A stretch of DNA of 64,000 nucleotides, taken from NCBI GenBank assembly GCA_963706575.1, contig CAVPNL010000004.1:64001-128000 (forward strand). Direction: 5' to 3'. Positions within the stretch are counted from its first letter, which is position 1. Every line of letters starts with the position of its first letter. Below the pieces are notes generated by a model, which was not told the origin of the DNA, did not search any database, and saw only the letters and a program-made list of their open reading frames with translations. Source of the DNA: an uncultured delta proteobacterium (GTDB lineage Bacteria > Desulfobacterota > Desulfobacteria > Desulfobacterales > JAHEIW01). Shown piece after piece: positions 1-64,000 of this stretch. A program made the position numbers and the translations under genes.

Positions 1-56
1 AGGACTCGGCTAACCGTAAGGCGCCGCAAGGGTTGAAAGGCACTCAACGTCTTGGG
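1..56 (+). ncRNA. Candidate structured RNA (three-way junction), truncated by window start
   Basis: P1 AGGAC(1-5)/GTCTT(49-53); P2 CGGC(7-10)/GCCG(23-26) enclosing CC-GTAA-GG GNRA hairpin; P3 GTTGA(32-36)/TCAAC(44-48); terminator follows at 131-168. Confidence 0.3.
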
Positions 57-130
57 ATGTCCTTGCGCTACTTTTAACAATCAAATAGCCAGCGGATAAC
101 CCAATGGCGGTTTCCATGAGCTGAATTTCA

Positions 131-168
131 AAGCCCCACTTCTCATTAAGAGGTGGGGTCTTGTTTTT
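131..168 (+). terminator. Intrinsic terminator
   Basis: AAGCCCCACTTCT...AGAGGTGGGGTCTT hairpin followed by GTTTTT. Confidence 0.65.
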
Positions 169-328
169 GGGATATCGGGTTGATATCTGTTAAATTAACA
201 AAGTTTTAATATTCTCAATCATTATTTGACCCCACAATGGCATAAAAACAATTTCGAATATGCTCAGTTGGTAGAAATCGATGAATATAGACAATTGCGT
301 CTTGAGCTAAATAACAAGGAGATGTGTT

Positions 329-931
329 ATGTTTAGTTTGAGTAAACGCTCCAAGCGCATAATGTTATACTTCTTTGTAATAATATTTTCGTCAATCGGA
401 TATGCGGCAGGCGAACCCTTACACGATGCTGCAAAAAAAGGAGACATGGATCAGATAAATCGATTGATTGAAAATGGTGCCACTGTAGATGCCATGGACG
501 AAAACAGCAATACTCCTCTTTATATTGCAGTCGGTCAGGGCTACAAAGATGTTGTGGAACTTCTCATTTTAAAAGGCGCTAATGTAAATGCCGTTTGTTT
601 TCGTGGTTATACGCCTTTGCACTGGGCAGTAGCTGCTTTGGGAGGAGAAAGAGAATTGGCCGAACTGCTGATCGCAAAAGGCGCGAATTTAGATGCAGTT
701 GATCTTAAAGGTAGGACGCCGCTTTCCCATGCTGCTTATAGTGGGTACAATAAATTAGCTGAACTGTTGATCTCTAAAGGTGCTAATGTAAATGCAGTTG
801 ATAACAAAGGCCGGACTCCATTGGATTGGGCAACTTACAGTCGCCATAAAAATTTGGTGGAACTGCTCATTAGATCTGGTGGCGAAACTCGAACACCATG
901 GTCTGGCTCGCCTTATGGAAAATGGTTTTAA
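329..931 (+). CDS. Ankyrin-repeat protein with probable signal peptide
   Basis: About 5 repeats of G.TPLH.AA..G..E.VELLI.KGA.VNA.D; hydrophobic N-terminus; AAGGAG RBS. Confidence 0.9.
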   Translation: MFSLSKRSKRIMLYFFVIIFSSIGYAAGEPLHDAAKKGDMDQINRLIENGATVDAMDENSNTPLYIAVGQGYKDVVELLILKGANVNAVCFRGYTPLHWAVAALGGERELAELLIAKGANLDAVDLKGRTPLSHAAYSGYNKLAELLISKGANVNAVDNKGRTPLDWATYSRHKNLVELLIRSGGETRTPWSGSPYGKWF

Positions 932-958
932 GATTCTGATTCTTGAGACTGTACTGTT

Positions 959-2254
959 TTATAATCTGACCTTGATCGATCCGGCATGAGCTCCCAGTCC
1001 CTCGATTTCCGCCAGACGAATAATGTCGGGGGCTTCGCGCTCAAACGCCTTTTGCGTGTACTGAATCAGGCTGGTCTTTTTTATAAAATTGTCCACTGAA
1101 AGTGCGGATGCGAAGCGGGCGGTTCCGGCGGTGGGCAGCACGTGGTTGGGACCGGCGATATAATCGCCCACCGGCTCCGGGGTATAGTCGCCCAGAAATA
1201 CCGCACCGGCGTTGCGGATTTTGCCCACCACCTCTAAGGGATCCCTCGTTTGCAGTTCAAGGTGCTCCGGAGCGATACGGTTGGCCATTTCGATGGCAAC
1301 GCCGATATTCGGCACAACAATTACGGCCCCATACTTGGTCATAGATTCACTGGCAATTTCTGCGCGCGGTAGATCAGCAAGCTGCCCCTTAATTTCTTTG
1401 ACGACGGCTTGGGCCAGCTTTTTTGAATCGGTAATCAACAGGGCCGAGGATAAGACATCATGCTCGGCCTGGGACAGCAGATCCGCTGCGATAAAATCCG
1501 GGCGGGCGCTCTCATCGGCAATGATCAAAATCTCGCTGGGCCCGGCGATCATATCGATGCCGACGATGCCGACTAAAATTTTCTTGGCAAGCGTGACATA
1601 AATATTACCGGGCCCGACAATGACATCGACCTTGGGTATGGTTTCGGTTCCATAAGCCAGGGCCGCAATAGCCCAGGCGCTGCCGGCTTTATAAACGGCG
1701 TCGACACCGGTCTTTTTTGCAGCCACCAGCAAATGAGGGCTCACCCCGCCGCCCTTGGTCGGTGGCGTGACCATTGCGATCTGTTTGACACCCGCGACTT
1801 TGGCAGGAATCACACCCATCAGCACCGAAGACACCAGTGGGGTCCGCCCTCCCCTGGCGCCGGGCACATAAACCCCGGCCGCATCCACCGGATGGATCAG
1901 CTGGCCCAGCAAGGTCCCGGGCCGATCGGTTTGCATCCAGGACCTGCGCAGCTGCTGCTCGTGAAATCGTTTGATATTCGCCGCCGCCCGGTTTAAGGCC
2001 CGCTTAAAAGACCGATCAACCTTTTTGGCTGCATCCGAAAATTCTTTATCCGTCACCTGCTGCGACTGAATCGTCACGCGCGCGGAGTCAAACTTCCGGG
2101 TATAGGACACAACCGCCTGGTCTCCTCGTTTGCGGACATTTTCGCAGATGCGGCTAACGGCCGCCATATCTTTTTTATCAAATGCCAGACCGCGATTGAC
2201 AATTCGGTTAATGCGCTGCTCGGCCGAGCGCGACGGATGGTTGTAAATTTTCAT
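959..2254 (-). CDS. hisD: Histidinol dehydrogenase
   Basis: GVYVPG, GPGNIYV, DMIAGPSE, DLLSQAEHD, APEHLE, GDY.AGPNHVLPT motifs. Confidence 0.97.
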   Translation of the reverse strand: MKIYNHPSRSAEQRINRIVNRGLAFDKKDMAAVSRICENVRKRGDQAVVSYTRKFDSARVTIQSQQVTDKEFSDAAKKVDRSFKRALNRAAANIKRFHEQQLRRSWMQTDRPGTLLGQLIHPVDAAGVYVPGARGGRTPLVSSVLMGVIPAKVAGVKQIAMVTPPTKGGGVSPHLLVAAKKTGVDAVYKAGSAWAIAALAYGTETIPKVDVIVGPGNIYVTLAKKILVGIVGIDMIAGPSEILIIADESARPDFIAADLLSQAEHDVLSSALLITDSKKLAQAVVKEIKGQLADLPRAEIASESMTKYGAVIVVPNIGVAIEMANRIAPEHLELQTRDPLEVVGKIRNAGAVFLGDYTPEPVGDYIAGPNHVLPTAGTARFASALSVDNFIKKTSLIQYTQKAFEREAPDIIRLAEIEGLGAHAGSIKVRL

Positions 2255-2274
2255 AGCTATATCCTTCCTTTGTA

Positions 2275-2446
2275 GAACCTATCTCAATCTGCCTGGGGCG
2301 CATATCGCGGCAAGATGCCGCTCCCACAGTTGACAATGTGATGTGGCAGTGGCTTCGACTCGGCTGAGCCCTTCGGCCGTGAGCTCAGGGCCGAACGGCT
2401 CGTCGCAGGCCAGCCACGAATGGTCTGCTATTTTTGAAATAGGTTC
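2275..2446. mobile_element. MITE-like element carrying nested REPIN and palindromic inserts
   Basis: TIR GAACCTATCTCAA (2275-2287) / TTGAAATAGGTTC (2434-2446); same termini as 13884-14027. Confidence 0.7.
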
Positions 2447-2514
2447 AACATACAGATGCTGGTTACATATAGAGGATTTAGGGTGATCTTTGCAAGTAAT
2501 AACCGGCAAAGATC

Positions 2515-2543
2515 TTGACATTCCCCTTCAATCCGAATATGAA
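2515..2543 (+). promoter_or_regulatory. Putative sigma70 promoter of aor
   Basis: TTGACA-17 bp-TATGAA. Confidence 0.4.
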
Positions 2544-2650
2544 AATTAGGGATATACTTGCCGACATTTATCGAACGATTAACCAGAAATTACAATTAAA
2601 CACAACAGATCAATAGTGACCTATCATTTAACTCAAAAAAGGAGGTGCAC

Positions 2651-4393
2651 ATGGACAAGATTTTAAGAATCAACATGGGTGCGGATGGAGGCCCGGCGAT
2701 TAATACTGAGCCCGCAGGGGATTATGCCGGCTCAGGCGGTCGTGGCTTAACCTCAGCCATCGTCTCAAAAGAAGTTCCTCCATTATGTCACCCGCTGGGA
2801 GAAGATAACAAACTGGTTATCGCTCCCGGGCTTTTAAGCGGCTCAACTGCGGCAATGTCCGGACGCATATCTGTGGGCTGTAAGAGCCCGTTAACCGGCG
2901 GCATTAAAGAAGCCAATGCCGGCGGACAGCCATCACAAATGCTCGGTCGCTTGGGCTATGCCGCCATCGTACTGGAAGGTAAACCCCAAAAAGAGGCCAT
3001 TTATAAAATTATAATCAATAAAGATGGAGTCGACATTCAGGAAGCCAATGAACTGTGCATGCTGGGAAATTATGACACGGTCGATAAAATGAAAGCTGAA
3101 TACGGCGAAAAAATAAGTTGCATCTCCATCGGCCCGGCCGGTGAAATGAAATTGGCCGGCGCTTCCATCGCCTTCACGGATATGGAGCTCAGACCCACCC
3201 GTCACGCCGGTCGCGGTGGTGTCGGCGCGGTCATGGGATCAAAGGGAGTAAAGGTTATCGTTATCGATGATGCCGGGATGAAGATGAGACAGCCCCAGGA
3301 CCCGGATGCTTTCAAAGAAGCCAACAAGGAATGGGTCGCCGGGCTGAAAAAACACCCGGTTAGCGGTGAAGGATTGCCGGCATACGGTACCAATGTACTA
3401 ACAAATGTCATTAATGAAGCCGGTGCGTATCCGACAAATAACTTTCTTAAAGGCCAATTTGATGGCGCCAATAATATCAGCGGGGAAACCCAGGCGGAGT
3501 TGGAAGATGCCCGGGGTGGCAAAGGCTCTTCAACTCACGGTTGCCACCGGGGCTGTATCATTCGCTGTTCCGGTACGTTTTATGATAAGGACGGCCAATA
3601 TGTGACCAAACAACCCGAATATGAAACCGTCTGGGCCCATGGCGGAAACTGCGGTATCGATGACCTGGATGCCATCGCACAGCTGGATCGCCTGGATGAT
3701 GATTTCGGGCTGGATACAATTGAAATGGGTGCCACTATAGCAGTCGCCATGGAGGCCGGGCTGGCTAAGTTTGGCGATGCCGAAGCCGCCATCAAACTGG
3801 TCAAGGAAGTCGGCGAAGGAACGCCATTGGGACGAGTTCTTGGCAGCGGCGCTGCCGTAACCGGAAAGGTTTTCGGCGTGGAGAGAGTCCCCGTGGTCAA
3901 GGGACAGTCCATGCCGGCCTACGACCCCCGCGCAGTTATGGGCATCGGGGTAACCTATGCCACCACCACAATGGGTGCAGATCATACCGCCGGTTATGCC
4001 GTCGCATCCAACATTATGGGTGTCGGCGGAAGTGTGGATCCTTTGAAGCCGGAAGGACAGATCGAGCTATCCAGAAACCTGCAGATTGCTACGGCTGCAG
4101 TTGATGCGACCGGTATGTGTCTGTTCGTTGCTTTTCCGGTGCTGGATCAACCGGAAACATTTCAGGCTTTAATCGACATGATTAACACCTTTTATGGTTT
4201 GAGTCTGACTGCCGATGACGTGACAGAGCTGGGCAAATCTATTCTAAAGAATGAACGCGAATTTAACCTGGCGGCCGGTCTAAATTCTAAACATGATCGC
4301 TTACCCGATTACTTTAAGAAAGAAAAGCTGCCGCCGCATGATATTACGTTCCAGGTAACAGATGAAGAGTTGGATGAGGTTTTTAATTGGTAA
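2651..4393 (+). CDS. aor: Aldehyde:ferredoxin oxidoreductase (W/Mo-pterin AOR family)
   Basis: GGRG, KSPLTGGIKEANAGG, AGRGGVGAVMGSK, CxxGCxxxC (CHRGCIIRC), GLDTI; ATG 2651 after AGGAGG. Confidence 0.92.
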   Translation: MDKILRINMGADGGPAINTEPAGDYAGSGGRGLTSAIVSKEVPPLCHPLGEDNKLVIAPGLLSGSTAAMSGRISVGCKSPLTGGIKEANAGGQPSQMLGRLGYAAIVLEGKPQKEAIYKIIINKDGVDIQEANELCMLGNYDTVDKMKAEYGEKISCISIGPAGEMKLAGASIAFTDMELRPTRHAGRGGVGAVMGSKGVKVIVIDDAGMKMRQPQDPDAFKEANKEWVAGLKKHPVSGEGLPAYGTNVLTNVINEAGAYPTNNFLKGQFDGANNISGETQAELEDARGGKGSSTHGCHRGCIIRCSGTFYDKDGQYVTKQPEYETVWAHGGNCGIDDLDAIAQLDRLDDDFGLDTIEMGATIAVAMEAGLAKFGDAEAAIKLVKEVGEGTPLGRVLGSGAAVTGKVFGVERVPVVKGQSMPAYDPRAVMGIGVTYATTTMGADHTAGYAVASNIMGVGGSVDPLKPEGQIELSRNLQIATAAVDATGMCLFVAFPVLDQPETFQALIDMINTFYGLSLTADDVTELGKSILKNEREFNLAAGLNSKHDRLPDYFKKEKLPPHDITFQVTDEELDEVFNW

Positions 4394-4414
4394 TTAATAA
4401 ATAGTCGGAATCGT

Positions 4415-4450
4415 AAAATGGGGAGATCTGAAACGGGTCTCCCTATTTTT
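4415..4450 (+). terminator. Intrinsic terminator after aor
   Basis: AAAATGGGGAGATCTG-AAA-CGGGTCTCCCTATTTTT. Confidence 0.7.
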
Positions 4451-4520
4451 GATACACGTCCAGCTGAAGTAACAAAAACTTATTTCGACGATAGAAAATA
4501 AAACCTAACACGACGATATT

Positions 4521-5114
4521 ATGAAAATATACATCGTTACCACGAATGAGCTGTTGCCTAAGTTTTTCAAACTATTGGAGCAGGGCTTTATTGTCAAAAC
4601 CCAGGCAGGTTGCAGTATTAAGGATCTGCTCTGTGAGCAACTGCAAATTGAAGAAGAATATCTCGATAAAAGAATCCAGACCCTATTTCTGAACGGAAAG
4701 GCGGTGGATAATGCGGAAAGGGCTTACATTCAAGATAATGCGACGCTGGCACTCTCCGCCGCAATGCCGGGTCTGGTAGGGGCCACGTTTCGCAAGGGCG
4801 GTACCTATGCTGCAATGCGAAATACGATTTCCTATAACGCAGAAATATCAAATAAAGACAAGGGTGAAGCCCGGGTAAAATTAAAGCTCTTTAATATGGT
4901 ATTAAAAGAGCTAGGCCCCCTTTTTCTGACAAATGGGGTGTGGATCCGTCAAGAAAAGTTTGACGAATTTCTATCTCGATATTTAAAGGAAATAAAGGCC
5001 GCCTGCTCCTTAATTCATTTAAATGACGAGAAAGTTGATATCGTCAAACTTGAACAAATGAATTTGAAAAACACGGAGATATTTTTACAGGTCAGATCTG
5101 AAAAATCAGCCTGA
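4521..5114 (+). CDS. Hypothetical protein, possibly with ThiS/MoaD-like N-terminal fold
   Basis: 197-aa ORF; IQTLFLNGK.VD...TLALS segment resembles the beta-grasp pattern; follows aor. Confidence 0.6.
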   Translation: MKIYIVTTNELLPKFFKLLEQGFIVKTQAGCSIKDLLCEQLQIEEEYLDKRIQTLFLNGKAVDNAERAYIQDNATLALSAAMPGLVGATFRKGGTYAAMRNTISYNAEISNKDKGEARVKLKLFNMVLKELGPLFLTNGVWIRQEKFDEFLSRYLKEIKAACSLIHLNDEKVDIVKLEQMNLKNTEIFLQVRSEKSA

Positions 5115-5174
5115 TTGAATACGAATTGTGGCCTATCACCTTTAACATCTAAAATAGCAGATCAAGCCTATTCT

Positions 5175-5235
5175 TCTCCCGCTTAGCGGGATCCCACATC
5201 GCCTTATAACAGTGGGAGCGGCATCTTGCCGCGAT
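5175..5235. repeat. REPIN (inverted GTGGGA-type REP pair)
   Basis: TCTCCCGCTTAGCGGGATCCCAC (5175-5197) + GTGGGAGCGGCATCTTGCCGCGAT (5212-5235; exact reverse complement of 2304-2327). Confidence 0.75.
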
Positions 5236-5269
5236 ACGATATAGCAAAAAGCATTTTTGTAATAGCGCA

Positions 5270-5303
5270 TTAAAAAGACTGCCGACATCGGCAGCCTTTT
5301 TAA
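5270..5303. terminator. Bidirectional terminator
   Basis: TTAAAAAGACTGCCGA-CA-TCGGCAGCCTTTTTAA between convergent genes. Confidence 0.7.
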
Positions 5304-5329
5304 TTGATCAAACCGCCTGGATACAAACA

Positions 5330-6508
5330 TCAGCCACACAATTCAAACAATGCCGCGGCACCCATACCTCCGCCGATGCACATGGATTCCACACCGTATT
5401 TGACACCGCGCTGCTGCATGTTGTTGAGCAGGGTAGCGCACAGTTTGGCGCCGGTGCAGCCCAGCGGATGGCCCAGGGCAATGGCGCCGCCATGAATGTT
5501 GACGTTTTGCCGATCGATCCCCAGCTCATCGATGCAGTAAATGGCCTGAGAGGCAAAGGCTTCGTTGATCTCAAACAGATTGATATCTTTCAGATCCATA
5601 TCGGCCAGCTTCATCAACTTGGGGATGGCCAGCTTGGGTCCGATTCCCATCTCATCCGGCCGGCAGCCCACGGTGGTATAACACTTGAATTTGGCAATCG
5701 GTTTGACACCCAGGGCTTTGACTTTGCCTTCACTCATAATAACGCTGGCGGCGGCCCCGTCGGTCATCTGGGATGAGTTGCCGGCGGTAACGGATCCGCC
5801 GGCGGCAAATGCCGGATTAAGACCGGCCAGTCCCTCCAGGGTCGTATCCTCCCGGATGCCGTCGTCAAAATCCTGCAAAAAGGTTTCTTTTTTATAGGTC
5901 CCGTCTTTCTGTTGCACATAGCGGGTGGCCGGTGTGGCCACAATTTCCTTAAAGTGCTTTTTGTTTTTGGCCTCGGCCGCTTTCATCTGGGATTGATAGG
6001 CAAATTCATCCTGGGCCTCACGGGGCACCTTGTACCGGTTGGCCACATTTTCAGCGGTAATGCCCATGGAGGCATACAGATCGGCCAGTTTTCTGGTGTA
6101 TTCCGGATGCGGCCGCGGCAGGTTCCCGCCCATGGGAACATAGGTCATGGATTCCAGACCGCCCCCGATGACAATATCCGACCAGCCGGCCATCACCCGC
6201 ATGGCAGCCTGGGCAATGGCTTCCAGGCCGGAAGCGCAGAAGCGGTTTACGGTGGCGCCGGTCACATCCACCGGAAAACCGGCAATCTGGGAGGCCACCC
6301 GCCCGATGTTAAGACCCTGCTCGGCTTCCGGAAAAGAGCAGCCGATCATAATGTCCTCCACATCCTTTTTTTCCAGGTTTTGCGTTTTTTCAACGGCTGC
6401 GCTCAGAATAAAGGACAGCAAATCCTCCGGCCGGGTATCTTTAAACGCCCCTTTACTGCGTTTGCATCCCGGTGTCCGAATCGATGTAACGATATAAGCA
6501 TCTCTCAT
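5330..6508 (-). CDS. fadA: Acetyl-CoA C-acyltransferase (thiolase)
   Basis: VNRFCASG, NEAFA, GAIALGHPLG.TGA, MCIGGGMG motifs. Confidence 0.95.
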   Translation of the reverse strand: MRDAYIVTSIRTPGCKRSKGAFKDTRPEDLLSFILSAAVEKTQNLEKKDVEDIMIGCSFPEAEQGLNIGRVASQIAGFPVDVTGATVNRFCASGLEAIAQAAMRVMAGWSDIVIGGGLESMTYVPMGGNLPRPHPEYTRKLADLYASMGITAENVANRYKVPREAQDEFAYQSQMKAAEAKNKKHFKEIVATPATRYVQQKDGTYKKETFLQDFDDGIREDTTLEGLAGLNPAFAAGGSVTAGNSSQMTDGAAASVIMSEGKVKALGVKPIAKFKCYTTVGCRPDEMGIGPKLAIPKLMKLADMDLKDINLFEINEAFASQAIYCIDELGIDRQNVNIHGGAIALGHPLGCTGAKLCATLLNNMQQRGVKYGVESMCIGGGMGAAALFELCG

Positions 6509-6532
6509 GATCGCTCCTCCTATTTATGGCTT

Positions 6533-6610
6533 TCGCGGCTGGAAGCCGCTCCCACAAGCAGGCACTTCCGCATATCACCCTGGGCGAGTGGGAGCGACTT
6601 CCAGTCGCGA
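6533..6610. repeat. REPIN (inverted GTGGGA-type REP pair)
   Basis: TCGCGGCTGGAAGCCGCTCCCAC ... GTGGGAGCGACTTCCAGTCGCGA. Confidence 0.8.
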
Positions 6611-6635
6611 TTGTAACCGAATAAAAAATAAATTG

Positions 6636-9042
6636 CTAATTCCGCAAGGGTTTACCGGTGGTCAGCATATGATCAATGCGCGCCAGGGTCTTTTCTTCTT
6701 TCAAAAGTTCCAGAAAGGCTTCACGCTCGAGGGTCAAAATAACATCTTCGGCCACTTCTGAATTGTCCCGCACATCTCCGCCGCTGATGACATAGGCAAT
6801 CTTTTTGGCCAGAAAGGCATCATACTCGGAGATAAATTTGCCGCTTAGCATATTGGATATTTCGGCGTTCACCATGCCCTGGGCGGCCTGACCCAGCACT
6901 TTTATTTTCCTTCTGGGCGGCGGCGCATAGCCCTCGTCCACCATTTTTAGAACGTCTTTTTTGGCCTCACCGATGAGATAGTCTCGATTAAACACGATGC
7001 GATCGCGGGGCCCCAGGAAACCATTGGCCCGGGCATCAGCAGCCGATGTGGAAACTTTGGCCATGGCGATAGCCATAAATACCGGCAGAAAAAATTTGGC
7101 CAGATCAAAACCGGTCACCGCCTCCGGAACCGAACTTAAGAATTTTTTCATAAGGTTCAGGCAAGCCCCGCCGGCAGGGACCAAACCGACACCAATTTCG
7201 ACCTGTCCCATATACAGCTCGGCGTGAGCGACGATCTTATCCGCCGCCAGGCAAACCTCACACCCACCGCCGAGGGTCAATCCATAAGGGGCTGCGACCA
7301 CCGGAAAGCCGGCGTACCTGAGATCCTGAAGTCCGTATTGCAGATTTTTGACCATCAGATCGATGCCCGCATATTCGCCTTCCTTTACGGCAGCGGCCAC
7401 ATCGGCCAGATTGGCACCGGCTGAAAAGGCACCCGGCATCCCCCCGGCCTGATTGCCGATCACCAGACCGAGGCCTTCTTTATCGGTAAATTCTCTGGCT
7501 TCATGAACCGCTTCCACGATTTGCTGATTCAACGAATTCAGCTTGGTGTGAAACTCCAGGCAGAAAACGCCGTCATCCAGGTCGATGAGGCTGGCTGATT
7601 CAGATGTCTTGACGGCTTTGCCTTTAGCCTTCACAGCTGTCAGGTAAATAATGTTTTCGCTGATCACCTGTTCTTTGTAGCTTTCAGATTCAAAATCATA
7701 GTAAAACACCGTGCCGTTTTCCGTTTTGTAAAATGAAGTGTTGCCGGATTTGAGCATCTGCTGGATTTTTTGCGGCACATCAAATCCTTCTTTTTGCATG
7801 CGCTCGACAGCGGTTGCCAGACCGATGGCATCCCAGGTTTCAAACGGCCCCATCTCCAGATTAAAGCCCCAACTTCATGGCATTGTCGATATCCACAATG
7901 GTATCTGAAATTTCCGGAATCCGGTTGGCGGCATAAATCAGATTATTGGCGACCGCTTTCCAGGCAAATTTGGCGCCCTTGTCTTCACCATACACAACGG
8001 TCTGCATTTTTTGCGGCAGGGTCTTGGCTTTTCGCGCTGCCGCCAGACAGGGTAATTCCGGCGGTCGGGCCTCTTCATATTCAAGGGTTGCCGGATCGAT
8101 GACTTTGCGGATTTTCTGCCAGTCCGGTGTCAGGTCGGTTTTATAAAATCCGCTCTGACTTTTTTTGCCCAGTAAATTCTTATCGATCATGGTATTTACG
8201 AACTCCGGCAGAACAAAACTTTCACGGTCCTCATCATGAGCGATCATCTCATAGGTATTACTGGCCACATGGGCCAGGGTATCCAGCCCCACGATATCGG
8301 CTGTTTTAAACATACCGGTTCGGGGTCTGCCCATGACCGGTCCGAACAGGGCATCCACCTCCGGAATGCTGATCCCTTCCTCCAGCATCAGCTGCATCAC
8401 CTTCACCATGCCCTGCACACCGATTCGATTGCCGACAAAATTTGGGGTGTCTTTGGCCCACACAATTCCTTTGCCCAAAATTCGTTCCCCAAAGTCGGCC
8501 ATAAATTCAAGAATCTCGCTCAGGGTTTCTTCTCCGGGAATAATTTCAAGCAGCTTCATATATCTGACCGGATTAAAAAAGTGGGTTCCCAGAAAGTGCT
8601 GCTTAAATTCTTTGCCGCACCCTTTGGACATCGCCTTTAACGGGATGCCGGAGGTGTTCGTAGAAACGATGGTGTCTTTTTTGCGAACCGGCTCAATTCG
8701 CTTTAAAAGATCCTGTTTAATCTTTAAGTTTTCAACGACGACCTCGACAATCCAGTCGCAATCGGCAATCTTTTCAAAATCATCTTCCAGATTGCCAATG
8801 GTAATGCGTTCCGCATCCCGGGGGGACATAAAAAGCGCCGGTTGGATCGCCAACGCGGCATCCAGACCGGCCTTCACGATTCGGTTGCGTGTCAGCGGAT
8901 CCTTTTTTTCTTCCGCCTTTAAATTCGCCGGCACGATATCCAGCAAAAGTGTTTTTATGCCGGCCCCGGCCAGCAAGGCGGCGATACCGCCCCCCATAAT
9001 TCCTGAACCGATGACAGCGGCAGATTGAATCTTCCTTGGCAT
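6636..9042 (-). pseudogene. fadN: 3-hydroxyacyl-CoA dehydrogenase / enoyl-CoA hydratase (FadN-type) split by a 1-nt insertion at about 7871 (true pseudogene or assembly error)
   Basis: GSGIMGGG, EVVVEN, NTSG, HFFNP in the 5' ORF; crotonase motifs FSAGAN, LGGGCE in the 3' ORF; removing one T gives continuous NAMKWGFNLEMGPFETWD; ATG 9042 after GAGGAGG. Confidence 0.85.
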
Positions 9043-9075
9043 AATGGCCTCCTCGTCAATAGTGGGCAAGTTTAA

Positions 9076-9093
9076 TGAATGAATATTCATTCA
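9076..9093. promoter_or_regulatory. FadR(YsiA)-type operator
   Basis: Perfect palindrome TGAATGAATATTCATTCA 33 bp upstream of the fadN start; weaker copy at 9249-9266. Confidence 0.75.
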
Positions 9094-9341
9094 CTTATCA
9101 AAGACATTATTTGCCTGTCAAGCAAAAAACCACATCGCTTCAAAATAGAAGGATGTGTTTATAATATATAATTTCAAATAATTATATAAATAAGTATCTT
9201 GGAAACCAATAATAAGAAAATTAGAATGGATTTATAAGAAAAATGATAAAAGTGAATAATCATTCAATTAGGCGCATTGGTATGATTTTCAAAGGTCGTG
9301 TGGTTGCTGTGGAAAACAGAAAATAAGGGTTAACATTTTAG

Positions 9342-9372
9342 TAGAAGTGGTCTCAAAACACCAGATCAGGTT
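9342..9372. repeat. Solo MITE-end-like repeat
   Basis: TAGAAGTGGTCTCAAAACACCAGATCAGGTT, 27/31 identical to 38719-38749. Confidence 0.6.
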
Positions 9373-10108
9373 ATTGCTTAGGGCCGAACAACTGGATCTT
9401 CTTCGGTTTGTCAGCAGGAGGCGTCGCCGTGTTGGCCGCGGTTGCTGTCGGTTTTTTGGCCGATTTGACAGCCGATATCTGATCCGATCGGGCGACCATC
9501 GACTTGCGGGTTTTTAACAAGCTCGCAGGAATATATATTTCGTCGCCGACCAGCAAAAAATTCGGATCAATGTCCGGATTGGCTTTGGCAATGGCCTTAC
9601 GGTTTTCCGCATTCCCGGTGTACCACTGGGCGATGGCGCTAAATTTTTCGCCCGATCGGGTCACCGTATGCGCAAAATACCCCGGAAGGGTTTTGGAGAC
9701 CACTTTGCGGGGCAACGGTTTTTTGGTTTTCATCATTTGCGGCGGAATGTTGATGATATCTCCAACCGCAATTCGATTCGGATTGAGGCCTGGATTTGCC
9801 TGGGCAATCGCTTTCCAGTTCGCATAGCTCCCCGTATACCATCCTGCAATCAAGGACAGCGTCTCTCCGGGCCATTTTACCCGGTGCTCAAAATAATTAA
9901 TTCGCTGAGGCTCAATGGCTGTTTCCTCATCTTCGGAAGGTGAAAATTTGGAACCCACCGCCTGCCATTTTTCTTTAAGCCAGTTTTTAGAAGCCGCGTA
10001 TTTTTGGTTGGCAGTCGTTTCTTTAGTGCCGGCACAGCCAAACAGCATCACCATGATCACCCCGCCAATGATGCAATTTCGAACCCGGTTTCTGACTAAA
10101 AACTCCAT
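9371..10108 (-). CDS. Lipoprotein with two LysM domains
   Basis: Lipobox LFGC; two H.V...GE.LS.IA.WY.G....W.AIA.ANP.....I.VGD.I.IP repeats. Confidence 0.85.
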   Translation of the reverse strand: MEFLVRNRVRNCIIGGVIMVMLFGCAGTKETTANQKYAASKNWLKEKWQAVGSKFSPSEDEETAIEPQRINYFEHRVKWPGETLSLIAGWYTGSYANWKAIAQANPGLNPNRIAVGDIINIPPQMMKTKKPLPRKVVSKTLPGYFAHTVTRSGEKFSAIAQWYTGNAENRKAIAKANPDIDPNFLLVGDEIYIPASLLKTRKSMVARSDQISAVKSAKKPTATAANTATPPADKPKKIQLFGPKQ

Positions 10109-10113
10109 GGGAT

Positions 10114-11916
10114 TTACTCCTTTTGTCTCGTTATTTGATTTAAATAGGCCACGGCTGGCGCATTGTCAGGATTGATTTCAATAGCCCGTTTGAGGCTCTT
10201 TAAGCATTGGCGGCGTTCGCCCAGCAGCTCCTGAACCATGGCAAGATTAAAAAGGGCTTCATCCAGAAAAGCAGGCTCCATTTGGACCACCCGCGCATAC
10301 ATCTCCTTGGCCCTGGTATAATTTTCAGTGACCGCATAAATATATCCAAGGTTAAAAAAGGCATTCGGCAGCTGGGGTTCGAGCTCGGCGACCTTCTGAT
10401 AAGTATCGAGGGCCTGCGGATAATTGTTATCACGCAGGTAAATGAACCCGAGTTTGGACAGTACCGGCAAGCTGGTGGGCTTTATATCCAGTGCCTTGAG
10501 CAACAAGCCCTTCGCAAATTCCTTATCCGTTGAGATCATCTCTTCGGCCAGACCCCGCAATGCTTCGACGTAGGCATCTGATAATCCATTGATGGCGGAT
10601 TTATCATCGGCTAAAACCGTTTCAAATAACGCCACTGCTGAAGAAAATTGTCTGGCTTCAAGCGCGTCACGGGCGGCTTTAAGTTGGTCAGCAATCGTAT
10701 CGACATGCGGTGGCGTCAATTCAATCGAATAGGCCGCAACGGATCGGTCTGATGGTGTAAACGGCAGTTCGGCCAGACTGAGATTAAACACAAGACCAAT
10801 GAGGGCCATAGCGGCCAGCGGCATAAAACGCCAGATGTTGCGCCGAAGTAACTTCCATTTTCCGGGAGCGGCAAGAAAAACGGTGCTTCCGTATGTTCCC
10901 TCAGCGTCAGGTGTCAGGCTGCCCGGATCGGATCGCTCATCACCGTAAACCTGTGTTTTTTCCCATAATGCGGTTTCTTCTACGGCCAATTCTTCCTTAA
11001 AAAATTCTTTGACAAAATTGGCAAAACTTCTGCCGTTCGTCCGGACAGACAGCTCAAAAATGCATTCTTCCAGATCGGCGAGCATTTCCCCGCAGGTTTG
11101 ATAGCGCTGATCGGGATCCTTTGCCAGGGCCCCTTCCACAACCTCATGAATTTTTGCGGGAAGATCCGGCAACAGCTTGTCCAGCGGTTCATATTGGGCT
11201 TTACGCACCTTGGAATAAACCTGCATGGTTTCACCTTCGAACATTCGCCGTCCGGCCAGAAGTTCATAAAATATAATCCCGGTTGAAAAAATGTCGGACC
11301 GGTGATCAATGGTTTTGCCGGTGGCCTGCTCCGGTGACATATAGGCCAGTTTGCCTTTGATCAAACCCTCGTGAGTGGTGCTGTTGTGGCTGGCGGCCTT
11401 GGCGATGCCGAAATCAATAATTTTCACCTGACCTTCATAGGTCAAAAAAATATTTTGAGGATTGATATCACGATGGATGATATTTAGCGGCTTGCCCTGC
11501 AGGTCTTTTAAATTGTGCGAATAATCAAGCCCGGCACAGATACGCGAAATGATATAAAGGGTATTTTCCAGGCCCAGGGGCATGGCGGTTTTTCTGGCCT
11601 TACGGGTCAGCTTGCGCAGGTCCTTGCCAAAAAGGTATTCCATGGCGATAAAGTATTCGTCATCGATGCTGCCGAAATCGTAAATCTGGACAATGTTTTC
11701 ATGCTGAAGCAGTGCCGCAAGCTTGGCCTCATCAATAAAGGCCTTCACCAGGTTGCCCTGATCGGTGAGGTGCGGCAATATCTTTTTTATGGCGACCTGT
11801 TTTTCAAAACCATGCGCCCGGGTGACCTTGGAACGATACAGTTCGGCCATACCGCCCACAGCAATTTTCTGCAGCAGCTGATATTTACCGAATTTTTTAT
11901 GCTCGAAGTCTTTCAT
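10114..11916 (-). CDS. Hanks-type Ser/Thr protein kinase with TM helix and C-terminal TPR repeats
   Basis: GGMAELY, VAIKK, HRDINPQN, DFGIAK, YMSPEQ, SDIFS; hydrophobic segment; AFFNLG-type TPRs. Confidence 0.92.
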   Translation of the reverse strand: MKDFEHKKFGKYQLLQKIAVGGMAELYRSKVTRAHGFEKQVAIKKILPHLTDQGNLVKAFIDEAKLAALLQHENIVQIYDFGSIDDEYFIAMEYLFGKDLRKLTRKARKTAMPLGLENTLYIISRICAGLDYSHNLKDLQGKPLNIIHRDINPQNIFLTYEGQVKIIDFGIAKAASHNSTTHEGLIKGKLAYMSPEQATGKTIDHRSDIFSTGIIFYELLAGRRMFEGETMQVYSKVRKAQYEPLDKLLPDLPAKIHEVVEGALAKDPDQRYQTCGEMLADLEECIFELSVRTNGRSFANFVKEFFKEELAVEETALWEKTQVYGDERSDPGSLTPDAEGTYGSTVFLAAPGKWKLLRRNIWRFMPLAAMALIGLVFNLSLAELPFTPSDRSVAAYSIELTPPHVDTIADQLKAARDALEARQFSSAVALFETVLADDKSAINGLSDAYVEALRGLAEEMISTDKEFAKGLLLKALDIKPTSLPVLSKLGFIYLRDNNYPQALDTYQKVAELEPQLPNAFFNLGYIYAVTENYTRAKEMYARVVQMEPAFLDEALFNLAMVQELLGERRQCLKSLKRAIEINPDNAPAVAYLNQITRQKE

Positions 11917-12037
11917 TGGCTAGTTGATATATCGGCAATTCGGGGAGGATACTTGAGAATGGATTTTTGAATAATGACGCGAATTTGGATAAGCCAGGCA
12001 GGCTTGGACGACTGAATGTTGAAATAGAACTAATTAT

Positions 12038-12122
12038 CCACAGATTACGCAGATTGCACAGGTTAAAAAAGAGATATTTATGATGTTGATCAATAATCTG
12101 TGTGAATCTGTGTAATCTGCGG
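12038..12122. repeat. Inverted 9-mer tandem array (CAGATTACG type)
   Basis: CCACAGATTACGCAGATTGCACA ... TGTGTGAATCTGTGTAATCTGCGG; same family at 29154-29237. Confidence 0.8.
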
Positions 12123-12153
12123 CAGTATTGTTATTTTGCATCTCGGCACGAAT

Positions 12154-12238
12154 TCGTGGCTGGCCTGCGACGAGCTCAGCCGAGTCGAAGCCACTCCCAC
12201 ATTTCATTTTCAGCAGTGGGATCCCGATCAGCAGGAGA
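12154..12238. repeat. REPIN whose REP carries a 24-bp internal insert
   Basis: Reverse complement reads GTGGGAGTGGCTTC[GACTCGGCTGAGCTCGTCGCAGGC]CAGCCACGA; partner GTGGGATCCCGATCAGCAGGAGA at 12216-12238. Confidence 0.75.
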
Positions 12239-12307
12239 TATGATCTGGTATTTTGCGCCAGATTCCAACAGCGCCCTCGGACAGGAAGCATTGTTTTTAG
12301 GCCATTT

Positions 12308-13834
12308 TTAGATTTTGTAGAGCAAATCGATATATCTCTCCAGCAGATTGCCCACAACGCTGCGGACCGGCAGATTGGCTGCCAAGCCGTAAATGGGTGC
12401 CATGCGGCTGTCAGCGTCCGGATGATTGCGGACCATGTCGACGCCGGCTTTTAAATCGTCGATAAATCGTTCGGCCACACCGGGCTGGGTGTGTCTCAGC
12501 GTTACGCAAAGATGCACACAAGAGGGATGGTGCAGACCGTTAAGGCTCCATTTTCTGGATGTCAGATAATCCATCACCCGGTAGATATCCAGTGTTTTGG
12601 AACCAAAAGCGATGACCCACAGCGGATCGCCCAATATGTGAAGATCGGAAATATCTTGAATTCCCTTTTTGATTTTTGAGGCGGTTTCAAGTATTTTCCG
12701 ACTGGCCGTCAGGTAACCGCTTTTTCCGGTTTTGACCATGGCCGCCCAGCAAGCGGCACTCAGGGCACCGGGACGACTGCCCGCAAAGGTCGGCGAAAAA
12801 TAAAGCCCTCCGGGCCAATCGGTTGATGTAAAATACTGATAACGTCTCAGTTCCGGGCCCCGATACAAAATCACAGAGGTCCCTTTGGCCGCATATCCAT
12901 ATTTATGCGTATCTGCCGAAATTGACGTCACCCCGGGCAGTCTGAAATCAAATAGCGGCACTTCATAGCCGAGCTTTTCCGCCCAGGGCAAAACAAAACC
13001 GCCTAGGCAGGCATCGGTGTGAAACCCAATTCCCTTTTCTCTGGCCACCTCGGACAGCGCCTCAATCGGATCCACCATCCCGTGGGGAAACGAAGGCGCC
13101 GATCCGACCAATACAACAGAATTGCGAGTGACCGCATTGCGGGCTGCTGCTACATCCGCCCGGTAATCGGCGTCCACCGGTATGCGTTTGATTTTGATCT
13201 TGAAGTATTCCGCTGCCTTATCAAAGGCGGCATGGGCGGTGATCGGAAGGATCATCTCGGGCCGTGTGATCTTTTTTTGGTCCCGGGCCCAATCCCGGTA
13301 AGTTTTCATTGCCAGCAGAATACTTTCGGTTCCTCCCGACGACACTACCCCGCAGACTTTCTGATCCTTACCCGATTCGGCTGCAGCCGTATCGGCCCCC
13401 AGCATTTTGGCCGTCATGGACACAATTTCAGATTCGTATTTGGCACTGCTGGGCCACAGATCGGAGTGCAGGGGATTGCTCTGGGAATTCAGCGCGTAGA
13501 TCTGATTTAAAAACTGGATGTGGGCCTCATCACCGTGGTATACAGCACCGGAGGCGTATCCTTCTTTCCATTTGGCCTGCTCCAGATCAGACAGGGCCTG
13601 CATGTCTTTGAGGATATCGGATTGATCGCAGCCGATATCCGGTAATTCGGCCCAGGTGTCAAAATGGCCCCGGTAGGGTTTGACGACCCCTTCGAGCTCA
13701 TTGATGAGGGTTTCAAATTCTTTCTCAACCTTTTGTTTCACGGCAGGTATATGTTTGATGCGATTGTAGAACCAGGTCGCCATTCGGGGGTTGATTTTAC
13801 CAAGAAAACTTTCGCTAATTTTCTGAATATCCAT
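12308..13834 (-). CDS. PLP-dependent sphingosine-1-phosphate lyase-like enzyme
   Basis: [44 protein letters not shown] (PLP Lys), WPGGLY.SPT.AGSRPG. Confidence 0.85.
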
Positions 13835-13883
13835 TCATCCTCCCCAACTCCATCCCACCCTGTTGCTCAAATGGTGAGCAATT

Positions 13884-14027
13884 AGAACCTATCTCAAAAA
13901 TAGGATTTTGGTCCAAGATCTCGGCGGGGCCTAGTTTTTAACCGGAGGCATACTGCTGTATGTCGAGGATTAGAAACGCGGAACCAACAAAGATATTGGG
14001 CCAAAAGACATTTTTGAGATGGGTTCT
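13884..14027. mobile_element. MITE (144 bp)
   Basis: TIR AGAACCTATCTCAAAAAT / ATTTTTGAGATGGGTTCT (17/18); extended dyad symmetry; central GAGGCATAC-TGCT-GTATGTC hairpin. Confidence 0.8.
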
Positions 14028-14032
14028 GGCCG

Positions 14033-15625
14033 TCAGGTACGGTTGAGCCGTTTGAAAATCGGTTTGTTGCGTTTATAAAGCGTTAGAAATTGGCGGTATA
14101 ACCGATCATAGAGGTTGCGGTTTTTCGGATCCGGTTGATAGGTTCGCGCAATTTCAACATGATCGGCAATGTCATCGACCGACAGGTAACCCATTGAAAT
14201 GGAGGCCAGAAACGCGGCACCGCGTAAATTGGCCTGGATGGGATCTTTGACCTGCTTGATGGTGCGATCGAAAACATCTGCAAAAATTTGACACCAGACA
14301 TTGGAATTGGCACCCCCACCGATAAAATGGATGGGGTCCAGTCGTCGTTTAATGAACTTTTCCAGGTACCCCAGCAACCACCTTGAATTATACGCCACGC
14401 CTTCGAAAATCGCTCTGATTAGATGCTCACGGGTCGTGCTTAACGAAAGATTAAAAATACCCGAACGAACCGAATCGTTTTCGACGGGCGTGCGCTCACC
14501 ATAAAGCCAGGGCATAAAAATCACGTTGTTGCTCCCGGCCGGCGTATTTTCTGCAATCTCATCAAAAATCTTGTAAACATCCGGCAGACTGGACTCCACC
14601 AGCAGGCGATCTTTATGATACAAAATATTGTCTCTTAAGAAGGTCAGGCAGGCACCCGCGGTTTCCTGCTCATTGGCGATAAAATAACGCTCCGGAATCG
14701 CCGAAGGCAGCGCCGCCATATTGTGAAACAGATCGGTTTTTTTAAATGGCACGTGGCAGGTGATCCAGGAGGATGTCCCCACGTAAAGATGCCCCTCGAA
14801 ATCTCTGACAGCGCCGGAGCCGACGGCGGCACCGGGGAGATCCGGTGTGCCGGTTATCACGGGAGTGTTTTCAGCGAGTCCCAATTCTTGGGCGACTTCT
14901 TTTTTTAGCGGGCCCAGTATGTCAACCGCACGCCTAAGATCGGGGAATTTATCGCGGGGAACGCCACAGAGTCGAAGGAGCCGGTCATCGTAGTCAACTT
15001 TGGCCAGGTTGCGATTATCGGTTATCCAGTGGAGGGCAATTGAATCGAAGGAGGCGGCGAATTTGCCGGTGAATTTCAGATTAATATAATCCTTGGGCTC
15101 CAGGAATTTGTAGGTCTGCTGATAGCGTTCAGGGTGTTCGTGTTTTAAAAAGAGGATATGGGCAATCGGGTCCTTGCCGGCGTGACCAGGCACACCGCCG
15201 GTTAAACTCAACCAACGTCTCAGTTTATGGATGCCGTAACCCGCGATATTGATCAAGCCGCTTGTGGTTTTTTCAATGTATCGGCTGCCGCGGGTATCCA
15301 TCCATATGATAGCATTGGTCAGGGCATTGCCGTCTCGATCGACTGCCACAGTTCCGGACCATTGGGTGGTGCAGCTTACGCACACAATATCTTTGGCTGC
15401 CACCCTTTTTTTGTTGAGAACCCGTTTAACGGTGTTGATGATGGCCTGCCACCACTGATCCGGATCTTGCTCGGCGCCGCCATTCGGCAGGATAAGCAGA
15501 TCGATGCTTTCAAATTCATAATCAACTACCTCACCGCGAGTGGAAACCAGTGCTGATTTTGGCCCGGAGGTTCCCAGGTCAATGGCCAGAATATATTTAT
15601 CAGTAGCGGCTTTCTTTTTACCCAA
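14033..15625 (-). CDS. FGGY-family carbohydrate kinase (xylulokinase-like)
   Basis: AIDLGTSG.K, EQDP..WW, IIWMDTR, GTS, GERTP, RAIFEGVA, GGGA.S.VWCQI.ADV. Confidence 0.92.
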   Translation of the reverse strand: MGKKKAATDKYILAIDLGTSGPKSALVSTRGEVVDYEFESIDLLILPNGGAEQDPDQWWQAIINTVKRVLNKKRVAAKDIVCVSCTTQWSGTVAVDRDGNALTNAIIWMDTRGSRYIEKTTSGLINIAGYGIHKLRRWLSLTGGVPGHAGKDPIAHILFLKHEHPERYQQTYKFLEPKDYINLKFTGKFAASFDSIALHWITDNRNLAKVDYDDRLLRLCGVPRDKFPDLRRAVDILGPLKKEVAQELGLAENTPVITGTPDLPGAAVGSGAVRDFEGHLYVGTSSWITCHVPFKKTDLFHNMAALPSAIPERYFIANEQETAGACLTFLRDNILYHKDRLLVESSLPDVYKIFDEIAENTPAGSNNVIFMPWLYGERTPVENDSVRSGIFNLSLSTTREHLIRAIFEGVAYNSRWLLGYLEKFIKRRLDPIHFIGGGANSNVWCQIFADVFDRTIKQVKDPIQANLRGAAFLASISMGYLSVDDIADHVEIARTYQPDPKNRNLYDRLYRQFLTLYKRNKPIFKRLNRT

Positions 15626-15690
15626 TTGATTTTCAACCCGATGTTAAGCGATCCCGTTATAAAGCTTAAAGAATTAAGGTCCGCTCTATT

Positions 15691-15812
15691 TGGAATATTG
15701 GAATGATGGAGTAATGGAAAGATGGGTTCCGGGACAATGGAAGAATGTTTTAATAGAATGAGAAACAGAGAGCATCCTTATAACATCAACATTCCACTAT
15801 TCCATTATTCCA
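15691..15812. repeat. Inverted 8-mer tandem array (TGGAATRN type)
   Basis: TGGAATAT TGGAATGA TGGAGTAA TGGAAAGA ... ACATTCCA CTATTCCA TTATTCCA. Confidence 0.75.
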
Positions 15813-15895
15813 TTTCCGCAATAAATTCGAAAGCCTTGAAGAAGTGCGAATTCTCGTCAAACGGTATAAATTACGCAACGGCAATCCAGAAGGAT

Positions 15896-17239
15896 TTACC
15901 TGCCTACCGCTCGAGCCGGCCGTTCGCTGAAATCGGCATTCTCCTTGAGCTTCTCCTTGCGCACACGGTTGAATTTTTCGGCTACGGCTGTAAAAGCATT
16001 AACGATCTCCGGATCGAAGTGTTTGCCCTTTAACGCTATGATCATATCCCTGGCTTTACCGTGGGAATAAGCATTTTTGTAAAATCGCTTGGTCGTCAGC
16101 GCATCATAAACATCTGCCAATGCAATGATACGGGCAGACAAAGGGATGGCTTCTCCTTTTAGTCCCCTCGGATAGCCGGACCCATCCCATTTTTCATGAT
16201 GGTTGTAGGCAATTTCTTTTCCCATCGCCAAAAAGGATTTTCCCTCGATCTGCGATTCGATGGCCTGTAGCGCATTACCACCCATTAAGGTGTGGCGTTT
16301 GATGATTTCAAACTCTTTTTCTGTGAGCTCTCCGGGCTTTAGCAATAACGCATCCGGTGTACCGACTTTTCCAATATCGTGCAAAATCGAAGACTGGTAA
16401 ATGTCGTCAATGTATTGCTGATCGATGAGGCCTTTAAATTTGTAGCTCTTTGCCAGTTGCACCGTAAGGATTCTGGCATACTCCCGGATTCTTTCAAGGT
16501 GTGTGCCGGTCCCTTCATCTCTGTATTCGGCAAGCTTGGCAAGACCCAGGATTGTTGCGGCTCGCGCTTCCTGTACTTTGCGGTAAGATTCCAATAAATC
16601 CATTTCCATTTTTTTCTTTTCGGTCCGGTCGCGCAGTACCCCGCGATATCCGGTTGGCTGGCCTTTTGAATCCCGCAGCAGGGACGCCGACGCTTCGATA
16701 TGCCGGATGTTGCCATCGATATTAAATTCACAGTCAAAGGCTTTAGCCGGCTCGCCGGTGCGCCGGCATTCCGAAAAAATTTCATATATCCTTCCGCCAT
16801 TCTCATCGTCCATAAAATCCCAAAAATTCATAAACCTTAAATCAACCTTGGAGACGCCTAAAATTTTGCTCAACGAATCATTTACAAAGATGAAATAGCC
16901 CTCAAAATCGACCTCATAGTAACCTTCTTCAATGCTTTCCAGAATGGTTCGGTATTTTTCCTCGCTTTCTTTTAAAGCTTCCAGCGCTTTTTTGCGTTCA
17001 TTAATGGTAAACTGGACGTGGGAGCCAAACATCAGGAACAGACAAAATACAATTAGGCGCGGCCAGACCTCGCTGATATTCGGCCCGAATATTTCTTGAT
17101 AGAAACTGATTTCTTCCGGAGAAAAAACGTTTAGCAGGGACTCCAGGGCCCAGTATAAAGCCCCCAGAAAGATTCCGGTCAGGACCATATAATCGGCCAT
17201 ATCAACCCGGTTTTGGAAAAGTTTTTTGAATTTATTCAT
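15896..17239 (-). CDS. Membrane-anchored PAS + HD-GYP c-di-GMP phosphodiesterase
   Basis: Two TM helices, PAS domain, LHDIGK and HHEKWDGSGYP motifs; start uncertain (17239 or 17254). Confidence 0.9.
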   Translation of the reverse strand: MNKFKKLFQNRVDMADYMVLTGIFLGALYWALESLLNVFSPEEISFYQEIFGPNISEVWPRLIVFCLFLMFGSHVQFTINERKKALEALKESEEKYRTILESIEEGYYEVDFEGYFIFVNDSLSKILGVSKVDLRFMNFWDFMDDENGGRIYEIFSECRRTGEPAKAFDCEFNIDGNIRHIEASASLLRDSKGQPTGYRGVLRDRTEKKKMEMDLLESYRKVQEARAATILGLAKLAEYRDEGTGTHLERIREYARILTVQLAKSYKFKGLIDQQYIDDIYQSSILHDIGKVGTPDALLLKPGELTEKEFEIIKRHTLMGGNALQAIESQIEGKSFLAMGKEIAYNHHEKWDGSGYPRGLKGEAIPLSARIIALADVYDALTTKRFYKNAYSHGKARDMIIALKGKHFDPEIVNAFTAVAEKFNRVRKEKLKENADFSERPARAVGR

Positions 17240-17420
17240 GGAGTCGCTTCCCAAAGAAACGAAATCTTTAATAACGGCTGCAAAAACGAGAAGTTGTTTC
17301 CAAGGATATTTTTGAAATGGCTTCTACAAAAGTTGACGGTTTGGGCACTATTTGATAAAATTTTAGCATCAGACAATAGCGGCGTGGCCATGTTTTTAAC
17401 TGAATAAATAAGGTAATATA

Positions 17421-17705
17421 ATGAATTCAAGAATTAAGCAATACATTCTGATTGCGGTTCTCGCGGTGGCTGCATATTTCATGATGAGTAATCATTTCAT
17501 ATTTTACGGAACCAACCTCCATCTGTTAAAGAAACCGACACTCCACCTGCACTACACCTTTTTCAGCATTAAAGAGAAAAGGCCCAGAAGTGTCATGAAA
17601 ATCGATTATCTGCGGGAAGCCGGTATCGGTGACTTGCTCGTGGAATTGGGAATGATTAATCAACAGCAAAGAGCGGACCTGGAAAGCGAATATTCCTACG
17701 AGTAA
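17421..17705 (+). CDS. Hypothetical membrane-anchored protein
   Basis: 94-aa ORF, N-terminal hydrophobic helix, AAGGT RBS. Confidence 0.65.
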   Translation: MNSRIKQYILIAVLAVAAYFMMSNHFIFYGTNLHLLKKPTLHLHYTFFSIKEKRPRSVMKIDYLREAGIGDLLVELGMINQQQRADLESEYSYE

Positions 17706-18835
17706 CTGGTTTGGTTTAGCGTGTTGGCAAAAACAACCAGCAATCCGCTCATTTGGGGCGACATTTCTTCAAATCGAATACCCAGTGCCATGGTCCGCTG
17801 CTCCTCCTGATAAACTTCATGGCTCCAGACAATCGATCCCAGCACATTGACGGTTATCGCCTCTGATGGCATTGAAATTTCAATTTTTGCGTTTTTTATA
17901 TTTTTATATATTGTAGGCACATTGGCATACTTGGCATCCAGCTCAATACACATCCCATCGACGGAAATATCTCTGGACTTGCCATCGAGTATGAGTCCGT
18001 AATAGCCGGCTGTGCCCGGCCATATTTTCAGATTCATCTTAACCGGCAGTTTATGTCGATTGGCCTTGCGAACTGCGCGCAGCGCTTCCACTTCCTCTTT
18101 GTTCGAACGCACCTTGAACAAATCAATAATTCCCAATTCGATGCGGGTATGACGCTGGCACATTGGTATTAATTTTTCCAGGGAAATTCTGGCCAGTTCA
18201 GTCGGACTGGTAGATGCTGTGTGGCAATGCGACAGCGTGCTTTCATTTAACGGATAAATATGCCCGAAAAAATCGTTTTCAGATAAATAAACGGTTGATT
18301 TGCGATGATCCAAATCAGTTTTCTTTAAGGGTTCATATGTTGTCGCTTTGATATTGCCTGCAACTATAAAGTAAAGGGCATTTTCCTTATCACCGATTTT
18401 GTTAATCGTTTTGCCGCCCGGCAGACGCATCAACTCCATCGCATTCATTACGGTAACCAACTCTGCATGGGATAGGCACGCTAAAAACGCATTTGTTGGT
18501 ATTTCATGATACTTGCTCTGGTGGAGGACGTCCCAGAATTTTTGGGTTTCCGCATCAGTCGGCGGCTGGATCCGCCATTTTAAAACCTGACAGATGACAG
18601 CCTGCAATAATAACCCGGCCGCAGCGTAGAGCTCAGCCGCCTGATGGTAAGACTGCACGGCCGTCTCTGATAATTGCTTGCGCACCAAAAGGTCGGCGTA
18701 GGCCCGATGCAACGCCGGGTCATTTGGAAAGATCTGAAGCATACCTTGAAATTCTTTAACGGAATCAATGGTGATCGATCCGTCAACAATATGCTTGGCA
18801 ATACTGATTTGTTTGCTCAACTGACCTTTCATCAT
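17696..18835 (-). CDS. Cyclic-nucleotide-binding + PilZ domain protein
   Basis: GD....LYFIV.G ... L..NDFFG (cNMP-like); RKANR (RxxxR) and DISVDG (DxSxxG) PilZ motifs. Confidence 0.8.
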   Translation of the reverse strand: MMKGQLSKQISIAKHIVDGSITIDSVKEFQGMLQIFPNDPALHRAYADLLVRKQLSETAVQSYHQAAELYAAAGLLLQAVICQVLKWRIQPPTDAETQKFWDVLHQSKYHEIPTNAFLACLSHAELVTVMNAMELMRLPGGKTINKIGDKENALYFIVAGNIKATTYEPLKKTDLDHRKSTVYLSENDFFGHIYPLNESTLSHCHTASTSPTELARISLEKLIPMCQRHTRIELGIIDLFKVRSNKEEVEALRAVRKANRHKLPVKMNLKIWPGTAGYYGLILDGKSRDISVDGMCIELDAKYANVPTIYKNIKNAKIEISMPSEAITVNVLGSIVWSHEVYQEEQRTMALGIRFEEMSPQMSGLLVVFANTLNQTSYS

Positions 18836-18895
18836 TATTATATCTTATCGCAAATCCACTCCAAAGCGCAATCAACAAATTGATATAAAATCAAA

Positions 18896-21004
18896 TTAAT
18901 CGCCTTGATCCGCCAGTGCATTTAATTCCAGGGTAAGGGGTCTTTCTTCTTCACTTTTACCGGTGAATCTTATCGGGCCGGGTCTTCTGAAGTGATCCCC
19001 TTCCGAGTCCACCGCCAGCCATTTCTCCCGCTTGGTTTTGACCACCTGGAACGCAATGGAGTTAACATCGACGATACTTTTTTCCAGTACCAGTGCCAGC
19101 TTGCCTTTGCGTTCTTCCAGATGCATCAGGGGCGCAATCGGGATGCCGATGGGCTGCCATTTTGAAAAATCTTTTTCTAGATTTCGAATAGCCGCCATCT
19201 GGCCTGTGGCGCCGTTGGCAATCAGGCTGAAAACAGTGCGCCCCAGATTATAGGTATAGATACAGTCAAATCGCGTTGGGTCATTGCCCCTGCCGTCGTA
19301 TCCGTAAAAATGAATCTGGGTTTTGAAAGACGGCACTGACTTCTTATAAATTTCCTCGATGATCGTCGGTATGTCATCATCCGCTTTTAGCAGCCCCCCT
19401 TTCTCAAGAGACTGTCTTAAGGTTTTGACTGATATAATCTCGGTTTTTCTTAACAGGTATTCAGCTTGCCCGTAATTTTCAAATAACAGAGGACCGTAAG
19501 TGTCCGGGTCCAGATTGTCACGCATCAGCATTTTCTGAAAATAGGTTTGCTTAATTCCCAGACGGTAACGCCCTTCTTCTTTTAATATGTTAAGGTAATC
19601 CTTGACGAGGTCCATTATCACTTTCTCGGTTTCCACCTGGGAAAATGGAAAATTGCCGTGGCTGTCTCTTTCCATGAGCAAGCCTTCCTGGAAAAAAGCC
19701 GGGATATCGTTAAAAAGATCATCGTCACGGGTATTCCAGAGCGTATATGAAGCATCTTCCCGGGAGCGCTGGGCAAGCCGCCGCAGATATTCCAGTTTGT
19801 CTTCCAGCAGCAGAAAGGCCGCGTGAAAATCTTTGTCGTGGGTCTGGTTATGTTCGGCAATAATGGTATTGAGCTTAATGATAAATACCTGGATTTCGTT
19901 GATGAATTCCAGAACCCCTTCCGGAAGGATGATGACACCGTAGCTTTTGCCAACCGCGGCCCGCCGCAGAATGGATTCGCAAATCACGCGAGAGAGATGC
20001 CGCAGGGTCATGCCGTACGCATGAAAATCGATGGTGCCTTCCTGCCGGGCCTTTTTCAGGCGACCCTTGTCTATATAATCTGCCAGGTCCTCTCCAATCA
20101 GCGTCAGGTTTGCATGGGTTTGCAGGGCCGCCTCCAGAGCCAGGTGACTGGCCACCCGTCCCATGACTTTGCAGATATGCCAGTATTTGACATCCGAACT
20201 GCTGTCGGTACACAAATTGCTGATGGAATTGGCAAAAGCCCGGGCAGCGGTGTGAAACCCAAAAGACATGGCGCACAGAACGCTTCCATTGTCATCTCTG
20301 ACCTGGATATCGCCGTCGATCGTCTTGGGCACACCCAGAACCTGGATCCCGTCGGCAAACATTTCCTGGGCTAAAAATGCAGCATTGGTGTTGGAATCAT
20401 CTCCGCCGACAATCACCAGCGCATCCAGGTTGAGTTTTCGGCAGGTCTCTCTGGACAATTCCATCTTTTCGCGGGTGTCGATTTTGGTGCGCCCGGTTTT
20501 AATCATGGTAAAGCCCCCCAGGTTGCGATAGGCATCAACCAGATCATCATGGAGTTCAAGCGTTTCATTTTCGATAATCCCATCCGGGCCGACCAAAAAC
20601 CCGTAAACCCTGGATTCTGGATTGGCCTTTTTGGCCGCATCATACAGACCGGCGATGACATTATGCCCGCCGGGAGCGGGTCCCCCGGAAAAGACGATGC
20701 CGATGTTACGCTTTTTGCCATATGCTTCGGCAAAGGATGCATCCGCAGTTTTCAGACCTTCGATATTCTGTACCTTATTGTCGATAATATTCGGCAGCTG
20801 TTTCTGAGCTTCCTTGTCCACCGTGAACTTAAACTGGTCGGTTTCTTTCAGGATTGTAAATTTCTGCGAAAAGGCGTCACAGACCGGCGGCGAATATTGC
20901 CGTCTTTCAAGCATTTCCGGGTTTGTATCGTCGGTGACCCTCAGCACGACGGGGTGCTTCAACACATTTTTCATTTCCATTTTATACCTTTTTTTTCCTG
21001 GCAT
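18896..21004 (-). CDS. pfp: Pyrophosphate-dependent phosphofructokinase (long form)
   Basis: SGGPAPGGHNV, GGDDSNTN, PKTIDGD, MGR.ASHLALE motifs. Confidence 0.9.
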   Translation of the reverse strand: MPGKKRYKMEMKNVLKHPVVLRVTDDTNPEMLERRQYSPPVCDAFSQKFTILKETDQFKFTVDKEAQKQLPNIIDNKVQNIEGLKTADASFAEAYGKKRNIGIVFSGGPAPGGHNVIAGLYDAAKKANPESRVYGFLVGPDGIIENETLELHDDLVDAYRNLGGFTMIKTGRTKIDTREKMELSRETCRKLNLDALVIVGGDDSNTNAAFLAQEMFADGIQVLGVPKTIDGDIQVRDDNGSVLCAMSFGFHTAARAFANSISNLCTDSSSDVKYWHICKVMGRVASHLALEAALQTHANLTLIGEDLADYIDKGRLKKARQEGTIDFHAYGMTLRHLSRVICESILRRAAVGKSYGVIILPEGVLEFINEIQVFIIKLNTIIAEHNQTHDKDFHAAFLLLEDKLEYLRRLAQRSREDASYTLWNTRDDDLFNDIPAFFQEGLLMERDSHGNFPFSQVETEKVIMDLVKDYLNILKEEGRYRLGIKQTYFQKMLMRDNLDPDTYGPLLFENYGQAEYLLRKTEIISVKTLRQSLEKGGLLKADDDIPTIIEEIYKKSVPSFKTQIHFYGYDGRGNDPTRFDCIYTYNLGRTVFSLIANGATGQMAAIRNLEKDFSKWQPIGIPIAPLMHLEERKGKLALVLEKSIVDVNSIAFQVVKTKREKWLAVDSEGDHFRRPGPIRFTGKSEEERPLTLELNALADQGD

Positions 21005-21387
21005 GGTGATCTCCCCAAAGATAGATTTTATGGATTAAAATATATGCTGCCAATATCACTTAAGTTCTTATCCAACCTCATCTTATCGTGTCAATATTAT
21101 TTACAATAACGCAACGTTTCCACATCGCAAACTCGTCCCATCGATCCTCAAGCGGTTTAAATGCCGTTTAGTGAATGAATGGCTTTGAATTAAAGAACCG
21201 AATTTAAAAAAACGACTTGCCATTTATTATTATTGTGATAAGTATCTATCGTTTATAAGAGGCCGCATCAAGGTGGGGGAAAGAGAACAAACCTAAGAGA
21301 GAAATCTGTTAATGATGCGGATAGGGACGATGCGATTCGGTTTAACCCCTAAAAGTAAATTTTAACTAAATAAGGAGGAGGTTCAGA

Positions 21388-22215
21388 ATGAAAAAAGTAT
21401 TTTTATTGGGTGTAACTGCGTTATTTCTATGCGGGATTATTTTCAGCACGTCAGTGTTTGGGGCGGACATCGAACTCGCCAAAAAATCGACCATTGAAAA
21501 AATCCTGAAAAGTGGCAAATTGCGGGTCGGCTTCGAATCCGGTTACGTCCCGTTTGAAATGACCAACAAAAAGGGACAATTTATCGGATTTGACATGGAT
21601 TACGCCCGCCGATTAGCCAAAACCATGGGGGTTGAATTCGTACCGGTCAACACGGCCTGGGACGGCATCATCCCGGCCCTGATGACCGACAAATTCGATA
21701 TCATCATGGGCGGCATGACCATCACCCAGGAAAGAAATCTTAAAATCAACTTTGCCGACCCTTACATCGTTGTGGGGCAAACCATCCTGTTAAATAAAAA
21801 ACATGAAGACACGGTTAAAGACTACCGGGACCTCAACGACCCCAAATACATTATCACCTCCAGATTGGGCACCACCGGCGAACAGGCCGTTAAAAAATAC
21901 ATCCCCAAAGCCACCTACAAATCCTTTGAAACCGAAGCCGACGCCGGCATGGAAGTGATCAACGGCAAAGCCGACGCCCTCGTATATGATTTACCGTTCT
22001 GCGGGTTTCTGTACGGCAGCCAGGGCCAGGGCAAGACCATTTTTCTGAGCGACCCCTTCACCTTCGAACCGCTGGCCTGGGCCATCAACAAGGGAGACCC
22101 GGATTTTCTGAACTTTCTAAACAACTTCTTGAGACAGTCCAGGGGCGACGGCTTCTATGAGAGGCTTTTCAAAAAGTGGATCATTGGTACCGACTGGAAA
22201 GCAGAAGTTGAATAA
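21388..22215 (+). CDS. Polar amino-acid ABC transporter substrate-binding protein
   Basis: Signal peptide; GFDMD, WDGIIPAL, MTIT.ER, F.DPY. Confidence 0.93.
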   Translation: MKKVFLLGVTALFLCGIIFSTSVFGADIELAKKSTIEKILKSGKLRVGFESGYVPFEMTNKKGQFIGFDMDYARRLAKTMGVEFVPVNTAWDGIIPALMTDKFDIIMGGMTITQERNLKINFADPYIVVGQTILLNKKHEDTVKDYRDLNDPKYIITSRLGTTGEQAVKKYIPKATYKSFETEADAGMEVINGKADALVYDLPFCGFLYGSQGQGKTIFLSDPFTFEPLAWAINKGDPDFLNFLNNFLRQSRGDGFYERLFKKWIIGTDWKAEVE

Positions 22216-22254
22216 GCAATCCGTCTCGCCAGTAATTGTTTTTCAACCACAAAC

Positions 22255-22332
22255 ATGCCGGCCCTGCCTGTTGCAGGCGCGGCCGGCATGTTTATGCCAG
22301 CCCTGCCTGTTGCAGGCGCGGCCGGCATGTTT
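22255..22332. repeat. Tandem duplication of a 39-bp GC-rich hairpin
   Basis: ATGCC(G/A)GCCCTGCCTGTTGCAGGCGCGGCCGGCATGTTT twice (38/39 identical). Confidence 0.85.
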
Positions 22333-22420
22333 CACAACAAAGTGAAAACCGGGCGGGTTCATCCGTTTCGGCTGAACCGCCTTAGCACCTGCACCCTTTT
22401 TAAGGACGGAAAAACAGGTT

Positions 22421-23431
22421 ATGGGAAAATCTGAAAATAAGCAGCCGACAGTGAGGCCCGCTCATTACAATCTATGGGTCGGTGTTTTCTGTGTAATTAT
22501 CTTGGTCGCGGCCGGCGCCTTTTATTATGCGTCTCAGAGAATCGAGTATGTGTGGCGCTGGAACCGGGTCCCGATCTATTTCGCATACAAAGACGATATT
22601 CAGATCACCTCGGGAATTGATGGAGATGTCGAATCGATCACGACAGCCGACAAAAAATCCATTATCACCATAAAAGGCCTCGACGGAAGCGAATCATACA
22701 AAGCACCGGCCGTCAGCGTCAGTGTTGAAGAAGGTGAGATGATCTCCATCGGCGACACCCTGGCGACATACCAGGAGTGGAAACCCGGTCTTCTGATCAT
22801 CGGCCTGTGGATTACGCTGCAAATCAGTGTGATTGCAACCATTTTGGGCGTGATTATCGGCATCGTCGGCGGTCTTGCGCGCATTTCATCCAACCCCGCA
22901 TTGAAATGGCTGACGATCATCTACGTTGAAATCATCCGCGGCTCGCCGTTGATGGTCCAAATTCTGATCTGGTATTTCGTTCTGGGAACGGTGATCAATG
23001 AACTGCTGGCCACTTCCGGGATGGGACGACTGCCGGCCTTCTGGTACGGGGTGGCGTCTTTGGCCTGCTTTGCCGGCGCATATGTCACCGAAATCGTCAG
23101 GGCCGGCATCCAATCCATCCATCGCGGACAGACGGAAGCCGCCCGTTCGCTGGGCATGTCATACGCCCAGTCCATGCTGCATATTATTTTGCCCCAGGCC
23201 TTGCGAAGAATTCTGCCGCCGCTGGCGGGTCAGTTCATCAGCCTGATCAAAGACTCTTCTTTGCTCGGAATGATTGCCATCCGCGAATTAACCAAGGCGG
23301 CCAGAGAAGCGGTTACCGTCAGTTTACAGCCTTTTGAAGTTTTTTTTCTGGCAGCGGCACTGTATCTCGTCTTAACCTTTACACTTTCCATGGTTGTTCA
23401 ACGACTTGAGAAAAGGATGGCATTCGAGTGA
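22421..23431 (+). CDS. Polar amino-acid ABC transporter permease
   Basis: [13 protein letters not shown] loop ([10 protein letters not shown]), LIKDSSL. Confidence 0.93.
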
Positions 23432-24159
23432 TCGATGTAAAAAACATATATAAAACGTTTTGGGTGCCCCAGGAAGTCAAGGCCCTGGTCGATGTTTCCA
23501 CCAAAATTGAAGCCGGAGAGGTGGTGGTGGTTTGCGGCCCTTCCGGATCGGGCAAAAGTACTTACCTCAGATGTCTGAACCGTTTGGAAAAAGCAGACGC
23601 GGGGCATATTTTCATTGACGACGTCGACGTTCTGGATCCAAAAACCAATATCAACAAGATCCGGGCCGAGGTTGGCATGGTGTTTCAATCGTTCAATTTG
23701 TTCCCCCACAAAACCGTCTTTGATAATGTGACGCTGGCCCAAAAAGTGGTCCGCAAACGCTCCACGGCCGATGCGAAAGAAAAGTCTGATTTTCTTCTAA
23801 AAAAAGTCGGTATCCATGATAAATCCAATGCCTATCCCGACAATTTGTCCGGCGGCCAGCAGCAGCGGGTGGCTATCGCCCGCGCCCTGGCCATGGATCC
23901 CAAGGTGATGCTGTTTGACGAACCCACCTCGGCGCTGGATCCCGAGATGATCGGCGAAGTGCTGGATGTCATGAAAACGCTGGCCAAAGAGGGCATGACC
24001 ATGGTGTGCGTGACCCATGAAATGGGGTTTGCCCGGGAGGTGGCCGATCGCGTCATATTTATGGATGAAGGGGCGATTGTCGAAGTCGGCACCCCTGAGC
24101 ACTTTTTTAAGAACCCCACCCATGAGCGCACCAAGCTGTTTTTGAGCCAGATCCTCTAG
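23428..24159 (+). CDS. Polar amino-acid ABC transporter ATP-binding protein
   Basis: [33 protein letters not shown]. Confidence 0.95.
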
Positions 24160-24240
24160 ACGCAAAGCGCGTAGCGCAGAGCGCAAAGCGTAAAATGAAT
24201 CTAAAGTGATACGCCATGCGCTATGCCCTTTGCTCCATGC
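24160..24240. repeat. Inverted 7-mer tandem array (AGCGCAD type)
   Basis: ACGCAA AGCGCGT AGCGCAG AGCGCAA AGCGT ... ACGCC ATGCGCT ATGCCCT TTGCTCC ATGC; starts right after the TAG stop. Confidence 0.75.
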
Positions 24241-24244
24241 CTAT

Positions 24245-24292
24245 ACACCACATCTTGTATCTAAGGCATTAAAATTATACCGTAACTTGTGT
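24245..24292. promoter_or_regulatory. Tandem NrdR-like boxes
   Basis: ACACCACATCTTGTAT (24245-24260) and ATACCGTAACTTGTGT (24277-24292), 16-bp spacer. Confidence 0.55.
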
Positions 24293-24298
24293 TTTTCC

Positions 24299-24327
24299 TT
24301 TACAAGCGGTTCTCATCCTGCTATGAT
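24299..24327 (+). promoter_or_regulatory. sigma70 promoter of smc-ftsY
   Basis: TTTACA-17 bp-TATGAT with extended -10 TG. Confidence 0.65.
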
Positions 24328-24508
24328 TTGCCAGTGAAATTCAAAACAGCTTTCCGATCATCTTTGAAGCCCAGATTTACCTGAAAAAAGCTTCAGCAGG
24401 TAAGTTTCAGGCTTTTTTCACCTAATGGGTTGTAAACAAAATTAAAAACAGGGGTATGGAAGATAAGTGCGTCAATTCAAGTAAAACGATCCGGGGAGAT
24501 CTTGATAT

Positions 24509-27500
24509 ATGAAATTAAAGAAACTTGAAATTATTGGATTCAAATCTTTTTACGACAAGGCCAACATTCAATTCCCACAGGGCATCTCGGCGGTGGTGGG
24601 GCCCAATGGTTGCGGTAAAAGCAATATCATTGATGCCTTGAGATGGGTCATGGGGGAACAAAGCATCAAACAGCTGCGCGGTAAATCAATGGAAGACGTA
24701 ATCTTCTCGGGCGCCAACAGCAAGGCGCCGCTAAATATGGCCGAGGTCTCTTTAACCCTGTCAAACGATAATGGTGATAGCCCCGAAGAACTGAAAGATT
24801 TTACCGAAATTAACCTTACCCGTCGTCTTTACCGCTCGGGTGAAAGCGCTTATTTTTTGAACAAACAGCCCTGCCGGCTAAAGGACATTCACAATGTCTT
24901 CTGGGGCAGCGGTCTCGGTTCTAAATCTTATGCCATTATCCAGCAGGGAAAAATTGGCGCCATCACCGATGCAAACCCGGAAGAGCTCCGCTTTTTCGTC
25001 GAAGAGGCCGCCGGCGTCACGCGCTATAAAAACCGCAAATACGAGGCGCTGCGAAAAATCAACACCACCCAGAACAATCTGCTGCGCGTCACCGACATAA
25101 TTTCGGAAATTAAACGCCAGATGGCCAGTCTGAAACGTCAGGCCCGCAAGGCTGAAATCTACAACAATTACCAGAAGCAGATTCAAGCCCTGGAGATATG
25201 CCTGGGCGTGCATTATTTTGAGGATTACGCCAGCCGGATCCAGGAGACGGATTCCCTGTTAAACGAACTACAGGATTTGGACCTCAGCCATGTCACCGAA
25301 ATCAAAAAGCTGGATGCTTCAGTTGAAGAAATCAAGCTAAAACGCTGGCAAAAAAACCAGGAAATATCCGAACAAAAATCCAGCCAATTTGAAACCCAAC
25401 GCAACATAGACCGCAACGAGAATGACCTCATTCACTTGCGCAAAGAAATCAAAAGACTTTCGGAAGAGTCTGTCGAGCTTAAAGCCGCCCGGGTTCAACT
25501 GGAAGAAAAAAACCATCAGATGCTTTCAGAAATTGACCAGGTAAGAAATGAAGCCTCTGCGATTAATGCAGAAATCACCACGGTCAGGACCCGGATCGAT
25601 CAGGAAAAAGCGTCTAGCGAAACGATTACCGAAAAATTAGCGCAACTCAATAACGATCTGGAATCGAATAAAGCCGGCTTAATGGATTTGGTCGCCCGGG
25701 AAGCGCAATACAAAAACATTTATCAAACCACCATCAACAATAAAGAAAGCCTGCAAAAACGTCTGACAAAAGTTGATGAAGATCTGGATCAGGCTAAAAA
25801 GGAAATTCGCCGGACCCGCGGGCTGGAAGGCAAAGCCCGTGAGCAGCTTGCGACCATTAAACAAGAGATAGCGGATCTGACGGATCAGGTCACGACTACC
25901 GGCAAGCAGTTGGAGCAAAAAAACGGTGCCCTTGGCCAGCAGGTCAAATTGACCCAGAAGACAGAACTGGAGCGCAATACGGTCAAATCAAACTTAAATA
26001 CTTTAAAGAAAATGGAGGACAATTTCGAATGGTACCGGGACGGGGTCAAGGCCATTATGAGGCCTCAAAACACCGATGAGTCCTCGATCAGCCAGGAAGT
26101 ATCTGCTAAAATCATCGGACTTATGGCGGATATTATTGAGGCCAAACCGACATTTGAAACCGCGGTGGAGGCAGTTCTGGGCGACGCCCTCCAATATATC
26201 ATTGTTAAAGATCAGGATGCCGGCCTTAAAGCCATCGATTATTTGCAATCCAGCAGTGCCGGCCGAAGTGGCTTCATCCCGCTTCCCGCCGTGAAACGCG
26301 TCGATAGCGATCAGGCGGGCAAAGCCGTTTCAGGGCAGCTGCTTTTAGATCAGATTAAGGTCAAGTCCGGCTACGAACCCATTGTTGATGCCCTGCTGGG
26401 TCATGTGGTTTTCACGGAAAATATGGCCGAAGCCATAGAGATGTATAATCGCAATGGCGAGTCAAAGACGATTGTCACCAAAAATGGTGATCTTATATCC
26501 CCCCAGGGCATCCTGATCGGCGGCAGCAAAGACAAACTGAACGGTATTCTAACCAAGAAGCAAGAGATCAAAGATCTCAGCCGCCGCAGTATTGAGGTGG
26601 ATAAAAAACTGGAAAAAGCCCGCCGGGACCAGAGCACATTGGAATCGGAAGCTCGCCAACTCGAAAGCCAGCTGCAACAGCTTACTGAAAAGAAGAATAA
26701 CGCTTCAAAAGCCGAAATCGAGGCCGAAAAAGAGCAGGTAAAGGCTTCTGAAGAACTCAAAAACGCCAACCGCCATCTGGAAATCATCACACTGGAAAAA
26801 GAACAACTGCAGGGCGAAGCCAGTGATATCGATGAAGAAATGAGCAAATATAATACGGCCCTGGCTGAGCTGTCGACGGAAGTTACGGCTGCTCACGATA
26901 AAGTTACCAATATCTCCGCAACCATCGGCACGGTTTCGCAGGAACTGGAAGCATACCATCAAAAAGTCGTCGATCTGCAGATGAAGTCAACAGAGCTGAA
27001 TGCAAAATTGGAAAATGCCAATAGCAGCTTAAGACGACTCACAGAATATCATAATGATAGCTTAAGCCGCCTGGAACAACTTGCAGCGGAAATTCATGAA
27101 AAACAACACAAGGAAGAAACCGCAAAACAGCAAGTAACCGAATATGATCAAAAGCTTTCCGAAATGTATCAGAACATGGAAACGCTTGATCAGTCCCTCA
27201 AAACCAGCGAAGCGCATTACCAGGCCATTGATCAGGAACTCAAAGAAAGCGACGGCAAGATATCGGGCATAAAAAGCCAACGCGAAAAGACATTGGAAAA
27301 AGTCCGCCTGCTGGAGCTTGAACAATCGGAGCGTAAAATTAAGAAAGAAAATATTGCCAAACAGCTGGAGGAAAAATATCGCAAGTCGTTTTCGGTACTA
27401 AAAGCCGAGTTCAATCATGATTCCGAGAGTATCGAATTGACTTCGGAAAAAACCTTCGAGCAAATGGAAGAGGAACTGGAAACCACCAAAGCCAAAATCG

Positions 27501-28117
27501 TTAAAATTGATGATGTTAATCTGGGCGCCATTCGGGAATATGAACAGCTCAAAGATCGATTTGATTTTCTCGAGGAGCAGCGCGATGATCTGGTTCGTGC
27601 CATTAAGGATCTGCACAAAGTGATCAAGAAAATTAACGCCATCACCCAGAAACGCTTCCTGGAAACCTTTGATTTGATCAATCAGAAATTAAACGAAGTT
27701 TTTCCCAGGCTTTTTGGCGGTGGTAAGGCCAACCTTATCTTGCAAGACCCAAACGATCCTTTGGAAACCGGTGTGGAGTTTATGATCCATCCGCCGGGAA
27801 AAAAGCTGACCCGTTTAAGTCTTCTTTCAGGCGGTGAAAAGGCCATGGCCGCCATTGCTTTCATATTTTCAATCTTCTTGATCAAACCGACTGCTTTTTG
27901 TCTTCTGGATGAAATCGATGCCCCGCTGGATGATGCGAACGTATATCGGTTTAATGATCTGCTTAAGATTATCGGGGAAAAATCACAGATCATAATGATC
28001 ACACACAATAAAAACAGCATGGAATTTGCCGATACCCTCTTCGGAATTACCATGGAAGAAAAGGGCATATCCAAGATCGTCTCAGTTAACTTTGATGCTG
28101 CATATTCCCCCAATTAA
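24509..28117 (+). CDS. smc: Chromosome segregation protein SMC
   Basis: GFKSF, GPNGCGKSN, long coiled coils, hinge, LSGGEK, LDEIDAPLD; 1202 aa. Confidence 0.97.
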   Translation: MKLKKLEIIGFKSFYDKANIQFPQGISAVVGPNGCGKSNIIDALRWVMGEQSIKQLRGKSMEDVIFSGANSKAPLNMAEVSLTLSNDNGDSPEELKDFTEINLTRRLYRSGESAYFLNKQPCRLKDIHNVFWGSGLGSKSYAIIQQGKIGAITDANPEELRFFVEEAAGVTRYKNRKYEALRKINTTQNNLLRVTDIISEIKRQMASLKRQARKAEIYNNYQKQIQALEICLGVHYFEDYASRIQETDSLLNELQDLDLSHVTEIKKLDASVEEIKLKRWQKNQEISEQKSSQFETQRNIDRNENDLIHLRKEIKRLSEESVELKAARVQLEEKNHQMLSEIDQVRNEASAINAEITTVRTRIDQEKASSETITEKLAQLNNDLESNKAGLMDLVAREAQYKNIYQTTINNKESLQKRLTKVDEDLDQAKKEIRRTRGLEGKAREQLATIKQEIADLTDQVTTTGKQLEQKNGALGQQVKLTQKTELERNTVKSNLNTLKKMEDNFEWYRDGVKAIMRPQNTDESSISQEVSAKIIGLMADIIEAKPTFETAVEAVLGDALQYIIVKDQDAGLKAIDYLQSSSAGRSGFIPLPAVKRVDSDQAGKAVSGQLLLDQIKVKSGYEPIVDALLGHVVFTENMAEAIEMYNRNGESKTIVTKNGDLISPQGILIGGSKDKLNGILTKKQEIKDLSRRSIEVDKKLEKARRDQSTLESEARQLESQLQQLTEKKNNASKAEIEAEKEQVKASEELKNANRHLEIITLEKEQLQGEASDIDEEMSKYNTALAELSTEVTAAHDKVTNISATIGTVSQELEAYHQKVVDLQMKSTELNAKLENANSSLRRLTEYHNDSLSRLEQLAAEIHEKQHKEETAKQQVTEYDQKLSEMYQNMETLDQSLKTSEAHYQAIDQELKESDGKISGIKSQREKTLEKVRLLELEQSERKIKKENIAKQLEEKYRKSFSVLKAEFNHDSESIELTSEKTFEQMEEELETTKAKIVKIDDVNLGAIREYEQLKDRFDFLEEQRDDLVRAIKDLHKVIKKINAITQKRFLETFDLINQKLNEVFPRLFGGGKANLILQDPNDPLETGVEFMIHPPGKKLTRLSLLSGGEKAMAAIAFIFSIFLIKPTAFCLLDEIDAPLDDANVYRFNDLLKIIGEKSQIIMITHNKNSMEFADTLFGITMEEKGISKIVSVNFDAAYSPN

Positions 28118-28123
28118 GCAGAC

Positions 28124-29131
28124 ATGATTTTTCGCAAATCAAAAAAAAATCGAAGCGAAGACAAGAACACTTCGTCAGAGTTTTCAAAATCACCTGTTGA
28201 AGAAACCGACCGGCAGTCTGAGACCGAGGCGGCCGACGGATATTTCCGACGGTTAAAGGAGGGGTTATCCAAAACTCGCAAAACCTTCTCCGACGGCTTT
28301 GATCGAATTTTTGCCGGTAAACAAAGAATCGATGATGACCTTTTGGAGGAACTTGAAGAATTATTAATTACATCAGACATTGGTGTGCAAACTGCAATGA
28401 CGCTAATGCAAAAGGTATCATCATCGAAAATTTCTGAGGTAGATCAGGTAAAATCCTTTCTTAAAGATGAAATTTTAGCCATTCTCGAGCCCCAAACAAC
28501 GGAACCGGAAATAGCGTTGCCTGTTCCCCGGGTAATAATGATCGTTGGCGTAAACGGAACCGGCAAAACCACCACCATCGGCAAACTTGCGGCCAGAGCA
28601 ACCGCCTCCGGGGAAAAGGTCCTGGTCGGAGCGGCGGACACGTTCCGTGCCGCCGCGATAGAACAACTGATGATATGGGCCGAAAGAGCAAAGGCAGATA
28701 TCGTCAAACACAAGGAAATGGCTGACCCGGCGGCAGTTGCTTTCGATGCGGTTGAGGCCGCAAAAGCCCGCAGCGCCGATCTGGTGTTGATTGATACGGC
28801 CGGCCGGCTGCATACAAAAGTCAATTTAATGGAAGAATTAAAAAAAATAAAACGCGCCATTTCAAAAAAAATACCGGATGCTCCCCATGAGATATTGCTG
28901 ATTCTGGATGCAACCACCGGTCAAAATGCATTATCCCAGGCCGAGCTATTTAACGACGCCTTAGGTGTCACCGGTTTGGCGCTGACGAAACTTGACGGCA
29001 CGGCTAAAGGCGGCATCGTCATCGGCATATGCAATGCCTTGAAAATACCCTTAAAATACATCGGCATCGGCGAAAAGGTCGAAGACTTGCAGAAGTTTAA
29101 TGCCGCTGAATTCGTTGATGCGCTTTTCTAG
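28124..29131 (+). CDS. ftsY: SRP receptor FtsY
   Basis: GVNGTGKTTT, DTFRAAA, DTAGR, TKLDGTAKGG. Confidence 0.97.
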   Translation: MIFRKSKKNRSEDKNTSSEFSKSPVEETDRQSETEAADGYFRRLKEGLSKTRKTFSDGFDRIFAGKQRIDDDLLEELEELLITSDIGVQTAMTLMQKVSSSKISEVDQVKSFLKDEILAILEPQTTEPEIALPVPRVIMIVGVNGTGKTTTIGKLAARATASGEKVLVGAADTFRAAAIEQLMIWAERAKADIVKHKEMADPAAVAFDAVEAAKARSADLVLIDTAGRLHTKVNLMEELKKIKRAISKKIPDAPHEILLILDATTGQNALSQAELFNDALGVTGLALTKLDGTAKGGIVIGICNALKIPLKYIGIGEKVEDLQKFNAAEFVDALF

Positions 29132-29153
29132 ATCCTATGTGCAAGAATAATAC

Positions 29154-29237
29154 ATCCGCAGATTACGCAGATTCACGCAAATTATTTTTCAAGACCATGT
29201 TTTTTTTTAATCCGTGTAATCTGCGTAATCTGCGGAT
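29154..29237. repeat. Inverted 9-mer tandem array (CAGATTACG type)
   Basis: ATCCGCAGATTACGCAGATTCACGCA ... TCCGTGTAATCTGCGTAATCTGCGGAT. Confidence 0.85.
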
Positions 29238-29429
29238 AATATCGAAAAATTGAAAAATAAATTCCCGTAAATGCCATCATGCAGCAGTTTGACGGAGATT
29301 ATTTCAGAAAAAGTGTTGTAAAATGTAGATTTCTGTTGACATCGATTTTAACTTTCTATATGGAAACAGAGAAATAGGCGATCGGTTAAGATTAACCTAA
29401 CTAATTGAACAAGAAGGGGGTAAAGCATT

Positions 29430-29702
29430 ATGACAAAGGCAGAACTGGTAGAAAAAGCGGCCAAAGATGCAAAAATTTCAAAAGTTGCAGCTGCAGCTGC
29501 GCTGAACTCATTCATGGAAGGTGTAACCAAAGCCCTGAAGAAAAAGGACGGTAAGGTTACACTGGTCGGCTTCGGCACATTCCAAAAAGTCCGCCGTAAA
29601 GCCCGTAAAGGACGGAATCCGCAAACCGGCGCGCCGATTAAAATTAAGGCCACCAACGTGGTTAAATTCCGCCCCGGCAAAAAACTCAGAGACTCCGTCT
29701 AA
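29430..29702 (+). CDS. hup: DNA-binding protein HU
   Basis: MTKAEL, GFGTF, R.GRNPQTG, F.PGK.L. Confidence 0.95.
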   Translation: MTKAELVEKAAKDAKISKVAAAAALNSFMEGVTKALKKKDGKVTLVGFGTFQKVRRKARKGRNPQTGAPIKIKATNVVKFRPGKKLRDSV

Positions 29703-29716
29703 TCAAATCAAAAAAC

Positions 29717-29789
29717 AACGGGCGATTTATGGTTAACATAGATCGCCCGTTCTGTTTCTACTGCCCCAATTGATTTAAGATCAATTGGG
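29717..29789. terminator. Two hairpins between convergent hup and acyP
   Basis: AACGGGCGAT...ATCGCCCGTT(CTGTTT) and CCCAATTGAT-TTAAG-ATCAATTGGG. Confidence 0.6.
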
Positions 29790-29791
29790 CG

Positions 29792-30070
29792 TTAGGTAAT
29801 ATCAAAACTTTCAAACTCTCCGGTGTAATCCTGCCACTTCACATCCACCTTATCCACGCGGGCCATCCGCGGCCCCTGCCGGCACCAATTCAGCGTGGCA
29901 TCAACATCCTGCTGCCGACCTTCAAAAACAGCTTCGACCGTGCCGTCGCGCTTGTTCCGCACCCATCCTAAAACGCCAAAGCCCTCAGCCGCACGTTGGG
30001 TTTCAACCCGAAAAAACACTCCCTGAACCCGTCCGGATATGACGGCATGGGCCCTTGCCTGTTTTTCCAT
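29792..30070 (-). CDS. acyP: Acylphosphatase
   Basis: G.VQGV.FR, GWVRN..DG.VE; ATG 30070 after AGGAGG. Confidence 0.95.
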   Translation of the reverse strand: MEKQARAHAVISGRVQGVFFRVETQRAAEGFGVLGWVRNKRDGTVEAVFEGRQQDVDATLNWCRQGPRMARVDKVDVKWQDYTGEFESFDIT

Positions 30071-30080
30071 GTTTACCTCC

Positions 30081-30124
30081 TTGCGCTTCGCGCTGCATAG
30101 GGCAAGGCGCTTGGCGCATGGCGT
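30081..30124. repeat. Degenerate 7-mer array, same family as 24160-24240
   Basis: TTGCGCTTCGCGCT GCATAGGGCAAGGCGCTTGGCGCATGGCGT. Confidence 0.55.
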
Positions 30125-30222
30125 TAAACAACATTTCAAATAGGATTAAGATGAAACCGGGTAAATCTCATCAAAATCGTGGAACCCTGGCCCTTTTTCT
30201 TTATGCGGTCAAGCTGCCTGCT

Positions 30223-32969
<2,747 letters not shown>

Positions 32970-32986
32970 TTGTACATCCGGTTGAA

Positions 32987-33241
32987 TTACTGCGGTTTGT
33001 GGTAAGAGGCTAAATCATCTTTAACCTCGTCGATAATATCATATAACCACATCAGGTCCTCTATGGTCAGCCGGCCGGCCTTCACCGGTGCCCTATCGCT
33101 GCCGTCTTTTTTCAGCAGAATCCGCGGCCCGATTTGAACCTTGGGTTCACCTTCACCATATTGATGGATTGAAACCACCAAGCCAGTTTCATTGCATTTC
33201 CACTGTTTTAAAATTTTGTCCTTTTCCGGATCATACGCCAT
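32987..33241 (-). CDS. Small protein, possibly PC4/YdbC-like ssDNA-binding fold
   Basis: 84 aa, GGAGG RBS; beta-strand pattern VSIHQY..GEPKVQI and C-terminal LT.EDL..L helix. Confidence 0.65.
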   Translation of the reverse strand: MAYDPEKDKILKQWKCNETGLVVSIHQYGEGEPKVQIGPRILLKKDGSDRAPVKAGRLTIEDLMWLYDIIDEVKDDLASYHKPQ

Positions 33242-33325
33242 AGTTGCAATTAACCTCCATTCAAATAGAACATTTTTTAATTTTGTGTCTTAATTGTAAT
33301 TTTTTGACATTTTATGATTTTTTTT

Positions 33326-33406
33326 ATCACGAAAACACGAAATTTAGAAAGCACGAAATTTAGCTTTTCCGCTTTTCGTGTTTTCGTCCTTTCGTGCTTT
33401 CGTGAT
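33326..33406. repeat. Inverted CACGAAA tandem array
   Basis: ATCACGAAAACACGAAATTTAGAAAGCACGAAA ... TTTCGTGTTTTCGTCCTTTCGTGCTTTCGTGAT; same family at 43289-43356. Confidence 0.8.
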
Positions 33407-33544
33407 TAATTTATCTTTTTTGGTTCTGGCTTGTTCGTGTTAGGTGTTACCAAATTTAATGGGTCAAAAATCGCTTGTCAATCAGTCTTTTCTATTTAGA
33501 AAAAACTTGACAACTTAAAGCAACCCATATATCGCAACCGCACA

Positions 33545-34738
33545 ATGCCGATTCCAACCCCTTTTCACGATAGAACTTCAAAATTATGCGCCAGCTATTG
33601 TTGGACCGATTGGGCGGGTTATTATGCGGTTTGTTCCTATAATATGCCCAATGAGAGCGAGTACTACGCCATACGGCATGCTGCCGGCTTAATTGATATC
33701 ACACCGTTATTTAAATATCAGATTACCGGAACCGACGCCGCGGCATTTCTGTCCCGCATCATGGCCAGAAATATTCAAAAAGTCAAGGCTGGCCAGGCGG
33801 TGTATTGCTGCTGGTGCAATGATTATGGAAAAGTGATCGATGATGGAACCGTTTTTCACCTGGATGGAGATCGCTTCCGTGTGCACACTGCTGAACCCAT
33901 GCTGGCCTGGTTCGATCAGTTTAAACGCGGTTTCAATATCGCCGTAGAAGATATAACAGAAACGATTGCCGCCGTCGCCATCCAGGGACCCACATCCCGC
34001 AATATACTGAAACAGCTCACGGATGTGGACATGGATGCATTGGCCTATTACCGCGTAACGCCCGCCAAGCTGGATGGGCTCGATACCTATATATCCCGCA
34101 GCGGTTTTACCGGCGACCTCGGATATGAAATCTGGGTGCAAAATACGGCCGCGCTGCCCCTTTGGGATGCCCTCATGTCCGCCGGAAAGCCCTATTTACT
34201 GCATCCTGCTGGCCTGGATGTTCTGGACATCACCCGCATCGAAGCCGGATTGATTCTAAGCGGTGTTGATTTTCACAATGCTGAACATTGCCTGATCGAG
34301 TCCCAAAAATCGACGCCTTTTGAGCTGGGCCTGGGCTGGACGGTTGATCTGGAACGCGAACCCTTTAGCGGTCAGCGGGCACTTAGAGCTGAACAGGCCA
34401 GCGGATCGCAATACGCATTGGTCGGACTTGAGCTTGACTGGGATGAGCAGGAAGCGCTTTACGCCAAACACGGCTTACCGGTTCAGGTTGCCGCAGGCGC
34501 CTGGCGCGCGGGTATGCCGGTCTATGCCGGTGAAGGCTCCCGGCAGATCGGCAAGGCCACCAGCGGCACCTGGTCCCCCATCATCAAGAAAAACCTGGCG
34601 CTGGCCTCCGTGAAAAACGAGTACGCTCAGCCGGGCACAAAACTCAAGATCGAATACACCGTGGAATATCAAAGAGAAACCGTGGCAGCGGTGGTTGCGC
34701 CAATGCCTTTTTACAATCCCGTACATAAAACAAACTGA
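33545..34738 (+). CDS. GcvT-like aminomethyltransferase family (folate-binding) protein
   Basis: TPFH, GKVIDDG, AIQGP.SR, SRSGFTGDLGYEIW, RIEAGL, G..TSG.WSP. Confidence 0.9.
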   Translation: MPIPTPFHDRTSKLCASYCWTDWAGYYAVCSYNMPNESEYYAIRHAAGLIDITPLFKYQITGTDAAAFLSRIMARNIQKVKAGQAVYCCWCNDYGKVIDDGTVFHLDGDRFRVHTAEPMLAWFDQFKRGFNIAVEDITETIAAVAIQGPTSRNILKQLTDVDMDALAYYRVTPAKLDGLDTYISRSGFTGDLGYEIWVQNTAALPLWDALMSAGKPYLLHPAGLDVLDITRIEAGLILSGVDFHNAEHCLIESQKSTPFELGLGWTVDLEREPFSGQRALRAEQASGSQYALVGLELDWDEQEALYAKHGLPVQVAAGAWRAGMPVYAGEGSRQIGKATSGTWSPIIKKNLALASVKNEYAQPGTKLKIEYTVEYQRETVAAVVAPMPFYNPVHKTN

Positions 34739-34782
34739 GTTGAGCGATTGTCGAGATTTGAATCGCTCGTTTTAGGAAAAGC

Positions 34783-36405
34783 ATGATGACTCAAGTGGCT
34801 CAACCGCTCCGGGACCACATACCGACGCAAACCTTTGACGCTATTATTGTCGGCGGAGGACACAACGGGCTGGTGTGCGCCGCCTATCTGGCAAAAGCCG
34901 GAAAAAAAGTCCTCGTTCTGGAACAGCGCCATATTCTGGGAGGCGCCGCTGCCAGCGACGAGATATTTGCGGGCTTCACTTTTTCGGTTTATTCATATGT
35001 GGTCAGTCTGTTCCGCCCGCACATCGTTCGCGAGCTTGAACTCACCCGGCACGGATATCAGGTGATACCGCTGGAATGCACGTTTACACCGTTTCCCGAT
35101 GGTGAATCTCTCACGCGTTGCGGAGATCCGGAAGCCACCCGGCGCGAAATCGCGCGATTCAGCCCGCATGATGCCGAAATTGCGCCCCGCTTCTCAATGG
35201 CCATGACGAAGATGGCCAGTTTCATCAAACACATTATCGATGCGCCCTCGCCCGACCCTGCCTCTCTTCGAATTGGTGAAATCGCCAAATTGCTGGGTCT
35301 GGGACGCCGTTTCAAACAATTGGATGCCGACGACCGCTACTTATTCACCAAACTGATGACAATGAGTGCGGTCGAATTTCTGGACCTGTGGTTCGAATCC
35401 GACCGTTTGAAGGGTCCCATGTCGGTCAGCGGCATCATCGGCACTTATCTGGGAGTGAGGTCCCCGGGTACCGCCTATGTTCTGTTGCATCATTACATGG
35501 GGGAAATAGACGGTGCCTTCCGGTCCTGGGGGCTTTCAAAAGGCGGCACCGGCGGCGTCAGCCTCGCTTGTGCCCGTGCAGCCCGATCATTTGGTGCTGA
35601 AATTCGGATCGAAGCGCCTGTGGAACAGATCCTGATAAAAGAAGGCAGCGCTGCCGGAGTGGTCGTGAAGGGTGGACACGAGATCAAAAGCAAGACCGTT
35701 ATTTCAGCCGCCGATACGCATCAGACATTTTTTAAGATGGTGGGCGAGCAGCATCTGGGCAACGATTTTGTGAGGCAGCTCAAACGCTTCAAATACAGGG
35801 GCAGTTCTGCCAAAGTAAATCTGGCCGTGGACCGCCTTCCGGAATTCAGCTGCAAACCGGGCGGCGGGCCCCATCTAAAGGGCGATATCACCATTGCCCC
35901 GGGGGTTGACTATCTGGAAAAAGCTTATGATGACGCCAAATACGGCGATTTTTCGAAAAAGCCGTTTCTGGATATTGTCATCCCGTCTTTGACCGATCCG
36001 ACCGTGGCCCCGCCGGGCAAGCACGTGATTTCGATTTTTGTCCAATACGCACCCTACCACCTGAAAGAAGGAGCAGCCCAATGGCCTGAAAAGCGGGAAG
36101 CATTGGGAGATACGGTGATCGACACGCTGGCCGAATACTGCCCGAATTTAAAAGATTCGATTTTACACCGCCAGGTCGTAACCCCCTGGGATTTGGAACA
36201 GGATGTAGGCCTTACCGAGGGCAACATTTTTCAGGGCGAGCTGAGTCTGGAGCAGCTCGGCCCATTTCGGCCGGTGGCGGGCTGGTCCCGCTACCGGACA
36301 CCGATCAATAACCTGTGGATGTGTGGTTCCTGTGTGCACCCGGGCGGTGGCATCATGGGCGCCCCCGGTGAGCTGGCCGCCAAAATGTTACTTAAGTACA
36401 GTTAA
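34783..36405 (+). CDS. Phytoene desaturase/PYROXD2-like FAD-dependent oxidoreductase
   Basis: IVGGGHNGLVCAAYLA, APPGKH, GNIFQGE, L..CGS..HPGGG..G. Confidence 0.88.
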   Translation: MMTQVAQPLRDHIPTQTFDAIIVGGGHNGLVCAAYLAKAGKKVLVLEQRHILGGAAASDEIFAGFTFSVYSYVVSLFRPHIVRELELTRHGYQVIPLECTFTPFPDGESLTRCGDPEATRREIARFSPHDAEIAPRFSMAMTKMASFIKHIIDAPSPDPASLRIGEIAKLLGLGRRFKQLDADDRYLFTKLMTMSAVEFLDLWFESDRLKGPMSVSGIIGTYLGVRSPGTAYVLLHHYMGEIDGAFRSWGLSKGGTGGVSLACARAARSFGAEIRIEAPVEQILIKEGSAAGVVVKGGHEIKSKTVISAADTHQTFFKMVGEQHLGNDFVRQLKRFKYRGSSAKVNLAVDRLPEFSCKPGGGPHLKGDITIAPGVDYLEKAYDDAKYGDFSKKPFLDIVIPSLTDPTVAPPGKHVISIFVQYAPYHLKEGAAQWPEKREALGDTVIDTLAEYCPNLKDSILHRQVVTPWDLEQDVGLTEGNIFQGELSLEQLGPFRPVAGWSRYRTPINNLWMCGSCVHPGGGIMGAPGELAAKMLLKYS

Positions 36406-36535
36406 TCGTTATTGGTTATTGGTTAATCGTGAGGTGTCAGGGGATTGTTTGATTAGTTTTATTTGTTTCATTGGTTGAATTGGTTGATTCAAACCGAACC
36501 AATTGAACGAATTTAACCAATCAAACCAATTAAAC
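36401..36535. repeat. 7-mer GTTAWTS array plus inverted 9-mer (ATTGGTTNN/AACCAATNN) array
   Basis: GTTAATC GTTATTG GTTATTG GTTAATC overlapping the TAA stop; 36444-36535 inverted arms. Confidence 0.75.
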
Positions 36536-36571
36536 GGATGGTCTAACCCTTTTAGTAGACCTAACTGAAAT

Positions 36572-38131
36572 ATGGAAATATCGAAAACCAACGCGTATGA
36601 TGTGATAATAATTGGTGCCGGTCATAATGGCCTGACCGCTGCTGCCTTATTGGCCAAACAGGGCCGCAAGGTCCTGATCCTTGAACGGCGCAACATCATC
36701 GGCGGTCTGGCGGCGGGAGAAGAATTTCATCCCGGATATCACTCCTGCGGCTTACTGCATGATAGCAGCCAGGTGCGTGCTAAAGCGGTCAGGGCACTCG
36801 ATTTGAAATCTCATGGTCTTGAATTTTTAGCGCGAAGGCCATCTGTCCTGGCTTTGGATCTCGAAGGCCGCGGGATACTTCTGGGGAACAAGGACGGCCG
36901 CACAGCCAGAGAAATCGATTTTTATTCACCTGATGATGCCAGGCAATATCTTAAATACCGTAAATTTATCAAACGCGTTGCCGCTGTCGTCAATCGCATC
37001 TTCGAGGAACAACCGCCGGCTATTGAATCCCTTGATGGCCGCACGCTCTTGGATCTTTTCAAAACCGGATTTGCGCTGCGGCGACTGGGCAAAACCACAA
37101 TGCTGGAATTTTTGCGCGTCTCACCCATGTGTGTCGCTGACTGGCTGAATGAATGGTTTGAAAATAATTGCTTAAAGGCCGCGCTGGCCGGCGCTGGCTT
37201 AAGCGGTAATTTCGCCGGCCCCTGGAGCCCCGGCACCGCCTTTAACCTGCTATTGTGGGAATGTTCCGCCAAACGCAGCATTAAAGGCGGCCCCCGGTCC
37301 TTGATCGCCGCTCTTGAAAAAGCGGCCCAATCCCAGGGGGTTGAAATTCGAACCGCGGCCGAAGTCATCGAATTACGGGTTTCCGGAGGAAAGGTCGAGG
37401 GGGTGGTGCTCAAAAACGATGAGCTCGTGCAGGCCTCCATTGTTGCCGCATCCTGCGACCCCCGACATACCTTTTTAGACCTGGTGCCGGGCAATCAGGT
37501 TGAAAGCTGGCAGGAACATCGCATGCAACATATTCGCGGCACCGGCACCACAGCGAAAGTGAACCTGGCGCTGAATACACAGCTGGAATTCAACGGCCGT
37601 TCGAGAAAAAAAATCGAGTTTGCCAGGACAGGCCACCACCTGGACCACCTCGAGAAAGCCTTTGACGCCTGCAAGTACGGGCAGTTTTCAGCCGACCCCA
37701 TCCTGGATATCCATATTCCCACCGTATCAAACCCGGATCTGGCGCCGCCGGGACACAGCGTGGTTTCTGTTCTGGTAAATTTCGTGCCCTATGGTCTACA
37801 ACCGCAATGGAGCCAGAATCAGATCGAAAAACTGGGGGATGCCGTTGTGGCAACCCTGAAGCAATACGCACCCGGCGTTACCGATGCAATTGTGGCCCGG
37901 GAAGTACTGTCTCCGGTCGATCTGGAGAAACGTTACGGTCTGATGAAGGGACATATCCTGCACGGTGAGCACGCCCTGGATCAGCTGATTTTAAGACCCA
38001 GCCCGGAATGCGCCCGCTACCACACACCGATCAAAGGACTGTATTTATGCGGCAGCGGCAGCCACCCCGGCGGCGGCATCACCTGCGGTCCGGGAGCGAT
38101 AGCGGCTTCTGTCATTACTAAACATAAATAA
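36572..38131 (+). CDS. Second phytoene desaturase/PYROXD2-like FAD-dependent oxidoreductase
   Basis: IIGAGHNGL.AA, APPGHS, GHI.HGE..LDQ, LYLCGSGSHPGGG. Confidence 0.88.
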   Translation: MEISKTNAYDVIIIGAGHNGLTAAALLAKQGRKVLILERRNIIGGLAAGEEFHPGYHSCGLLHDSSQVRAKAVRALDLKSHGLEFLARRPSVLALDLEGRGILLGNKDGRTAREIDFYSPDDARQYLKYRKFIKRVAAVVNRIFEEQPPAIESLDGRTLLDLFKTGFALRRLGKTTMLEFLRVSPMCVADWLNEWFENNCLKAALAGAGLSGNFAGPWSPGTAFNLLLWECSAKRSIKGGPRSLIAALEKAAQSQGVEIRTAAEVIELRVSGGKVEGVVLKNDELVQASIVAASCDPRHTFLDLVPGNQVESWQEHRMQHIRGTGTTAKVNLALNTQLEFNGRSRKKIEFARTGHHLDHLEKAFDACKYGQFSADPILDIHIPTVSNPDLAPPGHSVVSVLVNFVPYGLQPQWSQNQIEKLGDAVVATLKQYAPGVTDAIVAREVLSPVDLEKRYGLMKGHILHGEHALDQLILRPSPECARYHTPIKGLYLCGSGSHPGGGITCGPGAIAASVITKHK

Positions 38132-38189
38132 GTCAAACCAATTTTTAAAGTACCGTTTGGACCTCTTGTCAATACTTACCTTCTAAAAA

Positions 38190-38218
38190 TTGACATACTA
38201 TATATTACATTCTATAAT
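38190..38218 (+). promoter_or_regulatory. Perfect-consensus sigma70 promoter
   Basis: TTGACA (38190-38195), 17 bp, TATAAT (38213-38218). Confidence 0.85.
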
Positions 38219-38306
38219 AAAAAACATGAGGTTTTTCGGAAAGTACAATTCTTCAAAATAGGCCATGTATTGTTAGGAATTTACCAATAATTAAAGGGAG
38301 AATGCC

Positions 38307-38633
38307 ATGTCACCTGCAAAGAAAAAAACAACTGCCAAAAAGCCTGCTGCGAAAAAGAAAACTGCCGCCAAGAAAACTGTTGCGAAAAAGAAAGCTGCTG
38401 CTAAGAAACCTGCTGCGAAAAAGAAAACTGCCGCCAAGAAAACTGTTGCGAAAAAGAAAACTGCTGCGAAGAAAGCTGCTGCGAAAAAGAAAACTGCCGC
38501 CAAGAAAACTGTTGCGAAAAAGAAAGCTGCTGCTAAGAAACCTGCTGCGAAAAAGAAAACTGCCGCGAAGAAAGCTGTTGCGAAAAAGAAAACTGCTGCT
38601 AAGAAAGCTGTTGCGAAAAAGAAAAAGAAGTAA
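38307..38633 (+). CDS. Histone H1-like Lys/Ala-rich protein
   Basis: 108 aa, 50 Lys, no acidic residue, eight 11-aa repeats; AAGGGAG RBS, own promoter and terminator. Confidence 0.85.
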   Translation: MSPAKKKTTAKKPAAKKKTAAKKTVAKKKAAAKKPAAKKKTAAKKTVAKKKTAAKKAAAKKKTAAKKTVAKKKAAAKKPAAKKKTAAKKAVAKKKTAAKKAVAKKKKK

Positions 38634-38657
38634 TCAGCATTTACCCTCTCACCAATC

Positions 38658-38716
38658 AAAAACGGGGAGGCAAGAATCATTTTTATGGGTTTTAAATGAT
38701 CTCGCTCCCCGTTTTT
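38658..38716 (+). terminator. Intrinsic (probably bidirectional) terminator
   Basis: AAAAACGGGGAG ... CTCCCCGTTTTT. Confidence 0.7.
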
Positions 38717-38718
38717 AT

Positions 38719-38962
38719 TAGAAGTGGTTTCAAAGCCTCAGATCAGGTTTCCCGCTTTAACGCGGGATTGCACGTCTTTATTTTAACAAATTAATGTGTG
38801 CATCAAAGCCCCGCTGCAGCGGGATTACATATCTGATCTTAAAAAATTAAGGTATGCATCAAGCGCAGGCCGATCGAGAAAGTCGTTGTTCTCAGCATAC
38901 ATGATGGGCTAGTATGTGAGCATTTATCGGAGGCTGTGCTGCACCCTTGCCCGGATACTTAA
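38719..38962. repeat. Cluster of degenerate MITE-like remnants
   Basis: 38719-38749 matches 9342-9372; CCCGC-n-GCGGGA mini-palindromes; CTCAGCATAC/GTATGTGAG core hairpin (38891-38920). Confidence 0.5.
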
Positions 38963-41070
38963 ATTGACAATTTGGAGAAGTCCGCGAATTTACCAAACAG
39001 TGTCGCGATGTGTTCAAGCAATGCCATCCGGTTGCGGCGAAGGTGTTGATCTTCCGCCAGCACCATCACGCCGTCGAAAAAGGCATCCACCGGACCGCGC
39101 AAAGTAGCGATATCCTGCAGCGCTTTTTCAAAGAGCCCTTTATCCATGGCCTCGGACACCTTTTTTTCAACTTTTTGATAGGCGAAAAAAAGCGCCGATT
39201 CGCTTTCATGTCCAAACAGATTTTCTTTCACCTCGCCGAGTCTTGCCTGCCCTTTCTGTTTGCCCGATTTCTTTAAAATATTGACCACTCGTTTAAAGGC
39301 CACTGCCAGGGGTTCAAAATCCGGTTTGGCCTTAAGCGACTCAAGGGCTTCCAGACGACTCCATAAATTGGGCACATGATCGATAGAAACATCAACAACC
39401 GCAGCGATCGTATCCTTGGCGTAACCCTGATCGGCCAGCAGCTGGATGATGCGGTTTTGCAAAAAAGAATAGACCTTTTGCGTAAGTGCTTTTAGTTCAT
39501 CCGAATCTTTTATTTCAAATTGGCTGATGCTTTTTTTGATCAATTTTCGAAGTGAAAAGGAAAATCCCTTATCATTCATGATTTGAATGATTCCGATCCC
39601 CTGGCGCCTAAGTGCATAAGGATCAGAAGCACCGGTAGGCGTCAGTCCGGCGCTGAAGCAGCCGCAGATAGAATCGATTTTATCGGCGATGCTTAAAACG
39701 GAGCCCGTAATGGTTTCCGGCAGCGGACCGCCGGAAAACGTGGGCCGATAGTGCTCCTCGATGGCTGCGGATACGGTGGCAAGCTCGCCGGCAATGGCGG
39801 CATAGACTCTGCCCATGACACCCTGCAGTTTGGGAAATTCCCCGACCACCTGGCTGACAAGGTCCGCTTTGCACAATATTGCCGCGCGGGCGACCTGGGT
39901 TTTGAGCCCGTCACTCTGTTTTGCGTCGGCCAGCCCGATATCCACTGCTTTGGCGATGAATTTTCCGATTTTGGCGACGCGCTGAGCTTTCTCATACATC
40001 GTACCCAGCTTCGCCTGGAATAAAACCCTTTTCAGTTTTTCCACCCGCTCATCATTTGAGATATCCAGATCACCCTGGTAGAAAAACTGGGCGTCGGCCA
40101 GACGCGCACGCAGCACACGTTCGTGGCCCTTGGCCACCAGTTTCATATTCCTGGCTTTGGTATTATTGACAGCGACAAAATAAGGTAAAAGCTTGCGGGA
40201 TTTATTCACAATCGCAAAATATTTCTGATGTTCGCGCATTGCCGTAATCAGCACCTCGTCGGGGAGTTCGAGAAATTCCTTGTCAAATTGGCCCGCTATG
40301 GCGACCGGGTACTCAACCAGGTTGTTGACAATATCCAGCAGTTCTTCATCGGGCAGAATGCTACCGCCGACTTTCATTGCCGCTTTGTTGATCTCGCGTT
40401 CGACCGCTTTGCGGCGTTCAGCGAGATCAACGATCACCTGAGCTGCGTTGAGGCGTTTTAGATAATCATCGGCTGAATCAATTTTAATTTTACCGGGCTG
40501 CATAAAATAATGCCCGTTGGAAGTGCGCCCGGATCTGATATTTCCCAGTTTAAATTGAATCACGCTGGAACCCAGCAGCGCCAGGCAGGAATGAATGGGT
40601 CTGGCAAAGGTGATGTCCAGATCCGCCCAGCGCATGGTTTTCGGAAACGGCGTCGTCAATATCGCCTTTGGCAGGATCTCTTTAAGCAAGCTACGCGTTG
40701 CCTGACCGCGTTCCTGCTTTATCGCGCACAAATAAGCCCCTTTCTTGGTCTCTTTAACGCTCAGCGCCTCAATTTTAACACCCGCTTTCTCGGCAAACTT
40801 TTTGGCGGCCATGGTCGGTTTGCCGGATTCATCAAACCCGACCTTAACCGGGGGCCCGGTTAATTCAGTCTTTAGCGGCAGCTGTTTGGCGGCTACTTTT
40901 TCAATTCGAACGGCAAGTCGCCGGGGGGACCCGTATATTTCGGCGGAGCCGTGCTCAATCCGGGCTTCAGTCATTTTTTTCTGTAATGTTGCCGCCAACG
41001 CCTTTAGTGCAGGGTCAATATAACCTGCCGGAATTTCTTCAGTGCCAATTTCAAGCAATAATGTATCCAT
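38959..41070 (-). CDS. glyS: Glycine--tRNA ligase beta subunit
   Basis: LLEIGTEEIP, FPK.MRW, HQKYF, KADL...VVGEFP.LQG.MG, GASDPYALRR. Confidence 0.97.
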   Translation of the reverse strand: MDTLLLEIGTEEIPAGYIDPALKALAATLQKKMTEARIEHGSAEIYGSPRRLAVRIEKVAAKQLPLKTELTGPPVKVGFDESGKPTMAAKKFAEKAGVKIEALSVKETKKGAYLCAIKQERGQATRSLLKEILPKAILTTPFPKTMRWADLDITFARPIHSCLALLGSSVIQFKLGNIRSGRTSNGHYFMQPGKIKIDSADDYLKRLNAAQVIVDLAERRKAVEREINKAAMKVGGSILPDEELLDIVNNLVEYPVAIAGQFDKEFLELPDEVLITAMREHQKYFAIVNKSRKLLPYFVAVNNTKARNMKLVAKGHERVLRARLADAQFFYQGDLDISNDERVEKLKRVLFQAKLGTMYEKAQRVAKIGKFIAKAVDIGLADAKQSDGLKTQVARAAILCKADLVSQVVGEFPKLQGVMGRVYAAIAGELATVSAAIEEHYRPTFSGGPLPETITGSVLSIADKIDSICGCFSAGLTPTGASDPYALRRQGIGIIQIMNDKGFSFSLRKLIKKSISQFEIKDSDELKALTQKVYSFLQNRIIQLLADQGYAKDTIAAVVDVSIDHVPNLWSRLEALESLKAKPDFEPLAVAFKRVVNILKKSGKQKGQARLGEVKENLFGHESESALFFAYQKVEKKVSEAMDKGLFEKALQDIATLRGPVDAFFDGVMVLAEDQHLRRNRMALLEHIATLFGKFADFSKLSI

Positions 41071-41113
41071 ATTTACCTCAGATTTGGGTTCCGGGGTTTC
41101 ATTTGCCAGAGCA

Positions 41114-41170
41114 GTAGGGCGGCCCTCTGCGGCCGCCGTTTCAGAAGGCAGCCACAGAGGGCGGCCCTAC
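41114..41170. repeat. GTAG-type REP pair (REPIN)
   Basis: GTAGGGCGGCCCTCTGCGGCCGCC ... GGCAGCCACAGAGGGCGGCCCTAC. Confidence 0.8.
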
Positions 41171-41180
41171 TTTCCGATTT

Positions 41181-41236
41181 TCATCTGTCATCTGTTTTCT
41201 AACCCTGAACCCTTGAACGCTGAACCTTGGAACCTT
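41181..41236. repeat. 7-mer arrays (TCATCTG; AACCCTG type) abutting the glyQ stop
   Basis: TCATCTG TCATCTG; AACCCTG AACCCTTG AACGCTG AACCTTGG AACC. Confidence 0.65.
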
Positions 41237-42112
41237 TTAGTTTTTTTTATTCAGCAGCGGAAACCCCATGCTTTCGCGCTGTTTCAAATACCCTTCTGCG
41301 CTCGCCCGTGCGAGGTTTCTTATCCGGCCAATATAGCCGGTCCTTTCGGTCACACTGATGGCGCCCCGGGCATCCAGAAGATTAAATGTATGGGAACATT
41401 TCAGGCAATACTCGTAAGCCGGCAGAACAAGCCCATCTTCCGCTTGACGTTTGGACTCCGCCTCGTACTTTTTGAATAAATCAAATAAGGCGGTTACATC
41501 GGCTTTTTCAAAATTGTAGGTCGACTGCTCGACTTCTTGCTGATGATGGACATCACCATATTTGATCTCATTGTTCCATTGCAGATCATAAACATTATCC
41601 ACACCCTGAAGATACATCGCGATTCTTTCCAGACCGTATGTCAGTTCGACGGGAATGGGGTGCAATTCAATACTGCCGGCCATCTGAAAATAGGTAAATT
41701 GGGTGATTTCCATTCCATCCAGCCAGACTTCCCAGCCCAGGCCGGAAGCCCCCAGGGTAGGCGATTCCCAATCGTCTTCCACAAAACGGATATCATGATC
41801 GAGGGGATCAATGCCCAACACCTTCATGCTCTGAAGATATTGTCTTTGAACATCAAAAGGTGACGGTTTCAAAATGACCTGATACTGATAGTAATGCTGC
41901 AGGCGGTTGGGATTATCACCGTACCGGCCGTCAGTGGGCCGCCGGGAAGGTTGAACATAAGCAACATTCCAGGGCTCCGGACCCAGCGCCTTTAAAGTCG
42001 TGGTCGGGTGGAATGTCCCTGCGCCGACTTCCATATCATAAGGTTGTGCCATCACGCAGCCCTTACGGGCCCAAAATTTGTTCAGTTCAAAAATGACATC
42101 CTGAAAGTACAT
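41237..42112 (-). CDS. glyQ: Glycine--tRNA ligase alpha subunit
   Basis: EVGAGT, QPSRRP.DGRYG.NPNRLQ, GME.TQFTYFQ, TYGLER. Confidence 0.98.
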
Positions 42113-42137
42113 AGCGTATTCCTTTTCTTTCGCACTT

Positions 42138-42208
42138 GTGTTTGGTGTTTAGTTTTTAGTGATCGGTATTGCGCCCTCACAAAACACTAAACACAAAATA
42201 CCAAACAC
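42138..42208. repeat. Inverted 7-mer tandem array (GTGTTTR type)
   Basis: GTGTTTG GTGTTTA GTTTTTA GTG ... CAC AAAACAC TAAACAC AAAATAC CAAACAC; same family at 51971-52081. Confidence 0.8.
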
Positions 42209-42215
42209 GAACGAC

Positions 42216-43274
42216 TCAATGAACCACCAGCCCCTGCGAGTCAATTTTTAGCTCCAGCAGACGCCCCTCTTTTTCAGACGAAAGTATCTCTTCCCACATA
42301 GGTCTCAAGCTGTCAATATGTTTAACCTCCCCCAATGCCCAGATACATCCGCCACCCCCTGCACCGGTAAACCTGGCACCACAATTATGAGCCACAGCCG
42401 CCTTCATCAATTGAACGCCGACCGCGTCGAGCACATCCGGGGTCATTTTTCGTCGAATTGCGGTTTCCCTGTTCATCAATTCGGCCGCCTTCATATAATT
42501 TCGGTCGGCCAGGTAATTGACAAACTGCCGGGTACAGGCAACGATTTCAGCCCAGGAATCCCGAAATTTTCCGGCAAGAAATTGGTGAACCCAACGGCTG
42601 TTGATATCTTTTGACTCGTGTGGTTTTCCGCAATATGCCAGTAGCAGGTGTTTTTCGAGATTTTTATGGGATATTTTCGGCAGTACCATTTTTTTTCTAA
42701 ATTGAGGATTTTCAATGCTGACCGGCCATATCCAAGCGTTGACACCGCCATATATGGCTGCCAGCTGATCCTGCATACCACAGGGAACACCGGCGACACT
42801 TTCCTCAAGCCCGTGGGCCAGAGAGGCAATGCCGGGCCGGGTCAACGGCCTGGCTGAAGACGCCTGCAGCCATAATTTCGATAAGGCCGCAATCAGCGCT
42901 ACAGCAGCTGCCGATGATCCGCCCAGAGCACTGCGCGGTGGTGATTGGGATTCAACCTGGACGTGAACATTTTTGGCGTTAAAATATACGGCAACCGCAA
43001 GCATCAAACCCAGCGGATGTATAAAGGGGGCCCGGTCGATGGGAAATTCGACACTTTTAAATCCTCTGGAAGAAATTTTTATGCGGTCATTGTGATGGGG
43101 CAAAAGACGAACCCGGGTTCTGAGCCCCACAGCGATGTTAAACGTGCAGGGGCATAGATGGCGCAGCGCGTAATAGAATGTGCGAATGTCCAGTGTGCCC
43201 CCCATATCGATTCGACAGGGCGCCGATGCCTCGATCGGTTTTTTTTCTAATATGCGTTGAAATTTATTCGCCAT
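42216..43274 (-). CDS. GHMP-family sugar kinase (HddA-like)
   Basis: AP.RID.GG..D, P..S.LG.SSA, G.QDQ.AA.YGG, GA..TGAGGGG. Confidence 0.85.
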   Translation of the reverse strand: MANKFQRILEKKPIEASAPCRIDMGGTLDIRTFYYALRHLCPCTFNIAVGLRTRVRLLPHHNDRIKISSRGFKSVEFPIDRAPFIHPLGLMLAVAVYFNAKNVHVQVESQSPPRSALGGSSAAAVALIAALSKLWLQASSARPLTRPGIASLAHGLEESVAGVPCGMQDQLAAIYGGVNAWIWPVSIENPQFRKKMVLPKISHKNLEKHLLLAYCGKPHESKDINSRWVHQFLAGKFRDSWAEIVACTRQFVNYLADRNYMKAAELMNRETAIRRKMTPDVLDAVGVQLMKAAVAHNCGARFTGAGGGGCIWALGEVKHIDSLRPMWEEILSSEKEGRLLELKIDSQGLVVH

Positions 43275-43288
43275 AAGTAAATTAATTT

Positions 43289-43406
43289 ATCACGAAAGCA
43301 CGAAAGATCAAAAACACGAAAAAAGAATTATAAATAAAATTTCGTGTTTTCGTGGTTAGTTTTTATAGCCTTCAATCCGCATTCCGCATTCCGAAATCCG
43401 CATTCG
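43289..43406. repeat. Inverted CACGAAA array plus TCCGCAT heptamer run
   Basis: 43289-43356 CACGAAA/TTTCGTG arms; 43374-43406 AATCCGC ATTCCGC ATTCCGA AATCCGC ATTCG next to the recO stop. Confidence 0.75.
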
Positions 43407-43408
43407 AT

Positions 43409-44173
43409 TTATTTTCGGATTTGCCTCAAAAACTTTAGACTCTTCGGCTGCATTCCCATAATATAGGGCACAAATGCCTCGAGAAATTCAAGACTTTCCT
43501 TTATCGCCTGCGCCCCGAATCGGATCCGTGAGGCTTTCTTCAGGTCCCCGCTTTCGACCCAGAGCAGTTGTTTAATCGTTCCCTTAGAAAGCCGGATGCG
43601 ACCACCGGCGCCAGAGGTACACTCATCGCATAAGATAGCGCCCTTGGCAATATCAAAGACAACCTGATTGGACTGGATCATTTCCAGATTTTTGCGGCAA
43701 CGCCCGCATTGCCTCAAACTGGGGCTGTGCCCGGAAAGGTTCAGCAGCCTCATCTGAAAAAAAATACTTATTTCAGCTGCTGCAGGTGCGTCGCCGTCAA
43801 GCTGACTCAGTGCATGCCTCAAAAGATAATATAGCGAGGCCTGCTTTTGGTTTTCTTCTACCCAGTTATTTAACAGCTCACACCAGTAGCTGGCATAGGC
43901 GGTTTTTCTAATATCATTCCGAATGGAACCAAAAGGTGATATTAAAGTCACTTCCTGCAGGACAGGCAGGCCACGGCCTTTTCCCGTGCTGGCAACTGTA
44001 TCCAGAAGTGAAAAAAGCTCAAGGACACCTGCAAATCGTTTCTTACTTTTTTTAGCAGATTTTGCAATTAAAGAAATTTTGCCCCGCTCCAGCGACAAAA
44101 ATGTTAGGATGAGATCAAAATCCCCATAATCGAGTCTGCGAAGCAAAATGGCAGGCGTGGAAAATACCGACAT
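43409..44173 (-). CDS. recO: DNA repair protein RecO
   Basis: OB-fold start (D.ILT.LS.E.GKI...AK.A.KSK.RF), CxxC...CxxC zinc site; upstream of glyQS. Confidence 0.93.
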   Translation of the reverse strand: MSVFSTPAILLRRLDYGDFDLILTFLSLERGKISLIAKSAKKSKKRFAGVLELFSLLDTVASTGKGRGLPVLQEVTLISPFGSIRNDIRKTAYASYWCELLNNWVEENQKQASLYYLLRHALSQLDGDAPAAAEISIFFQMRLLNLSGHSPSLRQCGRCRKNLEMIQSNQVVFDIAKGAILCDECTSGAGGRIRLSKGTIKQLLWVESGDLKKASRIRFGAQAIKESLEFLEAFVPYIMGMQPKSLKFLRQIRK

Positions 44174-44177
44174 GGAA

Positions 44178-45530
44178 TCATAGACCAAGGAGAGCGGTGG
44201 CTATTGTGAAATAAAACGTTACACTGATAATATCGATAGCGGTCGTTACAAAAGGCCCTGTTGCAACAGCAGGATCAATATTGATGCGGGCAAAACACAT
44301 TGGGACCAGCGAGCCGACCAGCGCGGCGATAGTCATGGAGCTGATAACTGCAAGGCAAACCGCCAGCGCCAGCGCTTCCATGCTGTAGCGTACTTGAGCG
44401 ACACTGCCAATTAACAGCCCATATACAAGGCCCAAAATTACCCCGATTGACAGCTCTTTAAAAACAACGGGCCACAAATCCCTGATAACGATGCGGCCGG
44501 TTGCAAGGCCGCGAACCACGATGGTAGAGGACTGCGTGCCGATGTTACCGCCCATGCCCATAATCACGGGGATGAAAGCAGCCAGGGCAGTAATTTTATT
44601 CAGGGAGCCTTCGAATTTGCCGATGATAAAAAAAGCGATAATTCCACCTAAGCAACTGGCAAAAAGCCAGGGCAAACGTATTCTCGTGCTTTTCAGGACT
44701 GATTTAGTTTCGACAAATTCTTCACCCGCACCGGCCATCTTCAATATGTCCTCTGTGGCCTCGCGCCTGAAAATGTCGATGACATCATCCACGGTAACGA
44801 TACCTACCAGCCGGTTGGAATTGTCTACCACCGGCACGGCCAGAATATCATACCGGGCAACGATTTTGGCCACTTCCTCCTGATCCATGTCGGTCTGAAC
44901 AGAAAACACGTCGGTTGCCATAAACGCTTTCAGCGGTGTTTCAGGTGGTACCAGTACCAGCTGTCGCAGAGAGCTGACCCCGACCAGCTTGCCGTAATCA
45001 TCGACGACATAGAGATAAAAGGGCATCTCAACATCAGAGTATTCTTTTTGCAAAGATTCGATGGCCTGCCTGGCGGTGGAGTCCTCTGCCAGAGCAATAA
45101 AATCCGGTACCATGATGCCACCGGCGGTATCATCCTCATAACGCAGCAGATCTTCAACCTCTTCCGATTCCGTCCGTTTCATTTTTTCCAGGATGGTATC
45201 GGCTTTTTCCTCAGGCAGACGACCTAATAAATCAGCCACATCGTCATTGGGCATTTGTTCAAAGACTTCGACGATGTCTTCAAGCTGGATCCCTTCGGTA
45301 AGATCCAAAAAGGTGTCCGCATCCAGCTCGCTGAACAAAATTCCTTTTTGTTCGATATCTGTTATCATGCCGAATAACTCGCGCTGCTGCGAAAGCGATA
45401 ACGATCGAAAAACAGTGGAAAGGTCGGCCGCATGGGTTTTGTTTACGATATTGTTCAGGTGTGTTGTCGCTCCACGCCGCAACAGCCGTTTAATACTTTC
45501 CACCAAAATTTTTGTACGATCTGTTTGCAT
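44178..45530 (-). CDS. mgtE: Magnesium transporter MgtE
   Basis: TAGGIM, CBS pair, R.PWL, GMGGN.GTQS, DPA.A.GPFVTT..D; start set at ATG 45530. Confidence 0.95.
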   Translation of the reverse strand: MQTDRTKILVESIKRLLRRGATTHLNNIVNKTHAADLSTVFRSLSLSQQRELFGMITDIEQKGILFSELDADTFLDLTEGIQLEDIVEVFEQMPNDDVADLLGRLPEEKADTILEKMKRTESEEVEDLLRYEDDTAGGIMVPDFIALAEDSTARQAIESLQKEYSDVEMPFYLYVVDDYGKLVGVSSLRQLVLVPPETPLKAFMATDVFSVQTDMDQEEVAKIVARYDILAVPVVDNSNRLVGIVTVDDVIDIFRREATEDILKMAGAGEEFVETKSVLKSTRIRLPWLFASCLGGIIAFFIIGKFEGSLNKITALAAFIPVIMGMGGNIGTQSSTIVVRGLATGRIVIRDLWPVVFKELSIGVILGLVYGLLIGSVAQVRYSMEALALAVCLAVISSMTIAALVGSLVPMCFARINIDPAVATGPFVTTAIDIISVTFYFTIATALLGL

Positions 45531-45561
45531 CTTCTTCAAATAAACTAAAAATAATTTTCGA

Positions 45562-45589
45562 AGAACCCATCTCAAAAATGTGGATCAGG
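45562..45589. repeat. Solo MITE terminus
   Basis: AGAACCCATCTCAAAAATGT is the reverse complement of the right end of the 13884-14027 element. Confidence 0.65.
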
Positions 45590-45591
45590 GT

Positions 45592-46329
45592 TCAGGGAAG
45601 CTGAATGTTGACAACCTCCCCGGCTTTACCGGCAATTTTTATGGGCTTTCCGTTGAATTCCAATTTCAGCCCGCCGGCATTGCCAATCAGCAAATTAAAT
45701 TCCGCAGAAGCCTCCAATTCCAGTTTATCACCGGACATTAAATTGTATTCCTTGGATACCTTGTTATCGATGATGACCTTAATCCACGTGTTGTCAACTG
45801 CGGTTATATGCAGCACTAATTTTTTAAGTGGTTTTAGTGTGGCGACCTTTTTAACACTTGAATCGGTCTCTTGCCGGGGAAGCGCTGTTTCCGAATGCTC
45901 GCTGCCGGCAGGAGTTTTAACGGTTTCCGACTGCGGCATCCGACTTTGAAAATATGAAGTGCCATAAAGCGTCAGAGCAATAACCGCTAAAATGGTCGTG
46001 ATCGACAAAATCAGATTGCGCCACGCAAATAGAGAAGATCTGGGAGAAAAACGCCCGGCATCGGCCAGCCGGCTTACCATATTGAGACGAGCCTCATAAA
46101 GTTTAACTACCTCGTCACCATCGGCCCCGATGGCACAGGCATAAGAACGCAGAAAACCTTTCACAAAGACTTCATCCGGAAGCGCTTCGAGAGCCTCTTT
46201 TTCGATCAGCTGTAAATTGCTGATGGCGATGCGAGTTTCTTCCGAAACTTTTTCCAGACTTATTTTCTTCTCAAGCCGCATGGATTGAAGATAGCGGCCG
46301 AATGAAAAAGATTCTTTCTCAGTTTTCAT
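45592..46329 (-). CDS. rodZ: RodZ-like HTH-TM-DUF4115 protein
   Basis: HTH with F.KGFLR.YA, one TM helix, W..V.ID and IGNAGG C-terminal domain. Confidence 0.8.
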   Translation of the reverse strand: MKTEKESFSFGRYLQSMRLEKKISLEKVSEETRIAISNLQLIEKEALEALPDEVFVKGFLRSYACAIGADGDEVVKLYEARLNMVSRLADAGRFSPRSSLFAWRNLILSITTILAVIALTLYGTSYFQSRMPQSETVKTPAGSEHSETALPRQETDSSVKKVATLKPLKKLVLHITAVDNTWIKVIIDNKVSKEYNLMSGDKLELEASAEFNLLIGNAGGLKLEFNGKPIKIAGKAGEVVNIQLP

Positions 46330-46347
46330 AATATTTCGAGTTCCGTG

Positions 46348-47358
46348 TTATTTAATAATCTTGATATGCGACCGTTTGCGAAGCTCACTCAACCAGGTAT
46401 TGTAACGGTTGTCAATTGCTTCGTTATATAAAACATCCTCAATTTCAGCTTCAACATTAGAGAGGCTTTTTGAATCTGTCATAAGTATTTTTTGAACATA
46501 GATGATCTGATACCCTCTATCGGTTTCTAAAATGGAACTATATTCCCCTTCTTTCATATCTTTAACAGCATTTCTCAGCTGGTACGAAAGTTCATCCAGG
46601 CGGTAAAGGCCCAGGTCTGTTCCTTCAGGGCTCTCTGGAGAATCAGGTGCTTCGTCCGCAAATGATTCAAATGATCGGCCTTGCTTTAGTTGACTTAAAA
46701 CGGTCTCCATTTTCCCAAATGCAATTTGCTTTTGAGATTCGTCTGTCATCTGGGAAAACCGTATAAAAATATTCCAGAGGTGATATTTTGTTTCGCCAGC
46801 ATATTTTTCACGTTGCTCGTTGTAATATTTTCCGATTTCCTCACGGGTGATCACGATCTTGGACTTGACTTCACGATTCACCAATTTGCCCCTTAAAAGC
46901 TGATTTTTTAGATTCTCGCGATACTCTTCAATGGTCAAGCCCTGCTCGGCCAACCCCGCTCTCAAATCCTCATCGGTATAGGATCGGCTTTCTTTGATAC
47001 GTTCAATTGTCACATCAATTTCTTCCATACTGATGGTGAGTTTGTTTTTTTTGATTTGCTGGTCGGCAAGCTTTTGGTCAACCAGCTTGTTCAGCAAGTC
47101 CGACCGTAGCTTAAAAAGGGTTTCACGTAGTTTTTCAGGGGGGTAACCCAGAGCCTGGATATTTTGTTCATAGGGTTTCAGCGTTTTATTTAAATCGTAC
47201 AGGGTAATGATTTCATCATTAACCACCGCGACAATGCGATCGACAACAAGGAGTTTTTCTTCCTGAGCATTAATCGAGAAAACGGCGGTGCTGAAGGTCA
47301 ATGTCCCGCAAAAGATTATGCCTAAAAATTTATTCATTTTATTAAATAAACTTTTCAC
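46348..47358 (-). CDS. surA: SurA-like parvulin PPIase/chaperone
   Basis: DRIVAVVN.EIIT, SurA N domain, parvulin G.DLG. Confidence 0.85.
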   Translation of the reverse strand: MKSLFNKMNKFLGIIFCGTLTFSTAVFSINAQEEKLLVVDRIVAVVNDEIITLYDLNKTLKPYEQNIQALGYPPEKLRETLFKLRSDLLNKLVDQKLADQQIKKNKLTISMEEIDVTIERIKESRSYTDEDLRAGLAEQGLTIEEYRENLKNQLLRGKLVNREVKSKIVITREEIGKYYNEQREKYAGETKYHLWNIFIRFSQMTDESQKQIAFGKMETVLSQLKQGRSFESFADEAPDSPESPEGTDLGLYRLDELSYQLRNAVKDMKEGEYSSILETDRGYQIIYVQKILMTDSKSLSNVEAEIEDVLYNEAIDNRYNTWLSELRKRSHIKIIK

Positions 47359-47364
47359 TTCTAA

Positions 47365-48123
47365 TCATCCTGAATCCTGGTTTGAATCTTCGTTTTCCAG
47401 CTCTTGGCCTTCTCGGTATTTTGAACCGCTGAGTTTTTCCCAGTGGGTATCGTTGATTTCAATGCTGTACTTTCGCTTAAGCTCTTTTATCCAAATTTTA
47501 TAAGCTTGCTCTGCTTTTTGCTGGCGCAGGTGTCTAATAATGTTTTCATTGATGTCTTTGTCCGGGTTTATTGATTCAGAATCGGTATCAGTGGCCTGAT
47601 AATTTTTTTCATAATAGCTGGCAATATCTTCGGGTGTAATGGAAATTTGATTCTTGAGCTCATTGTCGATCACCTTTTGCATGAGCAATCTAGTTTTTAA
47701 TCGCGCTTCCCATGATTCATAAGAAACAGCGAATTCCAGTAAGGCTTTTTCAAAAGTGTCTTCAGGATAATCGCTTTTAATTTCGCTGACGGCATTATTG
47801 ATTTCCTCAGTGGAAATGGAAAGACCCAGTTCCTCCGCTCTTTCAAGAATAATCATTTCCACTACCAGCTGGTTTAAAAGCCGAAGCCGCGCATTTCTGA
47901 AATCTTCAGGGTCATCCTTAAAGTTATGGGGATAAGCCGTTCTGGCGATTTCAAATGCTTTATTAAAGTCCAGAACCGTAAGAATCCGATCTCGAACGCG
48001 AATTAAAGGTTCGTGATCCGCATTTGATTCTGAATTCAAACAACCGCCAAAGGAACCAAAGAGCAACATGGAAAACGCTCCAAGCAACCAAATTGTTAAT
48101 GGAAAAGGTTTCGTCATGGACAA
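47365..48123 (-). CDS. SurA N-terminal-domain lipoprotein
   Basis: Lipobox-like FGGC; LL.QL....I.L..A..LG..IS.EEI pattern. Confidence 0.75.
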   Translation of the reverse strand: MSMTKPFPLTIWLLGAFSMLLFGSFGGCLNSESNADHEPLIRVRDRILTVLDFNKAFEIARTAYPHNFKDDPEDFRNARLRLLNQLVVEMIILERAEELGLSISTEEINNAVSEIKSDYPEDTFEKALLEFAVSYESWEARLKTRLLMQKVIDNELKNQISITPEDIASYYEKNYQATDTDSESINPDKDINENIIRHLRQQKAEQAYKIWIKELKRKYSIEINDTHWEKLSGSKYREGQELENEDSNQDSG

Positions 48124-48164
48124 CTCAGCCAGATGTCTTTTTTAGGTTCTTGAAATTATAACCT

Positions 48165-51100
48165 TTAATTGTTAACACGCTGTATAATATCTTTCAATAT
48201 GTTTTTGGCCTGTCGCCGATGACCGCCGCTTTGCCCGTCCGCCATGTTCACTTTCAAAATGCTGCCCGGTGTCAATTCGTAGCGGCCAGGAGCCGCTTGA
48301 ATCATATCCACCAGTGCCTCAGTGTTTCTCATGTGAGCTCGGGAGAATTGCAGATGCATTTGTGGCCCGACCAGATCCAATCTGGTAATGCCGGCTTTTT
48401 TGGATAAAATTTTCAACATAATTTTAAAAAGAAGATTGTTGGCTTCTTCGGGCGGTTTCCCATAACGATCGATTAATTCGTTTTTAAAATCCGCAATCTC
48501 TTTGAATTCGGTCATTCTGGCCAATCGCCGATAAGCAGCCATCCGCTGGTCAATATCGGGGATATAGGATTCGGATAAAAAGGCGGACATACGAACATTG
48601 ATTTCAGGATCCAGCAGTTCCAGAGGTGTTTCGCCTTTCAATTCGGCAACGGCATTTTCCATCAACTTTAAAAACATATCGTAACCGACAGCCGCAATAT
48701 GGCCGGATTGAGAAGCACCAAGGATGGTTCCGCCGCCGCGAATCTTTAAATCATTCATGGCTATCTGAAAACCGGAACCCAAATCACTGTGTTCCATGAG
48801 GACTTTCAGACGCTTCTGGGCATCTTTCGTCAACACACTTTCGGGCGGGATAATCAAATATGCATAGGCCTGTTCATCTGAACGACCCACCCGCCCGCGC
48901 AATTGATAAATCTGAGCCAGTCCAAAACGATCGGCCCGATTAACAATGATGGTGTTGGCCGAAGGGACGTCCAAACCGGATTCAATGATCGTGGTACAAA
49001 CGAGCATATCAAATTCTTTATTTAAAAACCGATACATGACTTGCTCGAGATCAGTCTCACCCATGCGGCCATGGGCGATATCCAACCTGACTTCCGGCAC
49101 CAGTTGCTGTAATCTCCGGGCAATTTTGTTGATGCTTTGAATATTGTTGTGGACAAAAAAGATCTGGCCATGTCTCTGTATCTCTTTTCGAATTCCTTCC
49201 GCTATCAATTCCTCATCAAATTCAGAGACGTAGGTGATGATCGATTGGCGAAATTCCGGCGGTGTAGATATGATACTGATATCTCGAATACCCACCAGTG
49301 ACATATGCAGTGTACGCGGAATCGGTGTGGCGGTCAGCGCCAGCACATCCACATGCTGCTTTAATTTCTTAAGCTTCTCTTTATGGCTGACGCCAAAGCG
49401 TTGCTCTTCATCAACAACAAGCAAGCCCAAATCTTTAAAAGCGATATCTTTTTGAAGCAGCCGGTGCGTTCCGATAACGATATCGAGCTTGCCCGCTTGT
49501 AGATTCTCTATGATCTGCCTTTGTTCCCGTAACGGACGAAATCGGCTCAGGCAGGCAATATTGATCGGATAACGTTCATAACGCTTTGAAAAAGTAGCAT
49601 AATGCTGTTCGGCCAGTATGGTAGTGGGAACCAGCATCGCGACCTGTTTTCCGTTATTTACCGCTAGAAAAGATCCTCGTAAGGCCACTTCGGTTTTACC
49701 GTATCCGACATCCCCGCATATCAGTCGATCCATGGGGGTCGGCTGATACATATCGGCCAGCACGTCTTCAATGGCCTTGACCTGATCGGCCGTCTCTTCA
49801 TATTCAAATCCACCTTCAAAATCATGGAAATAACTGTCAACCGGGCTGAAGACAAACCCTTTCTCATACTTTCGCCTGGCATAAAGTTTGAGAAGCTCGC
49901 CGGCAATTTTCTCTGCAGAGCGCTTAACTCGCTCCTTTATGCGCTTCCAGGAATTACCCCCCATTTTGTCGATAACCGGCTCAATACCTTCCACCCCCAT
50001 GTATTTCTGAACCATGCTCATGCGGTCAACCGGAAGATAGAGCTTGTCGCCATCTTTATAAACGAGCAACAGAAAATCATTGGAAAGTCCGTCAATTTTC
50101 AGTTTTACCAGACCTTCATAGCGCCCGATGCCATGTTCAATATGTACGATCAGATCATCCTTTTTTAAGTCCTGCAAATCCATCAATTCAGATGGCGGCG
50201 AGCGGCGCATCAGTTTTCTGCGTCGAGAGCTTAACCCGAAAATTTCCGCTTCTGTAATAATCGCCAGCGATTCCGCTGCCCACACAAAACCCGTTGAGAG
50301 CTGCCCAAGACACAGGTATAGGGTGTCTGGTTCGATTTTTACGTTTGCAAAAGTCTTTGCGAATTTGAAACGGAAACCATATGGGGTTAGCAGGGATTTC
50401 AATCTTTCGGCCTGGGTTTTGGTTCGGCACACCATTACGGTCGTCAAACTCTTCATCCTTTTTTCATCAATCCAGGCGGCCAGTGGTTTGAGAAGATTTT
50501 CTTTTTCTTGATAATTTTTTAGACGTAAACTGACATCCGCCGTGTCGTCGATCGCCGCCTTGAACTGCATGCGATTCGCACGATTCTGCTCCTGACCTGC
50601 GCCGATCTCGAGCATTTTAAAAGCCAGCGGCTTATTTCGGTCAATACGGTCTTTGATTTGAGTCCAGCTTAGATACAGGCTCGCAGGCTCCACGCACATT
50701 TTTTTGGCCCGACAGGCGGCTTCATAACTCTCGGCAATATGATTTTCCGAATCTTTGGCCGCTCTTTCCAGATCGTCATCCTCCATAGATACGACGAGTG
50801 AATTGTCTGGCAGGTAATCAAAAACATGGTCCAGCTCCGGATAAATCAGCGCTATCAGGCTTTCGATTCCCGGAAACCCCTGTCCAAGTTGGATGGGTTC
50901 AACAATTTTTCTGATCTCGCTCAGCGGGATCTCAAGCGCCGAAGCGCGGGATCTTATGCGGTTGATGAACTGAGGCAGCAGCGCTTTATTTAAAACCATC
51001 TCCCGCGCCGGGAGTACAACAGCTTCGTCAAGGACTTGAAGGGTTCGCTGGCTGGCGGCTGAGAAGCGTCTGATTGACTCCGCCGTATCTCCAAAAAACT

Positions 51101-51680
51101 CGATTCGCAGAGGATCTTTATATAGCGGGCAGTAAATATCGACGATCCCCCCTCGAACACAAAAATCTCCCGGCTCTTCAACGATTGAAGTATGCACATA
51201 TCCCCCGCAAACCAGCTTTTCAATGAGATCTTCTCTATCGATTTCCTCACCGGCAACGATAAGTTCAGCATAGTTTATGATCTCCTGCTTCGGAATAATC
51301 TTCTGCAACAGGGCATCCACAGATGCAATAACGATCGGCGGCGTCTTATATTCCAGTAATTGATAGAGGGCGCAAATTCGCCGGGCGGCGGTTTCATTGT
51401 GATAGGCCAGGAATTTAAACGGCAAAATATTGTAGGAAGGAAACAAAAACAGCGGTACATCAGCAACATCCTGAAAAAAACGCAGGTCTTCAAAAATAGA
51501 TTGGGCCACCTTGCTGGAGGGCGCCACCACTAAAATAGGGATGCGAAGCTCCCTGTAGATTCTCCAGATAAAGTACGCCCTTTCAGAACCGCTCGTCCCA
51601 TAACATTCAACCCTGCCATTTCTATGCGGTATCTGATTTATCAGGGATCCAAGCGAATTTATTGCTTGATTTTGAACCAT
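48165..51680 (-). CDS. mfd: Transcription-repair coupling factor
   Basis: VRGGIVD, VH..HGIG.Y, GDVGYGKT, DEEQRFG, TATPIPRT, QLRGRVGR; start moved to 51680 to avoid overlapping the tRNA. Confidence 0.96.
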   Translation of the reverse strand: MVQNQAINSLGSLINQIPHRNGRVECYGTSGSERAYFIWRIYRELRIPILVVAPSSKVAQSIFEDLRFFQDVADVPLFLFPSYNILPFKFLAYHNETAARRICALYQLLEYKTPPIVIASVDALLQKIIPKQEIINYAELIVAGEEIDREDLIEKLVCGGYVHTSIVEEPGDFCVRGGIVDIYCPLYKDPLRIEFFGDTAESIRRFSAASQRTLQVLDEAVVLPAREMVLNKALLPQFINRIRSRASALEIPLSEIRKIVEPIQLGQGFPGIESLIALIYPELDHVFDYLPDNSLVVSMEDDDLERAAKDSENHIAESYEAACRAKKMCVEPASLYLSWTQIKDRIDRNKPLAFKMLEIGAGQEQNRANRMQFKAAIDDTADVSLRLKNYQEKENLLKPLAAWIDEKRMKSLTTVMVCRTKTQAERLKSLLTPYGFRFKFAKTFANVKIEPDTLYLCLGQLSTGFVWAAESLAIITEAEIFGLSSRRRKLMRRSPPSELMDLQDLKKDDLIVHIEHGIGRYEGLVKLKIDGLSNDFLLLVYKDGDKLYLPVDRMSMVQKYMGVEGIEPVIDKMGGNSWKRIKERVKRSAEKIAGELLKLYARRKYEKGFVFSPVDSYFHDFEGGFEYEETADQVKAIEDVLADMYQPTPMDRLICGDVGYGKTEVALRGSFLAVNNGKQVAMLVPTTILAEQHYATFSKRYERYPINIACLSRFRPLREQRQIIENLQAGKLDIVIGTHRLLQKDIAFKDLGLLVVDEEQRFGVSHKEKLKKLKQHVDVLALTATPIPRTLHMSLVGIRDISIISTPPEFRQSIITYVSEFDEELIAEGIRKEIQRHGQIFFVHNNIQSINKIARRLQQLVPEVRLDIAHGRMGETDLEQVMYRFLNKEFDMLVCTTIIESGLDVPSANTIIVNRADRFGLAQIYQLRGRVGRSDEQAYAYLIIPPESVLTKDAQKRLKVLMEHSDLGSGFQIAMNDLKIRGGGTILGASQSGHIAAVGYDMFLKLMENAVAELKGETPLELLDPEINVRMSAFLSESYIPDIDQRMAAYRRLARMTEFKEIADFKNELIDRYGKPPEEANNLLFKIMLKILSKKAGITRLDLVGPQMHLQFSRAHMRNTEALVDMIQAAPGRYELTPGSILKVNMADGQSGGHRRQAKNILKDIIQRVNN

Positions 51681-51706
51681 AAACAAAGTAATGAAACAAA
51701 GCTTGC

Positions 51707-51782
51707 GCCACCGTAGCTCAGCTGGTAGAGCAGGGCATTCGTAATGCTCAGGTCTGCGGTTCAAGTCCGCACGGTGGCTCCA
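51707..51782 (+). tRNA. tRNA-Thr (anticodon CGT)
   Basis: Acceptor GCCACCG/CGGTGGC, D arm GCTC/GAGC, anticodon arm GGGCA-TTCGTAA-TGCTC, T loop TTCAAGT, encoded CCA; 76 nt. Confidence 0.97.
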
Positions 51783-51791
51783 TGGTGATAG

Positions 51792-51835
51792 AATAGGGTT
51801 CCCTGGCTCTCTATCAGGAACCCTATTTTTGTTTT
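51792..51835 (+). terminator. Terminator after tRNA-Thr
   Basis: AATAGGGTTCC...GGAACCCTATTTTTGTTTT. Confidence 0.75.
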
Positions 51836-51868
51836 AGCCGGAGTCCTGTGGATTCGTATTTTTAAAAA

Positions 51869-52081
51869 GAATATCGAATATTGAATGCTGAATGTCGAAT
51901 GTCGAAGTAAGGTATTATAACATCAGATGAAAAGATAGCTTTTAGCCCATACAGGGATTTTGTGCAACCTAGTGTTTAGTGTTTGGTGTTTGGTGTTTGG
52001 TATTTAGTGTTTCGTTCGACATATTTCGCTCTATATCAATTTGTTAGACTGCTAAACACTAAACACAAAATACTAAACACT
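51869..52081. repeat. GAATRTY heptamer run plus inverted GTGTTTR array
   Basis: 51869-51908 GAATATC GAATATT GAATGCT GAATGTC GAATGTC; 51971-52081 (AGTGTTT/GGTGTTT)n ... (TAAACAC)n. Confidence 0.8.
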
Positions 52082-52215
52082 CTCTTAAAAGACCGCCTTT
52101 CTTGTTGTTTACGAGACAGTCAAAAGAACCTAATAAATTGAATTGAGTTCAGATTTTACAAAAAAAACGGACCGGTATTAGTTATTGAATCATCATTATT
52201 TTATTAATTCGCATC

Positions 52216-52244
52216 TTGACATATGATTTTGGTACGTATAAACT
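52216..52244 (+). promoter_or_regulatory. Putative sigma70 promoter
   Basis: TTGACA-17 bp-TAAACT. Confidence 0.5.
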
Positions 52245-52395
52245 ATTTACTTATAAAATAAATATTTAACTCACTTTTCAGCCGACCGCAATGGCGCCGG
52301 CTTATCTATGATAGCGGAAATAGCCTGAATCACCAAATGAAATTAGCGAAAAATTTCACAAACCGATTTTGAATTCGCACCGTGGAGATCTCTGG

Positions 52396-52569
52396 ATGAG
52401 CGATACTGATGATGCGCAAATTAAAGCGGAAATTGACGGAATTATGAATGGCGTCAAAACCATTATGCAAAAAATAGATGCCTTGACGCCCAAAGAGGAA
52501 CAGGAACAAATTGAAGATACGGATAAAAATACCAATTCATCTGAAAATAGCAACGCAGGAGCGTCATAA
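52396..52569 (+). CDS. Small acidic hypothetical protein (57 aa)
   Basis: GGAG RBS; amphipathic helix followed by a polar tail. Confidence 0.45.
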   Translation: MSDTDDAQIKAEIDGIMNGVKTIMQKIDALTPKEEQEQIEDTDKNTNSSENSNAGAS

Positions 52570-52703
52570 AATCAGGCCCGGGCAGAATCGAACATTCATC
52601 GACACTGGTTAAAATCATCTACATCCATTTACCCAGAGCTGGTAAAGTCGCAGCTCAGAATCATATATAAAGGAAAAGGACAGGTTTTCTAACAGGAGGC
52701 ATC

Positions 52704-52988
52704 ATGGCACTAACCAAAAGCGACATCGTCGCCACGGTACATGAGCTTGGCTTTACAAAGAAAAAATCAGTCGATATTATTGAAACCCTGCTGGAAATTA
52801 TTAAAGGCTCATTGGAAAAAAATGAAGATGTATTGATCTCCGGATTTGGTAAATTCTGTGTCAAAGATAAAAACCAGCGGCGCGGCCGCAATCCGGCAAC
52901 GGGTCAAGACCTGACCCTAAGAGAACGAAGGGTTGTTACATTTAAATGCTCTGGAAAACTCAGAAAAAAAATTAACGGGTATTTCTAA
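52704..52988 (+). CDS. ihfA: Integration host factor alpha-like subunit
   Basis: MALTK.DI, ISGFGKF, R.GRNP.TG, RRVVTF. Confidence 0.9.
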   Translation: MALTKSDIVATVHELGFTKKKSVDIIETLLEIIKGSLEKNEDVLISGFGKFCVKDKNQRRGRNPATGQDLTLRERRVVTFKCSGKLRKKINGYF

Positions 52989-53218
52989 CCAAAAAGGATA
53001 CCGCTCACAAACGATGCCCCTATCCCCATATTAAGGGGCAATCACCGGCCGGCCCCATTCTTCAAGTTAATCCAAGCGGTTCTGCTCCCGTCAGGGAAAG
53101 CCGTTTAGATCTCATCTCCCTGTAGTCCATTCCCTATCCGGGAATCAGCAATATGTATGGTTTACTTTTCCAAAAACGTTTTTTAAGCAGTGTGCTGCAG
53201 AGGTGGGCCCTCGATTGA

Positions 53219-53338
53219 AAAATGCCTAAAATGTCTAAAATGATCTAAAGTGACTAAAGTTAAAAGTATGAATCAATCCTTTTTATAAAATTTAGGCATT
53301 TTAGGCACTTTAGGCACTTTAGGCATTTTAGCTCATTT
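53219..53338. repeat. Inverted 9-mer tandem array (AAARTGCCT/AGGCAYTTT)
   Basis: AAAATGCCT AAAATGTCT AAAATGATCT AAAGTGACT ... TTTAGGCAT TTTAGGCAC TTTAGGCAC TTTAGGCAT; abuts the response regulator stop. Confidence 0.85.
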
Positions 53339-54725
53339 ACAAATCAATATTGTATAATTTGATCTTACTGAGCAATGACGGATGACTGATTTCCAGCAAG
53401 CGTGACGCCTGGGTGCGATTACCGCCCGTTTTTTCCAGCGCCTTGGTGATAAGCCTTGTCTCCATAAATTTTCGGGCGACTTTAAGCGAGTGGCCGTTAA
53501 ACAACCCATCCATTTGATCCCCATCCACGTTCCGGCCAAGTTCCGCTGGGAAATGCTCCGGTAGAAGCAGAGAGTCTTCAGCCAGCACCAGCGCTCGTTC
53601 GATCATATTTTCCAGCTCTCTTACATTACCAGGCCAGGCGTATTCAAGCAGCTGCGACATGGCTCCCGGTGCGATACCTTTTATTTCTTTGTTTAAACGG
53701 TTGTTGAACCGCGCAATAAAATGATCGCACAGCAGGGGGATGTCTTCCGCGCGATCTCGCAACGGGGGAATTTTTATCGGCAGCACGTTTAAGCGGTAAA
53801 ACAAATCTTCGCGAAAAGCGCCCTTTTTTACTTCTTCCTCGAGATTTCTAGCAGTCGCAGCAATGACGCGCACATCGATTTTCATCGATTTTGAATCACC
53901 GATCATTCTAACTTCATCTTCCTGCAACACTCTCAAGAGCTTAACCTGCAGAGCCAGCGGCAGTTCACCGATTTCATCCAGAAAAATCGTGCCGCCGTCC
54001 GCTTCCTGAAACAGTCCTTTTTTATTTTTATCTGCGCCGGTAAAAGCACCTTTTTTATAACCGAACAATTCACTCTCCAGAAGCGTTTCCGGAATTCCGC
54101 CGCAATTCACCGGAATCAGCGGCATGTTTGACCGGTCGCCTTCAAAATGAATCGCCCTGGCGATGAGCTCCTTGCCGGTTCCGCTGTCGCCCAGTATCAG
54201 CACGGTTGTCTTGAACTGTGCGGCCTTAGCAGCAATCCGGAACATGGACTGCATGGCTTCGCTTTTGGCCACCAGGGTGCCGAAGTTAATGTTGCCTTCA
54301 ATCTCTTTGATCCGCTCTTTGAGTTGGCGGTTTTCCTGCCTGAGGTTTTCACGTTCCTCGGCCTTTTTCAACGTCAGATACACCTCGTCGCTTTTAAAGG
54401 GTTTGGAGATGTAATCATAGGCACCCAGCTTCATCGCCTCAATAGCCGTCTCAATCGTCCCGTACGCTGACATCATAATTACGGTTGTGGTCATAATTTT
54501 ATCGCGTGCGGTTTTTAAAAAATCCATCCCGCTCATGTTAGGCATCTTTATGTCACAGAGGATGAATTCAAAATCGCTGTTTTGGATCATTTCCAGCGCT
54601 TCATAGCCGTTGGAGGCGGTTTCAACGATATAGCCGGTCTTGCCCAGCACCTTTGAGAGCATATGCCGCATGTTTTCTTCGTCATCGATAACCAGAAGTC
54701 GTTTTTGCGTAATTTTAGATGTCAT
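53337..54725 (-). CDS. Sigma54-dependent (NtrC/Fis-family) response regulator
   Basis: REC (DDE, DIKMP, KPF), GDSGTGKE, GAFTGA, FLDEIGE, WPGNVREL, HTH. Confidence 0.95.
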   Translation of the reverse strand: MTSKITQKRLLVIDDEENMRHMLSKVLGKTGYIVETASNGYEALEMIQNSDFEFILCDIKMPNMSGMDFLKTARDKIMTTTVIMMSAYGTIETAIEAMKLGAYDYISKPFKSDEVYLTLKKAEERENLRQENRQLKERIKEIEGNINFGTLVAKSEAMQSMFRIAAKAAQFKTTVLILGDSGTGKELIARAIHFEGDRSNMPLIPVNCGGIPETLLESELFGYKKGAFTGADKNKKGLFQEADGGTIFLDEIGELPLALQVKLLRVLQEDEVRMIGDSKSMKIDVRVIAATARNLEEEVKKGAFREDLFYRLNVLPIKIPPLRDRAEDIPLLCDHFIARFNNRLNKEIKGIAPGAMSQLLEYAWPGNVRELENMIERALVLAEDSLLLPEHFPAELGRNVDGDQMDGLFNGHSLKVARKFMETRLITKALEKTGGNRTQASRLLEISHPSLLSKIKLYNIDL

Positions 54726-54771
54726 TTTATTGCAATCCTTATTTATTATTTCCCGGAGAGGACCTGTTTCT

Positions 54772-56391
54772 TCAGTGTTTTTCTAAATTGTTTGCTGTGA
54801 CCGGCAGCGGCGTATCTAAAAAATCTTCATCTTCTGCGGTGTCTGTTTCGCTTTCAACAACAGGCAGCAAAAGGGTCATGGTGGTGCCTTCTCCGATTTT
54901 ACTGTGGACGGTCATTTTACCGCCAAAACCCTCAACAATCATAAAACTGACCGAAAGACCCAGTCCGGTACCTTTGCCGGGCTCTTTGGTCGTATAAAAC
55001 GGGTCGAAAATATTAGCGATATTTTCTTCGGATATCCCGGGACCATTATCGATGAACATAATTTTTAAATGGGTCTTCTGATTGTTCGGTTGTTCGGGTG
55101 TTCCACCAACCAGGGAGCTTTGAATCAAAAGCTTGCCGTTATCCGCTTTACCCTCTGAAGAAATGGCATCGGCCGCATTGATGATCAAATTTAAAAAGAC
55201 CTGGCGCAACTGGTTCGAATCCGCCAGGATTTTGTCGTTCTGAGCCTCCAGACGACATTCAAATTCGATATTTGAAATCAAGGGTTGCACATTTAGAACC
55301 TCGGCAATGTCGTCTATTAAATCATGGACCGACACGGCCCTTAACCCAGCATTGGACGGGCGTGAAATCTCGAGAAGCTGGCGAATAATGGTGTTGATCC
55401 GCTCGATTTCAGCCTCGGTTCGATGGATGTATTCTTTTTTCTCGGCCGCGGGGATGTCTTTTTGCTTGAGCAGTTCGAGATATCCCATGACGATTCCGAT
55501 CGGATTACCGATTTCATGGGCAATCCCGGCTGACAGCCTACCCACGGACGCCAGTTTTTCAGCCCGAATGATTTCTTTTTGGGCCTTTTTTAATTCCAGA
55601 TTGGCCGTCTCAAGTGAATTTACTGTCGACCGCAGCTTTTCCTTGTCGGCGGATATACGCCGCAGCATGCTGTTTAAAGAGCCCGATAACTTATGAAGCT
55701 CATTGTCCTCTTTGCGCACCGAAAACAGCATCTCATCATCTTCGCGGTAATCTTCAGCGCGCCGTGCCAGTCTGGCCAGGGGCTGAAAATAAACTTTGGA
55801 AAGGCGATAAATGCCGATAAACGTCAGAATCACCGTGTTAATGAACAGATAAATAAACAGCATCTTTTGGGAGTGTCTCAGGGACTGGTAAATCCCTTCC
55901 AACGGCAACACGATGCTGGCACCGGCCAGGGCCTGATCGTTTTGCAGCAACGGTGTTGATAGGATCAAATTACGTCGTTGCTTCCAGAAAACACCCCAGG
56001 TGGTTCCGAAAAAATTAGCCTCATGCATTTTAGACCGCATCACTTTGCGGTTGTGTTTCATCATCTCATCTTGCAGCGCCTTGGGCGTGTTTCCAAATAA
56101 AAATTGTTTATTATTTTCACCCAAAACCAGTGCGTTGGAGACACCGGCTTCGGTCAACAAGTGAAAGATGTATGCTCTGGAAGAGGTTGGAGCCGGATTC
56201 GTTTCAAATTTTAGACTTTTAAGCAGATCCGTCTCGAGAATGGACAAAATGAATTGGCCTTTGGATACCTCTTTGCGGATGATGTCGCGCTGGGCGGTCA
56301 TCACCGTTACAATATTGACCAACAGCATGGCCACAAAAAAAAGGATGGCAATATTGAATGCTATTTTTGTTTTCAGGCCGCGAATAAACAC
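54772..56391 (-). CDS. Sensor histidine kinase (2 TM, HAMP, HisKA, HATPase)
   Basis: AHEIGNP, QVFLNL..NA.DA, DNGPG, FDPFYTTK, GTGLGL. Confidence 0.95.
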   Translation of the reverse strand: MFIRGLKTKIAFNIAILFFVAMLLVNIVTVMTAQRDIIRKEVSKGQFILSILETDLLKSLKFETNPAPTSSRAYIFHLLTEAGVSNALVLGENNKQFLFGNTPKALQDEMMKHNRKVMRSKMHEANFFGTTWGVFWKQRRNLILSTPLLQNDQALAGASIVLPLEGIYQSLRHSQKMLFIYLFINTVILTFIGIYRLSKVYFQPLARLARRAEDYREDDEMLFSVRKEDNELHKLSGSLNSMLRRISADKEKLRSTVNSLETANLELKKAQKEIIRAEKLASVGRLSAGIAHEIGNPIGIVMGYLELLKQKDIPAAEKKEYIHRTEAEIERINTIIRQLLEISRPSNAGLRAVSVHDLIDDIAEVLNVQPLISNIEFECRLEAQNDKILADSNQLRQVFLNLIINAADAISSEGKADNGKLLIQSSLVGGTPEQPNNQKTHLKIMFIDNGPGISEENIANIFDPFYTTKEPGKGTGLGLSVSFMIVEGFGGKMTVHSKIGEGTTMTLLLPVVESETDTAEDEDFLDTPLPVTANNLEKH

Positions 56392-56427
56392 AATAATCCT
56401 TAACGATCTGATATTTAGCTATTAACA

Positions 56428-56648
56428 CCTGAATTTTGCACGAGTCGGAGGCTTTCATATGCAAGGCACTTAAGGGCGAGGCTATAGTGAACTATGCCTC
56501 GGCCTTAATAACGTGGGCGCTGCAAGCGCAACCCGTAGGGTATAGAAGCCTCCGGCTCGCCCAACGGGTGAAAATTAATGAGATAAAATGATTTTCATCC
56601 ATATTTAATATAGTAAAACTTCTCATTAATTTTCATGCAAGATTCAGG
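56428..56648. mobile_element. MITE-like structured element (221 bp)
   Basis: TIR CCTGAATTTTGCA / TGCAAGATTCAGG (12/13); internal helices GAGTCGGAGGCTT/AAGCCTCCGGCTC, GAGGCTATAG/CTATGCCTC, GAAAATTAATGAGA/TCTCATTAATTTTC. Confidence 0.75.
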
Positions 56649-56939
56649 CAATACTTGACCGGGCAACTTGGGATTGTCAAATCTGCCGGAAAAGGAATTC
56701 GAAGGGCAGTCCTGAAATCTCTTGTAGGGTATTAATTTTGTTACGGTTATTTATATAAAAGTCTATCACAGTCTATTTTTGAATGCAAATATCGTGAAAT
56801 TTTGTGTTAGATTTCAGCAGGTTAAAAAGAGGCAAAAAATTCGGCAAGCGTGATCAAATCCAGGAAAGGATCCGTATATAACGAGGAATAATGTCTGATT
56901 TTATTTTCTTAGTCCGCCCCGGGCGGGCTGAGATGTCTT

Positions 56940-58550
56940 TTAGTCTCGTCCGGCATAGGCAACCTTACCCCCAACGATGGTATAAGTCACTGGAATCTGA
57001 GGCAATTCCTCTATATCAACCTCAAACGGATCTATGGGGTAGACCACAAAATCACCAAGCTTGCCCACCTCGATTGAGCCCTTTACGTGCTCTTCGAAGG
57101 CCGCAAAGGCAGCATAGTTCGTATGCATGCGAAATGCTTCATCAACCTGAATACATTGCGCTTTGCCGATAACTTGACCGGAACGTGTCTTTCTTTGAAC
57201 AGCTGCCTGCACACTATAAAGCGGGTTTCCAACGGGATCAAAGGGTCGGTCTGTGGAGAGGGCAACCGGTAAATCATTATCTAACATGGATCTTAGCGGG
57301 TAGCACCATTCAGCCCGTTGGGGTCCAAGGTTCTTGATAAAAGCATCACCATAAAACGGCACCTCCGTGGAGGCAACCACCGGGATGATTCCTAACCCTT
57401 TGGCACGTTGGATCAGTTCAAGGCTGGCCATCGTAAAATGTTCTATCCTGTGCCGGTGATCTTCCCGGGGCATTAATTTTAGCACATGCTCATAAGCATC
57501 CAAAACCACATCAATTGCTCGATCTCCGATGGCATGGATTGATGATTGCAGCCCATTTCGGTGAATCTCCGCAACTGTATCGATCAGCTCATCTTTTTCC
57601 ATATACAGGATGCCGGTTTCATCCGGGGCGTTCGCGTAAGGTTCGTGTACAGCTCCCGTATGCGCTGAAGGAACGCCATCAGCAAAAAACTTAATACCGC
57701 CAATCCGCAACCTATCATCCCCAAATCCCTTCATAATACCGAGTGAAGAGAGATGAGGAAGGGCATCTTTGAGAAGATAGAGACAGACCCGTTGTCTTAG
57801 ACGCCCCTCGAGACCTGCGCGCTGAAAAGCCTTCATTTCATCCACATTGTTCTGAAAATAACCGACACCTGCCTCCTGAACGGATGTAATGCCCTCACTA
57901 AGGTATTTATTCCCTGCCACTTCAACGGCCTCAACCAATTCCTCGATCAAAAAGGGATCCATTGAATTCTTAATGAGTTCCTGGGCGGTTTCTTTCATAA
58001 GCCCGGTGGGTTCACCCGTGGCAGGGTCTCTGTCAATTTCACCTCCGGGTGGATTGGCGGTTCTTTTTGTAACACCGCAGATTTCAAGGGCTTTGCTGTT
58101 CGCAACCAGCATGTGGCCACAGGTTCTGTATAGGACCATCGGGTTTTGGGGTGAGACCGGGTCAAGATCGTCACATCGCGGATGCCGTCCGTCTTCAAGC
58201 ACGGCATCATCATAGCCATAGCCTCTCAACCAGCGACCCGGAGGTGATGAAGCCGCTTTTTCGGCAATTTCTGTTACGATATCATCAATCGAACGGATGG
58301 ATTCAGCGCGACAATTAATACCCATTAGTTCGGTACCGTAATAGACCATATGATTGTGGGCATCGATGAATCCCGGAAATACGGTTTTTCCCTTGAGATC
58401 TACCATTTCATCTGTTTGCGTCTTTGTTTGCAAAACCTGCTGTGTTGTGCCGATAGTGTCTATGCGGCCTTGCCGAATGCCCACTGCCTGGGCAATGGTG
58501 CCTTTAGCATCCATCGTCCTTATCTTTCCATTGATCATTAGCAGGTCCAT
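56940..58550 (-). CDS. Amidohydrolase-3 (YtcJ-like) metallohydrolase
   Basis: PGFIDAHNH, K.FADG, HAIGDRA, HRIEH, GSIEVGKL.D; ATG 58550 after GGAGG. Confidence 0.9.
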   Translation of the reverse strand: MDLLMINGKIRTMDAKGTIAQAVGIRQGRIDTIGTTQQVLQTKTQTDEMVDLKGKTVFPGFIDAHNHMVYYGTELMGINCRAESIRSIDDIVTEIAEKAASSPPGRWLRGYGYDDAVLEDGRHPRCDDLDPVSPQNPMVLYRTCGHMLVANSKALEICGVTKRTANPPGGEIDRDPATGEPTGLMKETAQELIKNSMDPFLIEELVEAVEVAGNKYLSEGITSVQEAGVGYFQNNVDEMKAFQRAGLEGRLRQRVCLYLLKDALPHLSSLGIMKGFGDDRLRIGGIKFFADGVPSAHTGAVHEPYANAPDETGILYMEKDELIDTVAEIHRNGLQSSIHAIGDRAIDVVLDAYEHVLKLMPREDHRHRIEHFTMASLELIQRAKGLGIIPVVASTEVPFYGDAFIKNLGPQRAEWCYPLRSMLDNDLPVALSTDRPFDPVGNPLYSVQAAVQRKTRSGQVIGKAQCIQVDEAFRMHTNYAAFAAFEEHVKGSIEVGKLGDFVVYPIDPFEVDIEELPQIPVTYTIVGGKVAYAGRD

Positions 58551-58606
58551 TATTTCCTCCACAGACACCCGGATAGGTTTAATAAATAGCGCTACCGCCA
58601 GCCTTA

Positions 58607-59770
58607 TCAGACGATCTCAAGTTCGACATCTCCGCCCCCGGCAAGCATTTCTATGCCGGTAGGATTCACATAATAGGAGGCGCCCTGGACGGTTCCGATC
58701 CCTTCATCAACCAATTCAAGGCAAGCGTGGATATAAAAAACCATACCCGGTTCCAGAATTTGAGTTGAATATCGGTCGATCTGAAAAGACCCGACCCAGA
58801 CGGGTGGATACCCTATCCCAATACCCAATCCAAAACGCATCATGGCCGTATGTGCCAGCCCTTCACGCTGGAGCGGCTCCAAGGATGCCTTTTCGATATT
58901 GGAAACGGGCTTTCCGGGCTGGCATTCTTTTATGCCAGCGCGCAGGGATTCTAAGGTGAGATCGTAGATCTCCCGGGCGCGATCACCCGGCTCTCCCACC
59001 GCCATGGTATGGAGTGCCACGACATGATAACGGCGTGCAACACCAGCGAATTCTACATGAACGAGTTCACCCGTTTCAATGACCCGAGGCATTGGAGCCG
59101 CATGACCTCCGGGCGTTCGGGGGCCACTGGCCAACTCCGTCGGTACGGCCCAACATTCGCTTCCAGCCGACCGCATATCACCTTCTATGGCCGCGGCCAG
59201 CTCTATCTCAGTGATGCCTGCCTTTAACGTCTTGCGTGCCGTCTGCAATCCAACATTTGCATATTTGGCGGCTTCACGAACGTAGACCATTTCCCGTTCT
59301 GATTTTATGTACTGTAAACTGCCGAGTAACTCCGTGGCGTCTTCGACCTGCACCGGTTCAAGTGCTTTGACAAGCGGAAGACCATAGGCAGCGGGCAGGG
59401 CGTAACTCTGTAGGTCGATGCCGATGAGCCCTTCCCGCAGCCCTTTCTCACGGGCGACATCTGCGATCATTTTGGGGATATCGGCTGCGTGCAGATGATA
59501 TGTCCGAATATCTTCAATCCGCGATGTCTCCTTTACAAGTGGCAAATCAACATTTCGGATGACAAGCGCCGGCTCGCTGCCTTCCTCGGCCGAAATTATG
59601 AGGGCCTGATAGTTGAAATAGGCAATCGAATCATAACCAATGAGATAAAAGATATTCTCCGGGGCCACACAAATACAGCCAGCCAGACCGGCTTCACGGA
59701 GTTTCTTTCGGGCACGAGACAGGCGCTCTCTGTGCTCGGACTCTGGAAACGCTGCAAAAGATGGATCCAT
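58607..59770 (-). CDS. M24-fold hydrolase, ectoine hydrolase (DoeA/EutD)/creatinase-like
   Basis: Creatinase N domain; E.AG..RRYH, R.G.GIG.GYPP.W, LEPGMVF; ATG 59770 after AAAGGAG. Confidence 0.8.
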   Translation of the reverse strand: MDPSFAAFPESEHRERLSRARKKLREAGLAGCICVAPENIFYLIGYDSIAYFNYQALIISAEEGSEPALVIRNVDLPLVKETSRIEDIRTYHLHAADIPKMIADVAREKGLREGLIGIDLQSYALPAAYGLPLVKALEPVQVEDATELLGSLQYIKSEREMVYVREAAKYANVGLQTARKTLKAGITEIELAAAIEGDMRSAGSECWAVPTELASGPRTPGGHAAPMPRVIETGELVHVEFAGVARRYHVVALHTMAVGEPGDRAREIYDLTLESLRAGIKECQPGKPVSNIEKASLEPLQREGLAHTAMMRFGLGIGIGYPPVWVGSFQIDRYSTQILEPGMVFYIHACLELVDEGIGTVQGASYYVNPTGIEMLAGGGDVELEIV

Positions 59771-59854
59771 TGTATCGTTCTCCTTTCGTCTTTCAAAATG
59801 CACCATAAAAATAACCTCTGTGAACGCTTCATGGATGCTTCGAGAAATTTTTTT

Positions 59855-60055
59855 GCCAATCGTTTTTTCTAAAGATCTTTGGCCTAAGGCCGGACATGCT
59901 AACTTTAGCACATGGTATTGTCAACTCCGCTTCAAGGCAAGACAAATACTGAAATTATTAAGCTCGCTCTGCCCGGTTGACCGGCTGTTGGGATTGAAAC
60001 CTGTCTGCATTTTTCTCATATCCAAGGAAAAAAAATCTTATTTATGCAGGGAATA
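59855..60055. promoter_or_regulatory. Duplicated divergent promoter region, copy 1
   Basis: Aligns with 61528-61740; minus-strand TTGACA (59924-59919)-17 bp-TAGCAT (59901-59896). Confidence 0.75.
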
Positions 60056-60085
60056 AAAGCCAGCGGGTGACCGTGCCATGACGTT

Positions 60086-61360
60086 TCACACCACCTGGGT
60101 GGACTTTCGGCTGATGCCTTCCTTGAATCGGCTGAAGCGTAAGGCGCTGAGATCCAGGGAGGGTTTGGCATCCATGATGATTTCCGACACCAACCTGCCG
60201 GCAATGGGTCCCATACCGAAGCCGTGGCCGCTGAAACCAGTGGCCAGAACCAGGCCCCGGGGCCGGTCGAGCCGGTCGATCACAGGGAGCAAGTCGGGGG
60301 TTAAGTCAATGTAGCTGGCCCAGATACGCTCCAGTGTCATACTGTCCATACCCTCGTATTCGGCCTGCATATAGCCAACTGCCTGTGTGATTTCCTTTCG
60401 GCTGGGGCATGGATCCAGAGCGCGGTAACGCCTGTAATCATCTAAGCGACCCAGGAGATCATCCACCAAAAGGCGCCCCATTTTGAATTTGACCTTGGCC
60501 TTGTTGTGCAGGTAAGCGGACAAAAAGTCCGGTAGAAACCGCAGGCTATCGACCACGAGAGGGTGCTCGCTTTCAACCCCCAGGGCCATGTACAACCGGC
60601 CGTCGCGACGCTGGCGAAAAGCCGCCCGTCCCCACACCCCCGCGGCTGTAAGCTCCCGTACCGGTGCAACTCGGGCCACGCTGCCCTTCACCCACAGAGA
60701 TGGTAAACGGACGCCCAGAGGACGCACCAGGCGAGTAGACCAGGCCCCTGCGGCGCACACTACGGTGGATGCCCGGATATGGCCTCGCTCGGTATAAACG
60801 CCGGACACGGCCCCGTTTTGCAGCTCAATTCCCTCTACGGCGCAGCCGGTTATGAATCGGGCTCCCCTATTCTGAGCGGCTCGCTGGAAAGCCGGGCAAA
60901 CCTTTTGCGGCTCGGCCTGTCCGTCGCTGGGGGTGTACATGGCGCCCAATATTATTGGTTTCACAGCCGGTAAGAGTTGCCGGAGCTGCCGTGATGTCAG
61001 TAAACCAGTCTCCAATCCATGTTCTTTTGACAGGGGCAGCCACTTTTCAAACAGCTCAAGACGCTTATGATCATAAGCCAAAACCAGGTTGCCGCCCTGG
61101 ATCCACTCCAGATCGGCCTGCAACTCCGCCTCCAAACCCTGCCAGATGTGGTTGCAGGCCATCACCAAAGGCAACTCGGCCGCATCCCGCCCCTGTTGGC
61201 GAACAAAACCCCAGTTGCGGCTGGATTGTTCAAGCCCCACGTCGCCCTTTTCACATACCACCACCGACACGCCTCTTTTGGCCAGATAATAGGCGGACGC
61301 ACATCCAACGATACCTCCCCCCACAATCACCACGTCGGTTGATCTGCTTTCCATCGGCAT
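60086..61360 (-). CDS. FAD-dependent D-amino-acid oxidase/DadA-family oxidoreductase
   Basis: VVIVGGGIVG, EQSSRNWG.VRQQGR, VV.AAGAWS, D.TPD..PVI, GFSGHGFG.GP. Confidence 0.9.
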   Translation of the reverse strand: MPMESRSTDVVIVGGGIVGCASAYYLAKRGVSVVVCEKGDVGLEQSSRNWGFVRQQGRDAAELPLVMACNHIWQGLEAELQADLEWIQGGNLVLAYDHKRLELFEKWLPLSKEHGLETGLLTSRQLRQLLPAVKPIILGAMYTPSDGQAEPQKVCPAFQRAAQNRGARFITGCAVEGIELQNGAVSGVYTERGHIRASTVVCAAGAWSTRLVRPLGVRLPSLWVKGSVARVAPVRELTAAGVWGRAAFRQRRDGRLYMALGVESEHPLVVDSLRFLPDFLSAYLHNKAKVKFKMGRLLVDDLLGRLDDYRRYRALDPCPSRKEITQAVGYMQAEYEGMDSMTLERIWASYIDLTPDLLPVIDRLDRPRGLVLATGFSGHGFGMGPIAGRLVSEIIMDAKPSLDLSALRFSRFKEGISRKSTQVV

Positions 61361-61527
61361 ACCTACTTCGATAGTTCCCGTAATTTTTTCTATTTTCGCT
61401 TTTGGTAAAATATCTTTAGGGCAGCCTGCCCAATATTTTCTTCCCCTGTATCGCTATCTTTCCCTTTTTCTCAGTACAATTCAAAAATCCCTGAGATCAC
61501 TTCTTAAAGGACTTACGAAATCAGATA

Positions 61528-61740
61528 GGCAATCGGTTTGATCTAAAGGTCTTTCGCCTGAGAACGCACCATGTTAACTTCAGCACCCGGCATTGTCAAA
61601 CCCTCTCCAGGGTGGGTCAAATACTGAAAAATTTAATATCGATCCGGCCGTAAGGCCGGTTGGCCGGCCGTTGGGATTGACACCTGCCTGCATTTTTTTT
61701 ATATCTTTGGAAGAAAAAAATATTATTTACCCAGGGAATA
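61528..61740. promoter_or_regulatory. Duplicated divergent promoter region, copy 2
   Basis: Minus-strand TTGACA (61599-61594)-17 bp-TAACAT (61576-61571); plus-strand TTGACA at 61677-61682. Confidence 0.75.
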
Positions 61741-61750
61741 GGAGACAGCG

Positions 61751-62038
61751 ATGAAAATAAAGGCTGTCGTTTTAGCACCTCATGATAATGTCGGCATTGC
61801 TTTGACTGATCTGCACGCCGGTTCTGAGCTGGATCTTGATTATGGCGCCCATTCGTTTCAGGTGAAGTTGGCAGAGCCCATACGCTATCAGCACAAATTC
61901 AGCGTCAGCGCCATTGGCCTTGGTGAAGAAATAATCAAGGATGGTGTCTTCATCGGTGTTGCCACCGATGAGATTCAAGCCGGTCGACACGTCCACGTTC
62001 ACAATATGACCGGAAGGCGATCAAAACCTTTGCATTAA
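61751..62038 (+). CDS. UxaA/SuyA-like SAF-domain small subunit
   Basis: DNV..AL.DL..G, HKF....I..G..IIK.G..IG.AT..I..G.HVH.HN. Confidence 0.88.
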   Translation: MKIKAVVLAPHDNVGIALTDLHAGSELDLDYGAHSFQVKLAEPIRYQHKFSVSAIGLGEEIIKDGVFIGVATDEIQAGRHVHVHNMTGRRSKPLH

Positions 62039-62080
62039 GTCAAGACCCGGTTAACTTTATTGGGTATTCGGGAGAAAATA

Positions 62081-63246
62081 TTGAGATTTCTTTGGCTACC
62101 TCCGTCCGGATGGATTGGCGGGCACACGCAACCTTATCGGAATAATCTCAAATGGGGTCTGCACTTCTGACGCCGCTAACCGGATCGCCAGGGAGGTGGA
62201 TGGGTGTGTGGCGTTTTCCCATCGGGAGAACTGCCAGCTCATCTCGCCTGATAAAGAAATTGTTTACCGCACGCTCATCAATCTGGGCCGGAACCCCAAT
62301 TTGGCCGGAGTGTTGGTGGTGAGCGCAGGATGCACCGACCCTTGCCTGGATCCCCTGGTTATTGCCGATGGGATTGCCGAAGCGAAAAAACCGGTGGCGG
62401 TGTGCTCCATACACCAGGAGGGAGGGCTGATGAAGGCCTTATCCAACGGGGTCGATACGGCTCGCAAGATGGCCGGTGATGCATCCCGCTTCAAAAGGCA
62501 GTCGCTGCCCATTTCTATGCTGCGCCAGGGAGTGGAGTGCGGCGGGATCTACCCCGCTTTCCGGTCCGGTGACCAATGCCGCCCAGGGTTCAGCGCTTGA
62601 TCTGATCATTGAAAACGGCGGTTCGGGCGGTTTCGGCGAAACGCCGGAAGTTATCGGGGCCGAACACATTATCGCTGCCAGAGCGGTAAATAAAGACGTC
62701 GAACAAAAAATGATAAAAGTGGTTCAGGATTACGAAGCCAACCTCAGAAATTCCGGCTTGAATTTTTTTGGCGCCAATCCCGACCCGCAAAACATCAAAG
62801 ACGGGTTGAGTTCCATAGAGGAAAAGGCCGTCGGCGCTGTCCGCAAAGGCGGAACGACACCTTTGACGGAAGTCATCGGTTTTGGTGAGAGAGCCCGGGG
62901 CAAAGGCCTGTTCTTCGTTGATACCCCGGGAAATGACCTGATCTCGTTGACAGGCCTGGCAGCCGCCGGATGCAATGTTATTACCTATTCAACCGAATGT
63001 GCGGTACCTTATGGTTTTCCGTTTGTGCCGGTCATCAAGATAACAGCCAACCGCGATCATTTCCATAAATACCCTGATATCCTCGATTATCTTGTAGACA
63101 TTGATACAGCCATTACCCATCTCGACGGGGTGGGAGCGGAGCTGCTCGATCTGATCGTGGAAGTCGCGTCGGGCCGCAGAACCCAAAACGAAATTATCGG
63201 ATATACGGGGACCTGTGACTTATGGACAATCGCCCCCGCTGCCTAA
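62081..63246 (+). pseudogene. UxaA/SuyB-like dehydratase/lyase large subunit with two +1 frameshifts
   Basis: TTG 62081 after GGAG is out of frame with GY.RPDG..GTRN; extra G in GGG 62544-62546 breaks ECGGS; ETPE.IGAEH, GLSSIEEK, PVIK motifs. Confidence 0.8.
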
Positions 63247-63531
63247 ATTGGGTTTTATGGGGATGAATCGGATATTATCGCGAATAGAGACAAATACGAT
63301 ATTTCGACAGGCTTCAAATTTTAAATATTGCAGTTAAATATCGGCAATCTCACCAATTGCAGGATTCATTATCATATCTAAAATATTTATGAGATAGTCG
63401 AATTACGGGTACATAGCCGAAAACCATTCAATTGCACTTTTTTGGACTACGTTCGTCAATCCATTATTCTCTTTACATAAAGACATTCAATAATTTGCTA
63501 TATGTTGCCATTTAAACTGATTCAAACTGAA

Positions 63532-63687
63532 TCAATCCCTATTGGCCTGAATATCCCGGAATGTTTCGCTGTCACCTGGGTAATAATCAGGGTGAAATTC
63601 CTTGACTAGTCGACGATAGGCACTTCTAATTTCATCCGCTGTTGCTGTCGGCGAAATACCGAGAATAGTGAAGTAGCTTTTTGCCAT
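63532..63687 (-). pseudogene. Truncated J-domain (DnaJ-like) ORF, 51 aa, absent from the ORF track
   Basis: MAKSYFTILGISPTATADEIRSAYRRLVKEFHPDYYPGDSETFRDIQANRD*; HPD motif; GGGGAG RBS. Confidence 0.75.
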
Positions 63688-63787
63688 AATAAAGCTCCCC
63701 ACTGAATTCGATTTTATTTGTAGGGATTAACCGGAGCCGGGATCTCGCAAATCATCATTGCGCAGATTTTCCGGCTCCTTACTCTTC

Positions 63788-64000
63788 TTAGCCTGTTTTA
63801 ACGGTAATCTTTTTCGGGGTTGCCTTTTCTACCTTGGGAAGCGACAAGCGAAGCACGCCATCGTTGAGCTTGGCATCAATGTTTTCCTGGTTGATTAATT
63901 CACCCAGCGTAAATTGTCGGTAATACCTGCCGGACTCGTACTCCACCAATATGTCCACCTCGTCAGTGCTGTCAACAGGAGCGATATCCGCTGACAGGGT
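63788..64000 (-). CDS. Hsp20/alpha-crystallin protein, 3' part (runs off the window)
   Basis: EY..G.YYRQFTL...I....IDAKL.DGVL.L.LPK.E...PKKI.V motif. Confidence 0.88.
   Translation of the reverse strand, partial: TLSADIAPVDSTDEVDILVEYESGRYYRQFTLGELINQENIDAKLNDGVLRLSLPKVEKATPKKITVKTG

Follow-up and report, generated by a model that had tools for sequence, protein, structure and literature searches.

Two adjacent genes in an uncultured delta proteobacterium probably form a catabolic unit, in which an FGGY-family kinase would phosphorylate the C1 hydroxyl of a sphingoid-type 2-amino-1,3-diol and an StSPL-type sphingosine-1-phosphate (S1P) lyase would then cleave the product, although this reading is by no means secure. 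It is supported by the families to which both proteins belong, the active-site residues of the lyase, the adjacency of the two genes in either order, the mutual exclusion of the kinase's three amine-acting partners, and the ceramidases that adjoin the kinase in other lineages. The relevant features of the window, by which we mean the whole stretch of 64,000 nucleotides that was analysed, are as follows, the lyase gene lying directly downstream of the kinase gene on the same strand:

14033..15625, minus strand: gene for an FGGY-family kinase of an uncharacterised clade (530 aa, TTG start)
13884..14027, strand not given: 144-bp MITE in the kinase-lyase spacer, with terminal inverted repeats and copies in the genome
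13839..13844, minus strand: GGAGGA, a Shine-Dalgarno-like element 5' of the lyase start, read from the sequence and outside the MITE
12308..13834, minus strand: gene for an StSPL-type S1P lyase (508 aa, ATG start)

The substrate would be acquired from the environment and would be a long-chain base, not a short amino-diol; dead biomass would supply it as free sphinganine, sphingosine or phytosphingosine. Once the kinase had acted, the lyase would cut between C2 and C3 to give phosphoethanolamine and an aldehyde, which may be oxidised by one of the genome's aldehyde:ferredoxin oxidoreductases and then enter beta-oxidation. Such a unit may feed the cell, rid it of an antimicrobial lipid, or do both. 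The original prediction did not recognise the pathway as described, and we likewise found no description of a route joining an FGGY kinase to an S1P lyase in the literature searched. We know of no FGGY kinase that acts on a long-chain base.

The lyase belongs to the PF00282 group of fold-type-I PLP enzymes (60 bits against a cut-off of 27). Its best solved match is StSPL of Symbiobacterium thermophilum (3MAD; further structures 3MAF, 3MAU and 5EUD), at 653 bits over residues 46-508, compared with 393-412 bits for the yeast and human S1P-lyase chains, 87 bits for MfnA and at most 70 bits for GAD. We took the 14 key StSPL residues from Table 3 of PMC6148460, mapped their numbering via alignment, and found all 14 identical in the window lyase, as expected from the original prediction of a complete S1P-lyase signature set. 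These comprise all eight residues of the PLP lysine/aspartate, PLP sandwich and phosphate cup (K311, D274, H201, C276, G168, T169, H310, S353) and all six of the substrate-phosphate pocket and entry (A103, Y105, N126, H129, K317, Y482). A glutamate/tyrosine decarboxylase, an identity named beforehand as one that would overturn the prediction, is ruled out, with scores below the curated cut-offs for both MfnA (217.9 against 299.4) and GAD (109.5 against 380.4). The protein is thus an StSPL-type S1P lyase, predicted from its sequence to perform retro-aldol cleavage of a long-chain-base 1-phosphate. Whereas the window lyase is known from sequence, the activity of StSPL was shown by assay: according to PMC3148216, it splits S1P in vitro and has an unknown role in nature. 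No partner kinase is named for it in the portions of the StSPL literature that were searched. Because S1P lyases need a base that is phosphorylated at C1 and leave sphinganine itself unconverted (PMC6148460, section 5), a kinase is required.

Linkage between kinase and lyase is far above chance. Of the sampled lyases, 14 share at least 59% identity with the window protein, and every one of them has a kinase of this clade within 2 kb, namely 4 of 4 in the same phylum (300-genome sample) and 10 of 10 in Myxococcota (151-genome sample, its centre genome included). In Desulfobacterota, Chloroflexota and Myxococcota the kinase gene comes first, in Actinomycetota the lyase gene, and a more distant kinase subclade (35-48% identity) adjoins its own lyase subclade. 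A non-conserved linkage, previously listed as a possible refutation, is therefore rejected. The prediction of an anaerobic operon for sphingoid or amino-polyol catabolism survives in part: the pair is real and conserved, but since genomes of Myxococcota and Actinomycetota have it too, it is not specifically anaerobic. One candidate for a lyase without a kinase, in genome G008, was discarded because the kinase there is interrupted by a contig end.

Ceramidases provide support for a sphingoid substrate. In other lineages, ceramidases of two unrelated families adjoin the kinase in seven loci. An alkaline ceramidase (PF05875), kinase and lyase are packed with overlapping ends in L293, while a neutral ceramidase (PF04734) adjoins the kinase in L263, which is of the aminotransferase type, in L202, and, as found by tblastn, in L215 and L304-L306. 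Only 2 of 301 genomes of the window's own phylum have a full neutral ceramidase; one of these lies inside a kinase cluster, whose kinase aligns to the window kinase without gaps at 59% identity. On the other side, just 1 of 74 lyase-linked rows of the kinase tree has a ceramidase neighbour. Other neighbours of the clade include one MFS family that adjoins lyase-type and aminotransferase-type loci alike, and a gene resembling aldehyde:ferredoxin oxidoreductase, which in L109 separates kinase from lyase.

What weighs against a sphingoid substrate is that the organism's own genome, which is 92% complete, gave no match to PF04734, PF05875 or EutB; no control matched in either ceramidase search, while the PF04734 search did give matches in other genomes. 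The genome has one penicillin-amidase-family gene, and genes of this family also occur close to some of the loci. Its sole BioF-like match is a gene that we take to be Kbl-like, next to one that we take to be Tdh-like, so no sphingolipid synthesis was found in it.

It is important to consider that the substrate might instead be a 2-amino-1,3-diol that is short or not a lipid (an amino-alditol, or a threoninol-like or aryl-serinol compound), with sphingoid bases at most a side substrate here. We consider this unlikely, yet it is the likeliest of the alternatives. Small polyols are substrates of FGGY kinases (PMC3245297), and a neutral ceramidase was found neither in the window's own genome nor in any of the 21 kinase-lyase carriers among 39 genomes of its phylum that were searched. 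Moreover, clade members in Asgard archaea have a GH4 glycosidase, a HAD phosphatase and an MFS gene as neighbours, and others have class II aldolases and RuBisCO-like proteins beside them, whose substrates are small sugar phosphates. However, the two unrelated ceramidase families, together with class-3-type aldehyde dehydrogenases and Mpo1-like genes near clade members, argue for a lipid, as do the substrate-entry residue Tyr482 retained by the lyase, whose eukaryotic counterparts reportedly accept chains of C7-C20 (PMC6148460), and a conserved kinase insertion described below.

The long-chain-base reading has to accommodate a further observation, which is that the lyase is no fixed partner of the kinase clade. 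Within 2.5 kb of the kinase, 80 GTDB loci have a lyase (50), a saccharopine-dehydrogenase-like gene (9), a class III aminotransferase (4) or none of these (17, of which 10 are on short contigs). An unbiased sample of 33 kinase loci from the same phylum has a lyase in 7 (one tail-to-tail), the dehydrogenase type in 12 and the aminotransferase type in 9, and 10 of 28 genomes whose kinase locus is lyase-less have no lyase match at 1e-30. Conversely, among 151 Myxococcota genomes, 100 have a lyase match and just 25 a kinase; most S1P-lyase homologues need no FGGY kinase of this clade. The proposed co-occurrence check was borne out in one direction, from closely related lyases to the kinase, and in part in the other. 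In no tallied locus do two of the three partners occur together within 2.5 kb. Kinases of all three module types form one clade, in which we counted at least eight partner changes, a raw count on trees made with FastTree only, which carry long-branch warnings. Asgard archaea also carry the clade; its neighbour there is either a class III aminotransferase or, as in locus L057, an enzyme resembling saccharopine dehydrogenase.

Because the kinase clade is often lyase-less and paired with other amine-acting enzymes, it appears to serve several downstream routes. The earlier suggestion of a non-canonical FGGY kinase that makes the lyase's substrate thus stands as far as the enzyme's being no xylulokinase and its ceramidase neighbours elsewhere are concerned, and needs widening in view of these other partners. 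We tentatively suggest, as a possibility that falls short of being probable, that the clade is a common prokaryotic sphingoid-base kinase outside the DAGK family, and the hub of three interchangeable routes in bacteria and Asgard archaea. These would be cleavage by S1P lyase, transamination with a fuculose-phosphate-type aldolase or RuBisCO-like protein as the next step, and NAD(P)-dependent deamination by a saccharopine-dehydrogenase-like enzyme.

A variant that we regard as improbable is that the kinase takes the deaminated 2-keto form (a 2-oxo-1,3-diol, compare FucK acting on fuculose) in a side branch, with another kinase feeding the lyase. Deamination, phosphorylation and aldol cleavage would be a natural order in the aminotransferase and dehydrogenase loci, L027 kept its kinase after losing the lyase, and the window's genome contains one DAGK-family gene above cut-off that could serve instead of the FGGY kinase. 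However, the lyase needs the amine, and lyase-linked loci have no source of the keto form, since aminotransferase and dehydrogenase are absent within 2.5 kb in all those tallied.

Returning to the amine-bearing substrate, the kinase is likely its C1 kinase, as predicted from gene context. Only FGGY domains were detected (PF00370, 154 bits; PF02782, 90 bits; each over cut-off). The absence of a DAGK catalytic domain in this domain search lowers family membership, not the claim of a sphingosine-kinase-like function. The catalytic motifs are present (DLGTS, D110-x-R112, D262), and D110, R112, D179 and D262 are invariant across 132 labelled homologues. The protein falls under all 12 NCBIfam FGGY cut-offs. 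That it is an ordinary xylulokinase beside the lyase by accident, as automatic database names would have it and as XylB's place as best NCBIfam and PDB match might suggest, is extremely improbable, and this alternative, once named as fatal to the prediction, is rejected by an XylB (TIGR01312) score of 264.5 against a cut-off of 380.25 (116 bits short), by Q88-W89-S90 where XylB and the control XylB have Q-M-H, which puts Trp-Ser in place of the Met-His that XylB-I has at its first two specificity positions, by the lack of a xylose isomerase (TIGR02630) match in the 92%-complete genome, in a search in which 5 of 14 controls matched, and by the reciprocal 14-of-14 linkage.

Counted from R112, a segment of the kinase has 64 residues, whereas that of a xylB-annotated control has 53; the kinase thus has about 11 residues inserted, in the region 113-141. 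Among the representatives examined, 36 of the 39 with at least 37% identity carry the insertion, as do 27 of the 61 below that level, and thus it is no hallmark of close relatives only. The insertion is predicted, with low confidence, to be helical (14-sequence alignment; mean pLDDT 56.7, insertion region below 50). Its hydrophobic moment of 0.61 is outside the kinase's top 12 windows, and membrane binding by it is only a lead. D152 was rejected as an amine-binding residue, because K-D at 151-152 is widespread in distant relatives without the insertion.

Several known systems resemble parts of the predicted route. The L-fucose/D-arabinose route pairs FucK, an FGGY C1-kinase, with the class II aldolase FucA. 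XylB, GntK, GlpK, FucK and LsrK share the two domains and catalytic motifs of the window kinase, which differs in its sub-cut-off scores, specificity residues and insertion, and has no sugar-pathway neighbours at the window locus. The eukaryotic exit route (SPHK1/2 or Lcb4/5, then SGPL1/Dpl1, then fatty aldehyde dehydrogenase) has the same predicted reaction order and a homologous lyase, but its sphingosine kinases belong to the DAGK family (PMC6148460), and the window locus has no linked ceramidase or aldehyde dehydrogenase. The bacterial kinase dhSphK1 (PG1348) of Porphyromonas gingivalis, which phosphorylates dihydrosphingosine (PMC9045371), resembles mammalian SphK1 and comes from a sphingolipid-making host, unlike the FGGY window kinase; the words lyase and FGGY are absent from the main text of PMC9045371, and Symbiobacterium had no match in three text supplements of PMC3245297. 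FumI, an aminotransferase acting on hydrolysed fumonisin, a sphinganine analogue (PMC7711896), is, together with FucK/FucA, a model for the sister kinase modules, which are absent from the window locus. Glutamate-semialdehyde aminomutases are the nearest matches of the sister-module aminotransferase, whose 31 PDB matches at 1e-30 do not include FumI.

The breakdown of sphingolipid backbones in free-living prokaryotes is largely unassigned, and the sphingoid-base kinases described in PMC6148460 and PMC9045371 are DAGK-type or SphK1-like. If our reading is true, use of a sugar-kinase fold would be convergent evolution and a new kind of sphingoid-base kinase, and many xylulokinase annotations would need correcting. 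The hub, if true, would give orphan bacterial S1P lyases their partner and assign substrates to several unassigned operons, one RuBisCO-like-protein pathway included; from the partner swapping one can also predict what aminotransferase-aldolase and RuBisCO-like operons act on, some of them in Asgard archaea. Two proteins and commercially available substrates would suffice to test for an anaerobic sediment route for sphingoid bases.

The spacer (13835-14032) measures 198 bp, or 54 bp once the MITE is subtracted, which agrees with the original prediction of co-directional genes about 54 bp apart; both reading frames have the predicted limits. Promoter and terminator scans were close to shuffled sequence (8 against 4.9 +/- 2.5 and 8 against 5.2 +/- 1.9), and none of the sites fell within the spacer. 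In RNA runs, at most 9% of sampled words were present, and depth lay mainly on the multicopy MITE; RNA contigs over the genes were short and mostly diverged, and among those listed none spans kinase and lyase. A 1032-bp stretch of contig C17 bounded by MITE-type ends was inspected and has no transposase-like ORF. The MITE is no part of the pathway. Its insertion is recent, since in the closest relatives the spacer is free of the MITE and measures about 56-60 bp. Relatives L002 and L022 share the GGAGGA that precedes the lyase start. The terminal inverted repeats are 16 bp with one mismatch, and the genome contains 31 full-length copies (at least 80% identity), mostly flanked by T and A.

The kinase and the lyase form a real and conserved gene pair, arranged as follows.

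12308-13834, minus strand: ORF, second of the co-directional pair, encoding a PLP enzyme of the S1P lyase family (508 aa)
13884-14027, within the kinase-lyase spacer: 144-bp MITE, one of a family present as 31 full-length copies across the genome (5.67 Mb)
14033-15625, minus strand: ORF, first of the pair, encoding an FGGY kinase (530 aa)

The spacer measures 198 bp, or 54 bp once the MITE is subtracted, and relatives with ~90% kinase identity have spacers of 56-60 bp without the MITE. The original observation of co-directional genes about 54 bp apart, apart from this insertion, is thus borne out in its ORFs, spacer and MITE. Kinases 78-91% identical to the window's come mostly from genomes labelled Desulfobacterales or Desulfobacteraceae, which makes a Desulfobacterales bacterium of sediments the probable host. 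Neighboring HD-GYP-type, Ser/Thr kinase-TPR and LysM genes accompany the pair in close relatives only, and we therefore treat them as synteny; the last two (a Ser/Thr kinase with TPR repeats, then a two-LysM protein) occupy 9371-11916. Short repeat or palindromic elements lie on either side of the pair (12033-12242 and ~15690-15800), with related copies at 2301-2375 and 29203-29240. A repeat array at 38248-38658, with a 33-nt period (15+18), is probably an intra-protein repeat.

We file the lyase in the S1P-lyase family, its activity being predicted from sequence. It scores 653 bits against the Symbiobacterium thermophilum enzyme (StSPL; PDB 3MAD); the remaining S1P lyases of solved structure give 361-422 bits, and 4W8I gives 234. 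A glutamate/tyrosine decarboxylase was rejected, given 87 bits against MfnA, at most 70 against glutamate decarboxylases, and scores below both the MfnA and GAD cut-offs. The full S1P-lyase signature set that had been claimed is present: all 14 residues of Table 3 in PMC6148460 are identical. The same genome has a second S1P-lyase homologue (40-41%; G000:C9:212896-214206, or 7894-9219 of locus L101), preceded by a 454-aa unknown gene and without a nearby FGGY kinase, and we count this paralogue against the kinase-lyase reading.

Reading function from gene context, we regard a sphingoid-base route as the likeliest explanation, and a reasonably probable one. A free sphingoid base would be taken up, the FGGY kinase would phosphorylate its C1, the lyase would split the phosphorylated base into phosphoethanolamine and a fatty aldehyde, and the aldehyde would be oxidized. 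The predicted order of reactions resembles that of the long-chain-base exit route, but the kinase is non-homologous; with moderate confidence, gene context leads us to predict that the pair is such an exit route with a different kinase. In keeping with the view that this pathway is undescribed, the full-text literature searched, mostly outside subscription journals and supplements, yielded no paper joining an FGGY kinase and an S1P lyase; looking for the two together brought up 3 animal papers on other subjects. The words "operon" and "kinase" are absent from the accessible part of PMC5234717.

The lyase sets the substrate skeleton, a 2-amino-1,3-diol 1-phosphate, and ceramidase neighbors point to a long chain. 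In locus L293, the genes for alkaline ceramidase (PF05875), kinase and lyase overlap at their ends. In L263, whose kinase shares 59% identity with that of the window, the order is DUF2147, MFS, neutral ceramidase, TetR, kinase, aminotransferase, RuBisCO-like protein, aldolase. Neutral ceramidase is also present in L304-L306 (a single kin group), L202 and L215; the full gene occurs in just 2 of 301 Desulfobacterota genomes, that of L263 among them. Genes resembling Mpo1, which functions in yeast phytosphingosine breakdown, occur in 3 of 81 clustered loci.

Profile searches of the window's genome matched neither ceramidase family (neutral, alkaline), and found there neither EutB nor a serine-palmitoyltransferase-like gene apart from a Kbl-like one; its one DAGK gene above cut-off is counted against the sphingoid reading. 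Among 39 genomes searched, neutral ceramidase occurs in none of the 21 Desulfobacterota kinase-lyase carriers. The substrate would therefore have to enter as a free base, be freed by a different amidase, or not be a lipid. As to such an amidase, L037 has a penicillin-amidase-family gene directly upstream, and in L086 one lies a few genes off. A short amino-diol is the best placed of the alternative substrates, yet we consider it unlikely. For the sphingoid-base route, aldehyde:ferredoxin-oxidoreductase-like enzymes of the genome could take up the aldehyde; there are 17 matches, none linked to the kinase-lyase locus, and in L109 such a gene lies between kinase and lyase.

Among the best 80 of 580 confirmed kinase loci in GTDB, the partner within 2.5 kb is the lyase in 50, a saccharopine-dehydrogenase-like gene in 9 and a class III aminotransferase in 4; the other 17 lack a partner, and in 10 of them the flanks are short. 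Because this set is biased to close relatives, we drew two even samples. The kinase occurs at 1e-80 in 28 of 300 other Desulfobacterota genomes; 33 of its 34 matches were fetched, the remaining one being already in the set as L114, and these have lyase (7), dehydrogenase (12), aminotransferase (9) or no partner (5). It occurs in 25 of 151 genomes of the Myxococcota sample, where the 28 loci fetched, centre genome excluded, have lyase (12), dehydrogenase (5), aminotransferase (4) or none (7). The expected conservation of linkage held for lyases at least 59% identical, all of which lie by coordinates within 2 kb of the kinase (4/4 in the Desulfobacterota sample, 10/10 in the Myxococcota sample), while the kinase itself is with a lyase only at the lower frequencies just given. 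Distant lyases (35-45%) are mostly away from the kinase, and 100 of the 151 Myxococcota-sample genomes have a lyase match. Two lyase subgroups are tightly linked, the StSPL-like one and another at 44-52%. Since related genomes are not independent, all these figures are counts rather than statistics.

Three loci of the Myxococcota sample (L279, L281, L283) have one or two DctP-family solute-binding proteins upstream of kinase-lyase. Genome G041 (loci L027 and L313) has a 72% kinase with the lyase lost at the syntenic site, and elsewhere a 47% lyase preceded by just 39 residues that match the C-terminal end of the kinase; this single case is possibly one of complementary loss.

No tallied locus (165 de-duplicated rows) has two of the three partners within ~2.5 kb. 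In a FastTree phylogeny, the partner switches at least 8 times over 132 labelled rows, and a 29-row subclade mixing all three types (support 99) is sister to the window's 28-row group. The closest cross-type kinase pairs are 68% identical for lyase versus either other type and 81% for aminotransferase versus dehydrogenase. The aminotransferase is a glutamate-semialdehyde-aminomutase-like transaminase, and the dehydrogenase is related to carboxyspermidine and saccharopine dehydrogenases; presumably these and the lyase, a PLP retro-aldolase, all act on an amine-bearing carbon. We infer that the kinase clade serves one substrate class, with an amine adjacent to the phosphorylated carbon.

The aminotransferase and dehydrogenase types are often accompanied by a RuBisCO-like protein or a class II aldolase, the latter closest to ribulose-1-phosphate and fuculose-phosphate aldolases. 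In its 2-keto form, D-ribo-phytosphingosine shares its configuration at C3/C4 with D-ribulose, and FucA-type aldolases cleave D-ribulose 1-phosphate. Kinase specificity positions 88-90 differ between partner types, so some clade members may take the keto form; that the window's kinase does so appears improbable. A xylulokinase, finally, is rejected as very improbable, in keeping with the earlier view of a non-canonical enzyme: both FGGY domains are present with all 12 NCBIfam FGGY cut-offs missed, Trp89-Ser90 replaces the Met-His with which, according to PMC3245297, the specificity residues of XylB-I begin, the segment starting at R112 is 64 residues long in 69 of the 72 lyase-linked rows where it could be measured versus 53 in a xylB-annotated control, and a search of the genome for xylose isomerase gave no match (controls positive in 5/14).

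Among the best 80 of 580 loci, the 18 archaeal ones are of the aminotransferase/dehydrogenase type or have no tallied partner, and one adjoins an MfnA-like gene; in 16 of their genomes searched at 1e-30, a lyase match is absent (8), weak (7; 30-37%) or 45% (1). Five loci of Heimdall-/Hodarchaeota-type archaea (L057, L061, L063, L077, L079) have the kinase, then a GH4 alpha-galactosidase-like gene, HAD phosphatase and MFS gene, usually with the saccharopine-dehydrogenase-like gene ahead. The alternative, aminotransferase module is also carried by a cultured rumen anaerobe, Butyrivibrio fibrisolvens, on a plasmid (L311:6995-11592: 34% kinase, class II aldolase, GtrA-family gene, class III aminotransferase). 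In the window's genome, a cluster without FGGY kinase (L152:6252-14593, G000:C9) encodes a RuBisCO-like protein, class II aldolase, two UPF0261 (Tm-1-like) proteins, a Zn alcohol dehydrogenase and an FAD oxidoreductase.

A second FGGY kinase, with 26-28% identity to that of the window, belongs to an operon noted at L102 (G000:C6:416318-421492), L103, L116 and L313, together with an FAD-linked oxidase (PF01565/PF02913) and a glycerol-3-phosphate-dehydrogenase-like gene; the operon possibly serves ether-lipid or related lipid catabolism. In three genomes other than the window's a 36-41% S1P-lyase homologue follows this kinase, so a second, distant FGGY type is also lyase-paired.

A metagenome scan with a 45% identical kinase homologue from a Burkholderia ambifaria plasmid gave 80 loci, with the aminotransferase in 66 and the lyase in none. 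The usual layout is TetR, DUF2147, porin, kinase, aldolase, aminotransferase, unknown, MFS, SDR, aldehyde dehydrogenase. This operon is conserved between the plasmid (L147:2631-17058) and many of the metagenome contigs (L157-L236), with a Gcw_chp porin, FGGY kinase, class II aldolase, class III aminotransferase, class-3-type aldehyde dehydrogenase and, as the "unknown", a 215-aa protein without a Pfam match; an Mpo1-like gene or a ceramidase is sometimes added.

Follow-up and report, generated by a model that had tools for sequence, protein, structure and literature searches.

Dimethylglycine oxidase and the dimethylglycine and sarcosine dehydrogenases couple flavin-dependent N-methyl oxidation to a GcvT-fold tetrahydrofolate (THF) domain. 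In the dimethylamine monooxygenase DmmDABC, DmmD is a GcvT-fold partner that joins the formaldehyde of N-demethylation to THF (PMC5520151); TMAO demethylase (TDM) makes methylene-THF from formaldehyde in its C-terminal domain (PMC13619132). PYROXD2 is a mitochondrial flavoprotein of unclear function (PMC8777681). According to the review PMC3936616, the epsilon-alkyllysinase described in 1964 by Kim, Benoiton and Paik is believed to be LSD1.

The window, a stretch of 64,000 nt from an uncultured delta proteobacterium, holds a trio of genes (Table 1) that on our best reading, in which we have good confidence, resembles dimethylglycine dehydrogenase through convergence and is not a split copy of it. 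A sequence-only reading had claimed a three-gene unit with two paralogous FAD oxidoreductases. The gene content agreed with this: all three ORFs lie on the plus strand with matching coordinates, and F1 and F2 are 35% identical over 530 aa. Its statement that gcvP, gcvH and crtB are missing from the window held among the 31 other long ORFs scanned against Pfam; long ORFs outside that scan were housekeeping genes, judged by their translations. This absence is uninformative in itself, because gcvH-gcvPA-gcvPB lie on contig C18, with no gcvT beside them, and one lone squalene/phytoene-synthase-like gene lies on C15.

Table 1. Coordinates of the trio and of the neighboring repeats within the window.
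Feature	Position	Strand	Remarks
T, GcvT-fold folate-binding-type protein	33545..34738	+	ORF 397 aa; PF01571 + PF08669
F1, PYROXD2-type FAD oxidoreductase, predicted catalytic subunit	34783..36405	+	ORF 540 aa
F2, F1 paralogue, predicted partner or re-specialised subunit	36572..38131	+	ORF 519 aa
REP-like palindrome, F1-F2 spacer	36447..36535	.	39-nt arms; ~97 loci in genome
Second REP-like palindrome, upstream of T	33323..33409	.	36-nt arms; 28 loci in genome

Both REP-like palindromes are unspecific to the trio, and in most relatives the F1-F2 spacer contains other repeats than the palindrome found here. The GC content of the trio genes fell between the 77th and 93rd percentiles of 2354 long ORFs, and base composition gave no strong sign of recent transfer. 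No promoter-like site was found on the plus strand upstream of T, and the scan counts were at chance level. Shares in the RNA data were 0.05-0.07 in nine runs. In three of four runs each gene of the trio was partly covered by RNA contigs of relatives (mostly <95% alike); these demonstrate neither transcription nor an operon.

T is a stand-alone protein that combines the Pfam domains GCV_T and GCV_T_C. It scored under both curated gcvT cut-offs (PRK00389, 234.8 of 300; TIGR00528, 186.5 of 235.85) and under those of DmdA (131.6 of 410), LigM (55.5 of 580) and DesA (58.3 of 800). Against the TMAO demethylase model it reached 274 of 1100 bits, over profile positions 388-758 of 763 only; T lacks the N-terminal catalytic domain of that enzyme. 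The best PDB sequence match was the TDM C-terminal domain (9Q5A), which scored better than DmdA and LigM, also among the PDB matches. Counted by hand along the pairwise alignment, TDM R480 corresponds to R75 of T (R/K in 80/80 orthologues), F582 to Y169 (F/Y in 80/80), K782 to H394/K395 (K395 in 78/80) and F672 to W265 (W in 50/80). The folate-site residues D100 and E195 were conserved in all 80 orthologues. None of the 80 has either the Asn of V-N-A or the Arg of G-A-R-D, which we take to have a role in H-protein turnover in T-proteins; the alignments show both residues in T. maritima GcvT and in the genome's own GcvT. Judged by these two missing canonical residues, and because the genome carries a GcvT-SHMT fusion, T is not a glycine-cleavage T-protein. 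It is predicted to trap formaldehyde or an iminium on THF, like DmmD or the TDM domain.

The best NCBIfam model for F1 was CrtO (NF045689), at 289 bits against a cut-off of 1000 that is also missed by a Deinococcus CrtO-like protein (298.5) and by oyster PYROXD2 (311). The DAO profile was matched over 38 of 353 positions, at the N-terminal FAD motif only (F1 residues 19-55). The AlphaFold model of F1 (pLDDT 88) has the CrtI/MAO fold. Its best structural match was CrtD (4REP; Z 33.7, rmsd 2.9 over 472 residues), with Z 19-23 for the amine oxidases MAO, NicA2, putrescine oxidase and LSD1 (LSD1, Z 19) and Z 17 for DAO-type proline dehydrogenase and ThiO. Because the flavoproteins have this fold and meet the DAO profile only at the FAD motif, the earlier idea of a split dimethylglycine or sarcosine dehydrogenase is rejected. 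F1 was 40-41% identical to animal PYROXD2, represented by oyster and mayfly, and has the motifs SY-x-x-x-L, YVLLHH-x-MG and GNIF in common with it. YxLxHH, formed in F1 around Y232, H236 and H237, was kept in 81/81 F1 orthologues. The ESM Atlas returned only cluster names of PYROXD2, amine oxidase and phytoene desaturase. F1 is the predicted catalytic subunit.

F2 also had CrtO as its best NCBIfam model (270 bits against 1000). It was 33% identical in the PYROXD2 comparison and lacked SY-x-x-x-L, YVLLHH and GNIF; YxLxHH occurred in 0/69 F2 orthologues. The loss of the motif makes F2 a probable partner that is either non-catalytic or re-specialised. The two paralogues of the sequence-only reading are unequal, with only F1 retaining the PYROXD2-type pocket motif.

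Neighborhood conservation, which had been proposed as a check on the trio, was confirmed from both sides. Of the 80 genome loci with T, 75 have a flavoprotein next to it and five have no partner; of the 22 long metagenome loci with F1, 20 have an adjoining T and two have none. The T-flavoprotein association is far above chance, and the trio stays together across many bacterial phyla. Among its cultured carriers are Shinella zoogloeoides ATCC 19623 and Fuscovulum ytuae. All three genes were carried by 13 of the 15 same-genus genomes fetched, with no transporter or catabolic gene around the trio to name a substrate. A Rieske gene was found near T in 36/80 loci (with GbcA wherever a best model was given) and an APC amino-acid permease in 25/80. 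All four plasmid trios had class III aminotransferases and Pot-type ABC transporters nearby, and one of the four also had a Lys/Arg/Orn-type binding protein. In searches of the openly accessible literature we found no description of the T-F1-F2 module, no enzyme assay of PYROXD2 and no bacterial trimethyllysine demethylation by such genes.

P0126 was one clean in-frame GcvT-flavoprotein fusion, a singleton belonging to a sister subfamily without YxLxHH, and no second clean T-flavoprotein fusion was found among 150 representatives. An alignment of P0126 with T and F1 rows was misaligned (T rows 14-19% identical) and was discarded. P0122-P0125, P0129-P0132, P0136 and P0138, candidate F1-F2, T-F1 and F-Rieske fusions, were rejected as frameshift artefacts on account of their piecemeal matches; out-of-frame stretches were present in those whose sequence was inspected. 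P0121, a singleton resembling a deletion or chimera, was rejected too. A second flavoprotein pair in the genome, on C12, has no T neighbor and lacks the motif, and was not counted as part of the system.

In a FastTree phylogeny from which the human sequence was left out, F1 and F2 grouped together (support 0.93) and outside the clade of eukaryotic PYROXD2, which makes them probable cousins and not orthologues. Fusions of PYROXD2 to GFA, a formaldehyde/glutathione domain, made up 30 of the 120 matches listed (protist relatives), and the 21 among them that reached the motif region all had YVLLHH. In PMC4682968, GFA did not catalyse formation of the formaldehyde-glutathione adduct, and the GFA fusion is therefore a hint only. 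In humans, a PYROXD2 missense variant accounted for 50% of the variance of N6-methyllysine and 48% of that of dimethyllysine (PMC8109053), and the PYROXD2-methyllysine association was replicated (PMC9730628). For trimethylamine, the gene responsible at this human locus may be HPS1 (PMC9286311).

We consider it probable that F1 is an enzyme for the oxidation of an N-methyl amine, with a methyl-lysine-type compound as its probable substrate, and that T traps the carbon as methylene-THF. Such an amine demethylase is suggested by the closest solved relative of T (the THF domain of TMAO demethylase), by the fold that F1 has in common with the four amine oxidases, by the linkage of T and the flavoproteins in both directions, by Rieske, permease, aminotransferase and transporter neighbors, and by the P0126 fusion, the GFA-PYROXD2 fusions and the human methyl-lysine variants. 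Counting against it are the F1 fold match to CrtD, a carotenoid desaturase, well above the amine oxidases; the singleton status of the sole clean fusion; the separation of the F1/F2 clade from eukaryotic PYROXD2; the HPS1 alternative; the want of a substrate-naming neighbor in the genus; and the partnerless T and F1 loci. Of the folate-coupled N-demethylation system first proposed, the gene context stood (a conserved trio, a T unlike glycine-cleavage T, hints of formaldehyde), and the split dehydrogenase did not. Within N-demethylation, methyl-lysine-type substrates take about half of the likelihood; N-methyl-pipecolate or N-methyl-proline types, methylated polyamines and simple methylamines share the rest.

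From these data we infer the chemistry, substrate, any complex and electron acceptor as follows. F1 would turn a methylated amine, most likely an omega-N-methyl amino acid such as N6-methyl- or N6,N6-dimethyl-lysine, into an iminium by oxidising its N-methyl group, and T would capture the released one-carbon unit on THF as 5,10-methylene-THF. F2 would be a flavin-binding partner subunit without a catalytic pocket, and electrons would probably pass to quinone rather than to O2. In aerobes, the adjoining GbcA-like Rieske oxygenase may first turn a quaternary into a tertiary amine. No Rieske alpha subunit was found in the genome of this sediment sulfate reducer, whose 11-12 MttB-family methyltransferases could carry out that step without oxygen. 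Feeding of C1 metabolism in an anaerobe, as suggested earlier, agrees with the presence of dsrA, FolD and acetyl-CoA synthase; methylene-THF may enter the acetyl-CoA synthase pathway through FolD. A broader proposal, which we put forward tentatively and hold to be rather less than evenly balanced, is that F1 and PYROXD2 are free-methyl-lysine demethylases (epsilon-alkyllysinase activity) of bacteria and mitochondria. The family would recycle lysine from methylated proteins. Its formaldehyde would go to folate in bacteria, by way of a dedicated GcvT partner, and to glutathione in protists, by way of fused GFA; in this sulfate reducer the family would act as an O2-independent active/inactive heterodimer feeding the Wood-Ljungdahl pathway. 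That PYROXD2 is an alkyllysinase of free amino acids is something we infer ourselves.

With the chemistry unchanged, F2 might be a second active enzyme of other specificity (e.g., for dimethyl vs. monomethyl steps), with no obligate heterodimer. F2 is retained in 22/22 long F1 loci, and its orthologues keep the N-terminal dinucleotide motif (60/69), the C-terminal HPG (58/69) and E-x-A-[FY]-D-x-x-K-[YH] (67/69). However, pocket positions invariant in F1 vary within F2 with no new invariant set in their place, invariant columns number 11 in F2 vs. >100 in F1, and, compared over 67 shared loci, the mean tree distance of F2 exceeds that of F1 by a factor of 2.3; we regard an active F2 as unlikely, though a serious option. 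It is improbable that T is instead a DmdA/LigM-type methyltransferase, passing the methyl group directly to THF as 5-methyl-THF, with the flavoproteins oxidising the demethylated product later. DmdA and LigM are stand-alone GcvT-fold demethylases matched by T, and a methylene-THF-reductase-associated gene (DUF5981) lies downstream at one locus (L008), but T is far below the DmdA, LigM and DesA cut-offs, the TDM domain matches better, and the GFA fusions point to formaldehyde coming from the flavoprotein. It is similarly improbable that the flavoproteins act as polyamine or amino-acid dehydrogenases, breaking a C-N bond at the carbon of a longer alkyl group, with the one-carbon unit of T derived from another reaction of the same pathway. 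The fold in common with putrescine and polyamine oxidases and the Pot-type transporters and omega-aminotransferases of the plasmid loci fit this, whereas in this genus T remains with F1 where all other neighbors have been lost, so direct coupling fits better.

A role of F1 and F2 as folate-independent carotenoid or hopanoid desaturases or ketolases (CrtI/CrtD/CrtO-like), the contrary case named by the sequence-only reading, had no supporting gene context around the trio. Despite the best model (CrtO), the best fold match (CrtD) and the lone synthase-like gene on C15, we judge it very improbable: a search with the genome's own synthase gave no match near the trio in 80, 80 and 16 loci, and no crt genes occurred among 55 scanned proteins, mostly neighbor representatives. 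The genome, 92% complete, has no squalene-hopene cyclase and only partial matches to lycopene cyclase. The CrtO-like protein of Deinococcus, which is encoded in a carotenoid cluster, shows 31% identity and has neither of the two F1 motifs. There is hardly any likelihood that T is the genome's glycine cleavage T-protein and the flavoproteins chance neighbors. The C18 locus does lack an adjoining gcvT, but T misses both gcvT cut-offs, which the C6-encoded GcvT-SHMT fusion exceeds, and the canonical Asn and Arg are absent throughout the T orthologues.

The trio ties the uncharacterised, disease-linked human PYROXD2 family to concrete chemistry for which cultured bacteria offer a test. If the demethylase reading is true, many "phytoene dehydrogenase" annotations would be corrected, sediment sulfate reducers would have an oxygen-independent route for methylated amino acids, and N-demethylation would have been coupled to folate a further, independent time, with a CrtI/MAO-fold enzyme rather than a DAO-fold flavoprotein, a monooxygenase or a zinc enzyme.

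Among known systems, dimethylglycine oxidase, dimethylglycine dehydrogenase and sarcosine dehydrogenase (PDB 1PJ5, 4PAB, 5L46) and heterotetrameric sarcosine oxidase resemble T in the GcvT fold (sequence matches), but have a DAO-family flavin domain fused to or assembled with it; the trio has a CrtI/MAO-fold PYROXD2-type pair, with flavin and GcvT parts on separate ORFs both in the window and in the other loci retrieved. The genome has three dimethylglycine dehydrogenase-like fusions and Sox alpha/beta-like genes of its own. DmmD, likened to T by description, provides an earlier case of a GcvT partner that stands alone, and the TDM folate contacts map to conserved residues of T. Formaldehyde comes from an NADPH-dependent monooxygenase in DmmDABC and from a zinc demethylase in TDM, whereas the predicted source in the trio is a flavoprotein dehydrogenase pair. 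Eukaryotic PYROXD2, a single gene in animals and with a GFA domain in protist forms, lacks E-x-A-[FY]-D-x-x-K-Y, a motif that F1 and F2 share and that includes E379, D383 and K386 of F1, and we know of no GcvT partner for it. CrtO, CrtD and CrtI have the F1 fold, but F1 is only 16-20% identical to solved structures and the trio has no carotenoid gene context. LSD1/KDM1 and epsilon-alkyllysinase perform an FAD amine-oxidase-type conversion of N6-methyl-lysine to lysine and formaldehyde; LSD1 has a MAO fold as F1 does, but acts on histones and uses O2.

The sequence-only reading had described a three-gene unit of one GcvT-family protein and two paralogous FAD oxidoreductases, which was borne out by the ORFs, their domains and the 35% identity between F1 and F2.

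Genes of the trio (window coordinates)
Gene	Position	Orientation	Product
T	33545-34738	co-directional with F1 and F2	397 aa; GCV_T + GCV_T_C
F1	34783-36405	co-directional with T and F2	540 aa; FAD Rossmann + Amino_oxidase matches
F2	36572-38131	co-directional with T and F1	519 aa; FAD Rossmann + Amino_oxidase matches

The trio was flanked by a nucleoside-phosphorylase-like gene and ligA on one side, and by a lysine-rich ORF and glyQS on the other. Close T homologues (74–76% identical) carry the name Desulfobacterales in their sources. The 5.67-Mb genome (91.8% complete) carries dsrA, acetyl-CoA synthase, FolD, 12 MttB matches (two being halves of one broken gene), three fusions resembling dimethylglycine dehydrogenase (DMGDH) and Sox alpha/beta-like genes, and reads as that of a sulfate reducer equipped for methylated amines. 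Methylated-amine genes were densely packed in this anaerobe on contig C15:10000-44000 (loci L004 and L085), with MttB-family methyltransferases, two DMGDH-like fusions and sarcosine-oxidase alpha/beta-like genes. REP-like palindromes of two families, made up of short tandem units, lie at 33323-33409 and 36447-36535, with about 28 and about 97 loci in the genome, respectively; because same-genus relatives mostly carry other repeat families in the F1-F2 spacer, this spacer may be an insertion hotspot. The ORF at 38307-38633 (+) encodes a 108-aa Lys/Ala-rich repeat protein with no Pfam match at 1e-12, which we take to resemble histone H1-like proteins, and has a perfect TTGACA-17-TATAAT site upstream (38190-38218).

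Neighborhood conservation of the trio, on which the earlier reading depended, was found in both directions. A one-genome-per-species scan with the T alignment gave at least 596 relatives; among the best 80, a flavoprotein relative lay within 8 kb of T at 75 loci (37 co-directional, 38 divergent), two such relatives were present at 64, and none at five, some with short flanks. Of the 80 metagenome loci fetched with F1, 52 had T and 67 had another flavoprotein; for those whose flanks reached 2.5 kb or more upstream and 4 kb or more downstream (n = 22), these values were 20/22 and 22/22. Carriers belonged to Bacteroidota, Acidobacteriota, Planctomycetota, Gemmatimonadota, Zixibacteria, Latescibacterota and other phyla, the loci being related and not independent draws. 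T occurred in 15 of 21 other genomes of the genus and in none of three genomes of its sister genus; all three genes were found in 13 of the 15 same-genus genomes fetched, and the remaining two contigs stop in or just past F1. Elsewhere in the phylum, F1 matches at E 1e-70 were confined to 2 of 200 genomes (42–46% identity). The trio may have been gained laterally long ago, since a quick IQ-TREE tree placed the genus within a group of Bacteroidota, Zixibacteria, Krumholzibacteriota, Latescibacterota and Acidobacteriota sequences (SH-aLRT 85–94), apart from the single other Thermodesulfobacteriota row. Its base composition was unremarkable.

Judged from its sequence, T is not a glycine-cleavage T-protein. 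It scored below both gcvT cut-offs, and a GcvT-SHMT fusion on contig C6 scored above both; the gcvH-gcvP locus has no gcvT. D100 and E195 were kept in 80/80 aligned T orthologues, and all 80 lacked both the Asn and the Arg that canonical T-proteins have. The C6 protein (L086:7160-9811), a canonical GcvT and serine hydroxymethyltransferase in one 883-aa chain, lies far from gcvH-gcvP. On C18 (L001:9128-10646), the gcvPB region is split into ORFs of 247 and 282 aa that overlap, through either a frameshift or an assembly error. The best solved match of T was the THF domain of TMAO demethylase (TDM), reported to bind THF at ~149 nM and to receive formaldehyde via a tunnel (PMC13619132); that source names four folate contacts, and three of them map onto conserved T positions. 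A GcvT protein that stands alone and partners an N-demethylase has a published precedent in DmmD (PMC5520151).

The predicted F1 structure (pLDDT 88, pTM 0.90) best matched CrtD (Z 33.7). Behind it ranked a functionally uncharacterized archaeal oxidoreductase, plant phytoene desaturase, renalases and the amine oxidases, among them putrescine oxidase, MAO and LSD1 (Z 19–26). The modeled fold allows C-N oxidation without demonstrating it; it differs from the DAO-type flavin domain of DMGDH, so the proposed split DMGDH/SDH-like system was not upheld. Regarding carotenoids, phytoene synthase had no match in any locus set, and a Deinococcus protein heading a carotenoid cluster, presumably CrtO, was 31% identical to F1 and lacked its motifs. 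C15 carries a lone squalene/phytoene-synthase-like gene (L003:5528-6664) between 2-oxoacid:ferredoxin oxidoreductase and carboxylase genes, and no accompanying cyclase was found in the genome.

F1 orthologues kept S71-Y72, Y232-x-L-x-H236-H237, W249-G250 and N481-I-F483. The YxLxHH motif was present in 81/81 F1 vs. 0/69 F2 proteins (one F2 with a long insertion excluded), and the same split was seen in 4/4 alphaproteobacterial plasmid pairs. F1 and F2 were sister clades (support 0.93), with F2 distances 2.3-times longer at the same 67 loci. The two are thus unequal, in a putative active/degenerate split. E379/D383/K386 and E486 are candidate interface residues because they are common to F1 and F2 and absent from eukaryotic relatives. 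A second pair of flavoproteins, CrtO-like and without the F1 motif (C12; L002:7288-8868 and 11584-13197), clusters with aldehyde:ferredoxin oxidoreductase, branched-chain ABC transporter, UbiD decarboxylase and CoxG-like genes.

F1 was 40–41% identical to oyster and mayfly PYROXD2, both with YVLLHH. P0126, a singleton of a sister subfamily, joins GcvT and flavoprotein in frame. When P0163 was used as query from its GFA domain into the beginning of its flavoprotein, 120 hits were listed, of which 30 combined GFA (PF04828) and flavoprotein domains; Perkinsus olseni and eukaryotic protein sets were among the sources. Pairwise identity within the 18 longest, all of at least 740 aa, was 44–87%, and YVLLHH was present in 21/21 fusions reaching the motif. 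Fusion of the GFA zinc domain to a PYROXD2-type protein (P0163, P0128, P0325-P0370) is recurrent, eukaryotic and apparently of protists. Both fusion types, like the gene neighborhoods, point toward N-demethylation, the GFA pattern more solidly. GFA binds glutathione and may co-localize it with formaldehyde, the adduct not being catalyzed (PMC4682968). A human PYROXD2 missense variant explained 50%, 48% and 21% of the variance of N6-methyllysine, N6,N6-dimethyllysine and N-methylpipecolate, respectively (PMC8109053; association also in PMC9730628); for trimethylamine, the adjacent HPS1 may be causal (PMC9286311). The precise function of PYROXD2 was described as little known in 2022 (PMC8777681). 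An FAD-type rat kidney activity (epsilon-alkyllysinase) described in 1963–64 converted free N6-methyl-lysine to lysine and formaldehyde; in a review, those who discovered it identify it with LSD1 (PMC3936616).

Among the 80 genome loci, a Rieske oxygenase alpha subunit lay near T in 36 (tblastn) or 33 (clustering) and an APC amino-acid permease in 25 or 26. Seven Rieske proteins were scanned, and six of them matched glycine betaine monooxygenase GbcA best, with scores below cut-off. Four plasmid trios of cultured Alphaproteobacteria had class III aminotransferases, Pot-type ABC transporters and TetR regulators nearby, and one had a Lys/Arg/Orn-type binding protein. Three further plasmid matches were solo flavoproteins, one adjoining a GcvT-like gene. 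On a Shinella plasmid (L124:11998-14749), a single PYROXD2-type flavoprotein lies amid carnitine-type genes and adjoins a GcvT-like gene of another kind, with a score close to the canonical cut-offs; the two families may have been paired independently here.

We consider folate-coupled N-demethylation the probable function of the trio; methyl-lysine-type substrates are a tentative proposal, about half as probable. F1 would take a hydride from the N-methyl group, and T would receive the resulting iminium or formaldehyde for condensation with THF; F2, as a flavin-binding partner, would stabilize F1 or relay electrons. A quaternary amine is not oxidizable by hydride abstraction from N-methyl, which would explain the Rieske neighbor in aerobes. 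In the sulfate reducer, an oxygen-free version may operate with MttB-type enzymes acting first, which fits the lack of Ring_hydroxyl_A matches in the genome and in 16 same-genus stretches.

No description of the trio was found in the open-access literature searched. New here are the form carried by an anaerobic sulfate reducer, the counts that separate a putatively active F1 from a degenerate F2, the GFA fusions and the proposed link to alkyllysinase. The trio is proposed to work like DMGDH, DmmD and TDM, yet it falls outside every family against which it was tested.
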